From the NCBI GenBank assembly GCA_030148865.1, contig JASBSR010000006.1, positions 66,111-130,110 on the forward strand: 64,000 nucleotides of DNA, read 5' to 3'. Below are positions 1 through 64,000 of this stretch, piece after piece. This stretch comes from Gammaproteobacteria bacterium. GTDB taxonomy: Bacteria; Pseudomonadota; Gammaproteobacteria; SZUA-229. A model generated the notes under the pieces. That model did not search any database, was not told the origin of the DNA, and saw only the letters and a list, made by a program, of their open reading frames with translations. The position numbers and the translations under genes are program-made. Position 1 is the first letter of the stretch; every line of letters begins with the position of its first letter.

Positions 1-1027
1 CTGCATGATGCGCAAAACTATATTCGATCTGGCTCACCAGCGAGGGGCGATAACGTTCCTGCATTACCATACCTGTATCTTTGAGCGCGCGTACCGTATC
101 GACCGGAATAGCGTATAAGGGAAAACGGGTGAAACGGCTCAGTTATGCACTCGGCCTGGCCGCGTCAATCAAAGCCAGCAGTCGATAGGAACAATTTTCG
201 CGAAAAAAGAAATAATCGAAATCAATATCGACCACTTCCCAGATATGTCGCTTCAACTGTGTCACTTCTTCCGCCCCCAGATTCAACTGATATTCCCAGA
301 TGTCGCGATTTTCCAGATTGCTGTAGGTCTGCACCGTACGATAATAACGTCGGCTGCGAAACACACCAGCATAACCGCCGAACAAACCTTTATACACATA
401 GGTGACGAAATCATCATTGGCATCGGCAACCGCCGCAGCATAATTCAGCGTGTGCGAGAGCAGCTCCGAGCTCTCATGATTGAAACGCAGAAAAGTATGG
501 CCAAAGGCCGAACCCGGACTATTGAGAAACATCGCGGGAAACACCAGACTCACTGATTCGGACTGCATTTTTTCCAGCCAGCGATCCAGCTTTGGACAGG
601 GCACTTCTGCATCGCGAATGTCCAGCTGTTGCCGCAGCCAGTGCCAGCGTGCGGGGAACCGGCACTGCGCATGGCCACGGGCCGAGGGCAATAGCATGGC
701 GCTTAAATCAGCGTGTAATTCCGCCTGCGGGTCGGTTTTGCCCTCAGCCGCGAGAAAAAATGCCGGGTCATCGGCCTGACTCTGATAGCGCGGCAGCAGG
801 CTTTCGCGTCTGTAATGCAGCAGCGCCAGCCAGCCGGGGTCAGCCGCCAGCCCCCGGGCATCGGCGCTGGCGTGTAATGCGGCAAGATCGGGTGCCCGTT
901 CGGCTATAACCAAATCTGGACACAAGCCGCCCAGGCCACAGAGAAATAACAAAGCAGGTCGAATCATCGTGGCGACAGCGGGCTTTTCCGGTAAAATGCC
1001 GGCCAGTTTAGCCATATAAGATTCCAT
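1..1027 (-). pseudogene. DUF4105 (Lnb N-terminal periplasmic domain-like) protein interrupted by an in-frame TAA at 143-145; reading frame runs on to the window edge
   Basis: Motifs CRFPAR, SAFGHTFLR, ENRDIWEY, YFFFRENCSY. The same frame continues past TAA as LSRFTRFPLYAIPVDTVRALKDTGMVMQERYRPSL, which looks like the family continuation. Confidence 0.7.
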
Positions 1028-1032
1028 ATTCC

Positions 1033-2745
1033 ATGTATCTCTCGCATTTTCAGCTCACCACTCTCAAAGAAACCCCGGCCGATGCCGAGGTGATCAGCCA
1101 TCGTTTAATGTTGCGCGCCGGTCTGATCCGCCGCCTTGCCTCGGGCCTGTACAACTGGCTGCCGCTGGGGGTGCGCGTGCTACGTCGGGTGGAAAATATA
1201 GTGCGCGAAGAAATGAATGCCAGCGGCGCGCTCGAAGTGCTGATGCCGGCGGTGCAGCCCGGCGAGCTCTGGCAGGAATCGGGCCGCTGGGAACAATACG
1301 GCCCGGAGCTACTGCGTTTTGTCGACCGCCACCAACGTGACTTTTGCCTCGGCCCGACGCACGAAGAAATCATCACCGAACTCGCGCGCCGCGAACTCAC
1401 CAGTTACAAACAGCTACCGGTAAACTATTACCAGATCCAGACCAAGTTTCGCGACGAGGTGCGGCCGCGTTTTGGGGTCATGCGTTCGCGCGAGTTCATT
1501 ATGAAAGATGCGTACTCGTTTCACATCAATCAGGATTCTCTGCAAGAAACCTACGAGGTTATGTATCAGACCTACAGTCGCATTTTTACCCGGCTGGGAC
1601 TCAGGTTCCGCGCCGTGATGGCCGACAGCGGTGCCATTGGCGGTAACAGCTCGCACGAATTTCACGTGCTCGCTGATTCCGGTGAAGATGCGATTGTGTT
1701 TTCTGATGGCAGCGACTACGCTGCCAATCTGGAAAAAGCCGAAGCTCTGATCAGCGATGCCACAACACCGACGGCAACGCAGAAAATGCAAAGCGTCGAC
1801 ACACCGGCTGCGCACAGCATCGAAGATGTTTCGAAGCTGCTCGATGTGCCTGCGGCACAGTGTATCAAAACTTTACTGGTCGCGGGCGCAGAAAAAAATT
1901 CTGTGGTCGCACTGTTACTGCGCGGCGATCACGAACTCAATGAAATCAAGGCCGGACATCAGCCCGATGTCGCTACGCCACTCACCTTCGCCACCGATGC
2001 CCAGGTGAAACAGGTCGCCGGTTGCGAACCGGGCTCCATCGGTCCTGTGGGTCTAAAAATTAAAGTTATTGCTGACCACGCCGCGCTGCAGCTCGCCGAC
2101 TTTGTCTGCGGCGCCAATGAAAACGGCAAGCATCTCATCGGTGTAAACTGGCAACGCGATCTGCCACTGGCGGAAACCGCTGATTTACGCAATGTGGTGG
2201 CGGGTGATACCAGTCCCGATGGCAAAGGCACACTTTCAATCGCGCGCGGTATCGAAGTCGGTCATATATTCCAGCTCGGCCAGAAATATTCGTCGGCGAT
2301 GAAGGCTGAGGTGCTGGATGAACACGGTAAAACCGTGACCATGACCATGGGCTGTTATGGTATCGGTATTACCCGTATCATCGCTGCCGCAATCGAACAA
2401 AACCACGATGCTAACGGCATCATCTGGCCGCCCGGCATCGCACCGTTTGATGTCGCGATTGCACCGATTAATTTTCAGAACTCGGATGAAGTGTGTGCAG
2501 CGGCTATCCAACTGCATGACGAACTCGTAGCGGCTGGTATCGAAGTGCTACTCTACGATCAAAAAGCACGCCCTGGTGCCATGCTCGCCGATCTGGATTT
2601 AATCGGCATCCCACATCGCATCGTTGTCGGCGATCGCGGCCTTGCTGATAACACAGTTGAATACAAGGCACGTGCGTCAGCCAACAATGAAGACATCGCA
2701 ATCGATGATATCGTCGCCCACCTTTGCCAGCAGTGCTTCAACTAA
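1033..2745 (+). CDS. proS: Proline--tRNA ligase
   Basis: 570 aa; [54 protein letters not shown]; contains the editing insertion domain. Confidence 0.98.
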
Positions 2746-3326
2746 CACCATTACCAAAGTTTATCGCCCACTGCGTGCTGTTCGGCGTAGCCGCGCTCTG
2801 TAGTGCGAATAGCGCGACGCTGCAACAGCAACCAGATCCCGAGTTACGCCGACTGCTCAGTGAAGCGATCGAAGCCTCTGACAGTTTTGCAGACCGTTAC
2901 GATGCCGAGGTCTGGCTGGTAGACATGTCGGCGCGACTCTCGCCCTTCATCGATGACAAAGGTGAACGTCTCGACATGCTGCGCAATATTCATCGCGAAG
3001 CGCGCCGCGTCGACCTGGTACCCGAACTGGTACTCGCTGTGATCGAAATCGAAAGCCGGTTTGATGTGTTTGCAATTTCAAAATCGGGCGCTCAGGGACT
3101 GATGCAGGTGATGCCATTCTGGCTGAATGAAATCGGTCACCCGGAAGATAATCTGGTCGACATGCGCACCAATCTGCGCATGGGCTGCACGATTCTGAAA
3201 TATTACATGGACATGGAAAAAAACGATCTACACCGCGCGCTGGCACGTTATAACGGCAGCTACGGTTCTAAAGTGTATAGCAACAAGGTGCTCAATGCGC
3301 TACGACTACGCTGGCGGCAACACTAA
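2724..3326 (+). CDS. Lytic transglycosylase (SLT domain) protein; start uncertain
   Basis: [29 protein letters not shown] motifs; usual neighbour of proS. Confidence 0.9.
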
Positions 3327-3527
3327 ACCGCTATTTAAGCGCCAGTTTTAAGGCCTGTAATATTTCACCACTGTGCGAATTTTGGGCGAACACCGCCAGA
3401 TTCATGTTTTCTGTTTTCCATTCGAGTGCAAGCACCATACGTTGCATGACGAAATCCTTTTGATAGCTGATACCGGCTGTCACAACCTGTTCCTGGGTAT
3501 GACTTGAATTTCGCTAAAAATTCAGCA

Positions 3528-4757
3528 TTAGCCACGTTTCCAGGCGATGATCAAATCCATCACATTCGTGCCAGTGACTCCGGTTTTGAATAAATCACCA
3601 GTCAGCATCAACAGTGTGCCCGCGTTAGCCTGGCTGAGTTCGCTCGCAATATCGTAACCGCTTTGCACAATCTGGCGCGCAGTCGAGGCAAACACCACAG
3701 CCCCCGCGCACCTCGTATTGCCATCGATACCATCGCTGCCGGCAGCGAGTACACCGATATCATCTGAATCCAGTCCGGCTGCGGCCAGTGTGTTTGCCAG
3801 CGCCAGCGCGAAACTCTGGTTGCGACCGCCGATCCCGGGTTGCGCAGGCAGGGACACCGTGGTTTCTGCCCCCCAGATGTGTACCCCAACGGGGGCCCGT
3901 TCCAGCAACCAGCGTCCAAGCCGTTCACCCTGTTGCACGGCATCGCCATCGATAAACTCCGGATGCAGAAAACAGTCCAGCCCCATTGCACCAGCTTCGT
4001 CGGCTGCTGCTGCCAGCGCCACGCCCTGACTGGCAATGATCCGGGTGTGCAGTGTCACGCCAGGTGCGACCGGTGCAGCTGACGATGGTGCTAACTTTGC
4101 CAGAAAGGACTGCAACTGCGAGTCAGCATCAACTCGGATTTCATTATCGATCAACAAACCAGAACCTATCACCGCAGGATCATCACCCGGCACATCCGAA
4201 ATCAGCCACTGGTGTACCTCAGGCACGGCGAGGTAATCGAGCAGACCGCCGCTCTTTATTTTTGAAAAATGTTTGCGCCAGGCATTGATGGCGTGAATAT
4301 TCTTACCACTGGCGAGTAGATAATGATTGATCGATTGCAGATCGTCGAGCGTGATGCCATCGCACAGCACTTCAACCAGACTCGAACTGCCGCCGGAAAT
4401 CAGAAACAACGGTTTCGCGTCTGCCGGCAGACGACTAACAAAGCTAAGCAGATGATCGCCCGCCTGCAAACTGCTGACATCGGGTATCGGATGCGCCGAC
4501 TCACAAACCGCAATATTTTTATGTTTCAGCAGTGTTCGCGGCGCGCTGCGTTGCGGACAAATTAACAGGGCCTGTTGAAACTGGATACGGTTATCAATGA
4601 CACCCTGCAACATCGCCGGTGCTGCCTTGCCGATGGCGATAACATGACTAAAGGTTTTTTGCTGACACCACTGCGCCACACAACGATGGCCATCAACGGT
4701 TTCAATTGCAGTATGGAACAGATGCGTGAGTAACTCGCGAGAGGTTAACTCCATCAC
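3528..4757 (-). CDS. Glycerate kinase type 2 / MOFRL family protein
   Basis: AIGKAA, LISGGSSSL, SDVPGDDPAVIGSG, GGRNQ, GSDGIDG, TGTNVMD. Confidence 0.9.
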   Translation of the reverse strand: MMELTSRELLTHLFHTAIETVDGHRCVAQWCQQKTFSHVIAIGKAAPAMLQGVIDNRIQFQQALLICPQRSAPRTLLKHKNIAVCESAHPIPDVSSLQAGDHLLSFVSRLPADAKPLFLISGGSSSLVEVLCDGITLDDLQSINHYLLASGKNIHAINAWRKHFSKIKSGGLLDYLAVPEVHQWLISDVPGDDPAVIGSGLLIDNEIRVDADSQLQSFLAKLAPSSAAPVAPGVTLHTRIIASQGVALAAAADEAGAMGLDCFLHPEFIDGDAVQQGERLGRWLLERAPVGVHIWGAETTVSLPAQPGIGGRNQSFALALANTLAAAGLDSDDIGVLAAGSDGIDGNTRCAGAVVFASTARQIVQSGYDIASELSQANAGTLLMLTGDLFKTGVTGTNVMDLIIAWKRG

Positions 4758-4769
4758 CGGGAGCCAGAC

Positions 4770-5954
4770 TTACATACCGCGACTGAGATCGCGTTTGATA
4801 TCTTCGATATCTTCCAGACCCACAGCGAGACGAATCAGGCCATCGGAAATACCCGCGTCCTGTCTTTGTTCGGGCGTGAGCCGACCGTGAGTCGTGGTGG
4901 CGGGATGGGTAATCGTGCTGCGAGTATCGCCCAGGTTTGCGGTAATCGAAATCATCTGTGTAGCATCAATCAGCTTCCAGCCTTCGGTCTTACCGCCTTT
5001 GAGTTCGAAAGCAACAATACCGCCAAAACCGCTCTGCTGGCGTTTTGCCAGTTCGTGCTGGGGATGTGATTCCAGTCCGGGATAATACACGCGCTCGACT
5101 ACTGGCTGTTGTTCCAGCCAGCGCGCGATGGCGAGTGAATTTTCGCAGTGCGCTTTCATGCGTATGCTCAGAGTTTCCAGGCCCTTGAGGAACACCCAGG
5201 CGTTGAACGGACTCAAAGATGGTCCGGCAGAACGTAAAAACCCGAACACACCTTCGCCGACGATGGCCTTGCTGCCGCAAACTGCGCCACCCATACAACG
5301 CCCCTGCCCATCAATATATTTGGTCGCAGAATGAATCACAATGTCGGCCCCCAAAGCCAGAGGCAACTGCAGAGCAGGCGTGCAAAAACAATTATCGACC
5401 GCCAGCAGGCACCCGTGCTGGTGGGCAATTTTGGCGAGCGCGGCAATATCCACCAGCTCAGTGAGCGGATTCGATGGGGTTTCCAGAAACAGTAATTTAG
5501 TCTGTGGCGTGATCGCCTTTTCCCAGGCGGCGAGATCGGACAGTTCAACAAAACTGGTGCTGATACCCAGTTTCGCGACAAAATTATTGAGCAGCACTGT
5601 GGTGGTGCCGAAAATACTGCGTGAAGACACAATATGATCACCCGTTTTCAGCAGGCCAAAAAATGTTGCGGTAATCGCTGCCATACCAGTGGCAGTAGCG
5701 ACACAGCACTCGGCATCTTCCAGCGCTGCGAGTCGCTGCTCAAATGCTCTGACCGTGGGATTGGTAAAGCGCGAGTAAATATTCCCGGGTGATTCACCAG
5801 AAAAACGCGCCGCCGCCTCCGCTGCCGACGCAAATACATAGCTCGAGGTAGGGAAAATTGCTTCACCGTGTTCGCCTTCGGCCGTGCGGGTATAACCGGC
5901 ACGCACCGCGCGCGTCTCAAAACCATAGTCATCAGAATTTTTATTATCTGTCAT
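4770..5954 (-). CDS. metZ: O-succinylhomoserine sulfhydrylase
   Basis: YSRFTNPTV, HSATKYIDGQGR PLP-lysine motif, ANLGDTRSTITHPATTTHGR; downstream of purF. Confidence 0.95.
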   Translation of the reverse strand: MTDNKNSDDYGFETRAVRAGYTRTAEGEHGEAIFPTSSYVFASAAEAAARFSGESPGNIYSRFTNPTVRAFEQRLAALEDAECCVATATGMAAITATFFGLLKTGDHIVSSRSIFGTTTVLLNNFVAKLGISTSFVELSDLAAWEKAITPQTKLLFLETPSNPLTELVDIAALAKIAHQHGCLLAVDNCFCTPALQLPLALGADIVIHSATKYIDGQGRCMGGAVCGSKAIVGEGVFGFLRSAGPSLSPFNAWVFLKGLETLSIRMKAHCENSLAIARWLEQQPVVERVYYPGLESHPQHELAKRQQSGFGGIVAFELKGGKTEGWKLIDATQMISITANLGDTRSTITHPATTTHGRLTPEQRQDAGISDGLIRLAVGLEDIEDIKRDLSRGM

Positions 5955-5955
5955 A

Positions 5956-6438
5956 TCACTCAACAATAGTCACTTCAGTGCCGACTTCGACCAGCCGATA
6001 TAGCTCGACAATATCTGCATTTAGCATACGAATACAACCGATGGATGTCGGGGTACCGATGTGTTCTTCATCGCTGGTCCCATGAATGTATATGTATCGG
6101 CCGTAGCTGTCCACATAACCGCCCTTATTTCTGCCCGGTTCCATGCCTTCCAGCCATAATATGCGCGAAGTAATCACGTCTGCGGGAAGCTCGACCCTGT
6201 TGTCAATGCATTCTTCCAGTGTGCCTTGTGGCACCCGACCGATATACACCGTGTTCACCGGCATCGCGCCACCGATTTTATCTTTGATGCGGTGCAGCCC
6301 CAGCGGGGTTTTTTCGCTGCCATTTTCATTGCCGGTGCCATAACGCGAAGTCGAGACTGGGTAGATGTGCAACACCGCACCGTCGTCATTCTGCAGGGTA
6401 AGCGTCTGGTCTTTGATGCTGACAATAATGGAATTCAC
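5956..6438 (-). CDS. L,D-transpeptidase (YkuD family)
   Basis: YPVST, TPLGLH, YIYIHGT...SIGCIRM catalytic His/Cys motif. Confidence 0.9.
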   Translation of the reverse strand: MNSIIVSIKDQTLTLQNDDGAVLHIYPVSTSRYGTGNENGSEKTPLGLHRIKDKIGGAMPVNTVYIGRVPQGTLEECIDNRVELPADVITSRILWLEGMEPGRNKGGYVDSYGRYIYIHGTSDEEHIGTPTSIGCIRMLNADIVELYRLVEVGTEVTIVE

Positions 6439-6505
6439 AGCGATGGTCTCTAAAGGTATTCCACCAAGTATCGCACATGCCGCGCTTCCTGGCTCTCAGA
6501 ATGAT

Positions 6506-7180
6506 TCACTCCAGCTCAATGCCGCCGGAGACGGTCACCTGCACGGTTTGTTCGCCGGCTTCGACACCGGGTGCTGTCGCTGATTTAGACAGCGCAGCCA
6601 TTGCAAAATTTTGCTGCCTGAAAATCGGTTGACCCGAGGTCGAAATATTCACACCCACCAGCTTGTAGGCTTTGCGCTTGAGCTGGTCAGTGACCAGCTG
6701 CGCGCGTTTATTGAAAGCCGCCAGGGCTTCAGCGATCAGCGCATCATCCGCTTTGTTTTTAGCTTCCGGCGACAGCGCAAAGCGCAAATTCGATAAAACC
6801 AGGCGTGACTGCAATTCACCGAGCAATTCGCTGGTGCCGGCCATGTCCTGCGATTCCAGCTCGATGCTCTGCCGCGCACGCCAGGATTTGATCCGGTTCT
6901 GCTGATACACCGGGCTGGTGGTATACGCCGCTGTCTGCAATTTTATCTTCGGGTGTTTTTTTAGCAGTGTGACTGCCCACTGGATTTTTTTATTGACGGT
7001 GTCGGCGAGTGGGGCGGGACTGCTGCCCTCTTCTTCTGCATAAAGAGTACTGATAATCGTATCACTGGCCAGTTCAGTCTGCCCATCGGTGCTGAGATGA
7101 ATGCGGTTATACTGGGTTTCGATTTCGTGGGACTGCGCCAGTGCTGGCAGCAAAAGCAGCATCAACCATAGTTGTTTCAT
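6506..7180 (-). CDS. SIMPL (DUF541) domain periplasmic protein
   Basis: Signal peptide; YTTSPVY, LRFALS, C-terminal VEAGEQTVQVTVSGGIEL typical of SIMPL proteins. Confidence 0.8.
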   Translation of the reverse strand: MKQLWLMLLLLPALAQSHEIETQYNRIHLSTDGQTELASDTIISTLYAEEEGSSPAPLADTVNKKIQWAVTLLKKHPKIKLQTAAYTTSPVYQQNRIKSWRARQSIELESQDMAGTSELLGELQSRLVLSNLRFALSPEAKNKADDALIAEALAAFNKRAQLVTDQLKRKAYKLVGVNISTSGQPIFRQQNFAMAALSKSATAPGVEAGEQTVQVTVSGGIELE

Positions 7181-7235
7181 CCGATTCCCTCAACAGGTTG
7201 CCCCAGGGTTTTATGCTGGGACGATGCCGCCAGGA

Positions 7236-8735
7236 CTAGAGTTCTACCGTATCAGCAGACTGAGCCGTGCCACGTGATTTAGCCGCATCGTTGCGCGTGT
7301 TTTCCAGACGCATGAAATACTCTGCGTCGACATCGTTGGTCACATACTTGCCATCAAAACAGGAACAGTCAAACTCCTGTAGATTTTTATTGCCCTTGCG
7401 CACAGATTCGATCAAATCTTCCAGATCCTGATACACCAGCCAGTCAGCACCGATTTCTTTTGCGATTTCTTCGACGGTTCGGTTGTGTGCAACAAATTCT
7501 TCTATCGCCGGCATGTCGATGCCATACACATTCGGGAACCGCACCGGCGGCGCTGCTGAAGCCATATAGACTTTATTGGCACCGGCTTCGCGCGCCATCT
7601 GAATAATCTGTCTTGAAGTTGTGCCGCGCACGATCGAATCATCCACCAGCAATACATTCTTGCCCTTGAACTCCAGGTCGATAGGATTGAGTTTCTGACG
7701 TACCGATTTTTTGCGTTCCTGCTGACCCGGCATAATAAAGGTTCGGCCAATGTAACGGTTTTTGATAAAGCCTTCGCGGTATTTCACATCAAGATGAAAC
7801 GCCACTTCCAGCGCCGCCGTGCGGCTGGTGTCCGGAATCGGAATCACCACATCGATATCGTGCTCGGGATGTTCGCGCAGAATTTTTTTCACCAGGGTCT
7901 GCCCCATGCGCAGGCGTGCTTTGTAGACCGAGACGTGATCAAGAATAGAATCGGGACGCGCGAAATACACGTATTCAAAAATACAGGGCTTGAGCTGTGG
8001 GTTTTCGGCGCATTGCTGGCTGTGAAAATTACAGTTGCTGTCGATAAACACGGCTTCACCCGGCATCAGGTCGCGCACCAGTTCGAAACCCTGGGCGTGC
8101 AGCGCTACGCTTTCTGACGCCACCATATATTCGGTTTGGCCGTTGATTTCGCGTTTACCATAGACCACTGGTCGTATCCCCAGTGGATCACGAAACGCGA
8201 GCACGCCCTTGCCGACAATCATGGCGATCACCGCATAGCCACCACGACAACGTTTGTGCAAAGCGGACACCGCATCGAAAATATCTTTGGTGTCGAATAC
8301 CGGTTTCGCCAGCGCGTGCAACTCGTGCGCCAGCACATTGAGCAAGGCTTCGGTATCTGATTCAGTATTGAGATGGCGCAGGTCTTCCTGAAACAGGTCG
8401 GCTTTTAATTTTTCGGTATTGGTGAGATTGCCATTGTGCGCGAGCGCGATGCCATAGGGCGAATTAACATAAAATGGTTGCGCTTCCAGCGAGGATGAAC
8501 ATCCCGCAGTAGGATAACGCACGTGGCCGATGCCCATATTGCCGACCAGCCTGTCCATGTGCTGCGAATAAAATACATCGCGCACCTGACCATTACCCTT
8601 GCGCATATAAAATTTGCCATCCTTGCAGGTCATGATACCGGCAGCATCCTGACCACGGTGCTGGAGCACGAGCAAAGCCTCGTAAATATCCAGACTCACG
8701 GATGACTGACCAACGATACCTACGATGCCACACAT
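7236..8735 (-). CDS. purF: Amidophosphoribosyltransferase
   Basis: N-terminal [36 protein letters not shown]. Confidence 0.98.
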
Positions 8736-8737
8736 AT

Positions 8738-9289
8738 TTATTTACTCATGGTGTTGGACAGGCGTTCGGAGAACGCCTGCGGTAAGTTTTGAGCGGTATC
8801 TTCCGGGTCGAACGAGATTCGCATGTCATTGGGGAGAAAATCCTGCATTTCAACCACCACGCGCTGAAAACGCTCCAGTAAAACCGAGCTTTGCCACCAG
8901 CCCTGCTGTGGCAATGGCGTCATGCCAGCGACCACGACAAAAACAAGAATAATCACCGCGCCGCGCAAAAACCCAAACAATAGACCGAAGACACGATCAG
9001 CACCGCTAAGGCCGGTTTTTTTCACAAAACCGGCGACCAGAAAATTCACCAGCGAACCGACCATGAGCGTAAGTACAAACAGCACGCCAAAACCCACCGC
9101 CTGGCGCACAGCTTCGGATTCGATACCCGAGGGCAGCAATGTTGCCAGACGGGTAGAGAATGAAGTCGCGGTCCAGATCGCCAGCAACCAGCTGGCCAGC
9201 GAGATCGCTTCTTTGACAAAACCGCGTATCAGGCTGAAAAAAGTCGACAGACAAATGACAAAAATGATGACTACATCAACAACCGTCAT
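8738..9289 (-). CDS. cvpA: CvpA family (colicin V production) membrane protein
   Basis: [23 protein letters not shown]; directly upstream of purF. Confidence 0.93.
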
Positions 9290-9367
9290 GTCGGCCCCGG
9301 GGCTGCGCGAGAAAGGCGCGATTATACGCCGTTAGACCCGCTGATTCTATGCTGCACATCAATCGGC

Positions 9368-9844
9368 TTACGGGTGTGTGGTGATGAATGCGTTGATTTT
9401 GCGCTCAGCTTTTAATCGCGTTTTGAGTTTTTCCAGTCGGCTGCGGTCGAGTTCGGGACCGATACGGACACGATAGACTTGCTTACCATCGATTTTGTCC
9501 TCTTCGACATAGGCGTGACCTTCTTTTTGCAGACTTTTGGCAAAACTGTCAGCGTTTTCTCTGGAGCTAAACGTCCCCACTTGCAAGGCCCAGGCCTGCA
9601 CCGGTTCAGCAGCCTGTTTTTTTTCCTGCGTGATGACCTGTTTGATTTTCTCATCTACCGGTGTCGGCACCGGTTCCAGCCGGGTTTGACTCAGGGGCGG
9701 AAATGCCGGCGGCACAGGAATTTCGATACTGTGGCTTTCACGCGAACGATAGCCCGAGCCATCGAGCAGCGCGGGGATAAAAATCACGCCCAGCGCAACC
9801 AGAACTATCGCGCCGAGAATTCGTTGCTTTAAGGCTTTATCCAT
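9368..9844 (-). CDS. dedD: SPOR-domain cell division protein, DedD-like
   Basis: KQRILGAIVLVALGVIFIP transmembrane anchor; SPOR domain WALQVGTF...YRVRIGP; between folC and cvpA. Confidence 0.88.
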   Translation of the reverse strand: MDKALKQRILGAIVLVALGVIFIPALLDGSGYRSRESHSIEIPVPPAFPPLSQTRLEPVPTPVDEKIKQVITQEKKQAAEPVQAWALQVGTFSSRENADSFAKSLQKEGHAYVEEDKIDGKQVYRVRIGPELDRSRLEKLKTRLKAERKINAFITTHP

Positions 9845-11159
9845 CAATTTCAGTATCACCTGCGTCAGTAGGATTCATTGTCTCAGCAAAAAACTGTTTC
9901 GCCGCTGCCACCGTGTAAAACGAACCCAGAACAATAATCCGGTCATTTGCACCCGCGTCACGCATCGCTGCGGCACAGGCCTGCGCTACCGTTTTGCTGG
10001 CACAGAGTTTAGCATCGCCGGGAGTCGCGAGCGTGTTCTGTATGAAATTCGACATCACAGCTGCGGCCAGCCCTCGACCCACGTTTTCCAGACCGGCGCT
10101 GTACCAGACATCCACCCGTGGCGCGAGCAAAGCGATCACCTCAGCCACGGGTTTATCAGCGAGCATGGCGATCACCAGCCGGGTTTTACCGGCACAGGGC
10201 TGCGCCTGCAACTGGCGGCAGAGCGCGGCCACCGCCTGGGTGTTATGCGCAACATCAACCACCACCTGTGGTGCTGCGCGTAATGATTCGTAACGCCCGG
10301 CCAGTGTCACAGACTGCAAGGCACTGACATAGTTCTCACGCAGCAGCAACAACCGGGGTTTCAACAACTCCAGCGCCATGATCGCAGCAGCAGCATTATC
10401 GAGCTGAAACTCACCGCGCAAGGCCGGCACCGGCAAATCATGCAAGGCTGTGGTTCCAGTGCTGAACTGCCAGCTTTTTGTGCCCGCCTGCGCGCTAAAA
10501 TCGCGCCCCTGCACGAGCAATTTTGCAGCGATGTTCGCAGCCTGTTGCAACAGGCTTTGGGGTGGCGCGCGATCACCACACACCACAGGCTTGCCACTGC
10601 GCATAATGCCGGCTTTTTCAAAGCCAATCGCCTCACGATCCTTACCCAGCCAGTCGACATGATCGATATCCACGGTGGTAATCACCGACACATCGGGCTG
10701 CATAATATTGACCGCATCGAGACGACCACCGAGGCCCACTTCGAGCAGCACCAGATCGGGTGCTGCACGCGTGAACAAGTCTAACGCCGCCAGCGTACCG
10801 AATTCAAAATAGGTGAGTGCGGCCTCACCGCGCGCCTGATCGATACGTTCAAAAGCAGCGCACAAACTGGCATCATCAACTTCTTCACCGGCAATTCGTA
10901 TGCGTTCGTTATAACGCGCAATATGCGGCGAGGTATAGGCACAGACGCGATAACCCGCCACCCTCGCCATGGTTTCGAGCATGGCCATCACCGAGCCCTT
11001 GCCATTGGTGCCACCGACAATAATCAAAGGACAGTCGAAATGATCAGGGATTTGCGCCAGTTCGCGCACGTGATTAATGCGTTCCAGACCCAGCTCGATC
11101 TCGGCAGGATTTAAAGTTTCCTGCCAGGCCAGCCATTGCGCGAGTGAATCAAATTTCAT
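9837..11159 (-). CDS. folC: Bifunctional dihydrofolate synthase/folylpolyglutamate synthase
   Basis: GTNGKGS, YTSPH, LEVGLGGRLDAVN, DVAHN, GSFYTV. Confidence 0.96.
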   Translation of the reverse strand: MKFDSLAQWLAWQETLNPAEIELGLERINHVRELAQIPDHFDCPLIIVGGTNGKGSVMAMLETMARVAGYRVCAYTSPHIARYNERIRIAGEEVDDASLCAAFERIDQARGEAALTYFEFGTLAALDLFTRAAPDLVLLEVGLGGRLDAVNIMQPDVSVITTVDIDHVDWLGKDREAIGFEKAGIMRSGKPVVCGDRAPPQSLLQQAANIAAKLLVQGRDFSAQAGTKSWQFSTGTTALHDLPVPALRGEFQLDNAAAAIMALELLKPRLLLLRENYVSALQSVTLAGRYESLRAAPQVVVDVAHNTQAVAALCRQLQAQPCAGKTRLVIAMLADKPVAEVIALLAPRVDVWYSAGLENVGRGLAAAVMSNFIQNTLATPGDAKLCASKTVAQACAAAMRDAGANDRIIVLGSFYTVAAAKQFFAETMNPTDAGDTEIDG

Positions 11160-11221
11160 AGATTAAAATCTTAAGGCAAAACCACAGAGGAAAGCTTTTT
11201 TGGGTTAAAAACAAAAGATAT

Positions 11222-11347
11222 AAGCGAAACTGTAGCGGCGAAGAACACACAGAGAAAACACTGTTTTTTTGTTTAAAAACACAAAACCGGGTTTAATGTT
11301 TTTAACCTAATCAGTTCTCTGCCTTCTGCGCCGCTACAGTTTCGCTT
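11222..11347. repeat. Intergenic inverted-repeat cassette with 19-bp perfect arms and an AT-rich spacer
   Basis: AAGCGAAACTGTAGCGGCG (11222-11240) and CGCCGCTACAGTTTCGCTT (11329-11347). Confidence 0.85.
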
Positions 11348-11355
11348 TTAATGTT

Positions 11356-12225
11356 TCAGGTAATCTGGATGGCGGGTTTTTTGGACAACATCAGGCACAG
11401 GCTGGCGATTTTGTCGCGCAGGTCACGACGATCGACAATCATATCCAGGGCACCGTGTTCCAGCAGAAATTCGCTGCGTTGAAACCCTTCGGGCAGTTTT
11501 TCGCGCACAGTCTGTTCGATCACGCGTGGGCCGGCAAATCCGATCAGCGCCTTGGGCTCGCCGATATTAATATCACCCAGCATGGCAAAACTGGCCGAGA
11601 CTCCACCCATGGTCGGGTCGGTCATCACCGAAATATAGGGAATGCCTTTTTTCGCAAGTTTGGCCAGCACCGCGCTGGTCTTGGCCATTTGCATCAGTGA
11701 ATACAGACCTTCCTGCATACGGGCACCACCGGAAGCGGAAAAACATACCAGCGGAATATTGTGTTCGATCGCAGCGTTGGCCGCGCGAACAAATTTTTCC
11801 CCAACCACCGACCCCATAGAGCCACCCATGAAACGAAAATCGAAAGCCGCCGCGACCAGCTCAACGTTTTTGACTTTGCCACGCATCACAATCAAGGCAT
11901 CGCGTTCGCGCGTATTTTTTTGCGCGATAATCAAACGGTCTTTGTATTTTTTGGTATCTTTGAACTTGAGTTTATCGAATGGTACCAGCTCGTTGCCGAT
12001 TTCGACGCGGTCTTCGGTGTCGAGAAACATATCCAGACGACGGCGACCGACCGCACGCATGTGGTGATTACATTTGGGACAAACTTCGAGATTACGTTCC
12101 AGTTCGACCCGGTAGAGCACGGCGCTACAGGCATCGCATTTGCTCCATAAACCTTCCGGCACCTGGCCCTTGCTGGAGCCTTCGGTACGGATGCGTGACG
12201 GCATTAATTTTTCGAACCAGCTCAT
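11356..12225 (-). CDS. accD: Acetyl-CoA carboxylase carboxyltransferase beta subunit
   Basis: Zn finger CDAC...[35 protein letters not shown]. Confidence 0.98.
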
Positions 12226-12248
12226 GCTATCGCCCCTGCCCTGTCGGG

Positions 12249-13073
12249 CTAATTAGGTATTTTCGCACCGGCGGCAGCCATCGCTTGACGCATGGCTCCC
12301 AGCAAATCGGTGACTGTGGTGATAATTTTGTCGATATTTCCCGAATTTTGTGCCATTTGAGTAACTATAGCACTCCCAACGACAACTGCATCGGCACAGG
12401 TCGAAACCTTCGCCGCGGTGGCCGCATCTTTGATGCCGAAACCGATGCCCAGCGGAATTTTAATGTGTTTGCGGATGCACGTCACCCTTGCAGCCACCTC
12501 AGCCACGTTCAACGAAGCCGAGCCAGTCACGCCCTTGAGTGAAACATAATAGGCAAAGCCACTGGCGACTGCGGCAATTTTGGCCATTCGGGCCTCGGTG
12601 GTAGTCGGCGCCAGCAAAAATACCGGATCGATATCGTGCTCGCGTAGCGCGGCGATATAATCTTCTGCCTCTTCCGGCGGCATATCCACCGTGATAATGC
12701 CATCGATGCCAGCAGCAGCGGCGCCCTCGGCAAAGGCGGCATAGCCCATAACTTCGATCGGATTGAGATAACCCATCATAATGATCGGGGTTTCATTGTC
12801 GGTTTTGCGAAAATCCTCTACCACCCTGAACACATCGCGCAGGCTGGTGCCGAATGCCAGTGCGCGTTCCGCCGCCTGCTGGATCACCGGACCATCAGCC
12901 ATGGGATCGGAAAACGGTGCCCCGAGTTCAATAATATCGGCACCGGCCTGCACCATGGCGTGCATCAGCGGCAGGGTCACTTCGGGCTGCGGGTCGGCGG
13001 TCATAATGTAGGGAATCAGGGCCGTGCGCGAAGCCGCCTGCAGATCTTTAAAACGTTGCTCAAGTCGGCTCAC
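12249..13073 (-). CDS. trpA: Tryptophan synthase alpha chain
   Basis: [32 protein letters not shown]. Confidence 0.98.
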
Positions 13074-14281
13074 AGCTGAATTCCTTCGATGCCGGCGATG
13101 GTGTTGATGTCTTTGTCTCCGCGACCGGAAAGATTAATGATAAGACGCTGCTCGGGCGGCAGGGTTGCCGCCAGTTTTACGCCGTAGGCCATGGCGTGGC
13201 TGGATTCCAGCGCCGGGATAATACCCTCGACCCGGGTTAGCTGATGAAACGCTGCCAGTGCCTCATTATCGGTGATCGCGACATAACTGGCGCGGCCAAT
13301 ATCTTTCAGCCAGGCGTGTTCGGGGCCGACGCCGGGGTAATCCAGCCCCGCCGACACCGAATGAGTCTCGATGATCTGACCGTCATCGCTTTCCATCAGA
13401 TAGGTACGATTGCCGTGCAGCACACCGGGCTTGCCGGCGCACAAGGGCGCGGCGTGCTGACCGGTGCCGATACCGTGACCGGCGGCTTCGACGCCGTAAA
13501 TCTTCACCGCCTCGTCTTCGAGGAAAGGATGGAACAGGCCGATGGCGTTCGAGCCGCCGCCGACACAGGCGACCAGGGCATCGGGCAACGCACCGGTTTG
13601 TTCCTGACACTGACGCCGGGCTTCGCGGCCGATCACCGCCTGAAAATCGCGCACCATCGCCGGATAGGGATGTGGCCCGGCGACCGTGCCGATGATATAA
13701 AACGTGCTGTCGACATTGGTCACCCAGTCACGCATAGCTTCGTTGAGTGCGTCTTTCAGGGTTTTCGAGCCCGAAGTCACCGGCACGACCCTGGCCCCCA
13801 GCAGTTTCATGCGATAGACATTCGGCGCCTGGCGCTGGATGTCTTCGGCGCCCATATAGACCACACATTCCATGCCGAAGCGCGCGGCCACCGTGGCCGA
13901 AGCGACGCCGTGCTGACCGGCGCCGGTTTCCGCGATAATGCGGCGCTTGCCCATGGCCCGCGCCAGCAGCGCCTGACCGATGGTGTTATTAATTTTGTGC
14001 GCGCCGGTGTGATTTAAATCCTCGCGCTTGAGAAAAATCTGCGCGCCGCCGACTTCACGCGACAGCCGTTCGGCGTGATACAGCGGGCTGGGACGACCCA
14101 CATACTGCGCCAGATCGCGATCAAACTCGGCCTGAAACTTAGCATCGTGTTTAAATTTGGCATAGGCATCGCGCAGCTCATCGAGCGCCTGCATCAGGGT
14201 CTCGGAGACAAAGCGTCCACCGTAGATGCCGAAGTGACCGGCAGCATCGGGCAGGGCGGCGTAATCGATTTTTTCACTCAT
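13070..14281 (-). CDS. trpB: Tryptophan synthase beta chain
   Basis: [47 protein letters not shown]. Confidence 0.98.
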
Positions 14282-14900
14282 TAACTGATCTCACTGCCTG
14301 CATGAAAGCGGTTATTTTGGCCGCGTCTTTAATTCCGGGTTTGTTTTCGACGCCACTGCTGACATCCACCGCGTAGGGTTTTGTCGTGCGGATCGCAGCG
14401 GCGACGTTCTCAGCGCTCAGACCACCGGCCAGAATCAGCGGTTTTGGCAAGGTCGGGATCGAGTTCCAGTCGAAAGTCCTGCCGCTGCCACCGTCTTCGC
14501 CCGGGGCGTGGCTGTCGAGCAACAAACCGCGCGCCTGTTCGTACACCTTTGCCTGCTGGTTCAGTGCGTCCAGACTGTGTTGCACGCCCAGCGCCTTGAT
14601 ATAGGGCCGCGAAAACTGCGCACAGAACTCGGCGGACTCGCTGCCGTGAAACTGCAATAGATCAATCGGCATGGTATTGCACACCGCCTCAATCGTGTTG
14701 ACCTCAGCATCTTTAAATAGCGCCACCGTGGTGACAAATGCCGGTAGCCGGGCACAAATTTTCTCAGCCTGCGCAATCTCGATATGACGCGGACTGCGAT
14801 CATAAAACACCAGCCCAATCGCATCGCCACCGTGCTCAGCAGCGCAGAGTGCATCCTGGATGCGGGTAATACCGCAAATTTTAACACGGGTATGTGACAT
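14274..14900 (-). CDS. trpF: Phosphoribosylanthranilate isomerase
   Basis: [28 protein letters not shown]. Confidence 0.97.
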
Positions 14901-15014
14901 GTCTTCGTTATGAACGCTGTGGTTTTAATACCATTGTTTGTGTAAAGCTTAAAAAATCCTGAGCACGCAGTATATATGAGCTGTGCAGCGCCTGCCCATG
15001 CTTATCTGGCACGC

Positions 15015-15803
15015 CTAACTGAACTTCGGGTAATAGCCACTTTCGGGCAGACCATAGTGTTCAGGATATTCGACCTTCACCAGATACAGGCCATCGGCCG
15101 CCGCCGTCGGACCCGCCCGGGTGCGATCCTTGTTTGCCAGCAGCTCGGCCAGCCAGCCGACTGGCTGTTCGCCCCGACCTACCATCAGCAGGCTGCCGAC
15201 AATATTGCGCACCATATGATGTAAAAATGCATTGGCGCGGATATCGATATAAATATAATCTGCTTCACGGCTGAGTTTGATCGCATGCATAAAACGATGC
15301 GCGTGTGGTGCCTGACAGGCTGCCGAACGAAACGCAGAAAAATCATTCTCGCCAAGCAATGCCTGTGCTGATGTCTGCATGGCATCGAGATCGAGACGGT
15401 CATAAATCCAGCTCACGCGTTTTGCCAGCAAGGCGGCACGCGACGGGCGATTTAAAATCACATAGCGATAACTGCGCCGGGTCGCGCTAAAGCGCGCGCT
15501 GAATTCAGCATCGACTGCACGTGCCCAGTGCACACACACATCCCCGGGCAAAAGCGCATTCGCGCCCATCACCCAGGCTTTGAGTTTGCGCTGGGTATTG
15601 AGATCGAAATGCACCACCTGGCCTGTGGCATGCACACCAGTATCTGTGCGCCCGGCGCAGATCACCTGCACCGCGTGGTCGGCGATTTGCGACAACACCG
15701 GTTCGATGACTGCCTGCACGGTGCGGGTACCATGCGCCTGCATTTGCCAGCCATTAAAACGGCTGCCGTCGTATTCAACTCCGAGTGCAATGCGTTGTGT
15801 CAT
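15015..15803 (-). CDS. truA: tRNA pseudouridine(38-40) synthase
   Basis: ALGVEYDGS, AGRTDTGVHA, FLHHMVRNIVG. Start set at ATG 15803 because the longer ORF runs into a repeat. Confidence 0.96.
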   Translation of the reverse strand: MTQRIALGVEYDGSRFNGWQMQAHGTRTVQAVIEPVLSQIADHAVQVICAGRTDTGVHATGQVVHFDLNTQRKLKAWVMGANALLPGDVCVHWARAVDAEFSARFSATRRSYRYVILNRPSRAALLAKRVSWIYDRLDLDAMQTSAQALLGENDFSAFRSAACQAPHAHRFMHAIKLSREADYIYIDIRANAFLHHMVRNIVGSLLMVGRGEQPVGWLAELLANKDRTRAGPTAAADGLYLVKVEYPEHYGLPESGYYPKFS

Positions 15804-15853
15804 GTGATTCTTAATCTGTGGTCGTTTATGAAATAAGCCAGCACAAACAGCAC

Positions 15854-15926
15854 TGTCATCCTGAGTAACAGCGAATGATCTCATGCCTCGGTGGTACAAG
15901 ATCCTTCGCTATCGCTCAGGATAAGC
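15854..15926. repeat. REP-like inverted doublet (GTCATCCTGAG...GATCT type)
   Basis: TGTCATCCTGAGTAACAGCGAATGATCT (15854-15881) faces AGATCCTTCGCTATCGCTCAGGATAAGC (15899-15926); a related single copy lies at 46751-46780. Confidence 0.75.
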
Positions 15927-15945
15927 AACCCATAGTCTGACCCAC

Positions 15946-15985
15946 AAATAAAAACGGCACCAGCGATGCTGATGCCGTTTTTTAT
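15946..15985. terminator. Bidirectional-type intrinsic terminator downstream of fimV
   Basis: AAATAAAAACGGCACCAGC-GAT-GCTGATGCCGTTTTTTAT: GC-rich stem with an A tract on one side and a T tract on the other. Confidence 0.8.
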
Positions 15986-16002
15986 CTATATGAAACCGCT
16001 TA

Positions 16003-16286
16003 GCTGTAGTAGTCACCATCTGACCGTACAGATCGGATATCGGGTTCTGTTACCGGCTGATACTGGGGATCAACCAGTAAAAAATGCCGTAAACCACAGC
16101 GAGCGAAGGATGGTATACCGCGGTGACCCTGGATGTGTCTTCACCAAAAGCGTTCATCACCACGACAGGCTGGGGCGGTGTCATCCTGCCTCACACAAAA
16201 GGCCCGGCAACCTGCAGCAGGGTTTTTATAACCGTTATAATGTCGGTGTATATCATGATCTCGGATCAGGTGTGAACTACTACAGC
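16003..16286 (-). ncRNA. Candidate structured non-coding RNA (or MITE-like element), 284 nt, immediately after the fimV stop codon
   Basis: Ends pair (GCTGTAGTAGT / ACTACTACAGC, extending about 35 bp with bulges); several nested internal helices with G-U pairs on the minus strand; followed by a terminator. Confidence 0.5.
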
Positions 16287-19115
16287 CTAGCTATCGATGT
16301 CTGCGAGTATAGCTTCGGCTTCGGCCTTTTGTTCAGCATTGCCTTCAGCGACCACTTCTTCGAGTATGCTACGCGTACCTTCGTGGTCACCCATGTCGAG
16401 ATAAGCGCGTGCCAGATCCAGCTTGGTGCTGATTTCATCGACATCGCTGATATCAGAAAGATCGATTTCAGCATCGTCATCATCGCCAACCACAGAAACA
16501 GCACCAGCAGTCGCTTCAAGATCGTCACCATCGAGTTCAGCACTGACATCGATATCGAATTCCATATCATCATCTTCATCTTCGCTCGCATCATCACTCA
16601 CGTTATCACTGCCTTCAGTCTCGGCCTCAGCTTCTGCGCTTAAATCCAGATCGAAGTCCAGATCACTGTCGCCAGTACCGCTGTCCTCAGGCGCTGTAGC
16701 ATCGCTGGTAATGTCCAGCTCGGAGGCTTCGATATCCAGTGAAAACTCGTCATCGTCCTCAGTAGCCGGCACCGCGGCATCAGTTTCGCTAAGATCGAAT
16801 TCGAGTTCGTTTTCCGAGCTAACTTCGCTGTCAGTTTCAAGATCCAGCAGCGCGGTATCGTCTGAGGAGGTATCCGACAAATCAAGCACATTGTCATCAT
16901 CGAAACTAAAATCCAGATCAGCACTGGCATCTTCATCACCCAGGTCAATATCCATGGTCGGTTCAGCAGAGGGCACCAGATCATCCAGCGCCATATCCGC
17001 GACCGCACTCTCACCCTTGAACAGCTCATGATCGGGTATCAGTTCCTTGCCCATAACCACCAGTTTTTGCCAGCGCGTGCCGGTACCTTTGGTACGCGTA
17101 TGCATTTCACCAGCAAGTTCGGTGAAACCAGAGGTGTTCTTGCCCGCAAAATAAGTCTCCGCCAGTTTCATGCGGTAGGCGTCATTCTCGGGGTTTTCCT
17201 TAATCGCGCCCTGCAATAATTCTTCGGCCTGCTGATAAATCCCGTAGGCCAGATACACATCTGCCTCAGCCACGATGTCATCACGGGCTTCTTCTTCGGG
17301 CTCTGCTGCCTGAGTCACCACGGTATCTTCTGACGACGGCAAAATCATGGTGGTATCAGAGTCAAATTCTTCTGCCTCGGCTTCAGCCATTGATGCCTCG
17401 GCATCATCGTCGCCGACATCCTGATTGACCGCGTTATCGTCGAGCATGTCAGCAACACTGGCGAGTTCTTCATCAGTAAAACCGGAACCTGCTGCGTCTG
17501 TTGCACCGGACTGGCTGGTGCGGCGACGTTTCACAATCAGGTAGACCAGCGCCATCACCAGTAACAGCGCACCGCCAGCAACTGCCAGCACCAGCGGACT
17601 GTTGAGTATTTTAGCTACCAGGCCCTGCGGCTGATTTGGCTGCTCGCGCATACTATCGTCGATCCCGGGCTGGGGCTCAGCAGGTGTTTCAGCCATCGCT
17701 TCAGTAGCCGGCATTTGCTGGGGCTGGTTCACTGCATTGTGTTCATCGACAAAAACATTTTGCTCAGCACTCGCTCCCGGCTGGGCCTCTTCGGCAGGCA
17801 TCGTTTGCTGCTCAGCAGTTGCATTGATCTCACTCTCTGGCGCGATTTCCGCCTCTGCCTCGGATGGTGTCTGCGTTTCAGCAGAGCCAGTGGTCGCATC
17901 AGGATCAGTTGTGGCATTGTCTGACATGCCTGCCAGGGTCTGGTCTTCGATGCTGAGCAGGCGTTTCATCTTGCTCACCTGCTGCTCCAGGGTACTAACC
18001 TCACTCTGCAAAGATTCTTTTTCCAGGCGCTCCGATTCCAGACGCTCTTCGACCAGCGCCAGTTGTGCGCGTAGTGCGTCAGCCGACATGCTATCGAGGT
18101 TTTCAGCAGACCCCGTGCCGGCACCTTTGCCCGCACTCACGATCGACAAACGTGCAGCGCTGCTGGCGCTATCAGCCGTAGCGGTTTTGCCAGGCTTGGT
18201 ATTCGGGGTGGCGCTCGCGGGCTTACCGCTGCCTGTGACCTGCTGGTATTCACGCCACAAGGCATTTTGCTGGCGCACCATGGCAACAGCATCGTTTTGA
18301 GCAACACGGGCAATCTGGTCGCGCTCCGGCACCCTTAATATGTAGCCACGCTTGAGGCCATTGACATTACCGTCAATGAAAGACTCCGGATTCGTCCGCA
18401 ACAGTGCCAGCATCATTTGTTCGATAGAGACAGATTGATCAGGTCGTAGCGAGTTTGCGAGACTCCAGGCGGTATCACCCTGTTTGATTCGGTATTGACC
18501 CGGTTGCTGGGGCGCACTATTGCTCGGCGCTGCCATCGGTGTTGTCGTACTCGCAGCACGCGTTGTCGCAGGAGCTGTGCTGCTCGGTGTGTTGCTGCTG
18601 GTCGACATCGCTATGCCGGGGGGCGCTGGGGGGCGTGAACTGCTGGTATTCGAATTTACTGGTGCGGTTTCGGTTGCCGGGCGCGAGCCTGAAGCAGCAG
18701 GACGGGCGGCGCTTTGTTCATTAATATATACCGGTGGATCCAGCAAAATGGTGTATTCGCGCAAAAGGTGGCCTTTGGGCCAGTCGACTTCAATCAGGAA
18801 ATTCAGGAAGGGTTCGCGGATTGGCTTGCTGGTGGTAATGGTCAGATAGGGTACGTCATTTTTGAGTACATGGCCGAATTTGAGACTCTGTAATAAAAAC
18901 GGACGATCTAGCCCGGCGCGGCTGAATTCTTCGCGTGAAGCGAGTTTTACGATCAGGCTTTCAGCGTCTTCCGGCGCAGTAGACAGTAGTTTGATTTCGG
19001 CATCCAGGTCCTGATTCAGCGCTGATTTGACTTCTATGTCACCCAGCCCGAGAGTGTAGGCGTCCAGCGGCAACAAAGTCGCCGCCAACGCCAGGGCAAT
19101 TATCAATGTACGCAC
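16287..19115 (-). CDS. fimV: FimV/HubP family polar landmark protein
   Basis: LGLGDIEVKSALNQ N-terminus, LysM (YRIKQGDTAWSLA), coiled coil, TM segment, acidic region, AEADVYLAYG and TKLDLARAYLDMGD C-terminal domain; between asd and truA. Confidence 0.95.
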   Translation of the reverse strand: MRTLIIALALAATLLPLDAYTLGLGDIEVKSALNQDLDAEIKLLSTAPEDAESLIVKLASREEFSRAGLDRPFLLQSLKFGHVLKNDVPYLTITTSKPIREPFLNFLIEVDWPKGHLLREYTILLDPPVYINEQSAARPAASGSRPATETAPVNSNTSSSRPPAPPGIAMSTSSNTPSSTAPATTRAASTTTPMAAPSNSAPQQPGQYRIKQGDTAWSLANSLRPDQSVSIEQMMLALLRTNPESFIDGNVNGLKRGYILRVPERDQIARVAQNDAVAMVRQQNALWREYQQVTGSGKPASATPNTKPGKTATADSASSAARLSIVSAGKGAGTGSAENLDSMSADALRAQLALVEERLESERLEKESLQSEVSTLEQQVSKMKRLLSIEDQTLAGMSDNATTDPDATTGSAETQTPSEAEAEIAPESEINATAEQQTMPAEEAQPGASAEQNVFVDEHNAVNQPQQMPATEAMAETPAEPQPGIDDSMREQPNQPQGLVAKILNSPLVLAVAGGALLLVMALVYLIVKRRRTSQSGATDAAGSGFTDEELASVADMLDDNAVNQDVGDDDAEASMAEAEAEEFDSDTTMILPSSEDTVVTQAAEPEEEARDDIVAEADVYLAYGIYQQAEELLQGAIKENPENDAYRMKLAETYFAGKNTSGFTELAGEMHTRTKGTGTRWQKLVVMGKELIPDHELFKGESAVADMALDDLVPSAEPTMDIDLGDEDASADLDFSFDDDNVLDLSDTSSDDTALLDLETDSEVSSENELEFDLSETDAAVPATEDDDEFSLDIEASELDITSDATAPEDSGTGDSDLDFDLDLSAEAEAETEGSDNVSDDASEDEDDDMEFDIDVSAELDGDDLEATAGAVSVVGDDDDAEIDLSDISDVDEISTKLDLARAYLDMGDHEGTRSILEEVVAEGNAEQKAEAEAILADIDS

Positions 19116-19232
19116 GGAAATCCCCTTTTAATACTTGTATTTATAAGCACTTGCAGCCCTGTTGCCATATCATTCAGACACTCTTATTGTTATCTTCACA
19201 AGCTACTTGAAGAAGCTTTGTCTAAATATAGG

Positions 19233-20255
19233 TTATAAATACTGTTTTATCAAAATCTCAGCAATTTGTACGCTATTTAATGCAGCCCCTTTGCGGACAT
19301 TATCCGAGACCACCCACAGGTTCAGGCCGCGCGGATGCGAGATATCCTCGCGAATCCGGCTGACATAGACCGGGTCGTGGTTGGCACCTTCGCTGACCGC
19401 TGTGGCATAGCCACCATCTTTGTGATCATCAATGACTTTAACACCGGGGGCTTTTGCCAGCAGCGCGCGCGCCTGCTCGGCGCTGATTTTGTCACGAGTC
19501 TCGATGTGCACTGCTTCGGAATGGCCATAAAACACCGGCACCCGCACCGCAGTCGGGTTCACCTGTATACTCTCGTCTTCAAAAATTTTGCGTGTTTCCC
19601 AAACCATTTTCATTTCTTCCTTGGTGTAACCATTCTCCATAAAGACATCGATCTGGGGCAGCGCGTTAAACGCAATCTGCTTCGGATACACTTCGGGGGT
19701 AATCGGTTTGGCGTTGAGCAGATTGGCCGTCTGGGTGGCGAGCTCGGAGATCGCTTCCTTGCCGGTGCCAGAGACTGCCTGGTAGGTCGCGACATTAATA
19801 CGCTCGATACCGACAGCATCGTGGATCGGTTTTAACGCCACCAGCATCTGGATCGTCGAACAATTTGGGTTGGCGATAATGCCGCGCGTTGTATAATTGG
19901 CGATCGCGTGTGGATTCACTTCCGGCACCACCAGCGGAATATCTTTGTCATAACGAAACTGCGAGGTGTTATCGACCACGACACAGCCGGCAGCAGCCGC
20001 TTTCGGCGCTATCACTGCCGAAATACTGGCACCGGCCGAAAACAATCCAATCTGTACTTGGGAAAAATCAAACTCATCTGCATCTTCAACAGTGAGCCTC
20101 TTCTTGCCAAATTCCACTTTGGTGCCCGCCGAACGACTGCTCGCCAGCGCGTAGATTTTACCCACTGGAAACTTACGCTCGGCCAGAATCGACAGCATGG
20201 TTTCACCCACTGCGCCAGTAGCCCCGAGAACCGCAACGTCGTATGTCTTACTCAT
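19233..20255 (-). CDS. asd: Aspartate-semialdehyde dehydrogenase
   Basis: GATGAVG, IANPNCSTIQ, VRVPVFYGHSE, DNVRKGAALN. Confidence 0.97.
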   Translation of the reverse strand: MSKTYDVAVLGATGAVGETMLSILAERKFPVGKIYALASSRSAGTKVEFGKKRLTVEDADEFDFSQVQIGLFSAGASISAVIAPKAAAAGCVVVDNTSQFRYDKDIPLVVPEVNPHAIANYTTRGIIANPNCSTIQMLVALKPIHDAVGIERINVATYQAVSGTGKEAISELATQTANLLNAKPITPEVYPKQIAFNALPQIDVFMENGYTKEEMKMVWETRKIFEDESIQVNPTAVRVPVFYGHSEAVHIETRDKISAEQARALLAKAPGVKVIDDHKDGGYATAVSEGANHDPVYVSRIREDISHPRGLNLWVVSDNVRKGAALNSVQIAEILIKQYL

Positions 20256-20288
20256 AAAGGTTTATTCCACTAATAAATTTAAAATCAC

Positions 20289-20365
20289 TAGCCGCGAATG
20301 TCGCAAAAGATGCCAATATAAAAAACTGAATATTTTGTTTGCGAGTTTTGCGTTCTTCGTGGCTA
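20289..20365. repeat. Degenerate intergenic inverted-repeat cassette (leuB-asd)
   Basis: TAGCCGCGAATGTCGCAAAA ... TTTTGCGTTCTTCGTGGCTA. Confidence 0.65.
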
Positions 20366-20371
20366 TATTTA

Positions 20372-21442
20372 CTAAAGTTCGGTTAGTACTGCCTCGCCCA
20401 TCGCAACCGTACCGACCTGTTTGCAACCAGCTGCCATAATATCGGCTGTGCGCAAACCTTTGTCCAGCACGCGGCCAACTGCAGCGTCGATAGCATCGGC
20501 TTCAGCGGCATGATCCAGACTGTAACGCAGCAGCATCGCCACTGATAGTAAGGTCGCCAGTGGATTCGCGATGCCTTTGCCAGCAATATCCGGTGCTGAG
20601 CCATGAATCGGTTCGTACATGCCCTTGCTATTGGCATCCAGAGACGCCGACGGCAACATACCGATCGAACCGGTGAGCATAGCAGCGGCATCCGATAAAA
20701 TATCGCCGAACATGTTTTTAGTCACCATGACATCGAACTGTTTCGGCCATTTCACCAGCTGCATGGCGGCGTTATCGACATACATGTGGCTGAGCTCAAC
20801 TTCGGGATAATCTTTGCCCACAAACTCTACGCGCTCGCGCCATAACTCTGACACTTCTAGCACGTTGGCCTTATCCACGGAACACAGACGTTTGCCGCGC
20901 TTCATCGCAATATCAAACGCCACTCGCGAAATACGATCGACTTCAGACTCACGATATACCAACGTATTGAAACCTTCGCGCTCACCGTTTTCCAGAGTGC
21001 GGATGCCACGCGGTTCGCCAAAATAAATCCCGCCGGTGAGTTCGCGCACAATCATGATATCGAGACCGGCGACCACCTCGGCTTTTAATGATGAGGCCGC
21101 TGCCAGCTGCGGATACAAAATCGCCGGGCGCAGATTAGCGAACAGCTCCAGCTCAGAACGCAGCCCGAGTAGACCGCGCTCGGGGCGTAATTCGCGTGGC
21201 AGTTTTTCGTACTGAGGGCCACCGACAGCGCCGAGCAATATTGCATCTGAGTTTTTGACCAGCGCCAGAGTTTCATCGGGCAAAGGTTTGCCGGCAGCAT
21301 CATAGCCTGCACCGCCGACCGGAGCTTCGCTGAGTTCGATTTCAAGTCCGTTTGACTTGAGATGTTCGAGTAACTTAACGGCTTCGGCAATAATTTCGAT
21401 ACCAATGCCGTCACCGGGCAAAATTGCAATTTTTTTTGTCAT
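20372..21442 (-). CDS. leuB: 3-isopropylmalate dehydrogenase
   Basis: [45 protein letters not shown]. Confidence 0.98.
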
Positions 21443-21590
21443 CGTGTTTCGTCGTTTATCCAGTCATTCAGTATGCCGCGACCGCGCACCAGCACACATC
21501 GAGGCATTTCAGGGAAAATCAGGAGGCGGGAATTATACGCTATTTATAGCCAAAACATCGGTTTCAGCCCCGGCGTAACCGAGTCCAAGG

Positions 21591-22223
21591 CTAAAAGAAC
21601 CACGGCGTTTGCTGCTGACGCCGTTTTTCGTAGCCCCTGATTTCGTCCGCATGTTGCAGAGTCAAAGCAATGTCATCCAGACCATTGAGCAGACAATGCC
21701 TGCGGAACTCGTCAATTTCAAACTGACAGCTAATATCACCCGCCGTCACAGTCTGAGTTTCGAGATCAATAGCCATCTGCAGGCCCCTGTTTTCGCTCAC
21801 CGCCGCGAACAGTTGATCGACTTCATCCGCCGTCAACGCCACCGGTAACAATCCGTTTTTAAAACTGTTGTTAAAAAAAATATCGGCAAAACTGGGCGCA
21901 ATCACGGCACGAAAGCCGAAGTCAGTTAAGGCCCAGACTGCGTGTTCACGCGACGAACCACAACCAAAGTTTTCTCGCGCCAGCAAAATTGTAGCTTTAT
22001 CGTAGGGTTCACGATTCAACACAAACTCAAGATTGGGCCGACGTTTTGCATTATCGATGCCAGGACCACCCGCATCAAGATAACGCCAGTCATCAAAAGC
22101 ATTCGGGCCAAAGCCGCTGCGCTTGATCGATTTCAAAAACTGCTTGGGAATAATTGCATCGGTGTCGACATTGGGTCGATCCAGTGGTGCGACAATTCCC
22201 GTGTGCTGTGTAAATGCCTGCAT
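21591..22223 (-). CDS. leuD: 3-isopropylmalate dehydratase small subunit
   Basis: [32 protein letters not shown]. Confidence 0.98.
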
Positions 22224-22263
22224 GTACTTACCTGTCTATTTGTCGGGCTAATTAAAAATTCTG

Positions 22264-22396
22264 TTGAGCGCAAAGGGCACGAAGTAAAACGGTCTGGGTG
22301 TTGTTATGTCTATAAAAATGATCACACATACAGATCTGGGTACCGACATATAAATAATACAAAATCATAAACCCATTTTGCGTTCTTTGCGGTCAA
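22264..22396. repeat. Degenerate intergenic inverted-repeat cassette (leuC-leuD)
   Basis: TTGAGCGCAAAGGGCACGAAG ... TTTTGCGTTCTTTGCGGTCAA around an AT-rich spacer. Confidence 0.6.
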
Positions 22397-22407
22397 TTAT
22401 CTTGTTG

Positions 22408-23814
22408 TCATTCTTGCCCTGTTACATCCACAAAATGTCCGTGCACCGCTGCTGCTGCTGCCATCGCCGGACTCACCAGATGGGTGCGACCACCCTGCCC
22501 CTGACGACCTTCGAAGTTTCGATTCGATGTTGATGCACAACGCTCGCCCGGTTCCAGACGGTCGGCGTTCATCGCCAGACACATCGAACAGCCCGGTTCG
22601 CGCCATTCAAAACCAGCATCAATAAAAATCTTATCCAGACCTTCGGCTTCCGCCTGCTGCTTCACCAGACCCGAACCCGGCACCACCATCGCCAGTGCCA
22701 CATTGTTCGCAACTTTTTGTCCGGCAGCCACTGTTGCCGCCGCGCGTAAATCTTCGATCCGCGAATTGGTGCAGGAACCGATAAACACTTTATCAACATT
22801 TATCTGATTGATCGGAGTGCCTGCATCCAGCCCCATGTAGCTCAGCGCCTTGCGCATGCCGTCGGCTTTCACTGCATCTGCCATCTCGTCCGGGTTGGGC
22901 ACAGTGCCATCAATCGCCGCTACCATCTCCGGCGAAGTGCCCCAGGTGACCTGCGGCTTAATGCTGGCCGCGTCGATGCGCACCACTTTATCGAACTGGG
23001 CATCAGCATCACTGACCAGGGTGCGCCAGTATGTCACCGCCTGTTTCCAGACATCGCCTTTGGGCGAATATGGCCGGCCTTCGACATAATCAATCGTGGT
23101 TTGATCGACCGCGATCATGCCAGCACGGGCGCCGGCTTCGATCGCCATATTGCACACCGTCATACGACCTTCCATGCTCAGCGCGCGAATCGCGTCGCCG
23201 CCGAATTCGATGGCACAGCCGGTGCCGCCGGCAGTGCCAATGTTGCCGATGATTGCGAGCACAATATCTTTGGCGGTAATCCCCGGGTGCACATCGCCAT
23301 CGACACTGACCAGCATGTTCATACTCTTTTTCTGCAACAAACACTGCGTCGCCAGCACGTGTTCGACTTCCGAGGTGCCAATGCCAAAAGCGAGCGCGCC
23401 GAAAGCACCGTGGGTCGAGGTGTGCGAATCACCGCAGACCACGGTCATCCCCGGTAGCGTGGCACCCTGCTCCGGGCCGATGACATGAACAATACCCTGG
23501 CGAACATCGGCCATATTAAATTCGGTGAGACCGAATTCGAGGCAATTACTGTCCAGGGTTTCCACCTGAATTTTCGATACCGGATCGGTGACCCCGGCAG
23601 CGCGCGCCGTGGTCGGCACATTGTGATCCGGCACCGCCAGTATCGAGCTCACGCGCCAGGGTTTGCGGCCCGCCATGCGCAGGCCTTCGAAGGCCTGCGG
23701 CGAGGTCACTTCGTGCACCAGATGGCGATCGATATAGAGCAAAGCCGTGCCATCGGCTTCGCTGCGCACTACATGATCGTCCCAGAGTTTGTCGTACAGG
23801 GTTCTTGCGGTCAT
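22408..23814 (-). CDS. leuC: 3-isopropylmalate dehydratase large subunit
   Basis: [40 protein letters not shown]. Confidence 0.98.
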
Positions 23815-23921
23815 ATCGGTCTCCTCATCTGAGTCAGCATAGGGCGAAATAATCTATTACACAAATTCATTATTTTTATAATATTAATTCCATTTAGTTA
23901 TGTATTGTATATACTGCGAAC

Positions 23922-24791
23922 ATGGACATCGCCAGCTTAAAAGCCTTTATCGCGGTCAGTGAACGCGGCTCATTTTCGCGCGCCGCCGAGGCCCTGTTCA
24001 TTACCCAGCCGGCGGTGAGCAAACGCATTGCCAGTCTCGAGGCCCAGCTCGGCGTCAGCCTGTTCGACCGCATCGGTAAACAGGTGCAGCTCACCGAAGC
24101 CGGGCGCGTACTGATCCCCGGCAGCCATCGCATCCTCGCCGAGCTCGCCGAGAGCCAGCGCATTCTTGGCAATTTGCGCGACTCCACCCACGGCATGCTG
24201 AGTATGGCAACCTCGCATCACATCGGTCTGCACCGCCTGCCAGCAGTGTTACGCAAGTACAGCCGTCACTATCCCGAGGTCGAACTCGATATTCAGTTTA
24301 TGGATTCCGAACAGGCATTCCCCCGCATTCTGCACGGCGAAATCGAGCTTGCCATTGTCACCCTGCCGAACACAGCTCAGCCGCAGCTGAAACACATTCC
24401 CGTGTGGTCCGACCCGATGCATTGTGTAGTCGCTCGTCAGCACCCGCTGGCGAAACCGGCGCGAGTCAGCCGTCAGCAATTGCTGCAGCATGCTGCGATT
24501 TTACAAACCCCAGGCACGCACACCCGCAATCTGGTCGATGCCGCGCTCGCCGATGCCCGCCCGGAAAAAATATTACTGGAAACCCATTATCTGGAAACCA
24601 TCAAGGCGATGGTGCAGACGGGACTGGGCTGGAGTATGTTGCCCGATTCGATGATTGATAAAAGTCTGCGGGTAGTGAAAATCAGCAAGCTGCAAATCGC
24701 GCGCCATCTTGGTGTTGTCTTACACGAGAAACGCACACTGTCGAATGCCGCCAGCAGCATGCTGGATCTATTGCAGGGCAAAGAGGCTTAA
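23922..24791 (+). CDS. LysR family transcriptional regulator, divergent from leuC
   Basis: HTH GSFSRAAEALFITQPAVSKRIASLE, LFDR, substrate-binding domain. Confidence 0.95.
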   Translation: MDIASLKAFIAVSERGSFSRAAEALFITQPAVSKRIASLEAQLGVSLFDRIGKQVQLTEAGRVLIPGSHRILAELAESQRILGNLRDSTHGMLSMATSHHIGLHRLPAVLRKYSRHYPEVELDIQFMDSEQAFPRILHGEIELAIVTLPNTAQPQLKHIPVWSDPMHCVVARQHPLAKPARVSRQQLLQHAAILQTPGTHTRNLVDAALADARPEKILLETHYLETIKAMVQTGLGWSMLPDSMIDKSLRVVKISKLQIARHLGVVLHEKRTLSNAASSMLDLLQGKEA

Positions 24792-25951
24792 GCGACTGCC
24801 TCAAAATCTCGAGTACTGCGAATAAACCGCCAGGTAATCAATGCCGCCAGCAAGGTACAGGCGGCAGCGAAACTAAACAATACCGCAGCACCCACCTGAT
24901 CCCAGAGCACACCACTGATCAGACTGCCGACTGCGACCCCCGCGCCATAGGACACACTGGAATACAGCGCCTGACCTCGGCCCTGATGACTGCCGGTAAA
25001 ATAGCGATGCACCAGCGCAATCCCAACAGAATGAAAAACGCCGAACGAAAACGCATGCCCCAGCTGGGCGACGAACAATAGCGTGAGATTGTCCGCATAA
25101 AAACCAATCAACCACCAGCGCAGCGAAGTTAACAGCAGCGTCACCAGCAACAGCTTGCGGGCACCGTAATTCGGCAACCAGCGATGCATCAGCAAAAACA
25201 CCACCACTTCGGCCAGCACACCCACCGCCCACAACATACCGATCATGCTGGAGCTATAGCCATGGGTTTCGAGATAGATGGTATAAAACGTGTAATACGG
25301 GCCATGACTGCAAAGCATGAGAAAACACACGACAAAAAACGCCATCACCTGCGATTGTTTAATCACACGCCAGATCGATGTCTGATCGCTATGCGGAGCA
25401 TTGAGTTTTTCCGGCACGATAAAACTGAACACTGCAATTGCCGCGAACAGCAGTAATATCATCCACGGAATCACATCGGTTGACCACGACTGCAGCGCTT
25501 CCCCCAGTATGACCACGCTGACGATAAACCCCAGCGAACCCCAGAGTCGAATATTGCTGTAGCGATGTACATCATCACCGAGGTGATTCAGCGTCATGGC
25601 TTCGAACTGTGGCAGGGTTGCGTTCCAGAAAAAACTGAACAACAACATTGCCATCGCGAGCCACCAGAGTTCAGTATTGATTAACACCAGGGCAAAACTC
25701 AGCAGCGCCAGTACACTGGCAATGCGAATAATCAGCATTGAACGTCGGGTGTGATCTGCAAGCCAGCCCCAGATATAAGGCGCGATTAATTTAGTCGCCG
25801 GCAGAATAGCCACCAGCGTACCGATCACCAGCGAACTGTAGCCAAGATTTTTCAGGTACAGGCTCCAGTACGGAATCAGCACGCCGAGCGAAGCAAAATA
25901 AACGAAATAAAATCCACTGAGTTTCCAGTACGGAACAACTTTAGTGTTCAC
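24788..25951 (-). CDS. MFS transporter (HcaT/nucleoside permease-like)
   Basis: About 12 hydrophobic segments; WGWLADH, RLWGSLGF, GRGQALY. Confidence 0.88.
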   Translation of the reverse strand: MNTKVVPYWKLSGFYFVYFASLGVLIPYWSLYLKNLGYSSLVIGTLVAILPATKLIAPYIWGWLADHTRRSMLIIRIASVLALLSFALVLINTELWWLAMAMLLFSFFWNATLPQFEAMTLNHLGDDVHRYSNIRLWGSLGFIVSVVILGEALQSWSTDVIPWMILLLFAAIAVFSFIVPEKLNAPHSDQTSIWRVIKQSQVMAFFVVCFLMLCSHGPYYTFYTIYLETHGYSSSMIGMLWAVGVLAEVVVFLLMHRWLPNYGARKLLLVTLLLTSLRWWLIGFYADNLTLLFVAQLGHAFSFGVFHSVGIALVHRYFTGSHQGRGQALYSSVSYGAGVAVGSLISGVLWDQVGAAVLFSFAAACTLLAALITWRFIRSTRDFEAVA

Positions 25952-26024
25952 CGCAATAACTCATAATAAGATTTGCCGCAAAGGCAAGGAGAATACTAAG
26001 GCAATATGTTTTATTAAAAATTTC

Positions 26025-26158
26025 ATCCGCAAATGAACGCAAATACACGCTAATAAACCTTTAAAATAAACCACTATATCTCGTGACACACAATACTACA
26101 GCTCATTCGAGTGCAGTCCAAAATTATCATTCGCGTGTATTTGCGTTCATTTGCGGAT
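26025..26158. repeat. Intergenic inverted-repeat cassette, 26-bp perfect arms with 10-bp internal period
   Basis: ATCCGCAAATGAACGCAAATACACGC (26025-26050) and its exact reverse complement (26133-26158). Confidence 0.9.
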
Positions 26159-26215
26159 AAACTGTTACACAGATTATTGACAAAGTACTCTGCGTCAACA
26201 AACAATCACTACACA

Positions 26216-27313
26216 TCAAACGGAAGACGGGATCACCGGTGTCGGTGAATGCACATCCATGTTCTGGCCACGGTGGCGCAGCATGTGATCCATTAACACA
26301 ATCGCGAGCATGGCTTCGCAGATGGGAGTGGCACGGATTGCGACACAGGGATCATGGCGACCGTGGGTGACAACACCAGCGGCCTCGCCTTTGACATCCA
26401 CGGTGTCGCCTTCGAGACGTATACTCGAGGTTGGCTTGAACGCCGTGTGCACCACGATGTCCTGACCGGAACTGATGCCACCCAACACACCACCGGCATG
26501 ATTGGTTTTGAAACCTTTCGGTGTCATCTCATCACGAAACTCGGTGCCTTTGGCGGCGACACAGTTAAAACCGTCGCCAATCTCAACACCTTTGGCGGCA
26601 TTAATGCACATCATGGCATACGCAATCTCGGCATCGAGGCGATCGAACACTGGCTCACCCAGACCGGGCGGCACGTTTTCGGCGATCACCGAAATCTGGC
26701 CCCCGACTGAATTACCTTCCTTGCGCAGCGCGTCCATGTAGCTTTCGAGCTGTTTGAACTTGCTGCTATCGCCACAGAAAAATGCATTGTCGTTGACCAT
26801 GCCTCGATCCAGCAGTGGCATCTCGATCGGGCCCAGTTGTGACATATAACCAAAAATATTTATCCCGTAACGGTCTTTGAGATATTTTTTAGCGATACCG
26901 CCAGCAGCCACCCGCATTGCAGTTTCGCGCGCCGAAGAACGCCCGCCGCCGCGGTAATCACGAAAGCCGTATTTTTGCTGATAAGTGTAATCGGCGTGAC
27001 CGGGGCGAAAGCGATCCATGATATTGCCGTAGTCTTTCGAGCGCTGGTCGGTGTTCTGGATTAACAGACCAATGCTGGTGCCGGTGGTTTTGCCTTCGAA
27101 CACACCCGAGAGAATTTTCACCTCGTCAGACTCACGCCGCTGCGTGGTATGGCGCGAAGTCCCCGGTTTGCGACGATCCAGATCGACCTGCAGATCGGCT
27201 TCGCACAGCTCCATGCCCGGCGGGCAGCCGTCGACAATGCCAACCAGTGCGGCACCGTGCGACTCACCGGCGGTGGTCACGCTAAACAGTTTTCCTATGG
27301 TATTACCCGACAT
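26216..27313 (-). CDS. aroC: Chorismate synthase
   Basis: [30 protein letters not shown]. Confidence 0.98.
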
Positions 27314-27384
27314 AAGCGGTTCTTGTTATTGATGCAGTGAAACTGATATTACCATTTGCGCAGCTCGCCTGCCCACGACCAGAT

Positions 27385-28311
27385 CTAGGCCGCGTCAAAA
27401 TCGGCCTGACACATTTCCAGTTGCTCGGCGGTGAGCAGGAACACACCCTCGCCACCGCGTGCAAAATCCAGCCAGGTAAACGGCACATTGGGGAAACAGG
27501 CTTCCAGCGCAGGCCGGGTGTAGCCGACTTCGACCACCAGAATACCTTCATCGGTTAAAAATTCGCGCGCACTTTGCAGCATGGGAATCACCAGATCAAG
27601 GCCGTCTTCACCAGCATCGAGTGCGATTGCACCGGGTTCATAATCAAACTCATTCGGCAGTACGGCGACTTCGGCGCTGGCGACATAGGGTGGATTACTG
27701 ACGATGATGTCGTAATCGCGCTCCGGAACATCGACGAACAGGTCGGACTGCACCAGTTCGAGACGGTCTTCCATACCGTGCAGACGGCGATTGCTCTCCG
27801 CCACCGCGAGCGCATCGCTGGAGATATCACTGCCGATCACACGCGCGTCGGGAAAGGCATCGGCGCAGGCGATGGCGATGCAGCCGCTGCCGGTGCAAAG
27901 ATCGAGAATTTCACAGACATTGTCATCATCCACCCAGGGCGCGAACCGCGCTTCGATCAATTCGGCGATGGGTGAGCGCGGAATCAATACGCGCTCGTCG
28001 ACCTTAAAATTCAGCCCGGCGAACCAGGCTTCGCCGGTGATATAGGCGGCGGGTTTACGGGCTTCCACGCGCTGGCGATAAAACTCGTAGACACGATACT
28101 TTTCATCCTCGGTCAGAGCACAGTCGAAATAAGCCGCGGGAAAGTCCGGCGGCAAGTGCAGCGCGGCCAGGCAGAGATACACCGCCTCGTCGAGCGCGCC
28201 CGGCATGCCCTGATAAAAACTCAGCTCGGCCGCATTGAACTGGCTGGCACCCCAACGCACGAAGTCGCGGATGGTATTGAGTTGTTCGCCAGGATTTTTC
28301 ACAATTCGCAC
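27385..28311 (-). CDS. prmB: 50S ribosomal protein L3 glutamine methyltransferase
   Basis: VDERVLIPRSPIAELI, LDLCTGSGCIA, SNPPY; upstream of aroC. Confidence 0.95.
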   Translation of the reverse strand: MRIVKNPGEQLNTIRDFVRWGASQFNAAELSFYQGMPGALDEAVYLCLAALHLPPDFPAAYFDCALTEDEKYRVYEFYRQRVEARKPAAYITGEAWFAGLNFKVDERVLIPRSPIAELIEARFAPWVDDDNVCEILDLCTGSGCIAIACADAFPDARVIGSDISSDALAVAESNRRLHGMEDRLELVQSDLFVDVPERDYDIIVSNPPYVASAEVAVLPNEFDYEPGAIALDAGEDGLDLVIPMLQSAREFLTDEGILVVEVGYTRPALEACFPNVPFTWLDFARGGEGVFLLTAEQLEMCQADFDAA

Positions 28312-28418
28312 CTACTGTTCGCCGAGCACGGCCTGATGACATTCTAGCGAACATCGCCGCGCCGCGCAGTCAAAATCGCTTTCATCTGCCGGGCGCAGCC
28401 ACTATAATTTCGCCTCAC

Positions 28419-28886
28419 ATGAAAGCCTTGATCGCCCCACATCTTCGCCTGTTTGCCCTGCTGCTGCTCACCGCCGCCACCAGCAGTTTTGCCGGAAAAC
28501 CCATCCAGCTGGTCGCGCCCTGGATCGCCGAAGCCCCCCCCACGAGCAAGGTGATGGCAGCCTACATGGATATCGAAAACCTCGACGCAGAGCCAGTTGA
28601 AATCAACAAAATAAGCTCTGATGCTTTTTCCAGCATCGAAATCCACCGCAGCATCGAGGACCATGGTGTCGCCCGCATGACACGCCAGACGAGCATTCAT
28701 ATCGCTGGCCATGGCCACTTCACGCTCGAACCCGGCGGCTACCACTTAATGATGTTTAACCCCAAAAAACGCTTCACCACCGGTGATACTATCCGCCTGA
28801 ATTTTAACTTCATCAAAGGCGATAGTGCCGCCTTTGATGTCGCAGTACAAAAACTCAGCAACCCTAACCGAACCGGACACCACTAA
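28419..28886 (+). CDS. Periplasmic copper chaperone PCu(A)C
   Basis: Signal peptide; EIH-x10-M-x21-HLM copper motif (EIHRS...ARM...PGGYHLMM). Confidence 0.9.
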   Translation: MKALIAPHLRLFALLLLTAATSSFAGKPIQLVAPWIAEAPPTSKVMAAYMDIENLDAEPVEINKISSDAFSSIEIHRSIEDHGVARMTRQTSIHIAGHGHFTLEPGGYHLMMFNPKKRFTTGDTIRLNFNFIKGDSAAFDVAVQKLSNPNRTGHH

Positions 28887-28888
28887 TC

Positions 28889-29764
28889 ATGGCCATGCCC
28901 GCCACACTACGCGAGCGATTGCTCGCCTGGCCGTTTTATATTCTGCCACAGCACGCCATTTCCTGGTGTATGTACAAACTTGCGCGCGTGCGTTATGTAC
29001 CGGTGAAAAATTTCGCGATTCGCATCTACGCCTACCTCAATCCGGTGAACATGCAGGAAGCCGTGATCGAAGACAAGTACGCCTATGAAAGTTTAAATGC
29101 ATTTTTTACCCGCGCGCTAAAACCCGAAGCACGGCCACTGGATAGCGCAAGCGACAGCTGGATTTGTCCGGTGGATGGCTCGGTGAGCCAGGCCGGCGCC
29201 ATCGAAGACGGCAGGATTTTTCAGGCCAAAGGCTGCGACTACAGTCTGCTGGAATTACTCGGCGGCGATGACGCGCGGGCACAACATTTTCACAACGGTC
29301 AATTTGCAACCCTGTATTTATCACCGCGCGATTACCACCGCATCCATATACCGGTGAACGCTGAACTCGAACACATGACTTATATACCCGGGCGCTTATT
29401 CAGCGTTGCCACCCACACCGTCAATACCATTCCGCGATTATTCGCGCGCAACGAACGCGTAGCCTGTCATTTCAATACCGAACATGGACCGATGGCGATG
29501 ATACTTGTCGGCGCGATCAATGTGTCTGCGATGGAGACCGTCTGGCACGGTCATATCAAGGACACCGGCAGCGTTAGTCACTATGATTATGTCGGTCAGG
29601 ATGTTCGCCTGCTGCGCGGTGAAGAAATGGGGCGCTTTAATCTGGGCTCGACTGTCATCGTGCTGAGCAGTGCAACCATGAGCTGGGATAACAGCATTAG
29701 CGCAGGACTTGAGGTTAAACTCGGCCAGCGTCTGGCCATACCATTTGGCGCAGCCAGCGCCTAA
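28889..29764 (+). CDS. psd: Phosphatidylserine decarboxylase proenzyme
   Basis: NAFFTRALK, YLSPRDYHRIH, LFARNER, RFNLGST self-cleavage motif. Confidence 0.96.
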   Translation: MAMPATLRERLLAWPFYILPQHAISWCMYKLARVRYVPVKNFAIRIYAYLNPVNMQEAVIEDKYAYESLNAFFTRALKPEARPLDSASDSWICPVDGSVSQAGAIEDGRIFQAKGCDYSLLELLGGDDARAQHFHNGQFATLYLSPRDYHRIHIPVNAELEHMTYIPGRLFSVATHTVNTIPRLFARNERVACHFNTEHGPMAMILVGAINVSAMETVWHGHIKDTGSVSHYDYVGQDVRLLRGEEMGRFNLGSTVIVLSSATMSWDNSISAGLEVKLGQRLAIPFGAASA

Positions 29765-29779
29765 CCATAAAACAGCGCG

Positions 29780-31279
29780 TTATTTTTCGACCACCGCATC
29801 ATCAACCAGCGACTCTGAATCAATATTCGGTTGACTGAAGGCTGTGACTGCAGCCAGGTTCGGTGTCGATTTACCAGAAGGACTGGTGAAACGGTCATTC
29901 ATGGTCTGAATAAAACCACTGGCATCCGCGATCACGCTTTGCAAAATACGTTTAGTACGCCACGACCATGCCACCGGGGCTGGTTGAAATATACTGCGAA
30001 AAAACCGTGCATTACGCAGAAACGCGCGACGAATATTTCCAGTTAAATGCTGCTCAGGCAAACTTTTGGCGACACGACGCGCAAACACTCTGCGCATACC
30101 ATCGTGTACTCCGAGCACAAAACTGAGCACCAGACCGAGTTTGATCGCCGACCACATCGGTGCATCAACAAAATCATACTTAAATAATCCCCAGGGACTG
30201 ATCCAGTAACTCAACACCAGCAACAACGCCACTGTAGAACCATAAATCACCGCATCACTGATCAGCACCAGACGGCGCCAACGTCGCATCGCTGCGGTAA
30301 TCATCGGCACTGCTTCACGCTCGATGTCATCCGCCAGATTTTGCAGGACACCAATGATGCGATAGGCACGTTCAATTTCTACCTGATGAATCCGTTCATG
30401 AATTGCAGCCAGATCAGTGTCGCGTTTACTTTCAAAACGTTGGCGCACGGCTTCATCTTTGATCTCAACCGCGAGATTCTCGTTATAAATGGTATAAAAC
30501 CGTCCCGCAGTTAAGCCTTTGGCAGCAAGTGCGCGCTGCCAGGCAGCCACAACCGCCTCAGGATTATCTTCCTGTGCAGCGGTATCAATTTGATTCAGGA
30601 TGTAGAGAAATTTTTCCGAGTCACCGCGTTGAATAGTTTCGCTGACCAGATGTTCCAGCGTGTCCTGCATGGCACCAGGTTCGGGATGACGCGCATCGAA
30701 GAACACCAGCACCAGGTCGGATAAATTAATAATGTGATCGGTCAGGCGTAGAATCGCATTGCGCTGATCGTCGGCGTCGAATCCGGGCGAGTCGATAAAA
30801 ATTTTACCACTGAGCTTTTCCGAACTCGATGTTTTCATCTGCAGGTAAGCGTCGATGCGTTTACCTTCACCTTCAGCAACTTTATTGATTTCATCGCTCA
30901 TCTGATAGAACGGAAAGCGTGGATCCGAGTCCAGTGCTATCCCCGGTAATACCCGACCGTCTTCGCCGGTGGAATATGACAGCACAGTAAATTTGTCATC
31001 CACCGCCTGATTACCAGTAAGCTGCAATTTGCTGTCAAGAAACTGATTGATGAACGATGACTTACCGGCAGAAAAGGTACCCAGAATAGCCACCAGCGGC
31101 CACCACGGAATCCGCGCTGTGTAAGTCTCTGTAATGTCGAGCAGACCCATGCGATAGGCAATGCGATCGAGCTTTTTAAAACGTGCAACCGACTGCAGCA
31201 ACAGAGGATTTTCATTCTCAAGATGCGTTTCAAGCTTTGCCAGTCGCGTGCGTATCGCTTTGTCGGGACGGTTTAACAT
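29780..31279 (-). CDS. Dynamin-family (EHD-like) P-loop NTPase with two C-terminal TM segments
   Basis: GTFSAGKSS (G1), AVDDKF, IDSPG (G3), LNQID (G4-like); two hydrophobic helices near the C-terminus. Confidence 0.8.
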   Translation of the reverse strand: MLNRPDKAIRTRLAKLETHLENENPLLLQSVARFKKLDRIAYRMGLLDITETYTARIPWWPLVAILGTFSAGKSSFINQFLDSKLQLTGNQAVDDKFTVLSYSTGEDGRVLPGIALDSDPRFPFYQMSDEINKVAEGEGKRIDAYLQMKTSSSEKLSGKIFIDSPGFDADDQRNAILRLTDHIINLSDLVLVFFDARHPEPGAMQDTLEHLVSETIQRGDSEKFLYILNQIDTAAQEDNPEAVVAAWQRALAAKGLTAGRFYTIYNENLAVEIKDEAVRQRFESKRDTDLAAIHERIHQVEIERAYRIIGVLQNLADDIEREAVPMITAAMRRWRRLVLISDAVIYGSTVALLLVLSYWISPWGLFKYDFVDAPMWSAIKLGLVLSFVLGVHDGMRRVFARRVAKSLPEQHLTGNIRRAFLRNARFFRSIFQPAPVAWSWRTKRILQSVIADASGFIQTMNDRFTSPSGKSTPNLAAVTAFSQPNIDSESLVDDAVVEK

Positions 31280-31371
31280 AAGCTTCTATCACCAGGAAAA
31301 GGCAGCGAATGACACAGATGCTGCAACTGACAACAGACCTGACTCCATTGTCCTGTATATTTGGGAGCGTG

Positions 31372-31962
31372 CTAAAACTCGCCGTTGGCGCCGCGATTCA
31401 TAATATCCAGTATGATCGACTTAACCCCGACAGCCTCTTCTTTGAGTGCGGGCGGTAACGGCTTGCCACCATAAATCATCGCATCCATATTCAGCGAATA
31501 CAGCCAGAGCTTGCCATCCTTGTCTTCCAGCATACTAATACGACATGGCAAATACGCGGAAAAAGCATCGCTATAAGCGGTCATACGCGACGCCGTCATG
31601 GCATTGCAGAACATAAAAATTTTCATATAACGCTGTTCGCGTCCGGTGATCGCCTGAATTTCTTTGTATAAGGGCAGTTCGCCAACATTTTTGATGTTGT
31701 GCTCATTGGCAACAAACTTCATGGTTTCTTCAACATCATCAGCCGACATGCCTGCTTTCACGGGCACTTTCCAGACCGTCGCATCTGCCATATTACCGGT
31801 TTCGAGCAGTTTCTCGGCCATCTCGGTATACACAGCCAGCGCCTTGTCATCAAAACCACTGAGAATGTGGTAGCTGGGACCCAGTTTCACCAGCGCATAA
31901 ACCAGGCCGGCAATCACCAACAGCCCGATGAGCGCAAAAAAATTTCGTATTGAACCAATCAT
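31372..31962 (-). CDS. DUF302 domain membrane-anchored protein
   Basis: N-terminal TM segment; KIFMFCNA and AYLPCRISM typical of DUF302. Confidence 0.8.
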   Translation of the reverse strand: MIGSIRNFFALIGLLVIAGLVYALVKLGPSYHILSGFDDKALAVYTEMAEKLLETGNMADATVWKVPVKAGMSADDVEETMKFVANEHNIKNVGELPLYKEIQAITGREQRYMKIFMFCNAMTASRMTAYSDAFSAYLPCRISMLEDKDGKLWLYSLNMDAMIYGGKPLPPALKEEAVGVKSIILDIMNRGANGEF

Positions 31963-32076
31963 GATGTATCTCTTGTCTGTAGGCTAAAAATTCCAGTTTC
32001 CAAGTATGCCACACGGGGTTCACTATACAACAATCAGGGTGCTGGTGATATTCCACCACCGCGGTCTGTGGCAGAA

Positions 32077-33045
32077 TCAGGCCTTCTGCCACGAGAATGT
32101 GAGCACTTCTTCGATGCATTGCGCGCCACACAGAACCATTAATAAACGATCCAGACCCAGCGCGACGCCGCAAGTTTCTGGCAGCCCATGCGCCAGCGCG
32201 GCGAGCAAATGCTGATCGATGACGGCGGGTGCCTGGCCCAGCGCCAGACGCGCCGCATTATCCGCCTGAAAACGTGCGACCTGCTCGGCGGCATCCTGTA
32301 ATTCGTCATAACCATTGGCCAGTTCGAGTTCGCCGTAGACCAGCTCGAAGCGCTGCGCCACGGCATCGCCCGCAGGATTACGGCTGATCTTTGCCAGCGC
32401 ACACTGGGTGGCTGGATACTCATATATAAAGGTGTAGCTATGCTTCGGCAACGCCGGCAGCACCAGTTGAGTCAACAGCCAGTCCAGCCATTCATCGACA
32501 TCATCATTCAGCCCGACCGGACAGTCGATGGCATGTGCCTGCGCACAGGCACGGCACTCAGCAGCCGTCACCTGATGCGGATTGAAGCCCACAGCACGTT
32601 CGAAAGCGTCACGATACGTCAGGCGGGTGAACTCCGGCGCGTGCCGAGTATCCAGCACGGTAATCAACTGCTGGACTTCGTCCATCAGGGCACCAAGATC
32701 CAGGCCCGGGCGGTACCATTCCAGCATGCTGAACTCGGGATTATGCCATGGCCCCAGTTCATCTTCGCGGAATACTTTACAGATTTGAAACATGGGCTCA
32801 GCGTAGGCGGCGAGCAGTCGCTTCATGGTAAATTCGGGAGAGGTATTGAGAAAGGCGGCAGCGCCGGCAACTCGGGATTGCAGAGATTCAATATGACGAT
32901 CGCTGGCGCAGGCGTGGGACAGAATCGGGGTTTCCACTTCGAGCACGCCACGCGCCAGAAAAAAGCTGCGCGTCGTCTGCAACACCCGAGCCCGAAGTCT
33001 GAGCATGTCGAGCGTCGCATCGGGTCGCCAGTCAGTGACTGACAT
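32077..33045 (-). CDS. epmA: EF-P lysine aminoacylase (EpmA/GenX/PoxA)
   Basis: LEVETP, TSPEFTMKRLLA, HNPEFSMLEWYR, ELANGY, GVALGLDRL; next to efp. Confidence 0.95.
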   Translation of the reverse strand: MSVTDWRPDATLDMLRLRARVLQTTRSFFLARGVLEVETPILSHACASDRHIESLQSRVAGAAAFLNTSPEFTMKRLLAAYAEPMFQICKVFREDELGPWHNPEFSMLEWYRPGLDLGALMDEVQQLITVLDTRHAPEFTRLTYRDAFERAVGFNPHQVTAAECRACAQAHAIDCPVGLNDDVDEWLDWLLTQLVLPALPKHSYTFIYEYPATQCALAKISRNPAGDAVAQRFELVYGELELANGYDELQDAAEQVARFQADNAARLALGQAPAVIDQHLLAALAHGLPETCGVALGLDRLLMVLCGAQCIEEVLTFSWQKA

Positions 33046-33078
33046 GTCTGAGTTCCAGCACAAATCGCTGACTGCGCA

Positions 33079-33642
33079 TCATGCGCGCGAAACGTATTCT
33101 CCGGTGCGGGTATCCACTTTAAGCACATCGCCGATTTCAATGAACAAGGGCACCTTGATTTCGGCACCGGTTTCTAAAATCGCCAGCTTGGAACCGCCCT
33201 GGGCGGTATCACCTTTCAGGCCGGGGTCAGTTTCGGTCACTGCCAGCTCGACAAAATTCGGCGTCGACACCGACAAAGGCTGGCCGTTCCACAGCATCAG
33301 CACGCAGGCTTCCTGACCTTTCAGCCATTTTGCGGCATCGCCCATGGCAACCGCATCTGCCGCGTATTGTTCAAACGTTTCGGGTTCCATCAAGTGCCAG
33401 TGTTCACCATCACTGTAGAGAAAATCCACATTGCGCTCTTCAATATCGGCAGCTTCGACGCTCTCGGTGGTTTTGAAGGTTTTCTCCAGCGTGCGCCCGG
33501 TTTTCAAATTGCGCATCTTCACCCGGTTAAAAGCCTGGCCCTTGCCCGGCTTCACCAGAATATTTTCGGTAATGGTGCAGGGATAGCCATCAAGCATAAT
33601 CTTGAGGCCGTTCTTGAATTCGTTTGTGCTGTATGTAGCCAT
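33079..33642 (-). CDS. efp: Elongation factor P
   Basis: VKPGKGQAF (modified Lys), [21 protein letters not shown]. Confidence 0.97.
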
Positions 33643-33720
33643 GTTACTATGTGCGCCCGTAAAAGCGTGCTCTGGAAAAATGCGCAATCTTACCCTGAAT
33701 ATCCGCCGGATTCATAGATT

Positions 33721-34746
33721 ATGTCGGTCAAGCTGATAAAAAACCCTGCCCGACAGGATGAGCCAAACTGGAAATACGAGCTGGCGAATGCTATCACCAG
33801 TGTCGACGAGTTGCTGGCGCGGGTAAATCTCGAGCCACAGCAACTCAATGCACAGCAGCTGACAACCATCAGCACTCCCGGTTTTCGCCTGCGCGTGCCA
33901 GCGAGTTTTGTCGCCAATATGCGTCTCGGTGACATCCATGACCCCTTGTTACGCCAGATACTCCCCACTCGGGCGGAAAATACCGGCAGCGGTCTGCTCG
34001 ACCCGGTGGCCGATCTTGAACACATGCCCAGCCCCGGACTGCTGCATAAATATCATGGCCGAGTACTGCTGATCACCACCGGTGCCTGCGCCGTACACTG
34101 CCGCTATTGCTTCCGGCGCAATTTTCCCTACAGTGAGGCCAGCATCAGCGGCGCGCACTGGCAGGCGGCGCTGGACTATATTCGCGCACACGAGGAGATC
34201 CAGGAAGTCATTCTCAGCGGTGGTGACCCACTGGTGCTGGACGATCACAAGCTCGATCGCATGCAGCGCGAACTCGCCGAGATAGCACATCTAAAGTATC
34301 TGCGTATTCACAGCCGACTGCCGGTGGTCTTAGCCTCAAGAGTGAACCCCAGTCTGCTGTCCTGGCTGGAACAAAGTCGCTTCCGTATCAGCATGGTGAT
34401 TCACACCAATCACGGCAACGAGCTCGGCCGCGCCGAGCAGAATGCGCTCGAAGCATTGCGTGGTACCGGCGCGGCCTTACTCAACCAGAGTGTGTTATTA
34501 CATCAGATCAATGATACCGCAGAGGCATTGATCACACTGAGCCAAAGACTCCACGACTGTGGAGTGTTACCTTATTACCTGCATTTGCTGGATAAAACCC
34601 GCGGTGCCATGCACTTTGATGTACCTGAAAGCCATGGGGTACAGATCATTGCGGCGATGCGCGCTAAACTACCGGGCTATCTGGTGCCACGACTGGTGCG
34701 CGAACTGGCAGGCGAAAATTCGAAAACTGCAATATTTGGTATCTGA
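33721..34746 (+). CDS. epmB: EF-P beta-lysylation protein EpmB (lysine 2,3-aminomutase)
   Basis: LLHKYHGR, CAVHCRYCFRR radical SAM motif, LSGGDPL, PGYLVPRLVRE; divergent from efp. Confidence 0.94.
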   Translation: MSVKLIKNPARQDEPNWKYELANAITSVDELLARVNLEPQQLNAQQLTTISTPGFRLRVPASFVANMRLGDIHDPLLRQILPTRAENTGSGLLDPVADLEHMPSPGLLHKYHGRVLLITTGACAVHCRYCFRRNFPYSEASISGAHWQAALDYIRAHEEIQEVILSGGDPLVLDDHKLDRMQRELAEIAHLKYLRIHSRLPVVLASRVNPSLLSWLEQSRFRISMVIHTNHGNELGRAEQNALEALRGTGAALLNQSVLLHQINDTAEALITLSQRLHDCGVLPYYLHLLDKTRGAMHFDVPESHGVQIIAAMRAKLPGYLVPRLVRELAGENSKTAIFGI

Positions 34747-34859
34747 GCTACACTTGCGTAATATATCGACATAACGGAACAGGAAAAAATATCTCGTTGT
34801 TTTTTATAACAAATAAGGACTCATTGCAGCCAGCTGCATATTGGCGATAACTCGATAAA

Positions 34860-36683
34860 ATGAAGCTACATATACCAGATCAGTTACCACCCGGAAAAGA
34901 CGCTTTTCCCCAGCATCCACGCGATATTAAAAAGTGGCTGAGCAACATGCCGCAGACCAATACCGGCGATCTCACACGCCAGTTTTTTACCGGATTGCGC
35001 AAGCTCAACCGTCAGTCCGTGCCTGGCAAAACTCGCCTCGAAAACGTTGAGCTGATGCGCCCCCAGGCACGGGCCATATTCGAATATCTTAAAAAATATT
35101 TCATCAATCGCACCCTGCCGCTGCAGGAAAAAAGCCAGAAAATTGTCAGCCTGAACCAGTCGCTGCTGCAGGAAATGATTTGCGCTTACAAAATTCTGGT
35201 GCAGGATGTCGCCGCTGGCGTCGATACCCGAGTCGACCAGAAACAACAGACTCTCGCCATTTGTCGCGCCATTCGTTATATGAACGAACTGCTGCTACGC
35301 ACCAGCCTGGTCTATGATTCTGCTCCGGCAGACACCTGGATCGACATGCACAGCCTGTACGCCTATGCCCGCGAACACCAGCTCCACACCACGAATTGTG
35401 TGGATGAAGAGCATCCTGCCGGCCGAACCAGTATCGAAAGCGAATATAAACAGGCCTTGCTGTTCGCGCTGGCACGACCAACATCTATGCGCCAGAGCGA
35501 TTGCGAACGTGTTTATCGCAAGCTTGTCGACTGGGAGCCACTGACGCATTTGTCCAACGTGCAGCAGGAAAGTCAGGTCAACCGCTTTTTCTGTGTTCGT
35601 CTGGAAGAAAACCGTCCACCTTCATACCTCACCCAGCAAGATATGGACATCGAACAAATCGCACTGACATTCGACACTTCCAGACTGGTTAATCAGCTAC
35701 GCAAAGACATCGGCCAGAGCGAGCAGAAACCCGGCAGCATTAGCATGGGTGAACACATCTCTGTCGAAACTCTGAAAGCACTTTCTATGTCCTGGGGCGT
35801 TTGCCCCAGGCGTCGCTTCTCGCGTGCGGGCAAAGGCGGTCGTATTGAAGCTACCATTGGTCTAAACAATGCGGCACAGGCAATTCGTAATGAAGGCAAA
35901 AAACCTGTCGCCGAAAAAAATAAATCTGACAACAACAAAACCGCATCTAGTCTAACACTGCAAACCATCCCGTCGGATATGCGCACTGATCTCGACAATG
36001 CTGGATATATGACGCACCACGAGATTGGTCGACCGGATGATGATGCCTGGGATAATGTCGCCAAAGGTCGCATATTAACCGACACCTATGATCGTGAACG
36101 TAAATTACTCGAAGCAGACAAATTAAAACTGAACAAAGAAGACGCCGACCTGCACTGGGAAATTGTCAACATCAGTGCTGGCGGCTATTGCTTACGCTGG
36201 AACTCTGACACCACCTCGCGCGCGCAAATCGGCGAGCTGATTGCGCTGCGTGAACGTGAGACAGATGGCAGTTTTCAATGGCGCGCAGGTGTCATCCGCT
36301 GGATGCAGTTTTCACGCAGTACTGGCCTGGAAATCGGTGCACAAATTTTATCACCCAAAGCTATTGCCGCGAAAGCACAACGTTATAATAAGCCAAACGA
36401 ACAACCCTTTGACTGCATCATGCTGCCGGGAATACGCGCGCTTAAGCAAGGCCCCAGTGTTTTAACCCCGGCACACGCGTTTAAACCCGGTGACCGCTTA
36501 AACGTCACTATGCTCGGACAGGACATGACCATCAAACTCACCGAAACCAGGGAACATACAGGCTCTTTCACCCAGTTTCAGTTTGCGAATAATGAAACCG
36601 CGGCCAAACAACAGAAAGCCGAAAAGAAAAAACAATCAGAAAAAAATCCCGATGATTTCGACGCTATATGGTCGTCATTATAA
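34860..36683 (+). CDS. FimW-like c-di-GMP-binding (PilZ-like) protein
   Basis: RRFSR and NISAGGYCL PilZ-like motifs, GVIRW, C-terminal DDFDAIWSSL; directly upstream of a FimX-like gene. Confidence 0.7.
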   Translation: MKLHIPDQLPPGKDAFPQHPRDIKKWLSNMPQTNTGDLTRQFFTGLRKLNRQSVPGKTRLENVELMRPQARAIFEYLKKYFINRTLPLQEKSQKIVSLNQSLLQEMICAYKILVQDVAAGVDTRVDQKQQTLAICRAIRYMNELLLRTSLVYDSAPADTWIDMHSLYAYAREHQLHTTNCVDEEHPAGRTSIESEYKQALLFALARPTSMRQSDCERVYRKLVDWEPLTHLSNVQQESQVNRFFCVRLEENRPPSYLTQQDMDIEQIALTFDTSRLVNQLRKDIGQSEQKPGSISMGEHISVETLKALSMSWGVCPRRRFSRAGKGGRIEATIGLNNAAQAIRNEGKKPVAEKNKSDNNKTASSLTLQTIPSDMRTDLDNAGYMTHHEIGRPDDDAWDNVAKGRILTDTYDRERKLLEADKLKLNKEDADLHWEIVNISAGGYCLRWNSDTTSRAQIGELIALRERETDGSFQWRAGVIRWMQFSRSTGLEIGAQILSPKAIAAKAQRYNKPNEQPFDCIMLPGIRALKQGPSVLTPAHAFKPGDRLNVTMLGQDMTIKLTETREHTGSFTQFQFANNETAAKQQKAEKKKQSEKNPDDFDAIWSSL

Positions 36684-36749
36684 TAATCCTGTCCAGGGAT
36701 TTTTGGCAGCAGTAGTAAAAACAAAAGTGGAGTAGTGTGGTAAACAGAA

Positions 36750-38834
36750 GTGGACGATAAAAAACTCAACCTGATTATTATCGATGAATCATTCGATACC
36801 GAAGAAAAAATTGTCAGCAGCCTGAGAAACCAGGGCTATGTGGCACGTTCCGTGCGCGCTGAAGATGAAGAAGATTTGTTAAAGGTTATCGAAAATAAAA
36901 AACCCGACCTGGTGATTTATACTATGGGTATGGAACTGATCAGCCTGAAACAAACCGCTGACTGCATAAAACAGGCGCTGGACGGTGCGCCGTTACCCAT
37001 AATAGCCGTCGATAAAAACAGCACATCAGAAATCGTGGAAGTCATGCGCGATGGTGCAGCTGACCTGTCGTCTTATAAAAAAATGGGGCATCTTTGCCTG
37101 GTCATCGTGCGCGAGCTCAAAGCATTCCGCAACTGGCAGAAAACTTCGCAACTCACCTCTGCTTTCGAAGAATCCGAACGCCGCTGCTCGTCTCTACTGG
37201 ACAGTTCACGAGATGCCATTGCCTATGTGCACGAAGGCATGCATGTGTATTCAAATCAATCATATCTCGAATTATTTGATATCGTTGAAGCTGATGAACT
37301 CGAAGGCCTGCCGATACTCGACGTGGTTGCCCAAAGTAATCGTGACAAATTCAAGGTGTTTCTGCGCGAGTACCTGGAAAGCGCAACCACAGTTGAAAAA
37401 CTTGAATTACAGCTAATCAAACCCGATGGCACTATTTTTAGCGGTGAGATCGAACTCTCACCCGCCAGTGTAGATGGCGAGCCCTGCGTACAAATTATTA
37501 TCCGTCAGGAAAGCAAAAACTCCGAAGAGTTAGAAGCCCAGCTAAAACTACTCAGCCAGCGTGACCAGCTAACTGGCTTATACAATCGCCAGTATTGTCT
37601 TGAGGCGATTGAAAACTCGATTAGCGAATGTGAGAAAGGCCAGGACACTGCTGCGGTTCTCCAGATCCAGCTGGACAATTTTGAGGAAATCAAAAATCAG
37701 GTTGGCGTTGTCGGCGCTGATGAATTTATTACTGTCATGGCCAGCACACTGAAAGAAGCCGCTAACGATACAGACGTGGTTGCTCGCTACATGCATGCTA
37801 CTTTCATGGTGCTATCACACGAGCAGAAAAGAAGCTCCGCTGAAAAATACGCGGCAAAATTACAGACTGCGCTGAATGATGCCGAGGCTGAAATAGACAA
37901 ACAAAAAATCAGCACAACCTGCTGCATCGGTATCACCATAATTGACCAGGATTCCCCTGAGTGCAATGAAATCCTGTCACGTGCTGAAAAAGCGATTAAC
38001 GAAGCGGTCAAAACCGGCAATAACCAGATCACACTACATATGCCAGCCAAAGGTGAACTGACTCGTCAGGAAGTGGATGCCAAATTCAAGGACGAGCTTA
38101 CTGACGCACTTAAAAAAGACAAGTTCGTCCTGCATTATCAACCGATTGTCAGTCTGCACGGCGATACTGACGAACGCTACGAAGTTTTCGTCCGGCTACG
38201 CAATGATGAAACCGGGCAATTAATCATGCCACATGAGTTCCTGCCCGCCGCAGAGCGTATCGGCATGGCCATCGCGATTGATCGTTGGGTATTATACAAA
38301 ACCATCACTTCATTGACTGAACGCTGGAAACAGAATCACAAAACCCGATTCTTCATCAAGCTATCAGCCGCATCGATCAAAGACGACACCTTGATCGACT
38401 GGCTTATTTTTCAGATCAAAGAGAAAAAGCTGGCCAAAGGCAGTTTGATATTCTCGGTCAAGGAATCGGTCGCCGTCACGCATTTAAAACAATCACGGGC
38501 CTTATCGAAAAAACTTAATGAAGCCGGCTGCGGCTTTCTACTTGATGAGTTCGGTGCAGGAACCAACCCATTCCAGTTGCTCGATCACATTCATGTCGAC
38601 TACCTAAGAATTGACAGAACTTTCATGAACAAACTCATGGAAGACGAATCCAGTCAGGAAGCGGTCAAAAAAATCGCCGAACAGGCCGCCGAATTCGACA
38701 AACTGACAGTCGCTCAGTTTGTACCAGATGCTGCCAGTCTCTCCCTGCTCTGGGGCATGGGGGTGAATTTTATTCAGGGCTACTTCCTGCAGGAACCTGC
38801 CGCCGAACTCACTTACGATTTTACCGAAATGTAA
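36750..38834 (+). CDS. fimX: FimX-like REC-PAS-GGDEF-EAL protein with degenerate catalytic sites
   Basis: LLDSSRDAIAYVHEGMHVY PAS, DQLTGLYNR, GGDEF replaced by YMHAT, EVF and DEFGAG in the EAL domain. Confidence 0.8.
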   Translation: MDDKKLNLIIIDESFDTEEKIVSSLRNQGYVARSVRAEDEEDLLKVIENKKPDLVIYTMGMELISLKQTADCIKQALDGAPLPIIAVDKNSTSEIVEVMRDGAADLSSYKKMGHLCLVIVRELKAFRNWQKTSQLTSAFEESERRCSSLLDSSRDAIAYVHEGMHVYSNQSYLELFDIVEADELEGLPILDVVAQSNRDKFKVFLREYLESATTVEKLELQLIKPDGTIFSGEIELSPASVDGEPCVQIIIRQESKNSEELEAQLKLLSQRDQLTGLYNRQYCLEAIENSISECEKGQDTAAVLQIQLDNFEEIKNQVGVVGADEFITVMASTLKEAANDTDVVARYMHATFMVLSHEQKRSSAEKYAAKLQTALNDAEAEIDKQKISTTCCIGITIIDQDSPECNEILSRAEKAINEAVKTGNNQITLHMPAKGELTRQEVDAKFKDELTDALKKDKFVLHYQPIVSLHGDTDERYEVFVRLRNDETGQLIMPHEFLPAAERIGMAIAIDRWVLYKTITSLTERWKQNHKTRFFIKLSAASIKDDTLIDWLIFQIKEKKLAKGSLIFSVKESVAVTHLKQSRALSKKLNEAGCGFLLDEFGAGTNPFQLLDHIHVDYLRIDRTFMNKLMEDESSQEAVKKIAEQAAEFDKLTVAQFVPDAASLSLLWGMGVNFIQGYFLQEPAAELTYDFTEM

Positions 38835-38881
38835 GCTGGCCTGCAGCCACCACCATGCTGGTGGCTGCAAGTCAATGCAGC

Positions 38882-39766
38882 TTATTTATTTTCGTACAGG
38901 GCCGCTATGCGTTCTTCCAGCGGTGGATGGCTCATAAACAATTTACGAATTCCGCTACCTACACTGGCGTTAATGCCAAACGCCGCCAGCTGCTCTGGCA
39001 TATGCGCCGGTTGATGTGCCATCTGCAAACGCTGTAGCGCAGCAATCATCTTGCCACGACCGGCCAGCTGAGCACCACCGGCATCGGCACGAAACTCGCG
39101 CAGGCGTGAAAAATACATCACGATGGCACTGGCCAGAATACCAAACACAATCTGCGCGATAATACTGGTGATGTAATACGCCGGGCCATAACCACGTTGG
39201 GTTTTAAATACGATGCGGTCAACCAGATGCCCGACCACACGCGAGAAGAAAATCACAAAAGTATTCACCACACCCTGTACCAGTGCCAGCGTAATCATAT
39301 CGCCATTGGCCACATGGCTCATCTCGTGACCCAACACCGCTTCGGTTTCGTCCTTGTTCATCGTCTGTAACAAACCCGAGCTCACTGCCACCAGCGCAGC
39401 GTTGCGGTTCATACCGGTGGCAAAGGCGTTTACGTCGGGGGAATCAAAAATCGCCACCTCAGGCATCTTGATGCCTGCCAGCTCTGCCTGCCGTTGTACC
39501 GTCTGCAACAACCACTGCTCGGTCTGGTTTTGCGGTGAAGTAATCACCCGCGCGCCGGTGGCTCGCTTCGCTATCCATCTGGACATCGCCAGCGAAATAA
39601 ACGAGCCAGTGATACCAATGATCGCTGACATAATCAGCAACGCCTGCAAATTGAGATCAACCCCGTTCTGCGCCAGAGTCGATTCCAGCCCCAGGGTACT
39701 GAAAACAATACTGACCACCACCATCACGGCGATATTGGTGAGCAGAAAAATGCCAATGCGAAACAT
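38882..39766 (-). CDS. htpX: Protease HtpX
   Basis: NAFATG, GHEMSHVANGDM (HExxH), SRLREFRADAG, LFMSHPPLEERI. Confidence 0.97.
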   Translation of the reverse strand: MFRIGIFLLTNIAVMVVVSIVFSTLGLESTLAQNGVDLNLQALLIMSAIIGITGSFISLAMSRWIAKRATGARVITSPQNQTEQWLLQTVQRQAELAGIKMPEVAIFDSPDVNAFATGMNRNAALVAVSSGLLQTMNKDETEAVLGHEMSHVANGDMITLALVQGVVNTFVIFFSRVVGHLVDRIVFKTQRGYGPAYYITSIIAQIVFGILASAIVMYFSRLREFRADAGGAQLAGRGKMIAALQRLQMAHQPAHMPEQLAAFGINASVGSGIRKLFMSHPPLEERIAALYENK

Positions 39767-40093
39767 ACCGACCTCGGATTATCGAAATAGAGTTAGCGCT
39801 AATATACGTACGTGTGGACAAAATACAAGGGGCGGGACTCCGGTGTTGTGTGACACAGAGGTGCCCTGACCTGTACACAGACCTGAATCACAGGCATCCT
39901 GCCTAGCCTGCGCCACTAAAGCACTACGGCACAGCTAGCGATGAGAAGATTTAAAACACAAATCATCAAAAGAAAATCACTCTTTCATTTGTGGCAATGC
40001 AAACCTGATCCCGTCACTGTCGTCATTTTCTCTTTCTGCTATGACGATTCACTCAGAAAAATTAATTAAAAGTAGATATTCACAACTTATCGT

Positions 40094-40636
40094 TTAATCT
40101 TTTACCGGTCGCTTGGCTAATTTACGTTGCAAGGTGCGACGGTGCATGCTCAGTGCTCGGGCTGCAGCAGAAACATTGCCATCATGTTCCATAAGTATCT
40201 TTTGTAGATGCTCCCATTCCAGACGTTTTACCGAGATGGGGTTTTCAGCCGGTGGCACGGCAGAGTTACCGCTGTCGCGTTGCAGAGCATTGACAATATC
40301 CTCCACCGTAGCGGGCTTAGTGAGGTAATGCACAGCGCCCAGTTTGATGGCCTCCACTGCGGTGGAAATGCTGGCATAACCAGTGAGCATCAGCATACTC
40401 AAATCTGGATTCTGCGCGTGTAGTTCTTCCACCAACTTCAATCCAGATTCATGACCAATGCGTAGATCGATAATGGCGTAGTCGGGACGATGATCAGTGG
40501 CCAATTCCAGACCTATGGCCAGTTCAGTGGCAGTAAAGACATCAAAATTACGCTTTTCCAGTGCCTTGCCAAGAACGCGACAGAAAGTGGCATCGTCGTC
40601 TACCAATAGCAGTGTCTTTTTATCCTTAGTGCTCAT
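40094..40636 (-). CDS. regA: RegA/PrrA/ActR family response regulator
   Basis: LLVDDD receiver, LTGYASISTAVEAIKLGA, EWEHLQ, NVSAAARALSMHRRTLQRKL Fis-type HTH. Confidence 0.9.
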   Translation of the reverse strand: MSTKDKKTLLLVDDDATFCRVLGKALEKRNFDVFTATELAIGLELATDHRPDYAIIDLRIGHESGLKLVEELHAQNPDLSMLMLTGYASISTAVEAIKLGAVHYLTKPATVEDIVNALQRDSGNSAVPPAENPISVKRLEWEHLQKILMEHDGNVSAAARALSMHRRTLQRKLAKRPVKD

Positions 40637-41915
40637 GATTTTTGCTTTCCAGCAACGGCAGGCTAATGCGAGTACAGCAGCCTTGCTTTTCGTTAAACAA
40701 CCGCACTTCACCCCCCAGACGATTAATGACCGAATGAGCCAGAAACAGCCCCAGACCCAGACCATATTTCTTGTCGCTATACAGTGTCTTACCTGCGTGT
40801 GCCTCAGCACCAGCGCTAAGCCCTGAACCAAGATCACGAATATTTAGAATAAGACTCTGTTCCGTCCACTCAGCATGGATGGACACCCAATCCGGTGAGG
40901 CATCAGCGGCATTATTAAGAATATTGGTGATGGCCTGATCAAGGGCGCGGTCCACCACTAGTTGCGGTGCAGGCTGAGCCCCACTACTGGTCTGATGTAA
41001 GCCGACTCCCGGTCGCTCCGTTTGCCATTGCTTCAATAGTTTTTGCAAATAGCAGTCTACCGACAAAGCTTCACCGGCATTGGCTCGTAGTTCGCCGGCA
41101 GAGGCTGAAATTACAGACAGGGCCTCTTTGCAACGATCCACTTGCTCACTGATTAACATCAGCTGATCATTAAGTTCAGCATTTTTTTGTGTCGGATAAT
41201 CTCTTTTTAGTTCATCAGTGATGATGGCCATGGTATTCAGTGGAGTGCCAAGCTCATGAGCCGCGCCAGCGGCCAGAGTACCCAATGCAACCAGGCGTTC
41301 ATCATGAAGTCTCTGCTCGCGAGCAGCGGCCAGCTCTCTGTCATGTTGACGCAGAGTCTGCGCCATATTGGTAACAAAGTGGGCAATCAGGCCTGCGCTA
41401 AAAACAAAGCCAAACCACATGCCAAACACGTGTTGACTAAAACCATTGTCATGATTCATGTGGCTACCTAGTTCTAATGGCAGGTAGACATACATAAGCA
41501 GTGAATCGCAAACAACAGTTATCCCTGCCATGCCCCACACAAAACGCCTGGGCAATACTGTGGCGGCAATCATCAGTGGTAACAGGTAAAAGCCTACGAA
41601 TGGGTTGGTGGCGCCACCTGCAAAATAAAGCACACCACTGAATGCGAACACATCAGTTAATAACTGCAGAAAAAACTCACCATCACTTACCGGGCGTGTT
41701 TGCTGTGCGCGCCATGCAGTAAACCCGTTCCATAGAATGTGGACAAAAAGAATAGTCGCTATTGGGCCAGGAGGTAGTGGCAAAGCCAGCCAACGCAGAG
41801 CCACGAAGACCAGCAATATTTGCACTACGATACTAATGCTACGAAACAGCACCAGGCGTCGCAGGTTACGTTGTGTTGTGCTGTTACCGTGCTTATTGGT
41901 ATTGCTGGTTCGCAT
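40626..41915 (-). CDS. regB: RegB/PrrB family redox sensor histidine kinase
   Basis: Membrane domain with GGATNPF (GGxxNPF quinone-site motif), AAHELGTPL H-box, DRCK conserved Cys, GLGLGLFL. Confidence 0.9.
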   Translation of the reverse strand: MRTSNTNKHGNSTTQRNLRRLVLFRSISIVVQILLVFVALRWLALPLPPGPIATILFVHILWNGFTAWRAQQTRPVSDGEFFLQLLTDVFAFSGVLYFAGGATNPFVGFYLLPLMIAATVLPRRFVWGMAGITVVCDSLLMYVYLPLELGSHMNHDNGFSQHVFGMWFGFVFSAGLIAHFVTNMAQTLRQHDRELAAAREQRLHDERLVALGTLAAGAAHELGTPLNTMAIITDELKRDYPTQKNAELNDQLMLISEQVDRCKEALSVISASAGELRANAGEALSVDCYLQKLLKQWQTERPGVGLHQTSSGAQPAPQLVVDRALDQAITNILNNAADASPDWVSIHAEWTEQSLILNIRDLGSGLSAGAEAHAGKTLYSDKKYGLGLGLFLAHSVINRLGGEVRLFNEKQGCCTRISLPLLESKNHEH

Positions 41916-41992
41916 GAGACCGTTGGTGAGTAGTGTACCGTGAGTATAACTCTTTTGTTGAACACCAGTGTCAGCCAGAATTTTTTACCAGG

Positions 41993-42047
41993 TGCGACAT
42001 TTTGTCACAGGGAATTTGTGATACACGCCCTGCGACAACATGTCACA
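41993..42047. promoter_or_regulatory. Two candidate RegA/PrrA-type operator boxes TGCGACA-N3-TGTCACA
   Basis: TGCGACA-TTT-TGTCACA (41993-42009) and TGCGACA-ACA-TGTCACA (42031-42047) in the divergent promoter region. Confidence 0.7.
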
Positions 42048-42115
42048 TACCTCAGCGACCGGGCCTACGCTAGTATTTCTCTAATTATTATAAGTAACAA
42101 ATGTGAGAGATTGTC

Positions 42116-43297
42116 ATGAGTTGTAACAAGCGTCGAAACAAGCGATGGGTAATGGGTATTTCACTGGCAGTCTTATGCATAGTGAATGGCAGCGCACAGG
42201 CTTACATTGGCCTGTGTTGTGGTAAATGCGGCGGTAACATGCCGATGAACATACCCGGTGGCGGTGTTCCAGAAACCCATGAATATCGCGTCAAAATCAG
42301 CCCCACGTTTATGAGTATGGATGGTCTGCGTGATGGCACCAGTTCCGCTGATGGTGATAGCCTTCTGGGAATGCCCGCCGCCGGCAAGTTTATGGCAGTA
42401 CCCATCAGCATGGATATGCGCATGTTAAACATCACTACCGGTTACAGTTTTACCGACGATCTGTTCGGTAGCGTGATGATGATGTGGAAGCAAAACAGCA
42501 TGAACATGAAGTTCAATAATATGATGCAAACCCGGACTGGGCAGACAGGTTTCACCATGAAGTCCGATGGTCTCGCCGACACGATGTTGATGGGAAAATA
42601 CCGCCTGTACACTGATGACCCGTTGATTCCCAGCAAGCAATATTCATTATTGTTTGCTTTGAGCCTGCCTACAGGCTCCATTGATGAACGCAATACCGAA
42701 CATCCTCTGGCCATGCGCCAAAATGAATTGCTGCCCTATGGCATGCAGATCGGCTCGGGGACCTATGATCCCACTATTGGCCTGCTGTATCAGGCCTCAT
42801 CCTCACCCTGGTGGTGGGGCGTGAATGCCAGTTATACCGCCCGCCTGTATGACAACGACCGTAACTATCGTTTAGGAAATGAGGCACGACTTGATGGTTA
42901 CGCCATGTATCAGTTCTCTCCTGACTGGTTAGTGCAAGGTCAACTAAATGCCAGACACCTGGGCAAGATTAGCGGCGAAATGGATGCCTACACCAGTGGT
43001 GGTTCTGGCCATGCCATCCAGGGTGATCCCAACTCACCCGCTATGACACCACTGTGGATCACCAGCAACTATGGTGGCACTCAGTTATTTACCACCATCG
43101 GTCTGCAGTGGCAACCGGCACCTCTGCACATTATCGATTTCAATATAGGTGTTCCCCTGTATCTTGATCACAATGGCCCACAACTGGAGGAAACCTATCG
43201 TGTGATGTTGACCTGGTACGTGGAAATCGTTACCGAGAAAAGTCGTCGCTTTGGTGAGACGGGCAAGATGGAAAACGATAGCAAGCTAGGTTTCTGA
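42116..43297 (+). CDS. Secreted Cys/Met-rich putative outer-membrane beta-barrel (MetA-pathway/transporter-like)
   Basis: Signal peptide ending AQA; GLADTML, LSLPTGS, LPYGMQIGSGTYD, amphipathic strands, GVPLY..NGPQL. Confidence 0.65.
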   Translation: MSCNKRRNKRWVMGISLAVLCIVNGSAQAYIGLCCGKCGGNMPMNIPGGGVPETHEYRVKISPTFMSMDGLRDGTSSADGDSLLGMPAAGKFMAVPISMDMRMLNITTGYSFTDDLFGSVMMMWKQNSMNMKFNNMMQTRTGQTGFTMKSDGLADTMLMGKYRLYTDDPLIPSKQYSLLFALSLPTGSIDERNTEHPLAMRQNELLPYGMQIGSGTYDPTIGLLYQASSSPWWWGVNASYTARLYDNDRNYRLGNEARLDGYAMYQFSPDWLVQGQLNARHLGKISGEMDAYTSGGSGHAIQGDPNSPAMTPLWITSNYGGTQLFTTIGLQWQPAPLHIIDFNIGVPLYLDHNGPQLEETYRVMLTWYVEIVTEKSRRFGETGKMENDSKLGF

Positions 43298-43298
43298 T

Positions 43299-43640
43299 GT
43301 GATTTTTAGTGCTAACAAACAACGACAGCAAGACAGGCCTGTTCGGACATTGGTATGTTATCTGTTACCGGTGATGGCAGCAATTGGAGCAGGTGGTTGT
43401 GCGGGTACTGGGTCTTCTGGTTTATCTCCCCTTCCAGATTCCCGGAGCACTTCGGCGCGCACCTTCGCCAGTCATTGCATGAGTTGCCATGCGCTACCTC
43501 ATCCTGGGCGTTTGTCCGCGGCGGGATGGGCAGCCTTGTATCCCATAATGGAAAAACACATGGTAGATCGAGGAATGACGTTGCCCAGCAAGGATGAACA
43601 GCAGGCAATTCTCGGTTATTTACAAACACATGCGCGCTGA
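43299..43640 (+). CDS. Small monohaem cytochrome c, possibly a lipoprotein
   Basis: CMSCH haem motif followed by ALPHP...W...M; hydrophobic leader ending in GAGGC. Confidence 0.75.
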   Translation: MIFSANKQRQQDRPVRTLVCYLLPVMAAIGAGGCAGTGSSGLSPLPDSRSTSARTFASHCMSCHALPHPGRLSAAGWAALYPIMEKHMVDRGMTLPSKDEQQAILGYLQTHAR

Positions 43641-43686
43641 ACGAAATGAAATAAGAAATATAATAAAAAACCAGAAGTGCGGGTTG

Positions 43687-44262
43687 ATGAGTTTAGTGAT
43701 GCGTGGACTTGCCTGTGTTGTGTTGTCCTCTAGTGGCTTCTCATCCCAGGGCAGCGGTCAAGACAACACACTGGTAAAGTCACTTCAGGCCATGCGCATC
43801 ACTGCCCCCCGGCAGTATTTACCCGCACCCAACTTCACTCTCACGACGTTAGCCGGTCAAACACTTCAGCTTTCTCACTATCGGGGAAAAGTAGTGCTAT
43901 TGAATTTCTGGGCCAGTTTTTGCACACCCTGTCGCGAAGAAATGCCCGCACTGGAAGCCCTGTGGCAGGACTATCGCGAACAGGGTCTTGTGGTATTAGC
44001 CATCGCGGCAGATCGTGGCAGCATTGATCCAGTCCGTAGTTTCGTCGAAGCTGGTAACTATAGTTTCCCCATACCGCTGGATCCTGATGGTGTCGTACGT
44101 AAACAATACGAAGTCATGGCGTTACCCACCACTTATCTCATTGGACGTGAGGGTCATTTTACGGGACGAGTGCTGGGTGTACGAGAATGGAATAGCGCAC
44201 GAGGCAGAATGCTAGTGCAGAAATTATTACAGCAGACTATCTCGGGGTCGGATGTTCGTTAA
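43687..44262 (+). CDS. TlpA/ResA family thiol-disulfide oxidoreductase; start uncertain
   Basis: APNFTL, GKVVLLNFWASFCTPCREEMP, LPTTYLIGREG. Confidence 0.92.
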   Translation: MSLVMRGLACVVLSSSGFSSQGSGQDNTLVKSLQAMRITAPRQYLPAPNFTLTTLAGQTLQLSHYRGKVVLLNFWASFCTPCREEMPALEALWQDYREQGLVVLAIAADRGSIDPVRSFVEAGNYSFPIPLDPDGVVRKQYEVMALPTTYLIGREGHFTGRVLGVREWNSARGRMLVQKLLQQTISGSDVR

Positions 44263-44299
44263 ACCAGGGGTAGCACAGTCTGCCCCCCCAATTACTGTA

Positions 44300-45949
44300 T
44301 TATTGAGCTGCATCAGACAGATCGTTTGTCGCAGACCATTTCCATAAGCCGTCGGTAGTGCGCCTGCCGCTACCGGATCGACGATTCTCAAATTTGTCTT
44401 CTTTATGCTTTAGTCTTCTACTCCAGTTAACACGTCGCTCTGCGTTGGCAATGTGCTGGCTGCCTATGAAGTCAAACGAAGCTGACTGGGCACTGCCCAG
44501 TTGTGTCATGATAAAGGGCACGGGGAATGTTTCCAGGTATTCTTCCGGTAGACCCATGAGTTTTTCCTTAAATTTGTCGGGGGCAAACAGCATGGGTATG
44601 ATGTTGTTGTAATAAGCGGCTTTTTCGGTCATGCGCAGAATGTCGTCCCGGCATTCAATATATCCCAGTTCGCTCAGGCTGTTGATAAGATGTGCAAAAA
44701 CTACGTCGATTGAAATACCGTATTTGTATTTGAATTCGCTCAGGCTGATATATGTAAAGCGTAACTTGCTGGTGAGTTCCCGACATAGCTCCAGTTCCGG
44801 GTCCAGCTCATCCATAGTGGCTAATGGCAGTTTTCCTTCATTAATCATCTGGTAATATGATTTGAGGCTGGCTGTGTTTTGGTAGGCCTTTCGTGGGGCG
44901 TAACCCTGCGAATTTATACCCATCGCCACCAGGGGAAGATTGTCCCAGCGTCTGAGCTGGTGCCGATAGGACGCACGCTCAGGATCAATAAAGATATTTT
45001 GCAAAACGGGTTTATAACCCAGGCCTTTCAGATAGTCTTCTGCCTGGGCAAATTTAACGATCTTGTGCTCATAATGGTCATCGCGAGGTGGTTCAAGCTG
45101 CACTTTGCCTTCGCTTCGTTGCTTATCAAGGGCGTAGACAGAAAAGCTGGGGACTCCAATCTCATGGAAGCGTTTGAGTGTATTGATAAGAGTGTCATCC
45201 TCCTCGCCATCAAAGCCGTACATGGTGTCGACATTGACATTGCCGATGATATCAATAGCGTGTGACAGCTCCTCAACCGCCTGACTCACCGTGTAATCAC
45301 GGTTCATATTTGCAAGCAGTTTTTCGTCAAGCGTCTGTATGCCATAACTCAAACGGTTAACGCCCAGAGATTTTAATAATTCACATTTTTCTTTTGGTAA
45401 CGTGCCGGGAGCCGATTCAATGGTGATTTCAGCAAGCGGATCTATGCTGAAGTTATGGTGCAGGCTGCTGAAAATGCGTGTCAGTAGTTCATCGCTTAGA
45501 AAACTTGGCGTGCCGCCACCAAAATATATGGATTCACAGGTCTGCCCCCTGAGTGTATTACTGTAGAGCGTCATTTCTTTTATGAGGTGCTCAACATATT
45601 TTTCCGCTATGTCGATACCATGACCCGGGATGATGGCGTAATAGCAAAAACTGCACAGTGACTTGCAGAATGGGCTGTGTAAATAAATGGAATACCCGCC
45701 AGGGATAATCGAGGGTTCGATAAAAAGTTCATCGGCATGATCGGGTGGTGTTGATTTGCTCAGTAGCGGTGGCGGAAACACCCAGTCAAAACAGGGGAAA
45801 AAATCATTCTGCACGGTGAGCAGCTCAGGAAGTTTTCTTCTGATTGCTGATTTGCTGAATGGCGCCAGTTTTGCCGGACTTATATCATCAAGCTCTGGCG
45901 CTTTTATGAGACGAGATTTTTTATTAAAGAAGGGGCTGTTTTTTTTCAT
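44300..45949 (-). CDS. HemN-like radical SAM enzyme with N- and C-terminal extensions
   Basis: YLHSPFCKSLCSFC (CxxxCxxC), SIYFGGGTPS, EITIESAP, GVNRLSYGIQT. Confidence 0.85.
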   Translation of the reverse strand: MKKNSPFFNKKSRLIKAPELDDISPAKLAPFSKSAIRRKLPELLTVQNDFFPCFDWVFPPPLLSKSTPPDHADELFIEPSIIPGGYSIYLHSPFCKSLCSFCYYAIIPGHGIDIAEKYVEHLIKEMTLYSNTLRGQTCESIYFGGGTPSFLSDELLTRIFSSLHHNFSIDPLAEITIESAPGTLPKEKCELLKSLGVNRLSYGIQTLDEKLLANMNRDYTVSQAVEELSHAIDIIGNVNVDTMYGFDGEEDDTLINTLKRFHEIGVPSFSVYALDKQRSEGKVQLEPPRDDHYEHKIVKFAQAEDYLKGLGYKPVLQNIFIDPERASYRHQLRRWDNLPLVAMGINSQGYAPRKAYQNTASLKSYYQMINEGKLPLATMDELDPELELCRELTSKLRFTYISLSEFKYKYGISIDVVFAHLINSLSELGYIECRDDILRMTEKAAYYNNIIPMLFAPDKFKEKLMGLPEEYLETFPVPFIMTQLGSAQSASFDFIGSQHIANAERRVNWSRRLKHKEDKFENRRSGSGRRTTDGLWKWSATNDLSDAAQ

Positions 45950-46023
45950 AGTATTTTATTGTTCGTTATTATCACGATTTAAATTGGCGCGGATTCCAAG
46001 GAAACTCTGATATTATAAAAAAC

Positions 46024-46092
46024 TCATATCCTGATCGAACCGGGTGTGATGAAGTGAATTACCAGGCGGTGCTGGTTAATGGTTCTATTCAT
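46024..46092 (-). CDS. Putative 22-aa peptide MNRTINQHRLVIHFITPGSIRI upstream of the radical SAM gene
   Basis: GGGAGGA Shine-Dalgarno 8 nt before ATG; open to TGA; co-oriented with and 74 bp upstream of the radical SAM gene. Confidence 0.35.
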   Translation of the reverse strand: MNRTINQHRLVIHFITPGSIRI

Positions 46093-46513
46093 GATTTGAT
46101 TCCTCCCTCGCACATGTATGAGTAGCTACCCGTCATCTCTCTGGTCGGAAAACCTGAAGTGAGCGTGTTTTGTGGAAGTTTTCCAGTAGCTGATTGTGAT
46201 ATTTAGCGTACTATTTTTATATTCGACCGGTACGGTTCCTTAATACCACTGTGCAACAAATACGAATGTTTTTTTACGCCGTTTGTTCTGGCAATGCAAG
46301 AGTTTCAGTGATCTGGGGACTTTTTTACGCCTTTTATCTCGTCAGGTATGACATGACTGGCTGAAGCAGCATTTATTTGAGAATATTGCTCAAGCAACAG
46401 CGACCCAGCGGCCATGGCTTTACAATAACGACCGACCGAATACAGTAAATCACAAATTCTGGGGACACACGGCTAAGATCCGATCAGCACAATCAGGGTA
46501 AAACCCCAGGACT

Positions 46514-46780
46514 CTGGACCCCGGCCTGCGTCAGGGTGACGGCTTTTAGAGTTTATATATAAGTCAAAACAATGGATTCCCGCCACGAACATGCGGGAAG
46601 GATGAACACCGGGCTTCTGAAGAAATGCGTGTCACACGGCCCGCAAGGTAAGGCGCATAGATGCGCCACATAGTACCCACTACCACCAAAACTTAAAGAC
46701 ACTGGATTCCGGCCAGAAACACGCCGGAATGACAGAAGAGTAAAAAACATAGATCCTTCGCAAAAATACTCAGGATGACA
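46514..46780. repeat. Cluster of four co-oriented, divergent REP-like palindromes downstream of parC
   Basis: 46514-46542, 46573-46605, 46702-46734, 46751-46780, each of the form (G/A)GAY-stem-loop-stem-TGA(C). Confidence 0.7.
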
Positions 46781-46799
46781 GACTGGCTACAGCATGTAG

Positions 46800-49052
46800 C
46801 TAGTCTGTCACCTCAAACCTGTCTACATTGCGATACCCCTGCGGCAGCTTCAGTCCACGACGCCCACGCTCACCATCGAAATGATCCAGATCCGCTTTTT
46901 TCATATTCTTGAATTTTTTACCACTGTGCACGACCAGTGTTTTGCCAACTGGCACTACCGTCACCGCGGTAATCAATTCATCACCGGCTTTGAGTTTGGC
47001 CGAAGGCACATTGATAATTTTATTGCCCTTGCCTTTCGCCATTTGTGGTAAATCGGCGATCGGTGTGGCCAGCATGTGGCCTTCTGAACTCACAGCAACA
47101 ATGCGGTCACTGGTAAGATCCGAGACTTTTACCGCCTGCAACGCTTTCGCCTGTTTACCAACATTGAGCACGACCTTACCGGATTTGGTACGTGAGTGCA
47201 TCTCACCCAGAGTGGTGACAAAACCGTAACCGAAGTTGCTGGCGAGCAGCACCATTTCACCCGGTTCGCCGATTAGCACCGAGACGAACTGCGCGCCCGA
47301 AGGCGGTGTAAAATAACCGGTGAGCGGATCACCCTGACCGCGCGCCGAGGGTAATTTATGCGCGGGTAATGTGTAAGCACGGCCGCTGGCATCGAGGAAC
47401 ACTGCCATCTGATTGCTCTTGCCGGGCGCGTCGGCAAGAAAACTGTCGCCAGATTTATAACCGAGTTTGTTGGCGTCGATTTCGTGGCCTTTGGCGGCAC
47501 GCACCCAGCCTTTGGCAGAGAGCACGACGGTGATCGCTTCGCTGGAAATTAATGAGGTCTCCGACATCGCCTGCGCGGCATCGCGCGCCACCATGGGTGA
47601 GCGCCGAGCATCGCCGTACTTTTCAGCATCGGCCATAATCTCGTCACGAATCAATGTTTTAAGCCGTTTCGCCGAAGCCAGCAGAGCTTCCAAGGATTTG
47701 CGTTCGGCATCCAGTTCTTTTTGCTCGCCACGAATCTTCATTTCTTCGAGCCTGGCGAGGTGACGCAGTTTTAATTCCAGAATCGCTTCCGCCTGAGTGT
47801 CGCTGATTTTGAAACGCTGCATCAGCACCGGTTTGGGTTTGTCGTGTTCGCGAATAATGGCGATGACTTCGTCGATGTTTAAAAACGCGACCAGCAAACC
47901 TTCGAGAATGTACAGCCGGCTGGTAATTTTATCTAACCGCCATTGCAGACGACGGCGCACAGTGACGGTTCTGAATTTGAGCCATTCATCCAGCAGACCG
48001 AGCAGGTTTTTCACCTGTGGTTTGCCGTTGATGCCGATCATGTTGAGATTGACGCGATAGCTGCGTTCTAAATCGGTGGTCGCGAAAAGATGGTTCATCA
48101 GTTCGCCGGTGTCAATACGATGAGAGCGTGGCACAATAACTAAACGCGTGGGATTTTCGTGATCGGATTCATCGCGCAGGTCTGCGACCATGGGCAGTTT
48201 TTTCGCCAGCATTTGCTGCGCGATCTGTTCCAGAATTTTATTGCCCGAGACCTGATACGGCAGCGCGGTAATAATCACATCGCCGTGTTCGATTTCAAAG
48301 CGCGCGCGCTGGCGCACACTGCCGTGACCAGTTTTGTACATATCTTTGATAGCGGCGCGCGGGGTAATAATTTCGGCTTCGGTGGGAAAATCCGGCCCCT
48401 TGATGTGTTTGCAAATATCCGCCAGCGTGGCTTTGGGTGATTCCAGCAAATGCACGCAGGCACTAGCGACTTCGCGCAGATTATGCGGCGGAATATCCGT
48501 CGCCATCCCCACCGCGATGCCGGTGCCGCCGTTAAGCAAAACATTGGGCAGCCGCGCCGGCAGGGTTTGCGGCTCATCTAATGAACCGTCGAAGTTCGGC
48601 GTCCAGCTCACCGTGCCCTGGCCAAGTTCGCTCAACAATACTTCTGAATACGGTGCCAGCCGCGATTCGGTGTAGCGCATGGCAGCAAAAGATTTGGGGT
48701 CATCCGGCGAACCCCAGTTGCCCTGACCGTCGACCAACGGATAACGATACGAAAACGGCTGCGCCATCAGCACCATGGCCTCGTAACAGGCGCTGTCACC
48801 GTGGGGGTGATATTTACCCAGCACATCACCGACCGTGCGCGCCGATTTTTTATGCTTGCTGCTGCTCGCCAGACCCAGCTCGGACATGGCATAAATAATA
48901 CGCCGCTGCACCGGCTTTAAACCATCGCCGATATAGGGCAGCGCGCGGTCGAGAATCACGTACATCGAATAATCGAGGTAGGCTCTCTCAGTAAACACCG
49001 ACAGCGGCTGCTGTTCCGTATGTTCAAAATCGATTTTGGTCTGGTCGCTCAT
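46800..49052 (-). CDS. parC: DNA topoisomerase IV subunit A
   Basis: [28 protein letters not shown]. Confidence 0.97.
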
Positions 49053-49093
49053 AGTTTTGTATTCAATGTTGGTAGAAATAACTTTAAAACTTC

Positions 49094-49212
49094 AGTCCAC
49101 AGATGAACGCAGATAAACACAGATAAAATCGGTTGTGTGTTTGCGACCTGCGCCGCAGGCGCAGTTGAAATATTCGCATGTATCTGTGTTTATCTGCGTT
49201 CATCTGCGGACT
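49094..49212. repeat. Intergenic inverted-repeat cassette, 32-bp arms with 10-bp internal period and a central GC hairpin
   Basis: AGTCCACAGATGAACGCAGATAAACACAGATA (49094-49125) versus 49181-49212, one mismatch; central CCTGCGCCGCAGG. Confidence 0.9.
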
Positions 49213-49225
49213 ATATTTTTACCAT

Positions 49226-51109
49226 CTAAACAATCGCCAGATCGCCCTTGGTTTCCAGCCATTGCTTACGATCACCGGCGCGTTTTTTGGCGAGCAGCAT
49301 GTCCAGCATCTGGTTGCTGTCATCGCCAGTACCAATAGTAAGCTGTACCAGGCGGCGGGTGTCGGGTGACAGTGTGGTCACGCGTAGCTGCATCGGATTC
49401 ATTTCGCCCAGACCCTTAAACCGGGTGACCGACACCTTGCCCCTGATTTTTTCCGCTTCGATGCGGTCGATTACGCCCTGTTTTTCGGCTTCGTCGAGAG
49501 CGTAAAATACCTGTTTACCGACGTCGATACGAAACAGTGGCGGCATCGCGACATAAACGTGGCCAGCCTCGACCAGGGCGCGAAAATGCCGCAGGAACAG
49601 TGCACACAATAGCGTCGCAATATGATAGCCGTCCGAATCCGCATCGGCGAGGATACAGATTTTGCCGTAGCGCAGCTCTTTTAAATCAGAACTACCGGGT
49701 TCGATGCCGATGGCCACCGAAATATCGTGCACTTCCTGCGAAGCCAGCACCTGATCGGGTTCGACTTCCCAGGTGTTGAGAATTTTTCCGCGCAGCGGCA
49801 TGATCGCCTGAAACACGCGATCACGCGCCTGTTTCGCCGAGCCGCCGGCAGAATCACCTTCCACTAAAAATAACTCTGTCAGCGAATTATCCTGCGACGA
49901 ACAATCGGCGAGTTTGCCAGGCAATGCAGGCCCGGAAGTAATTTTTTTACGAATGACTTTTTTGCCGGCGCGCAACCGTTTTTGCGCATTTTCAATCGCC
50001 AGCATGGCGATGCCCTCGCCGGCTTCGGTGTGCTGGTTCAGCCACAGACTAAAGGCATCTTTGACCACACCGGAGACAAAGGCGGCGCACTCGCGCGATG
50101 ACAGACGCTCCTTGGTCTGCCCGGAAAATTGCGGATCTTCGAGTTTCACCGAGAGCACATAACACACCCGCTCCCAGACGTCTTCCGGGCTGAGTTTGAC
50201 GCCACGCGGCAACAAACTGCGAAATTCGCAGAATTCGCGCAGCGCTTCGGTTAAGCCCGTGCGCAAACCATTGACGTGCGTACCACCCTGCGCGGTCGGG
50301 ATTAAATTCACATACGACTCAGCCGTGACTTCGCCGTCATCGACCAGCCAGCACAACGCCCAGTCGACTTCTTCGTTGCTGCCTTTCATGCTGCTGGTGA
50401 AGGGGTCTTCGGGCAACAACTGTTTATCGAACAGACTTTCGCCGAGATAATCCTGCAGGCCGCCTTCGTATTTCCAGGATTCGGTTTCACCGGTTTTTTC
50501 TTCGTGAAATTCGACCATTAAGCCGGGGCACAGTACTGCCTTGGCGCGCAGCACATGCTTCAGTCGGGGCACAGAAAAATTCACCGAATCAAAATATTTT
50601 TTCTCCGGCCAGAAATGAATCATAGTGCCGGTATTGCGCTTGCCGACGCTACCGATTTTTTTCAGCTTGCCGGATTTGGCACCGTGTTTGAATGTCATTG
50701 CATAAACATCACCATCGCGCCGCACTTCGACGTCGAGTGTTGACGACAAGGCGTTCACTACCGAAACACCAACTCCGTGCAAACCGCCGGAGAACTGATA
50801 ATTCTTGTTGGAAAACTTGCCGCCTGCGTGCAATCGCGTGAGGATGACTTCGACCCCGGGAATTTTTTCTTCGGGGTGAACATCCACCGGCATGCCGCGA
50901 CCATCGTCGCGCACCGACAGCGAACCGTCTTTGTGCAGTGTCAGCTGTATCAAACTGGCGTGGCCGGCAACGGCTTCGTCGACACTGTTGTCGATCACTT
51001 CCTGGGCAAGGTGATTCGGGCGTGTGGTATCGGTGTACATACCGGGGCGTTTTTGCACCGGCTCCAGGCCGGTTAATACCTCGATCGCCGAGGCATCGTA
51101 TTTACTCAT
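49226..51109 (-). CDS. parE: DNA topoisomerase IV subunit B
   Basis: EVIDNSVDE, GGLHGVG, LVEGDSAGGS, PLRGKILN, DADSDG. Confidence 0.97.
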   Translation of the reverse strand: MSKYDASAIEVLTGLEPVQKRPGMYTDTTRPNHLAQEVIDNSVDEAVAGHASLIQLTLHKDGSLSVRDDGRGMPVDVHPEEKIPGVEVILTRLHAGGKFSNKNYQFSGGLHGVGVSVVNALSSTLDVEVRRDGDVYAMTFKHGAKSGKLKKIGSVGKRNTGTMIHFWPEKKYFDSVNFSVPRLKHVLRAKAVLCPGLMVEFHEEKTGETESWKYEGGLQDYLGESLFDKQLLPEDPFTSSMKGSNEEVDWALCWLVDDGEVTAESYVNLIPTAQGGTHVNGLRTGLTEALREFCEFRSLLPRGVKLSPEDVWERVCYVLSVKLEDPQFSGQTKERLSSRECAAFVSGVVKDAFSLWLNQHTEAGEGIAMLAIENAQKRLRAGKKVIRKKITSGPALPGKLADCSSQDNSLTELFLVEGDSAGGSAKQARDRVFQAIMPLRGKILNTWEVEPDQVLASQEVHDISVAIGIEPGSSDLKELRYGKICILADADSDGYHIATLLCALFLRHFRALVEAGHVYVAMPPLFRIDVGKQVFYALDEAEKQGVIDRIEAEKIRGKVSVTRFKGLGEMNPMQLRVTTLSPDTRRLVQLTIGTGDDSNQMLDMLLAKKRAGDRKQWLETKGDLAIV

Positions 51110-51287
51110 ACGTCTTTCTCTTACTGATATGGCTCATGTCGATATGACTCATGGCGACGTGATCTGTGGTGCGATGCATAACTGCATTCTTCTAATGATG
51201 AAAGGGGCATTGTACTGCATCGTTGGTGGTTTGTAGCCGTCAGAAACGAGAATTCTGCAACAGTTCCTTCGCACTGCAGAAAGCTAT

Positions 51288-54200
51288 ATGCTTGCCGCTA
51301 TGTCTGCCAACTCCAGCCCAGCTTCCAGCCTGATCGCCTCGCAACCCGATATCAACGCCACGGTATCGGCCTCGGCTGGCAGCGGTAAAACCTGGTTATT
51401 AGTCACGCGCATCCTGCGTTTGCTGCTCGCCGGTGCCAAGCCGGGCAGTATTCTGGCACTCACTTTCACCCGCAAGGCGGCGGCCGAAATGCAACTGCGG
51501 CTGCGTGATCGGCTGTTCGAGATGGCCACGGTCGATGCCACCCGGCTGAAACAGTTACTCGCCGACATCGAAACCGATCCCAGCAGCGACGTTATCGCCC
51601 GCGCGCGTGGTCTATACGAAACCCTGCTGCACGCGCTGTATCCGGTACGTCTGTGCACCTTTCATTCTTTCTGTCAGGATATTCTTTCGCGGTTCCCACT
51701 GGAAGCGGATGTTCCACCGGGGTTTGAGCTGCTCGAAGACAGCAGTCTGTTATTGCAACAGGCCTGGGAAGCACTGTTTGCCGACGCCACACGTGCACCT
51801 GATGGTGAGCTCGCGCAGGCACTCGATGCCTTGATGATTGCTGCCGGTGGCCCCGCCAATACCCGTAGCGCATTGTTCAGCATGCTCGAACATCGCAGTG
51901 ACTGGTGGGCATATTGTGAAACGCAAAGCGACCCTGTTGGTTTTGCGCGCGCACAACTTGCAAAAATTTTGCAATTTGACGACACACGCGAACCAATTTC
52001 AGAGTTTTTTAACAGTGAAATGCTGCAGGCGCTGCGCAAATTTGCAAATTTATTGCAAAAACACGCGACCGCCACCAATAAACAACATGTTTGTCTGATT
52101 GAAAGCGTGTCAGAGCGCGTAGAATTCGATTTAAGCGACTTTAATAAAATTCGCACCGCGTTTCTCACCGCAAACAATACGCCGCGTGCGCGCAAATCCA
52201 GCAAGTCTCAGCAGAAAAACATGGGGGCTGATGCTGAACAATGCTTGCTTGAATTACACCAACACATTTGTCAGCAATGTCTCACCACGATTGAACTACA
52301 ACTACGGCAGCAAACCTGTCGCGTCAACTCGGCCTGGTATTTTGCCGGCGCACACTTCATCGAAATTTTTCAACGTCTGAAACGCGAACAACGGCTGCTC
52401 GATTTCACTGATCTGGAATGGAACTGTTACCAGTTGCTCAACACTTCGGACAATGCGCTCTGGGTGCAGTACAAAATCGATCAACGCATCGACCATATTT
52501 TAATCGACGAATTCCAGGACACCAATCCCACGCAATGGCATTTACTGTCACCACTGCTGGAAGAAATGGCGGCGAGTGCAAGTGATCGCTGGCGCAGTGT
52601 GTTTCTGGTCGGCGATGAGAAACAGTCGATTTACGCATTTCGCCGGGCCAATCCCGCATTGCAGTCACAGGCTTCCAGCTGGCTGGCTCAGCATCTTGGC
52701 GCAGTCGCGACGCCGCTGGATTATTCCTGGCGCTCATCGCCGGCGATTATCGATGCTGTCAATGCGGTGTTTATGGCTGAGGAACGCAGGCAGCGGCTAC
52801 CCGGTTTTACCAGGCATGGCACTCACCGAGACGACCTGCCCGGCAGTGTCACGCTCATGCCTCTGTTCGCAGCGGATGAAACTGAAGCCCCTCAGCTAAC
52901 AGGATTGCGCAACCCTCTGTTGCAGGCACGCCCCCCGACGGTGGCCAGTGCTCACGACAAAGAAGCGCACTGGCTGGCGAACGAAATCAAACAGCTGGTA
53001 CACAGCGGCAGAGCAACCTACGGCGATATTTTAATTCTGACGCGCAGCCGTTCCCATATCGCAGCTTATGAAAATGCCCTGCGGCGGCAACACATTCCAT
53101 TCATTGGTAATCAGCGTGGCAGTCTGTTACAAAATCTTGAAATCGAGGATATGGAAAAACTGCTCGATACCCTGATTACACCGTACAATAATCTGGCGCT
53201 GGCGCAGGTGCTGAAATCACCCATTTTCGCCGCCAGCGATGATGATCTGATTATGCTGGCGAGCATGCCCGGTAAACAACGCTGGTATACGCGGCTGCTA
53301 ACCCTGGTCGACACCCTGCCCGCTGAACAACCACTAGCACGCGCCGCGAATTTATTGCAAGGCTGGCGCGCGCTGGCTGACACCGTGCCGGTGCACGATT
53401 TACTCGACCACATCTTTGCCGAAGCCAGCATCGTCGCACGTTATACCGCATCGGTGCCGGACGACCAGCAACCACGCGTGAGCGCCAATCTACGCTATTT
53501 TCTGGAACTGTCGCTCGACATCGACAGCGGGCGTTACCCGAGTCTGATGCATTTTTTGCATCGCCTGCGCAATCTGCGTGCTGACGAAAACTGTGCACCT
53601 GATGAACCCGTGACCAGCAGTCCTGATTGCGTACGCTTTCTTACGATTCACGCCAGTAAAGGACTGGAAGCACCGATTGTGTTTCTCGCCGACAGCAATA
53701 GCCGCAACAGCGCCAGTGATGCCAATACTGCCCTGGTCGAATGGCCAGCAGACAGCGCTCGCCCGAGTGTGTTTCAGCTGGCGCTGAGTCAGGCCAATAC
53801 CGATAATCACAGCCGCGAGGCACAGACACGCAAAGTCGCCGCGCAGGAACGTGAAAACCTGAATTTGCTCTATGTTGCCCTCACCCGCGCACGTCAGCAT
53901 TTATATATTTCTGGTGCCAGCAGTCAGCGGCTCAGCCACTGGCAAACCCTGCTGAACCATGGCATGCAGCAACTGGCGACTGCGGATGCAGATGATATTC
54001 TGCGCCATGAGTTCGGCGATCTGTCTGCTGAGCCGCAACAAAATGCAGCAGAAAAAAAATCAGGCGCCGACACCCCCGCATTCGACCCGGCCCTGCTCAC
54101 CCGTCTGCAACAACCCGTGCAGCAGTTACCGCAAGCCATGCTCAGCATCGCGCCCAGCCGTAGCGATGGCGCACCTGGCGACTACAGCAATCACGACGAT

Positions 54201-54683
54201 GTCGACGCACGACTGCGCGGTCAGGTAATACACCGGGCTTTCGAATTGCTGTGCAGCAGCGAGATGGATGATGCTGAGCTCCAGCAACGCCTGAGCCACG
54301 AATTTGAACTCGCGCAATCAATGCCGGACTTGCCGCACTGGCTGGCGGAAGTCCGCGCCAACATGGCAGACCCGGCACTGGCGGTTATTTTTCAACCCGG
54401 GACTGCGCAGTCGTATAACGAACTGCCGATCCTGTATCAGCACGACGAGGTGAGTGTTTACGGGCTAATTGATCGGCTGGTGGTAAACCAGACTGAGATT
54501 GTGCTGATTGATTACAAAACCCATCAGCTCGCAGACAACGATGATGCTCCGAGCCTGGCTCAGCAATTTGTCGCTCAGCTGCGCCACTATCGTGATGGCG
54601 TGGCACTGCTCTGGCCGCAGCACAATATTAAAACCGGAGTGTTATTTACTGCACGGCATGAGCTGGTCTGGCTGGATTGCTAA
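51288..54683 (+). CDS. AddA/RecB-type UvrD helicase with C-terminal PD-(D/E)xK nuclease
   Basis: ASAGSGKT, LTFTRKAA, LIDEFQDT, VGDEKQSIYAFR, TIHASKGLE, LYVALTRA, GLIDRL...IDYKT. Confidence 0.92.
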   Translation: MLAAMSANSSPASSLIASQPDINATVSASAGSGKTWLLVTRILRLLLAGAKPGSILALTFTRKAAAEMQLRLRDRLFEMATVDATRLKQLLADIETDPSSDVIARARGLYETLLHALYPVRLCTFHSFCQDILSRFPLEADVPPGFELLEDSSLLLQQAWEALFADATRAPDGELAQALDALMIAAGGPANTRSALFSMLEHRSDWWAYCETQSDPVGFARAQLAKILQFDDTREPISEFFNSEMLQALRKFANLLQKHATATNKQHVCLIESVSERVEFDLSDFNKIRTAFLTANNTPRARKSSKSQQKNMGADAEQCLLELHQHICQQCLTTIELQLRQQTCRVNSAWYFAGAHFIEIFQRLKREQRLLDFTDLEWNCYQLLNTSDNALWVQYKIDQRIDHILIDEFQDTNPTQWHLLSPLLEEMAASASDRWRSVFLVGDEKQSIYAFRRANPALQSQASSWLAQHLGAVATPLDYSWRSSPAIIDAVNAVFMAEERRQRLPGFTRHGTHRDDLPGSVTLMPLFAADETEAPQLTGLRNPLLQARPPTVASAHDKEAHWLANEIKQLVHSGRATYGDILILTRSRSHIAAYENALRRQHIPFIGNQRGSLLQNLEIEDMEKLLDTLITPYNNLALAQVLKSPIFAASDDDLIMLASMPGKQRWYTRLLTLVDTLPAEQPLARAANLLQGWRALADTVPVHDLLDHIFAEASIVARYTASVPDDQQPRVSANLRYFLELSLDIDSGRYPSLMHFLHRLRNLRADENCAPDEPVTSSPDCVRFLTIHASKGLEAPIVFLADSNSRNSASDANTALVEWPADSARPSVFQLALSQANTDNHSREAQTRKVAAQERENLNLLYVALTRARQHLYISGASSQRLSHWQTLLNHGMQQLATADADDILRHEFGDLSAEPQQNAAEKKSGADTPAFDPALLTRLQQPVQQLPQAMLSIAPSRSDGAPGDYSNHDDVDARLRGQVIHRAFELLCSSEMDDAELQQRLSHEFELAQSMPDLPHWLAEVRANMADPALAVIFQPGTAQSYNELPILYQHDEVSVYGLIDRLVVNQTEIVLIDYKTHQLADNDDAPSLAQQFVAQLRHYRDGVALLWPQHNIKTGVLFTARHELVWLDC

Positions 54684-54689
54684 GCGCAC

Positions 54690-54719
54690 TCAGCGAACAC
54701 GGCTAGCGTGCTCGCTGAG
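54690..54719. terminator. Hairpin between the convergent helicase and dsbC genes
   Basis: TCAGCGAACACG-GCTAG-CGTGCTCGCTGA; no clear U tract. Confidence 0.4.
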
Positions 54720-54755
54720 ACGGGGTGCCGAGACAAGATGATACAAGGCGAGATT

Positions 54756-55478
54756 TCAGGGGTTTTTGTTGAGCACTTCGAGGAGTTTTGCAATCGGCAC
54801 ATACCCCGGTAGCATTTCACCGTCTTCCAGAATAATCGCCGGGGTGCCATTAACACCGAGTGAACGCCCAAGTGCGAGATGCTCGCTAACCGGATTATCA
54901 CAGGTTCTGGTTTCTATCTTGCCACCGGCTTTAACGGTGTCGAGCGCCGTGTTGCGATCATCGGCACACCAGACACTCACCGTAGTATCAAAATCGTCCT
55001 TGCCCTTGAGCGGCATGAAGATATACCGCAGCTTGATACCATTAGCCATGTATTGATCGATTTCGCTGTGCAAACGACGGCAATACGGACAATTGACATC
55101 GGTGACAACAGTCACAGTGTGCTCGATTTTTTTCTTCGGCGTGTACACCACCATTTTGGATTCAGGGTAATCCTTGATCTTGTTGAAACGCAAAATCGCC
55201 TTCGATGCCTCAGTCAGATTTTTGCGCGTGGCCATTTCCACCAGTTCACCGGTGAGAAAATAACTGGCATCGCCATTCATATACACCACCTGTGAACCCA
55301 GAATGACTTCGAACAGCCCCGGAATCGGCGTCACCTTAATCTGGGTAATACCTGCACCCGGCAACATCTGAGTCAGCGTGGTTTCAAGTTTGGCAATATC
55401 AGCATCAGTATCAACTGCAAACGCAGGCCATGACAGCAGAGTGGTGAGTAAAACAAAGGTGGCGACAAAATAATTCAT
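54756..55478 (-). CDS. dsbC: Disulfide isomerase DsbC
   Basis: Signal peptide, TPIPGLFEV dimerisation domain, CPYC, GVNGTPA; downstream of xerD. Confidence 0.93.
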   Translation of the reverse strand: MNYFVATFVLLTTLLSWPAFAVDTDADIAKLETTLTQMLPGAGITQIKVTPIPGLFEVILGSQVVYMNGDASYFLTGELVEMATRKNLTEASKAILRFNKIKDYPESKMVVYTPKKKIEHTVTVVTDVNCPYCRRLHSEIDQYMANGIKLRYIFMPLKGKDDFDTTVSVWCADDRNTALDTVKAGGKIETRTCDNPVSEHLALGRSLGVNGTPAIILEDGEMLPGYVPIAKLLEVLNKNP

Positions 55479-55565
55479 GATGAACTCAAACTAGTGAATC
55501 GGAGATCTGGCTCGTCGGTAGACAGCGCGCATTATAGATAATTCCTCGCCTCAGGGGTAGAAACC

Positions 55566-56486
55566 TCAGGCTCGGGGGTGATGCTCCTGATAAAGCTCAC
55601 GTAATCGCTGATCAGCGACATGGGTATAGATCTGCGTGGTGGAAATATCAGAATGCCCGAGCAGCATCTGCACCACGCGCAAATCGGCACCGTGATTGAG
55701 CAAATGCGTGGCAAAGGCGTGGCGCAGAGTGTGCGGCGATAACCTGTCCGGTGAAATCGAGGCCTTTGCTGCATAGCGTTTGATCATGTACCAGAACGCC
55801 TGCCGCGTCATGGCAGCACCCCGGCGGGTGACAAACACGGCGTCGACGGGTGCTCTGGCCTGCATTAACGCCGGGCGCGCCGTTTCTAGATAGCGCACAA
55901 GATAGTCGAGCGCGGTTTCACCCACCGGTACCAGCCGCTCTTTGTCACCCTTGCCGATAATCCGAATCACACCCGGCTCAAGCGATATCTGCGCCAATTG
56001 CAGAGTCACCAGTTCGGACACCCGGACCCCGGTCGCATAGAGCAATTCCAGCATGGCGCGATCTCGCAGACCCAGTTCAGTCGCTGTGTCGGGCGCATCC
56101 AGCAAAGCATCCACCTGGGTTTCATTCAGAATGGCAGGAATTTTGCGTTCGCTTTTGGGCGAATCGAGCAATTGCGTTGGGTCCTGCGATATCACCTTCT
56201 CGCGCAGCAGATATCGATAAAATCTGCGCACGCTGGACAATAACCTGGCAGCCGATCGAGTTTTACCACCGGCTTGAAACACACTCACCAAAACTGCCTG
56301 TAAATCTACTGCCTCAGCAGAATGCAGATCAAGCCCGCGAGTTTGCAAATATTGCGCGCAACTGGCGAGATCATTGCGATAGGCAGATAAGGTATTTTGA
56401 CTGAGACCGCGCTCCATCCAGAGATGGTCGCAAAATGCTTCGATGCGCTGTTGTTCGTGCTCGTCGATGAGGTCAAATCGGGACAT
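55566..56486 (-). CDS. xerD: Tyrosine recombinase XerD
   Basis: RDRAMLELLYATGVR, GKGDKER, SPHTLRHAFATHLL, LGHSDISTTQIYTHV; xerD-dsbC synteny. Confidence 0.96.
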   Translation of the reverse strand: MSRFDLIDEHEQQRIEAFCDHLWMERGLSQNTLSAYRNDLASCAQYLQTRGLDLHSAEAVDLQAVLVSVFQAGGKTRSAARLLSSVRRFYRYLLREKVISQDPTQLLDSPKSERKIPAILNETQVDALLDAPDTATELGLRDRAMLELLYATGVRVSELVTLQLAQISLEPGVIRIIGKGDKERLVPVGETALDYLVRYLETARPALMQARAPVDAVFVTRRGAAMTRQAFWYMIKRYAAKASISPDRLSPHTLRHAFATHLLNHGADLRVVQMLLGHSDISTTQIYTHVADQRLRELYQEHHPRA

Positions 56487-56536
56487 GGGGGCCTGTTAGC
56501 TTGATATTCGCTATTACTGTTTTGAAGCATAGCAGA

Positions 56537-56577
56537 AATAAAAAAGGCCACTCACCCAAAGGAAAGTAGCCTTTATT
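56537..56577 (-). terminator. Intrinsic terminator after the histone-like gene
   Basis: Minus strand AAAGGCTACTT...AGTGGCCTTTTTTATTT. Confidence 0.65.
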
Positions 56578-56594
56578 CAACATAAGAATACAAC

Positions 56595-57264
56595 TTAGCG
56601 ACGCGTGCGGCTTTTTTTTGGCTTCATGGCCTTATCAATTTTGGCCATTTCTTTCTTCGACCACTGTTTCACAAATGACGTGATCGCTGTTTCTTTCTTT
56701 TCTGCCATTTTTACCAGTAGAGCCTGCCGTTTCCGTGTTGCTGCCAGCTCAGCCCGGGCTTTCGCCAGGGCTTTCGCTGTCGCAGCGATGCGTTCACGCA
56801 TTTTCTCGCTGGTGGCTGCCGCCTTCTGTTTCGCTACGGCCGATGGAGCTTTGGCCGCTGCCGCCTTATCTTTTGGCGGTAGTTCTTTTTCTGGTCGTCC
56901 TTTTCTTGGCCGTTTTACGCTTGGCAGTCTTTTTCTTGGCGACCTTACGCTTAGCGGTTTTTTTCTTGGCAGTCTTTTTCTTGGCGACCTTACGCTTAGC
57001 GGTTTTCTTCTTGGCTGTTTTGCGTTTGGCGGTCTTTTTCTTGGCGACCTTACGCTTGGCTGTTTTACGCTTGGCAGTCTTTTTCTTGGCTACCTTACGT
57101 TTTGCAGTTTTTTTCTTGGCAACTTTACGCTTGGCGGTCTTTTTCTTGGTGACCTTGCGTTTAGCTACTTTACGCTTGGCGACTTTACGTTTTGCAGTCT
57201 TTTTCTTGACTGCACGTTTAGCCGTTGTCTTCTTTTTAGATGTTGCTTTTTTGGGTCGTGCCAT
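56595..57264 (-). CDS. Histone H1-like Lys/Arg/Ala-rich nucleoid protein, split by a +1 frameshift near 56871-56874
   Basis: KKKTAKRKVA-type repeats; RBS AGAGGA 8 nt before ATG 57264; the +1 frame continues DKAAAAKAPSAVAKQKAAATSEKMRERI to the stop at 56595. Confidence 0.75.
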
Positions 57265-57423
57265 TACTTGCATCCTCTTGTGTGAGTTACGAACAAAAGT
57301 ATAAAACTAAATTTGAATATAGCAAACTTTTTTTTCAAATAAAAACATGGGGTTTTCATTCGAAAATATATTATTTGGGGTCAATATCAGGTGTGATTTC
57401 GGATTTCAGCATTCATAATCCGG

Positions 57424-58130
57424 TTAAAAACGAAAACCGGTTTGTGCAAATACATCAAAAACATCCTCATCTGCAACCGCTGCAATGTCGAGATGAAAGC
57501 CAAACCAGAGGCCCACACCCGTATTCAGCAGTCGTTTTTTGCGCCTTCAGAGATGTTACTAGCGATGTTTCTCTGCATACCAACGCGCAACTGAGCGAAG
57601 TCAAACGCATTGAATTCGGCACCTACAGAGAGCATTCTGGACTTCATTTGTGGGAACAACGGCAATGGAGACTCATTTTCAGTAAGATCAAGATCCGCAC
57701 CCAGACGAAAAAAACTACCGCGATATGCCAGTCCGGTGCGGATGCTGGTATCAAATTTAGCTACTGTGACAGAACCTTGATTCACATCCTGCGGAACCAG
57801 ATTTTTTGCAGCCACACCACAACCACACTATCCCCCAGAAGCAGTGCAGCGCCCGCATCTAGCGTGATAAAGCTACCGAGATCACTGATTGTCCCTGTTA
57901 AGCAGACGAGACGCACTGGTATCAACCGTCGATAATGATTCACTAAAGATCAGCAGTCCGACATTAACCAGTCTTGGCGTCAGTCCGAACTTGAGTTTAC
58001 TCCCCATAAAATCCACACCAGTGGCTGTCGAAAAGCCAATTTCACGCGCAGCGACACCATTCAGATTGAGTATGTTTTTATTTGGATCGTTCACCTCGGA
58101 GACATTCCCTGTGGCACTATCACCGTATTC
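57424..58130 (-). pseudogene. Decayed TraF-like outer-membrane beta-barrel, 5'-truncated, at least three frameshifts
   Basis: Successive frames read REIGFSTA..KFGLTPRL / FITLDAGAAL / AAKNL..GADLDLTEN..GAEFNAFDFAQLRVG / TGVGLWFGFHLDIAAV..QTGFRF-stop (C-terminal Phe). Confidence 0.7.
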
Positions 58131-58242
58131 GAGAATGCCTGGGCAGTGGCAAACTGAACATATATCACGAAAACAGTATGACAAGGTAGACAACACGACA
58201 TTATCTATACCCTGTCACAGCCAGCGCGATATAATCGGTACC

Positions 58243-58707
58243 ATGACTACCACCAATGCAACACACACTGCTTTGTCCAGCGCCAGCCTGATTCGCCGTC
58301 TGATGTCATCAATTTACGATCTGCTGTTAGTGCTGGCCCTATGGTTTGTCACCGGCACCATGGCAATTGCTCTGAATCACGGAAATGCAATCAGACCAGA
58401 TGATCCTTTCTATTTGTTTTTTGTATCCATACTTATACTAATTAGTTTTTTTTATTACACATATTTCTGGACGCACGGCGGACAAACCCTGGGTATGAAA
58501 ACCTGGCGTATTAGACTTGTTGCACAAAATGGAAATGCCGTGAGCTGGCAACAGGCAATGCGGTATTTTTTCGCTGCTCTGTTGTCGTGGGCGATGCTCG
58601 GCCTGGGTTTTTTCTGGAGCGTATTTGACCTGAACAGGGCCACCTGGCACGATAAAATCGCTGGTTGCAGGATACTGGATTTGCGCAATTCAGCGCACGC
58701 GGCGTAA
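58243..58707 (+). CDS. RDD family membrane protein
   Basis: ASLIRRLMSSIYD, GQTLGMKTWRIRLV, WHDKIAG; convergent with lptG. Confidence 0.9.
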   Translation: MTTTNATHTALSSASLIRRLMSSIYDLLLVLALWFVTGTMAIALNHGNAIRPDDPFYLFFVSILILISFFYYTYFWTHGGQTLGMKTWRIRLVAQNGNAVSWQQAMRYFFAALLSWAMLGLGFFWSVFDLNRATWHDKIAGCRILDLRNSAHAA

Positions 58708-59754
58708 TAATACAATGGCGATCACCGTAATCAGCAGCAAAGGCGCTGCCGCGCTGATGAACGCGGGCATGGCATAGACCACACCGAGATGATTGATAGC
58801 ACGATTTAGCACAAAGAACGCAATCCCCAGCATCAGGCCGACAATAATGCGTTGCCCGGTGCCCCCCGAGCGCGGCGTGGTATTGAACACCATGGGCATG
58901 GCGATCAGCAACATGGCAAGACAGGTAAAGGGCGTGAGCAACTTTACCCAGAAGGCGAGTTCATATTCTGCGGCATCGAGTCCGTTCGCTTTCAGGTAAT
59001 CACTGTACTGGTATAAATCCTGTGCCGACATATCGTCTGGCTCCAGACTCAGCACATCGAACAAATCCGGACGGATTAGTTCATTCCAGATCTCACGCCG
59101 CGCAAATTCACTGGTGACCCGATCCGGCGAAAGATTACTGTGCACCACATTGAACAGTGTCCAACGGCCGTCCCGGTACTCAGCACTGCTGGCGTGCGTG
59201 GTGCGAGTCAGCTGACGTTGTTGATTGAGTTCATAAATACTCACATCGCCAAGTTTTTTATCGGGCATGACACGACGTGCGTTGACATAACGCATATTAT
59301 CGCGCGACCACAATCCTTGTTGACCACTCACCAGAAACTGCTGATTGAGCGCGCGTGCGCGAATCGATTTACCGGTATTCGAGGCGAACGGAATAATGAA
59401 TTCGCCAGAAATAGCAACCAGCAGCGCCAGAATCAAACCTGCCTGCAGCACCGAACGTACAATACGTAAAGCGGTGATACCCGAAGCGCGCATCACCACC
59501 AGTTCAGAACCCGCTGCCATTGACCCCAGCGAAATCAATGCGCCCAGCAAAATGATTGATGGCGCGAGTTCATATAATCGCATCGGCAAAGTCAGCGCTA
59601 CGTAAAACAGCGCCTGCAGCGCATTGTAATCGGCTTTGCCGATGTCGTCGAGTTCCGACACAAAATCAATAAAACCAAACAGCGCAGCCATAACCACAGC
59701 AGCAACCAGCACACCGCTCACAACCTGGCCCGTAATATATCGATCTATTACCAT
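58690..59754 (-). CDS. lptG: LPS export ABC transporter permease LptG
   Basis: IDRYI, SELVVMRASG, YELAFW, PRSGG; paired with lptF. Confidence 0.93.
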   Translation of the reverse strand: MVIDRYITGQVVSGVLVAAVVMAALFGFIDFVSELDDIGKADYNALQALFYVALTLPMRLYELAPSIILLGALISLGSMAAGSELVVMRASGITALRIVRSVLQAGLILALLVAISGEFIIPFASNTGKSIRARALNQQFLVSGQQGLWSRDNMRYVNARRVMPDKKLGDVSIYELNQQRQLTRTTHASSAEYRDGRWTLFNVVHSNLSPDRVTSEFARREIWNELIRPDLFDVLSLEPDDMSAQDLYQYSDYLKANGLDAAEYELAFWVKLLTPFTCLAMLLIAMPMVFNTTPRSGGTGQRIIVGLMLGIAFFVLNRAINHLGVVYAMPAFISAAAPLLLITVIAIVLLRRVR

Positions 59755-59755
59755 G

Positions 59756-60838
59756 TCATTTAGTACGCCTGAACCAATAGCCACGCCGCCAGAACAGCAG
59801 CCAGAGCAACATCAGAGCCAGCACGTGCGGCCACCATGTTCCCACCCATACTGGCACCAGACCCTGTGCCAGCCAGGTTCGACCAATGCCGAGCAAATTT
59901 GAATATAGCAGATAAATCAGAATCGCCAGCGCAAGCTTGGCATAGCGTCCACTGCGCGGTGTGGTATAGCTCAGTGGTAAGGCCAGTAAACATATAATGA
60001 AAGTCGCCAGCGGTACCGTGAAACGCCATTGCAGTTCTGCACGCTCAACATTGCCATTCATACCCCACAGCTGACTCACACTGAGTGAGCTCACACCATT
60101 GGAGACATCGGACTTATCACGCTCGTGTAAATAGACGCCGTATTCACCGTATTCAATCATCCGATAATCATTGTCACCGGGTTTACCCACATAGTGTTTT
60201 CCGTCCTCCATCAATATATAACTGCGACCATCAAGCTGCTCCTGCTTTGCTGTCGGCGCAATATCAATATGCTCAACCTGCTCAACCAGATGGCGCTGAA
60301 ACACATTTTGCATCACACTGCGGTCACTGCTCTGAGACTCGAGAAAAAACGTGGTATCGCCTTTTTTGGATTCATTGAACTTGCCCGCCATCAGCGTGGT
60401 GTGCTCGGCACGATTTTTTTCAGCCGAGATAATTCCATCACGACTCTGAGACACCAGTGGTGAAATAAACAATGTCAGCAACAACAACACCAGACTGACT
60501 GGCACTGCTACCAGCAACAAAGGACGATACCAGTCCATAGGGCCCATGCCGGCAGACATCATCGCCGTCATTTCGCTATCTTTATATAAGCGACCATAGG
60601 CGACCAGCAACCCTAACAGTAAACTCAGCGGAATCAGCATGATCGCAAAATTCATCATGCCATTAAGCAACAGTGGCCACAGCGCTGCACCGGAAATCCT
60701 GCCATTCGCGATCCATGACAACAGGTGCACAGTTTCAGTGCTCATCACCACAGCGAGCAGAATCAGCAGCACCATCAGCCAGGAAAGCAGGATTTCTTTG
60801 CCGATATATCGGTCGATGAGGCGTAATTGCATAAACAT
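59756..60838 (-). CDS. lptF: LPS export ABC transporter permease LptF
   Basis: GRLYKDSEMTAM, AELQWR, PRSGRY; divergent from pepA. Confidence 0.93.
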   Translation of the reverse strand: MFMQLRLIDRYIGKEILLSWLMVLLILLAVVMSTETVHLLSWIANGRISGAALWPLLLNGMMNFAIMLIPLSLLLGLLVAYGRLYKDSEMTAMMSAGMGPMDWYRPLLLVAVPVSLVLLLLTLFISPLVSQSRDGIISAEKNRAEHTTLMAGKFNESKKGDTTFFLESQSSDRSVMQNVFQRHLVEQVEHIDIAPTAKQEQLDGRSYILMEDGKHYVGKPGDNDYRMIEYGEYGVYLHERDKSDVSNGVSSLSVSQLWGMNGNVERAELQWRFTVPLATFIICLLALPLSYTTPRSGRYAKLALAILIYLLYSNLLGIGRTWLAQGLVPVWVGTWWPHVLALMLLWLLFWRRGYWFRRTK

Positions 60839-60928
60839 AGGTGCGGATTATCACACTGACTTTCGAACATTGCATTAATTGCATACAATCAGTCTTCTTT
60901 TCACCTCAGCAAAATCCTCGGAGATATC

Positions 60929-62428
60929 ATGGAATACACCGTCAAGAGTGGCAGCCCGGAAAAACAGCGTATCGGCTGTGTCGTCGTCGGCGTCTTCGCC
61001 TCGCGCAAACTCTCGCCATCGGCCGCCCTGCTGGATGAAGCCAGCGGCGGTTATATCTCCAATCTGGTGCGCCGTGGTGAACTCGAAGGTGACCTTGGCC
61101 AAACTTTATTACTCCATAATGTAGAGAATACCCTGTGTGACCGCGTACTGCTCATTGGCTGCGGTCGAGAAAAGGATGTCGACACAAGAAACTTTCGTAA
61201 AATCAATAGCATAATGGCGACCACCCTGGAAGCCGGCGGCACCACCGAGGCCGCCTCCTACCTCACCGAAATTCAGGTGAAAAAGCACGACATCACCTGG
61301 AAAATCCGGCAGTCAATCGAGGCCATCGACGAGGCCATGTATCACTTCAAGCTGTTGAAATCTGATAAAAAACCGCCCCGGCGGCCGCTGCGCAAGTTTA
61401 TTTTCAGCGTTTCTGGCCGCGGCCAGCTGATGGACGGCGAAGTCGCGGTGCGCAACGGCATGTGCGTCTCCAGCGGCATCAAACTGGCAAAAGACCTCGG
61501 CAATATGCCGGGCAACATCTGTACCCCCAGTTATCTGGCGCAGCAGGCGTTGGATCTGGATAAACAGAATCCGAAGGTCACCACCACCGTGCTCGAAGAA
61601 AAAGATATGGAAAACCTCGGCATGGGCGCATTGCTCTCGGTCGCTCGTGGCAGTCGCCAGCCAGCGAAACTCATTACTATAGAGTATCGCGCCGGCGATA
61701 AAGACCAGCACCCGATCGTGCTGGTCGGCAAAGGCGTCACTTTTGACTCCGGCGGTATCAGCCTGAAACCCGGCGCGGCCATGGACGAAATGAAATTTGA
61801 TATGTGCGGCGCCGCCAGTGTCCTCGGCACTCTCACCACCTGCGCCGAGTTGCAGCTGCCGGTTAATGTGATCGGCATTATCCCCACTGTGGAAAACATG
61901 CCCGATGGCCTCGCCAGCAAACCCGGCGATATTGTCACCAGCATGTCGGGCCAGACCATCGAAATTCTCAACACCGATGCCGAGGGTCGACTCATATTAT
62001 GCGATGCCCTCAGCTATGCCGAAAAATTTGATCCTGACGTGGTGATCGACATTGCCACCCTCACCGGAGCCTGCGTGGTCGCGCTCGGTGCACACCCGGC
62101 GGGCCTGCTCGGCAACCACAAACCGCTGATCAATGATCTGCTCAACGCCGGCGAAATCAGCGGTGACCGCTGCTGGGAACTGCCACTGTGGGATGATTAC
62201 CAGGAGCAGTTAAACAGCAATTTTGCCGACATGGCGAATATTGGCGGTAAAGGCGCGGGCACAATTACCGCCGCCTGTTTTCTCTCGCGGTTCACCAAAA
62301 AATATCACTGGGCACATCTCGACATCGCCGGCGTCGCCTGGCTCTCGGGCACTGCCAAAGGCTCCACCGGCAGGCCAGTGAGCCTGCTCACTCAGTACAT
62401 TTTTGATCGCGTCGCCGAGATGCAGTAA
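60929..62428 (+). CDS. pepA: Leucyl aminopeptidase
   Basis: VGKGVTFDSGGISLK, MKFDMCGAA, NTDAEGRL, WAHLDIAG. Confidence 0.97.
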   Translation: MEYTVKSGSPEKQRIGCVVVGVFASRKLSPSAALLDEASGGYISNLVRRGELEGDLGQTLLLHNVENTLCDRVLLIGCGREKDVDTRNFRKINSIMATTLEAGGTTEAASYLTEIQVKKHDITWKIRQSIEAIDEAMYHFKLLKSDKKPPRRPLRKFIFSVSGRGQLMDGEVAVRNGMCVSSGIKLAKDLGNMPGNICTPSYLAQQALDLDKQNPKVTTTVLEEKDMENLGMGALLSVARGSRQPAKLITIEYRAGDKDQHPIVLVGKGVTFDSGGISLKPGAAMDEMKFDMCGAASVLGTLTTCAELQLPVNVIGIIPTVENMPDGLASKPGDIVTSMSGQTIEILNTDAEGRLILCDALSYAEKFDPDVVIDIATLTGACVVALGAHPAGLLGNHKPLINDLLNAGEISGDRCWELPLWDDYQEQLNSNFADMANIGGKGAGTITAACFLSRFTKKYHWAHLDIAGVAWLSGTAKGSTGRPVSLLTQYIFDRVAEMQ

Positions 62429-62435
62429 GCACACG

Positions 62436-62867
62436 ATGCGCGACACTCGCGTAGATTTTTATCTGCTCGCCGGCGACCAGATCAATCAGCTGCGCTGGTT
62501 CTGCTGCCGGCTCACCGAAAAAGCCTGGAAACTGGGTCATCGCATCTGGATTCGCACCGACGATGCCAGCACCGCACGCTTGCTCGATGACCTGCTCTGG
62601 AGTTATCAGGATGGCAGTTTTTTACCGCACGCCCGGCTCGGAGAAGCCGATGCTGAACACAGCCCGGTGTTAATCGGCGAACACTCTCCCGCCGAACCGA
62701 TCGATTTGCTGATTAATCTCGCTGCCGACGTCCCTCCTGCCAGCGAACAATACGCCCGCATCGCCGAGCTGGTCAACGACGATGCCACGCGCAAACAACA
62801 AGGTCGCGCCCGTTACAGCTATTACGATAAAAACAACTATACTCTGGAACATCACAAGATAAATTAG
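62436..62867 (+). CDS. holC: DNA polymerase III subunit chi
   Basis: RVDFY, CRLTEKAW, LDDLLW..SFLPH, GRARYSYY; pepA-holC-valS synteny. Confidence 0.95.
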   Translation: MRDTRVDFYLLAGDQINQLRWFCCRLTEKAWKLGHRIWIRTDDASTARLLDDLLWSYQDGSFLPHARLGEADAEHSPVLIGEHSPAEPIDLLINLAADVPPASEQYARIAELVNDDATRKQQGRARYSYYDKNNYTLEHHKIN

Positions 62868-62902
62868 TGGCAGGCACGGCCTGCGACAACAACGGTGCAG
62901 GC

Positions 62903-63610
62903 ATGAGCAAACACGACGACAAAGTCATCCCCACGCTCGACGATGTCATACAACCGGGTGATTTCGACGACACCCGGATCGGTGATTTGAACGCCCTCGA
63001 GGATGACTTCGACTATCCACAGTATGACATCCAGAACGAAGATCAGAACGAGAGTCAGCGAAAAGCCAGCACTGACGAATATGACTCGGTCGAGCTTGGT
63101 GATGCGCCCGACTTCGAAGACGACAGCTTCGATGATGCCTTCGGCAAACTCGTCGTCGTAGCAGAACCATCCTCGGCGACAGACGGCCTGGATCTGGCGA
63201 TATTCGAAAACCCCGACAGCGAAACCGTTCAGCTCGATCCCGATATGAATACCGATCTGGATTCAGGTTTCGACTCACATCCCGATCACCCGATTGATGA
63301 CAGCGAGCTCGACGATATTGCCGAACTTATAGTGGCCGAACGCTTTCCGCCTGACGCTGCCGAACCTGCAACAACCGGATCGGCCAGCGAACCCAGTCCA
63401 GAGCCGGAGGCCCTTTCCCCTGCTCCTGACAAAACAAACGACGCGGCAACACCGGCCGCCACCAAAGCGGCTGCGACGAATAACCGAGCAGAAATCAAAA
63501 TCAGCCAGCTTGTCGACGACATCACCCACCAGTTGATGCCCGAGATCGAATGGAAAATCCGCACTCGCGTGCGCGACATTCTGGAACAGCATTTCCCCGA
63601 CCAGGAATAG
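62903..63610 (+). CDS. Acidic, largely disordered hypothetical protein
   Basis: N-terminal IPTLDDVI, long D/E/P-rich tract, C-terminal amphipathic helices. Confidence 0.75.
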   Translation: MSKHDDKVIPTLDDVIQPGDFDDTRIGDLNALEDDFDYPQYDIQNEDQNESQRKASTDEYDSVELGDAPDFEDDSFDDAFGKLVVVAEPSSATDGLDLAIFENPDSETVQLDPDMNTDLDSGFDSHPDHPIDDSELDDIAELIVAERFPPDAAEPATTGSASEPSPEPEALSPAPDKTNDAATPAATKAAATNNRAEIKISQLVDDITHQLMPEIEWKIRTRVRDILEQHFPDQE

Positions 63611-63757
63611 TTGCCGCTATTAATTGGCAGCCGTCAGCGCAAGACACGCCGATTGCCCATTTACTGACTTCCAGCTGACGGCTGTCTGCTGCCGACTAGC
63701 TTTCTGCGGTATAATCCGCCGCTTTTAGGCAATTAAGCAACTGGCGACCGCACACCC

Positions 63758-64000
63758 ATGGAAACGACCTACAATCCGCATGCCATCGAACAACAGTGGT
63801 ATCAGCGCTGGGAAGACAATGGCTATTTCGCGCCGGCGAAAAATGGTGGCCAGCCTTACAGCATCATGATTCCGCCACCGAATATCACCGGCAGTCTGCA
63901 CATGGGCCACGGTTTCAATAACACGGTGATGGACACTCTGATTCGTTATCACCGCATGAAAGGCGATAACACCCTGTGGCAGCCGGGCACTGACCACGCC
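63758..64000 (+). CDS. valS: Valine--tRNA ligase (5' part, truncated by window edge)
   Basis: Translated by hand: [15 protein letters not shown]...[14 protein letters not shown]...WQPGTDHA. Confidence 0.96.

Follow-up and report, generated by a model that had tools for sequence, protein, structure and literature searches.

The passages of PMC10969869 that deal with prokaryotic MITEs define them as elements of about 50–500 bp with terminal inverted repeats, flanking direct repeats and no transposase gene, which occur in many intergenic copies; their transcripts are predicted to form stable stem-loops, and the typical MITE is AT-rich. Two families treated in these passages are of interest at the level of RNA. 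In mRNAs, RNase III cuts Correia elements, the first-described of which measured 204 bp, at the inverted repeats, and ERIC elements at 3′ ends alter transcript levels (PMC10969869). For ERIC/IRU sequences at the 3′ ends of Yersinia genes, this account describes a palindromic repeat between the stop codon and the transcript end that can alter mRNA decay (PMC10969869).

The element described here, which directly follows fimV in a gammaproteobacterial draft genome, most resembles type II MITEs (those that share only their terminal inverted repeats with a parent insertion sequence, IS) in its size, repeats, duplications and intergenic copies. It departs from typical MITEs in having 50% G+C, long (~38 bp) imperfect inverted repeats and a nested small hairpin repeat present in varying copy number, and in that no parent IS was found in the genomes searched. 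Correia elements (CREE/nemis) of Neisseria duplicate TA, are about 100–155 bp long and have 26-bp repeats. They are co-transcribed MITEs whose paired repeats form a long double-stranded RNA stem, a likeness that is predicted for the fimV copy, and they are the best model for any possible RNA-level behaviour of that copy. The fimV element, in contrast, duplicates 7 bp rather than TA and measures 280 bp, and the Rfam and collection searches gave no sign of a sequence link between the two. ERIC/IRU sequences differ from it in sequence and host, both unrelated, and the effect on mRNA is one demonstrated for ERIC. Insertion sequences of the IS481, IS3 and IS21 families have TGT...ACA termini and short target duplications, as does the fimV element; IS3-family duplications are usually 3–5 bp, as against 7 bp here, and the inverted repeats of the IS481- and IS3-type elements in the same genome are unrelated to those of the fimV element beyond ~13 bases.

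Position and anatomy of the element behind fimV

The window (the whole stretch of DNA analysed, 64,000 nucleotides) carries fimV on the minus strand, with asd upstream of the fimV/truA neighbourhood and trpF downstream. Read on that strand, the fimV stop codon TAG is followed by the stretch 16003–16286, then by ~20 nt and an intrinsic terminator; truA (PseudoU_synth_1, 5.3e-42), also on the minus strand, lies downstream of the element with its ATG at 15801–15803. The initial annotation had described this stretch as a candidate 284-nt structured RNA placed between fimV and a strong terminator. Its sequence reads as described, and both neighbours were identified correctly: the upstream gene matches FimV_N (1.5e-39) and TPR repeats, and a hairpin of −22.6 kcal/mol with a U-tract follows at 15946–15982. 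The proposed boundaries held only in part. An element is present, but it had been drawn 2 nt too long at each end: every match among the genome copies ends at query positions 3 and 282 of 284, and since all other copies align to that span only, the boundaries are 16005–16284. The outer GC/GC of the 284-nt stretch is part of a target-site duplication. The features of the locus are as follows.

16287..19115, minus strand: fimV coding sequence, a 942-aa ORF (Pfam FimV_N, 1.5e-39, plus TPR repeats)
16287–16289, minus strand: fimV stop codon TAG, contained in the left target-site duplicate
16285..16291, minus strand: left 7-bp target-site duplicate, GCTAGGC, read from the sequence; it provides the current fimV stop
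16005..16284, minus strand: the MITE proper, 280 bp, TGTAGTAGT...ACTACTACA; all other genome copies align to this span only
16247..16284, minus strand: left terminal inverted repeat, ~38 nt, imperfect, TGTAGTAGTTCACACCTGATCCGAGATCATGATAT... (global alignment with the reverse-complemented right end)
16103..16188, minus strand: variable central module with a hairpin unit of the GCGAAG...ATCCTTCGC type (alignment of copies; the likeness in the fimV copy was seen by eye only)
16005..16044, minus strand: right terminal inverted repeat, ~40 nt, imperfect, with the reverse complement TGTAGTAGTCACCATCTGACCGTACAGATCGGATAT... (end alignment and end recurrence)
15998..16004, minus strand: right 7-bp target-site duplicate, GCTAAGC, the very heptamer found at the unoccupied site of G003, a genome of the same genus
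15946–15982, minus strand: intrinsic terminator of fimV, a hairpin of −22.6 kcal/mol plus a T-tract (terminator scan)

The two ends of the element align with each other over ~38–40 nt with a few indels, and both begin with TGTAGTAG; the alignment of copies shows that these terminal inverted repeats are common to the other genome copies. The flanking heptamers, GCTAGGC and GCTAAGC, agree at six of seven positions, with one mismatch. Between the ends, the copies align as a left module of ~100 nt, a variable centre and a right module of ~100 nt, and other copies carry from none to three of the central hairpin units, which accounts for lengths ranging from 177 to 414 bp. At 280 bp, the fimV copy holds a single ORF, of 44 aa, and no transposase gene. 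Its G+C content of 50.4% is close to that of the window (52.4%), so the element is not AT-rich, a trait that is typical of MITEs without defining them.

Two further observations concern the surroundings of the terminator. A separate hairpin repeat of ~95 nt lies at 15841–15935 (minus strand), in the spacer that separates the fimV terminator from the truA start, and reads ATCCTGAG..GCGAAGGATC...GATCATTCGC..CTCAGGAT. It has ~8 further blastn pieces elsewhere in the genome, with blastn matches inside other MITE copies, and occurs in the congeners G004 and G003; the orthologous spacer of G003 is without it. The Rfam match to mir-143 on 15849–15930 (36.8 bits, gathering 60) is sub-threshold and spurious for a bacterium. 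On the plus strand, a 225-aa ORF (15966–16643) runs antisense to the terminator, the MITE and the 3′ end of fimV and is most likely spurious.

Genome copies and the empty site

The draft genome that carries the window (G000; 2.68 Mb in 44 contigs, 93% complete) contains the element in 16 places by similarity search, and the 17 pieces returned by blastn correspond to 14 loci. Beyond the fimV copy, 13 loci thus hold pieces of the element, four of them complete and three with perfect 7-bp duplications. A scan with the two terminal 30-mers, allowing up to 8 substitutions, located 7 left-type and 12 right-type ends. The five copies with both ends measure 280, 286, 414, 401 and 177 bp, eight loci are truncated or single-ended (three of them at contig ends), and C33:17039–17139 consists of the central module only, without ends. 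The perfect duplications are ATTCAGG on both sides of C24:59332–59617, CCTTAAG on both sides of the 177-bp copy at C20:50841–51017, and AATAAAG on both sides of C20:67914–68327; the length of the duplication is constant at 7 bp, while its sequence differs from copy to copy. All 14 loci are intergenic (between large ORFs), several of them 2–20 nt from a stop codon. Target heptamers here and in a related family treated below are A/T-rich and often contain TAA or TAG, a preference that may explain landings on stop codons.

The closest other copy, C24:27528, is truncated to its left 206 bp and is 96% identical to the fimV copy over these 206 nt. Because the two share a 14-bp deletion at the left end, they are recent siblings, and the 96% identity documents recent transposon activity in the lineage. 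Among sequencing runs, the stretch occurs in one DNA run, probably the source, and in no RNA run. The assembly contigs of this DNA run end within the element, as expected of a repeat, and none of them joins across an empty site, with the proviso that such contigs cannot reveal rare alleles. As an aside, the copy at C24:59332–59617 stops just 18 nt short of the start codon (ATG) of an ADH-like gene (ADH_N) downstream, and its right duplication together with the next bases reads ATTCAGGAG, a possible ribosome-binding site; this insertion may affect the 5′ UTR of the alcohol-dehydrogenase-like gene.

Genomes of the same genus preserve the site as it appears without the element. In G003, the 3′ end of fimV aligns up to the stop codon and reads ...GGCTAAGC... 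(in a longer reading, ...AACGGCTAAGCTGTTTCC...), with no element and with the same terminator next. The empty site is exactly GCTAAGC, spanning the TAA stop. G001 is likewise unoccupied, its fimV stop being followed directly by the spacer and terminator; among the other congeners, G004 matched on the truA side only and G002 gave no match at the locus. The terminator itself is conserved in congeners, with a 35-nt match of 97% identity directly after fimV in G003, and is older than the insertion. From the end of the fimV match, it lies 16 bp away in G003 and 302 bp away here, and this pre-existing terminator is now 287 bp further from the fimV stop. The FimV protein is unchanged by the insertion.

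Multiple copies, inverted repeats, 7-bp duplications, intergenic positions, the empty site in congeners and the existence of a related family together make it very probable that the element after fimV is a plain MITE. The initial annotation had listed a MITE with TGTAGT...ACTACA ends as its third alternative and had also named many copies with target-site duplications as the finding that would reduce its RNA to a plain MITE; the copies at 14 loci, their duplications and the empty site bear this alternative out. The element adds a new family to a familiar class of bacterial repeats and is not a new structured RNA. We propose that a transposase supplied in trans would bind both terminal inverted repeats, which are imperfect and ~38 bp long (TGTAGTAGT...), and that the element inserted into the heptamer GCTAAGC overlapping the fimV stop codon, as suggested by the presence of that heptamer at the empty site of G003. 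Staggered cuts 7 bp apart, once filled in, would have duplicated the heptamer; in the right duplicate GCTAAGC is retained, and in the left one it has become GCTAGGC, whose TAG ends fimV. Lying between the stop codon and the terminator, the element is predicted to be transcribed within the fimV 3′ UTR, where the long double-stranded stem may serve as an RNase III substrate, as in Correia elements. RNase III sensitivity, if present, would be a by-product of the insertion and not the reason for the sequence.

RNA, peptide and RAYT-based explanations

The initial annotation favoured a novel structured RNA selected on the minus strand; such an RNA would be a 3′-UTR-derived sRNA or a regulatory fimV 3′ UTR, possibly released by RNase III. 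The pairing that it described is there. In the minimum-free-energy structure of the minus strand, the two ends pair such that the outer stem closes all 284 nt, and the 12-bp hairpin at 16050–16080 is present. The 284 nt fold at −99.9 kcal/mol, compared with a mean of −82.9 (sd 4.6) for 200 dinucleotide shuffles, none of which did as well (z −3.72); the pairing is thus genuine and non-random. A position between the stop codon and an intact terminator, from which co-transcription is predicted to be probable, also speaks for a functional RNA, as do the cleavage of Correia MITEs by RNase III and the shifts in transcript levels caused by 3′-end ERIC elements in the account of PMC10969869. The case for selection on one strand fails, however, on several counts. 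It had been argued that the non-canonical pairs favour the minus strand, but the plus strand folds better (−105.4 kcal/mol, z −4.30), each strand's own best fold contains 11 G–U pairs, and the five full-length copies show no consistent orientation preference, two folding better left to right and three right to left; mirroring the structure of each strand onto the other costs 11 to 17.5 kcal/mol. Because both strands fold equally well and with equal G–U counts, there is no RNA-strand signature. Such a result is what a DNA palindrome gives, and it does not speak for one-strand selection of an RNA. What looks like a long closing stem is nothing but the pair of inverted repeats in RNA form, and the inner arms are the nested small hairpin repeat plus subterminal sequence.

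Comparison of the copies points the same way. For the five full copies, RNAalifold returned a covariation term of +3.53, that is, a penalty, and only two of 60 pairs are compensatory, so that covariation is absent among these copies. One of the two is position 6 of the inverted repeats, U–A having changed to C–G in the C17 subfamily, a change that is expected because both ends copy one transposase-binding site; the 12-bp hairpin at 16050–16080 is out of register in the five-copy consensus. A permissive cmscan of 15000–17500 placed no Rfam family on the element, and the only overlaps were noise (STnc310 at 17.9 bits, gathering 40, E 4.4; GlsR4 at E 9.5). Congeners without the element at the locus also indicate that fimV does not need it, and a functional structured RNA is, on balance, a highly improbable explanation. 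The annotation's other suggestion, a folded type I toxin-like mRNA, which would encode a small peptide, could draw on the 44-aa ORF at 16050–16184 (minus strand) inside the element, but this ORF has no Pfam match, its frame is kept in only two of the nine copies that carry the ATG (the others stop at 8 to 39 codons or are frameshifted), and it sits in a transposable repeat with target-site duplications; we give this explanation almost no weight.

Mobilisation of a REPIN/REP-type element by a RAYT (a Y1 transposase), as opposed to a DDE enzyme, was considered in view of the four Y1_Tnp (RAYT-like) genes in the genome, one of which (C5:94736–95581) has a fragment of the element's right end 84 bp away, and of the GTAG present in the element ends, a motif known from REP heads. 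By definition, however, a REP flanks its RAYT gene in inverted orientation and has no target duplication. The RAYT genes of C5 and C26 are flanked by inverted REPs of their own (GGGTCAGGTCTTT...), which are unrelated to the element ends, and apart from the C5 fragment and a separate copy ~1 kb away on C17, the flanks of the four loci show no similarity to the element. The variable 7-bp duplications flanking the element also argue against this route, since Y1 single-strand transposition (IS200/IS605, REPINs) is not known to make 7-bp duplications. A RAYT-mobilised origin is scarcely credible. The genome does contain a REP–RAYT system that is unrelated to the MITE, comprising C5:94736–95581 and C26:81–926 with inverted, partly tandem REPs (GGGTCAGGTCTTT.. 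/ ..AAAGACCTGACCC); the two further Y1_Tnp genes are at C17:57213–57902 and C24:40522–41235.

Transposase search and the related MITE family

For the plain MITE, the TGT...ACA ends and the 7-bp duplication, read against the known traits of these families, suggest an rve-type DDE transposase (from relatives of IS481, IS21 or IS3). No autonomous element with matching ends was found in the element's own 93%-complete draft genome, nor did about a hundred draft genomes yield an autonomous partner. The four rve-domain matches of the own genome comprise a gene of IS3 type, two of IS481 type (C2:4066–5046 and C24:59907–61088) and a fragment. One IS481-type gene has inverted repeats TGTGTGATTCATAG..., ends that differ from those of the MITE. 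An IS481-type IS at C24:59884–61150 (L028:1040–2306), ~270 bp from another MITE copy, encodes a transposase of 393 aa whose domains are HTH, LZ_Tnp_IS481 and rve; the 33-nt inverted repeats of this IS start with GGGGTACG, and its ends are unlike those of the MITE. The last 1259 bases of C16 (L026:1271–2529) hold an IS3-family element with orfA (HTH_Tnp_1) and orfB (rve) and with ends TGTAGTGGCTCAG... (TGTAGTGGCT(C/A)AGT...); it terminates at the contig end, which leaves its duplication unreadable. When set against the related-family end TGTAGTAGTTCAG, the IS3-type end TGTAGTGGCTCAG agrees at 11 of the 13 outermost bases and shows no likeness further in, its inverted repeat sharing only the first ~13 nt with MITE-type ends.

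The whole 280-bp element gave no blastn match in any of 40 relatives, four of which belong to the same genus. Its ends have a wider distribution in the bacterial family: a 21-nt end pattern with at most 2 mismatches occurs in 27 of 97 genomes (G000 included), with 22 matches in G083, 18 in G082, 4 each in G084 and G041, and 3 in G105, and the reversed pattern, used as a control, gave 0 or 1 per genome. In genus g16, nine genomes have one match each to a near-identical string beginning with AGTAA (identical in eight), which may be a conserved single-copy sequence and not an element end. G083 and G082 yielded 20 left/right pairs, which delimit elements of 285–820 bp. Over the first 27 nt these elements share 85% identity with the fimV element, and their interiors are unrelated to it. 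The flanking heptamers of these 20 pairs agree at 7/7 positions in 11 cases, 6/7 in five, 5/7 in one, 4/7 in two and 0/7 in one. Right-type ends of this related family number 35–41 per genome in three species (control 0), and at 20 further loci in G083, 15 had pairs, all of ≤460 bp. Copies at contig ends are also MITE-like. The related MITE family is abundant in G083, G082 and G084, which belong to another genus of the same bacterial family (examples are L061:3292–3622 and L077:3430–3734), and its interior contains inverted copies of a repeat of the CTCGCAGAGGCGCAGAGAACGCAGAG type.

A transposase gene was not seen here either. Across 60 loci around end matches in relatives (20 + 20 + 20), every left/right pair was ≤820 bp; the 26 ORFs beside unpaired ends carried no transposase domain in a Pfam scan, and two of these ORFs that lacked any Pfam match were mutually unrelated and had no meaningful NCBIfam match. 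Eight rve-domain matches in G083, G082, G084 and G041 had no matching ends nearby. In wider sequence collections, the exact end pattern was found at 4 genome-contig and 17 metagenome-contig loci, all matching over the 21-mer alone, which is about chance level by a rough estimate, and a distant-mode search of the plasmid collection for the element end pattern gave no match.

These results leave room for a more far-reaching, though unlikely, proposal in two parts. The MITE superfamily, with TGTAGTAGTTCA... ends, a strict 7-bp duplication and up to ~40 ends per genome in several genera, would be an orphan moved by an unlinked, highly diverged or unrecognised transposase; separately, the copy in the fimV 3′ UTR would have been co-opted, in this species only, as an RNase III-sensitive stem tuning fimV, whose product acts in type IV pilus assembly. 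For the plain MITE that we favour, what is left as novel is the missing autonomous partner of a MITE superfamily widespread in a single bacterial family. The locus also calls for caution in annotation, in that a MITE inserted between a stop codon and a terminator mimics a long, well-folded 3′-UTR RNA, and only the copy count, the target-site duplications and the empty site tell the two apart. For fimV itself, the insertion re-made the stop codon from its own target duplication, and RNase III processing of the fimV copy, should it occur, could modulate the expression of a pilus-assembly gene.
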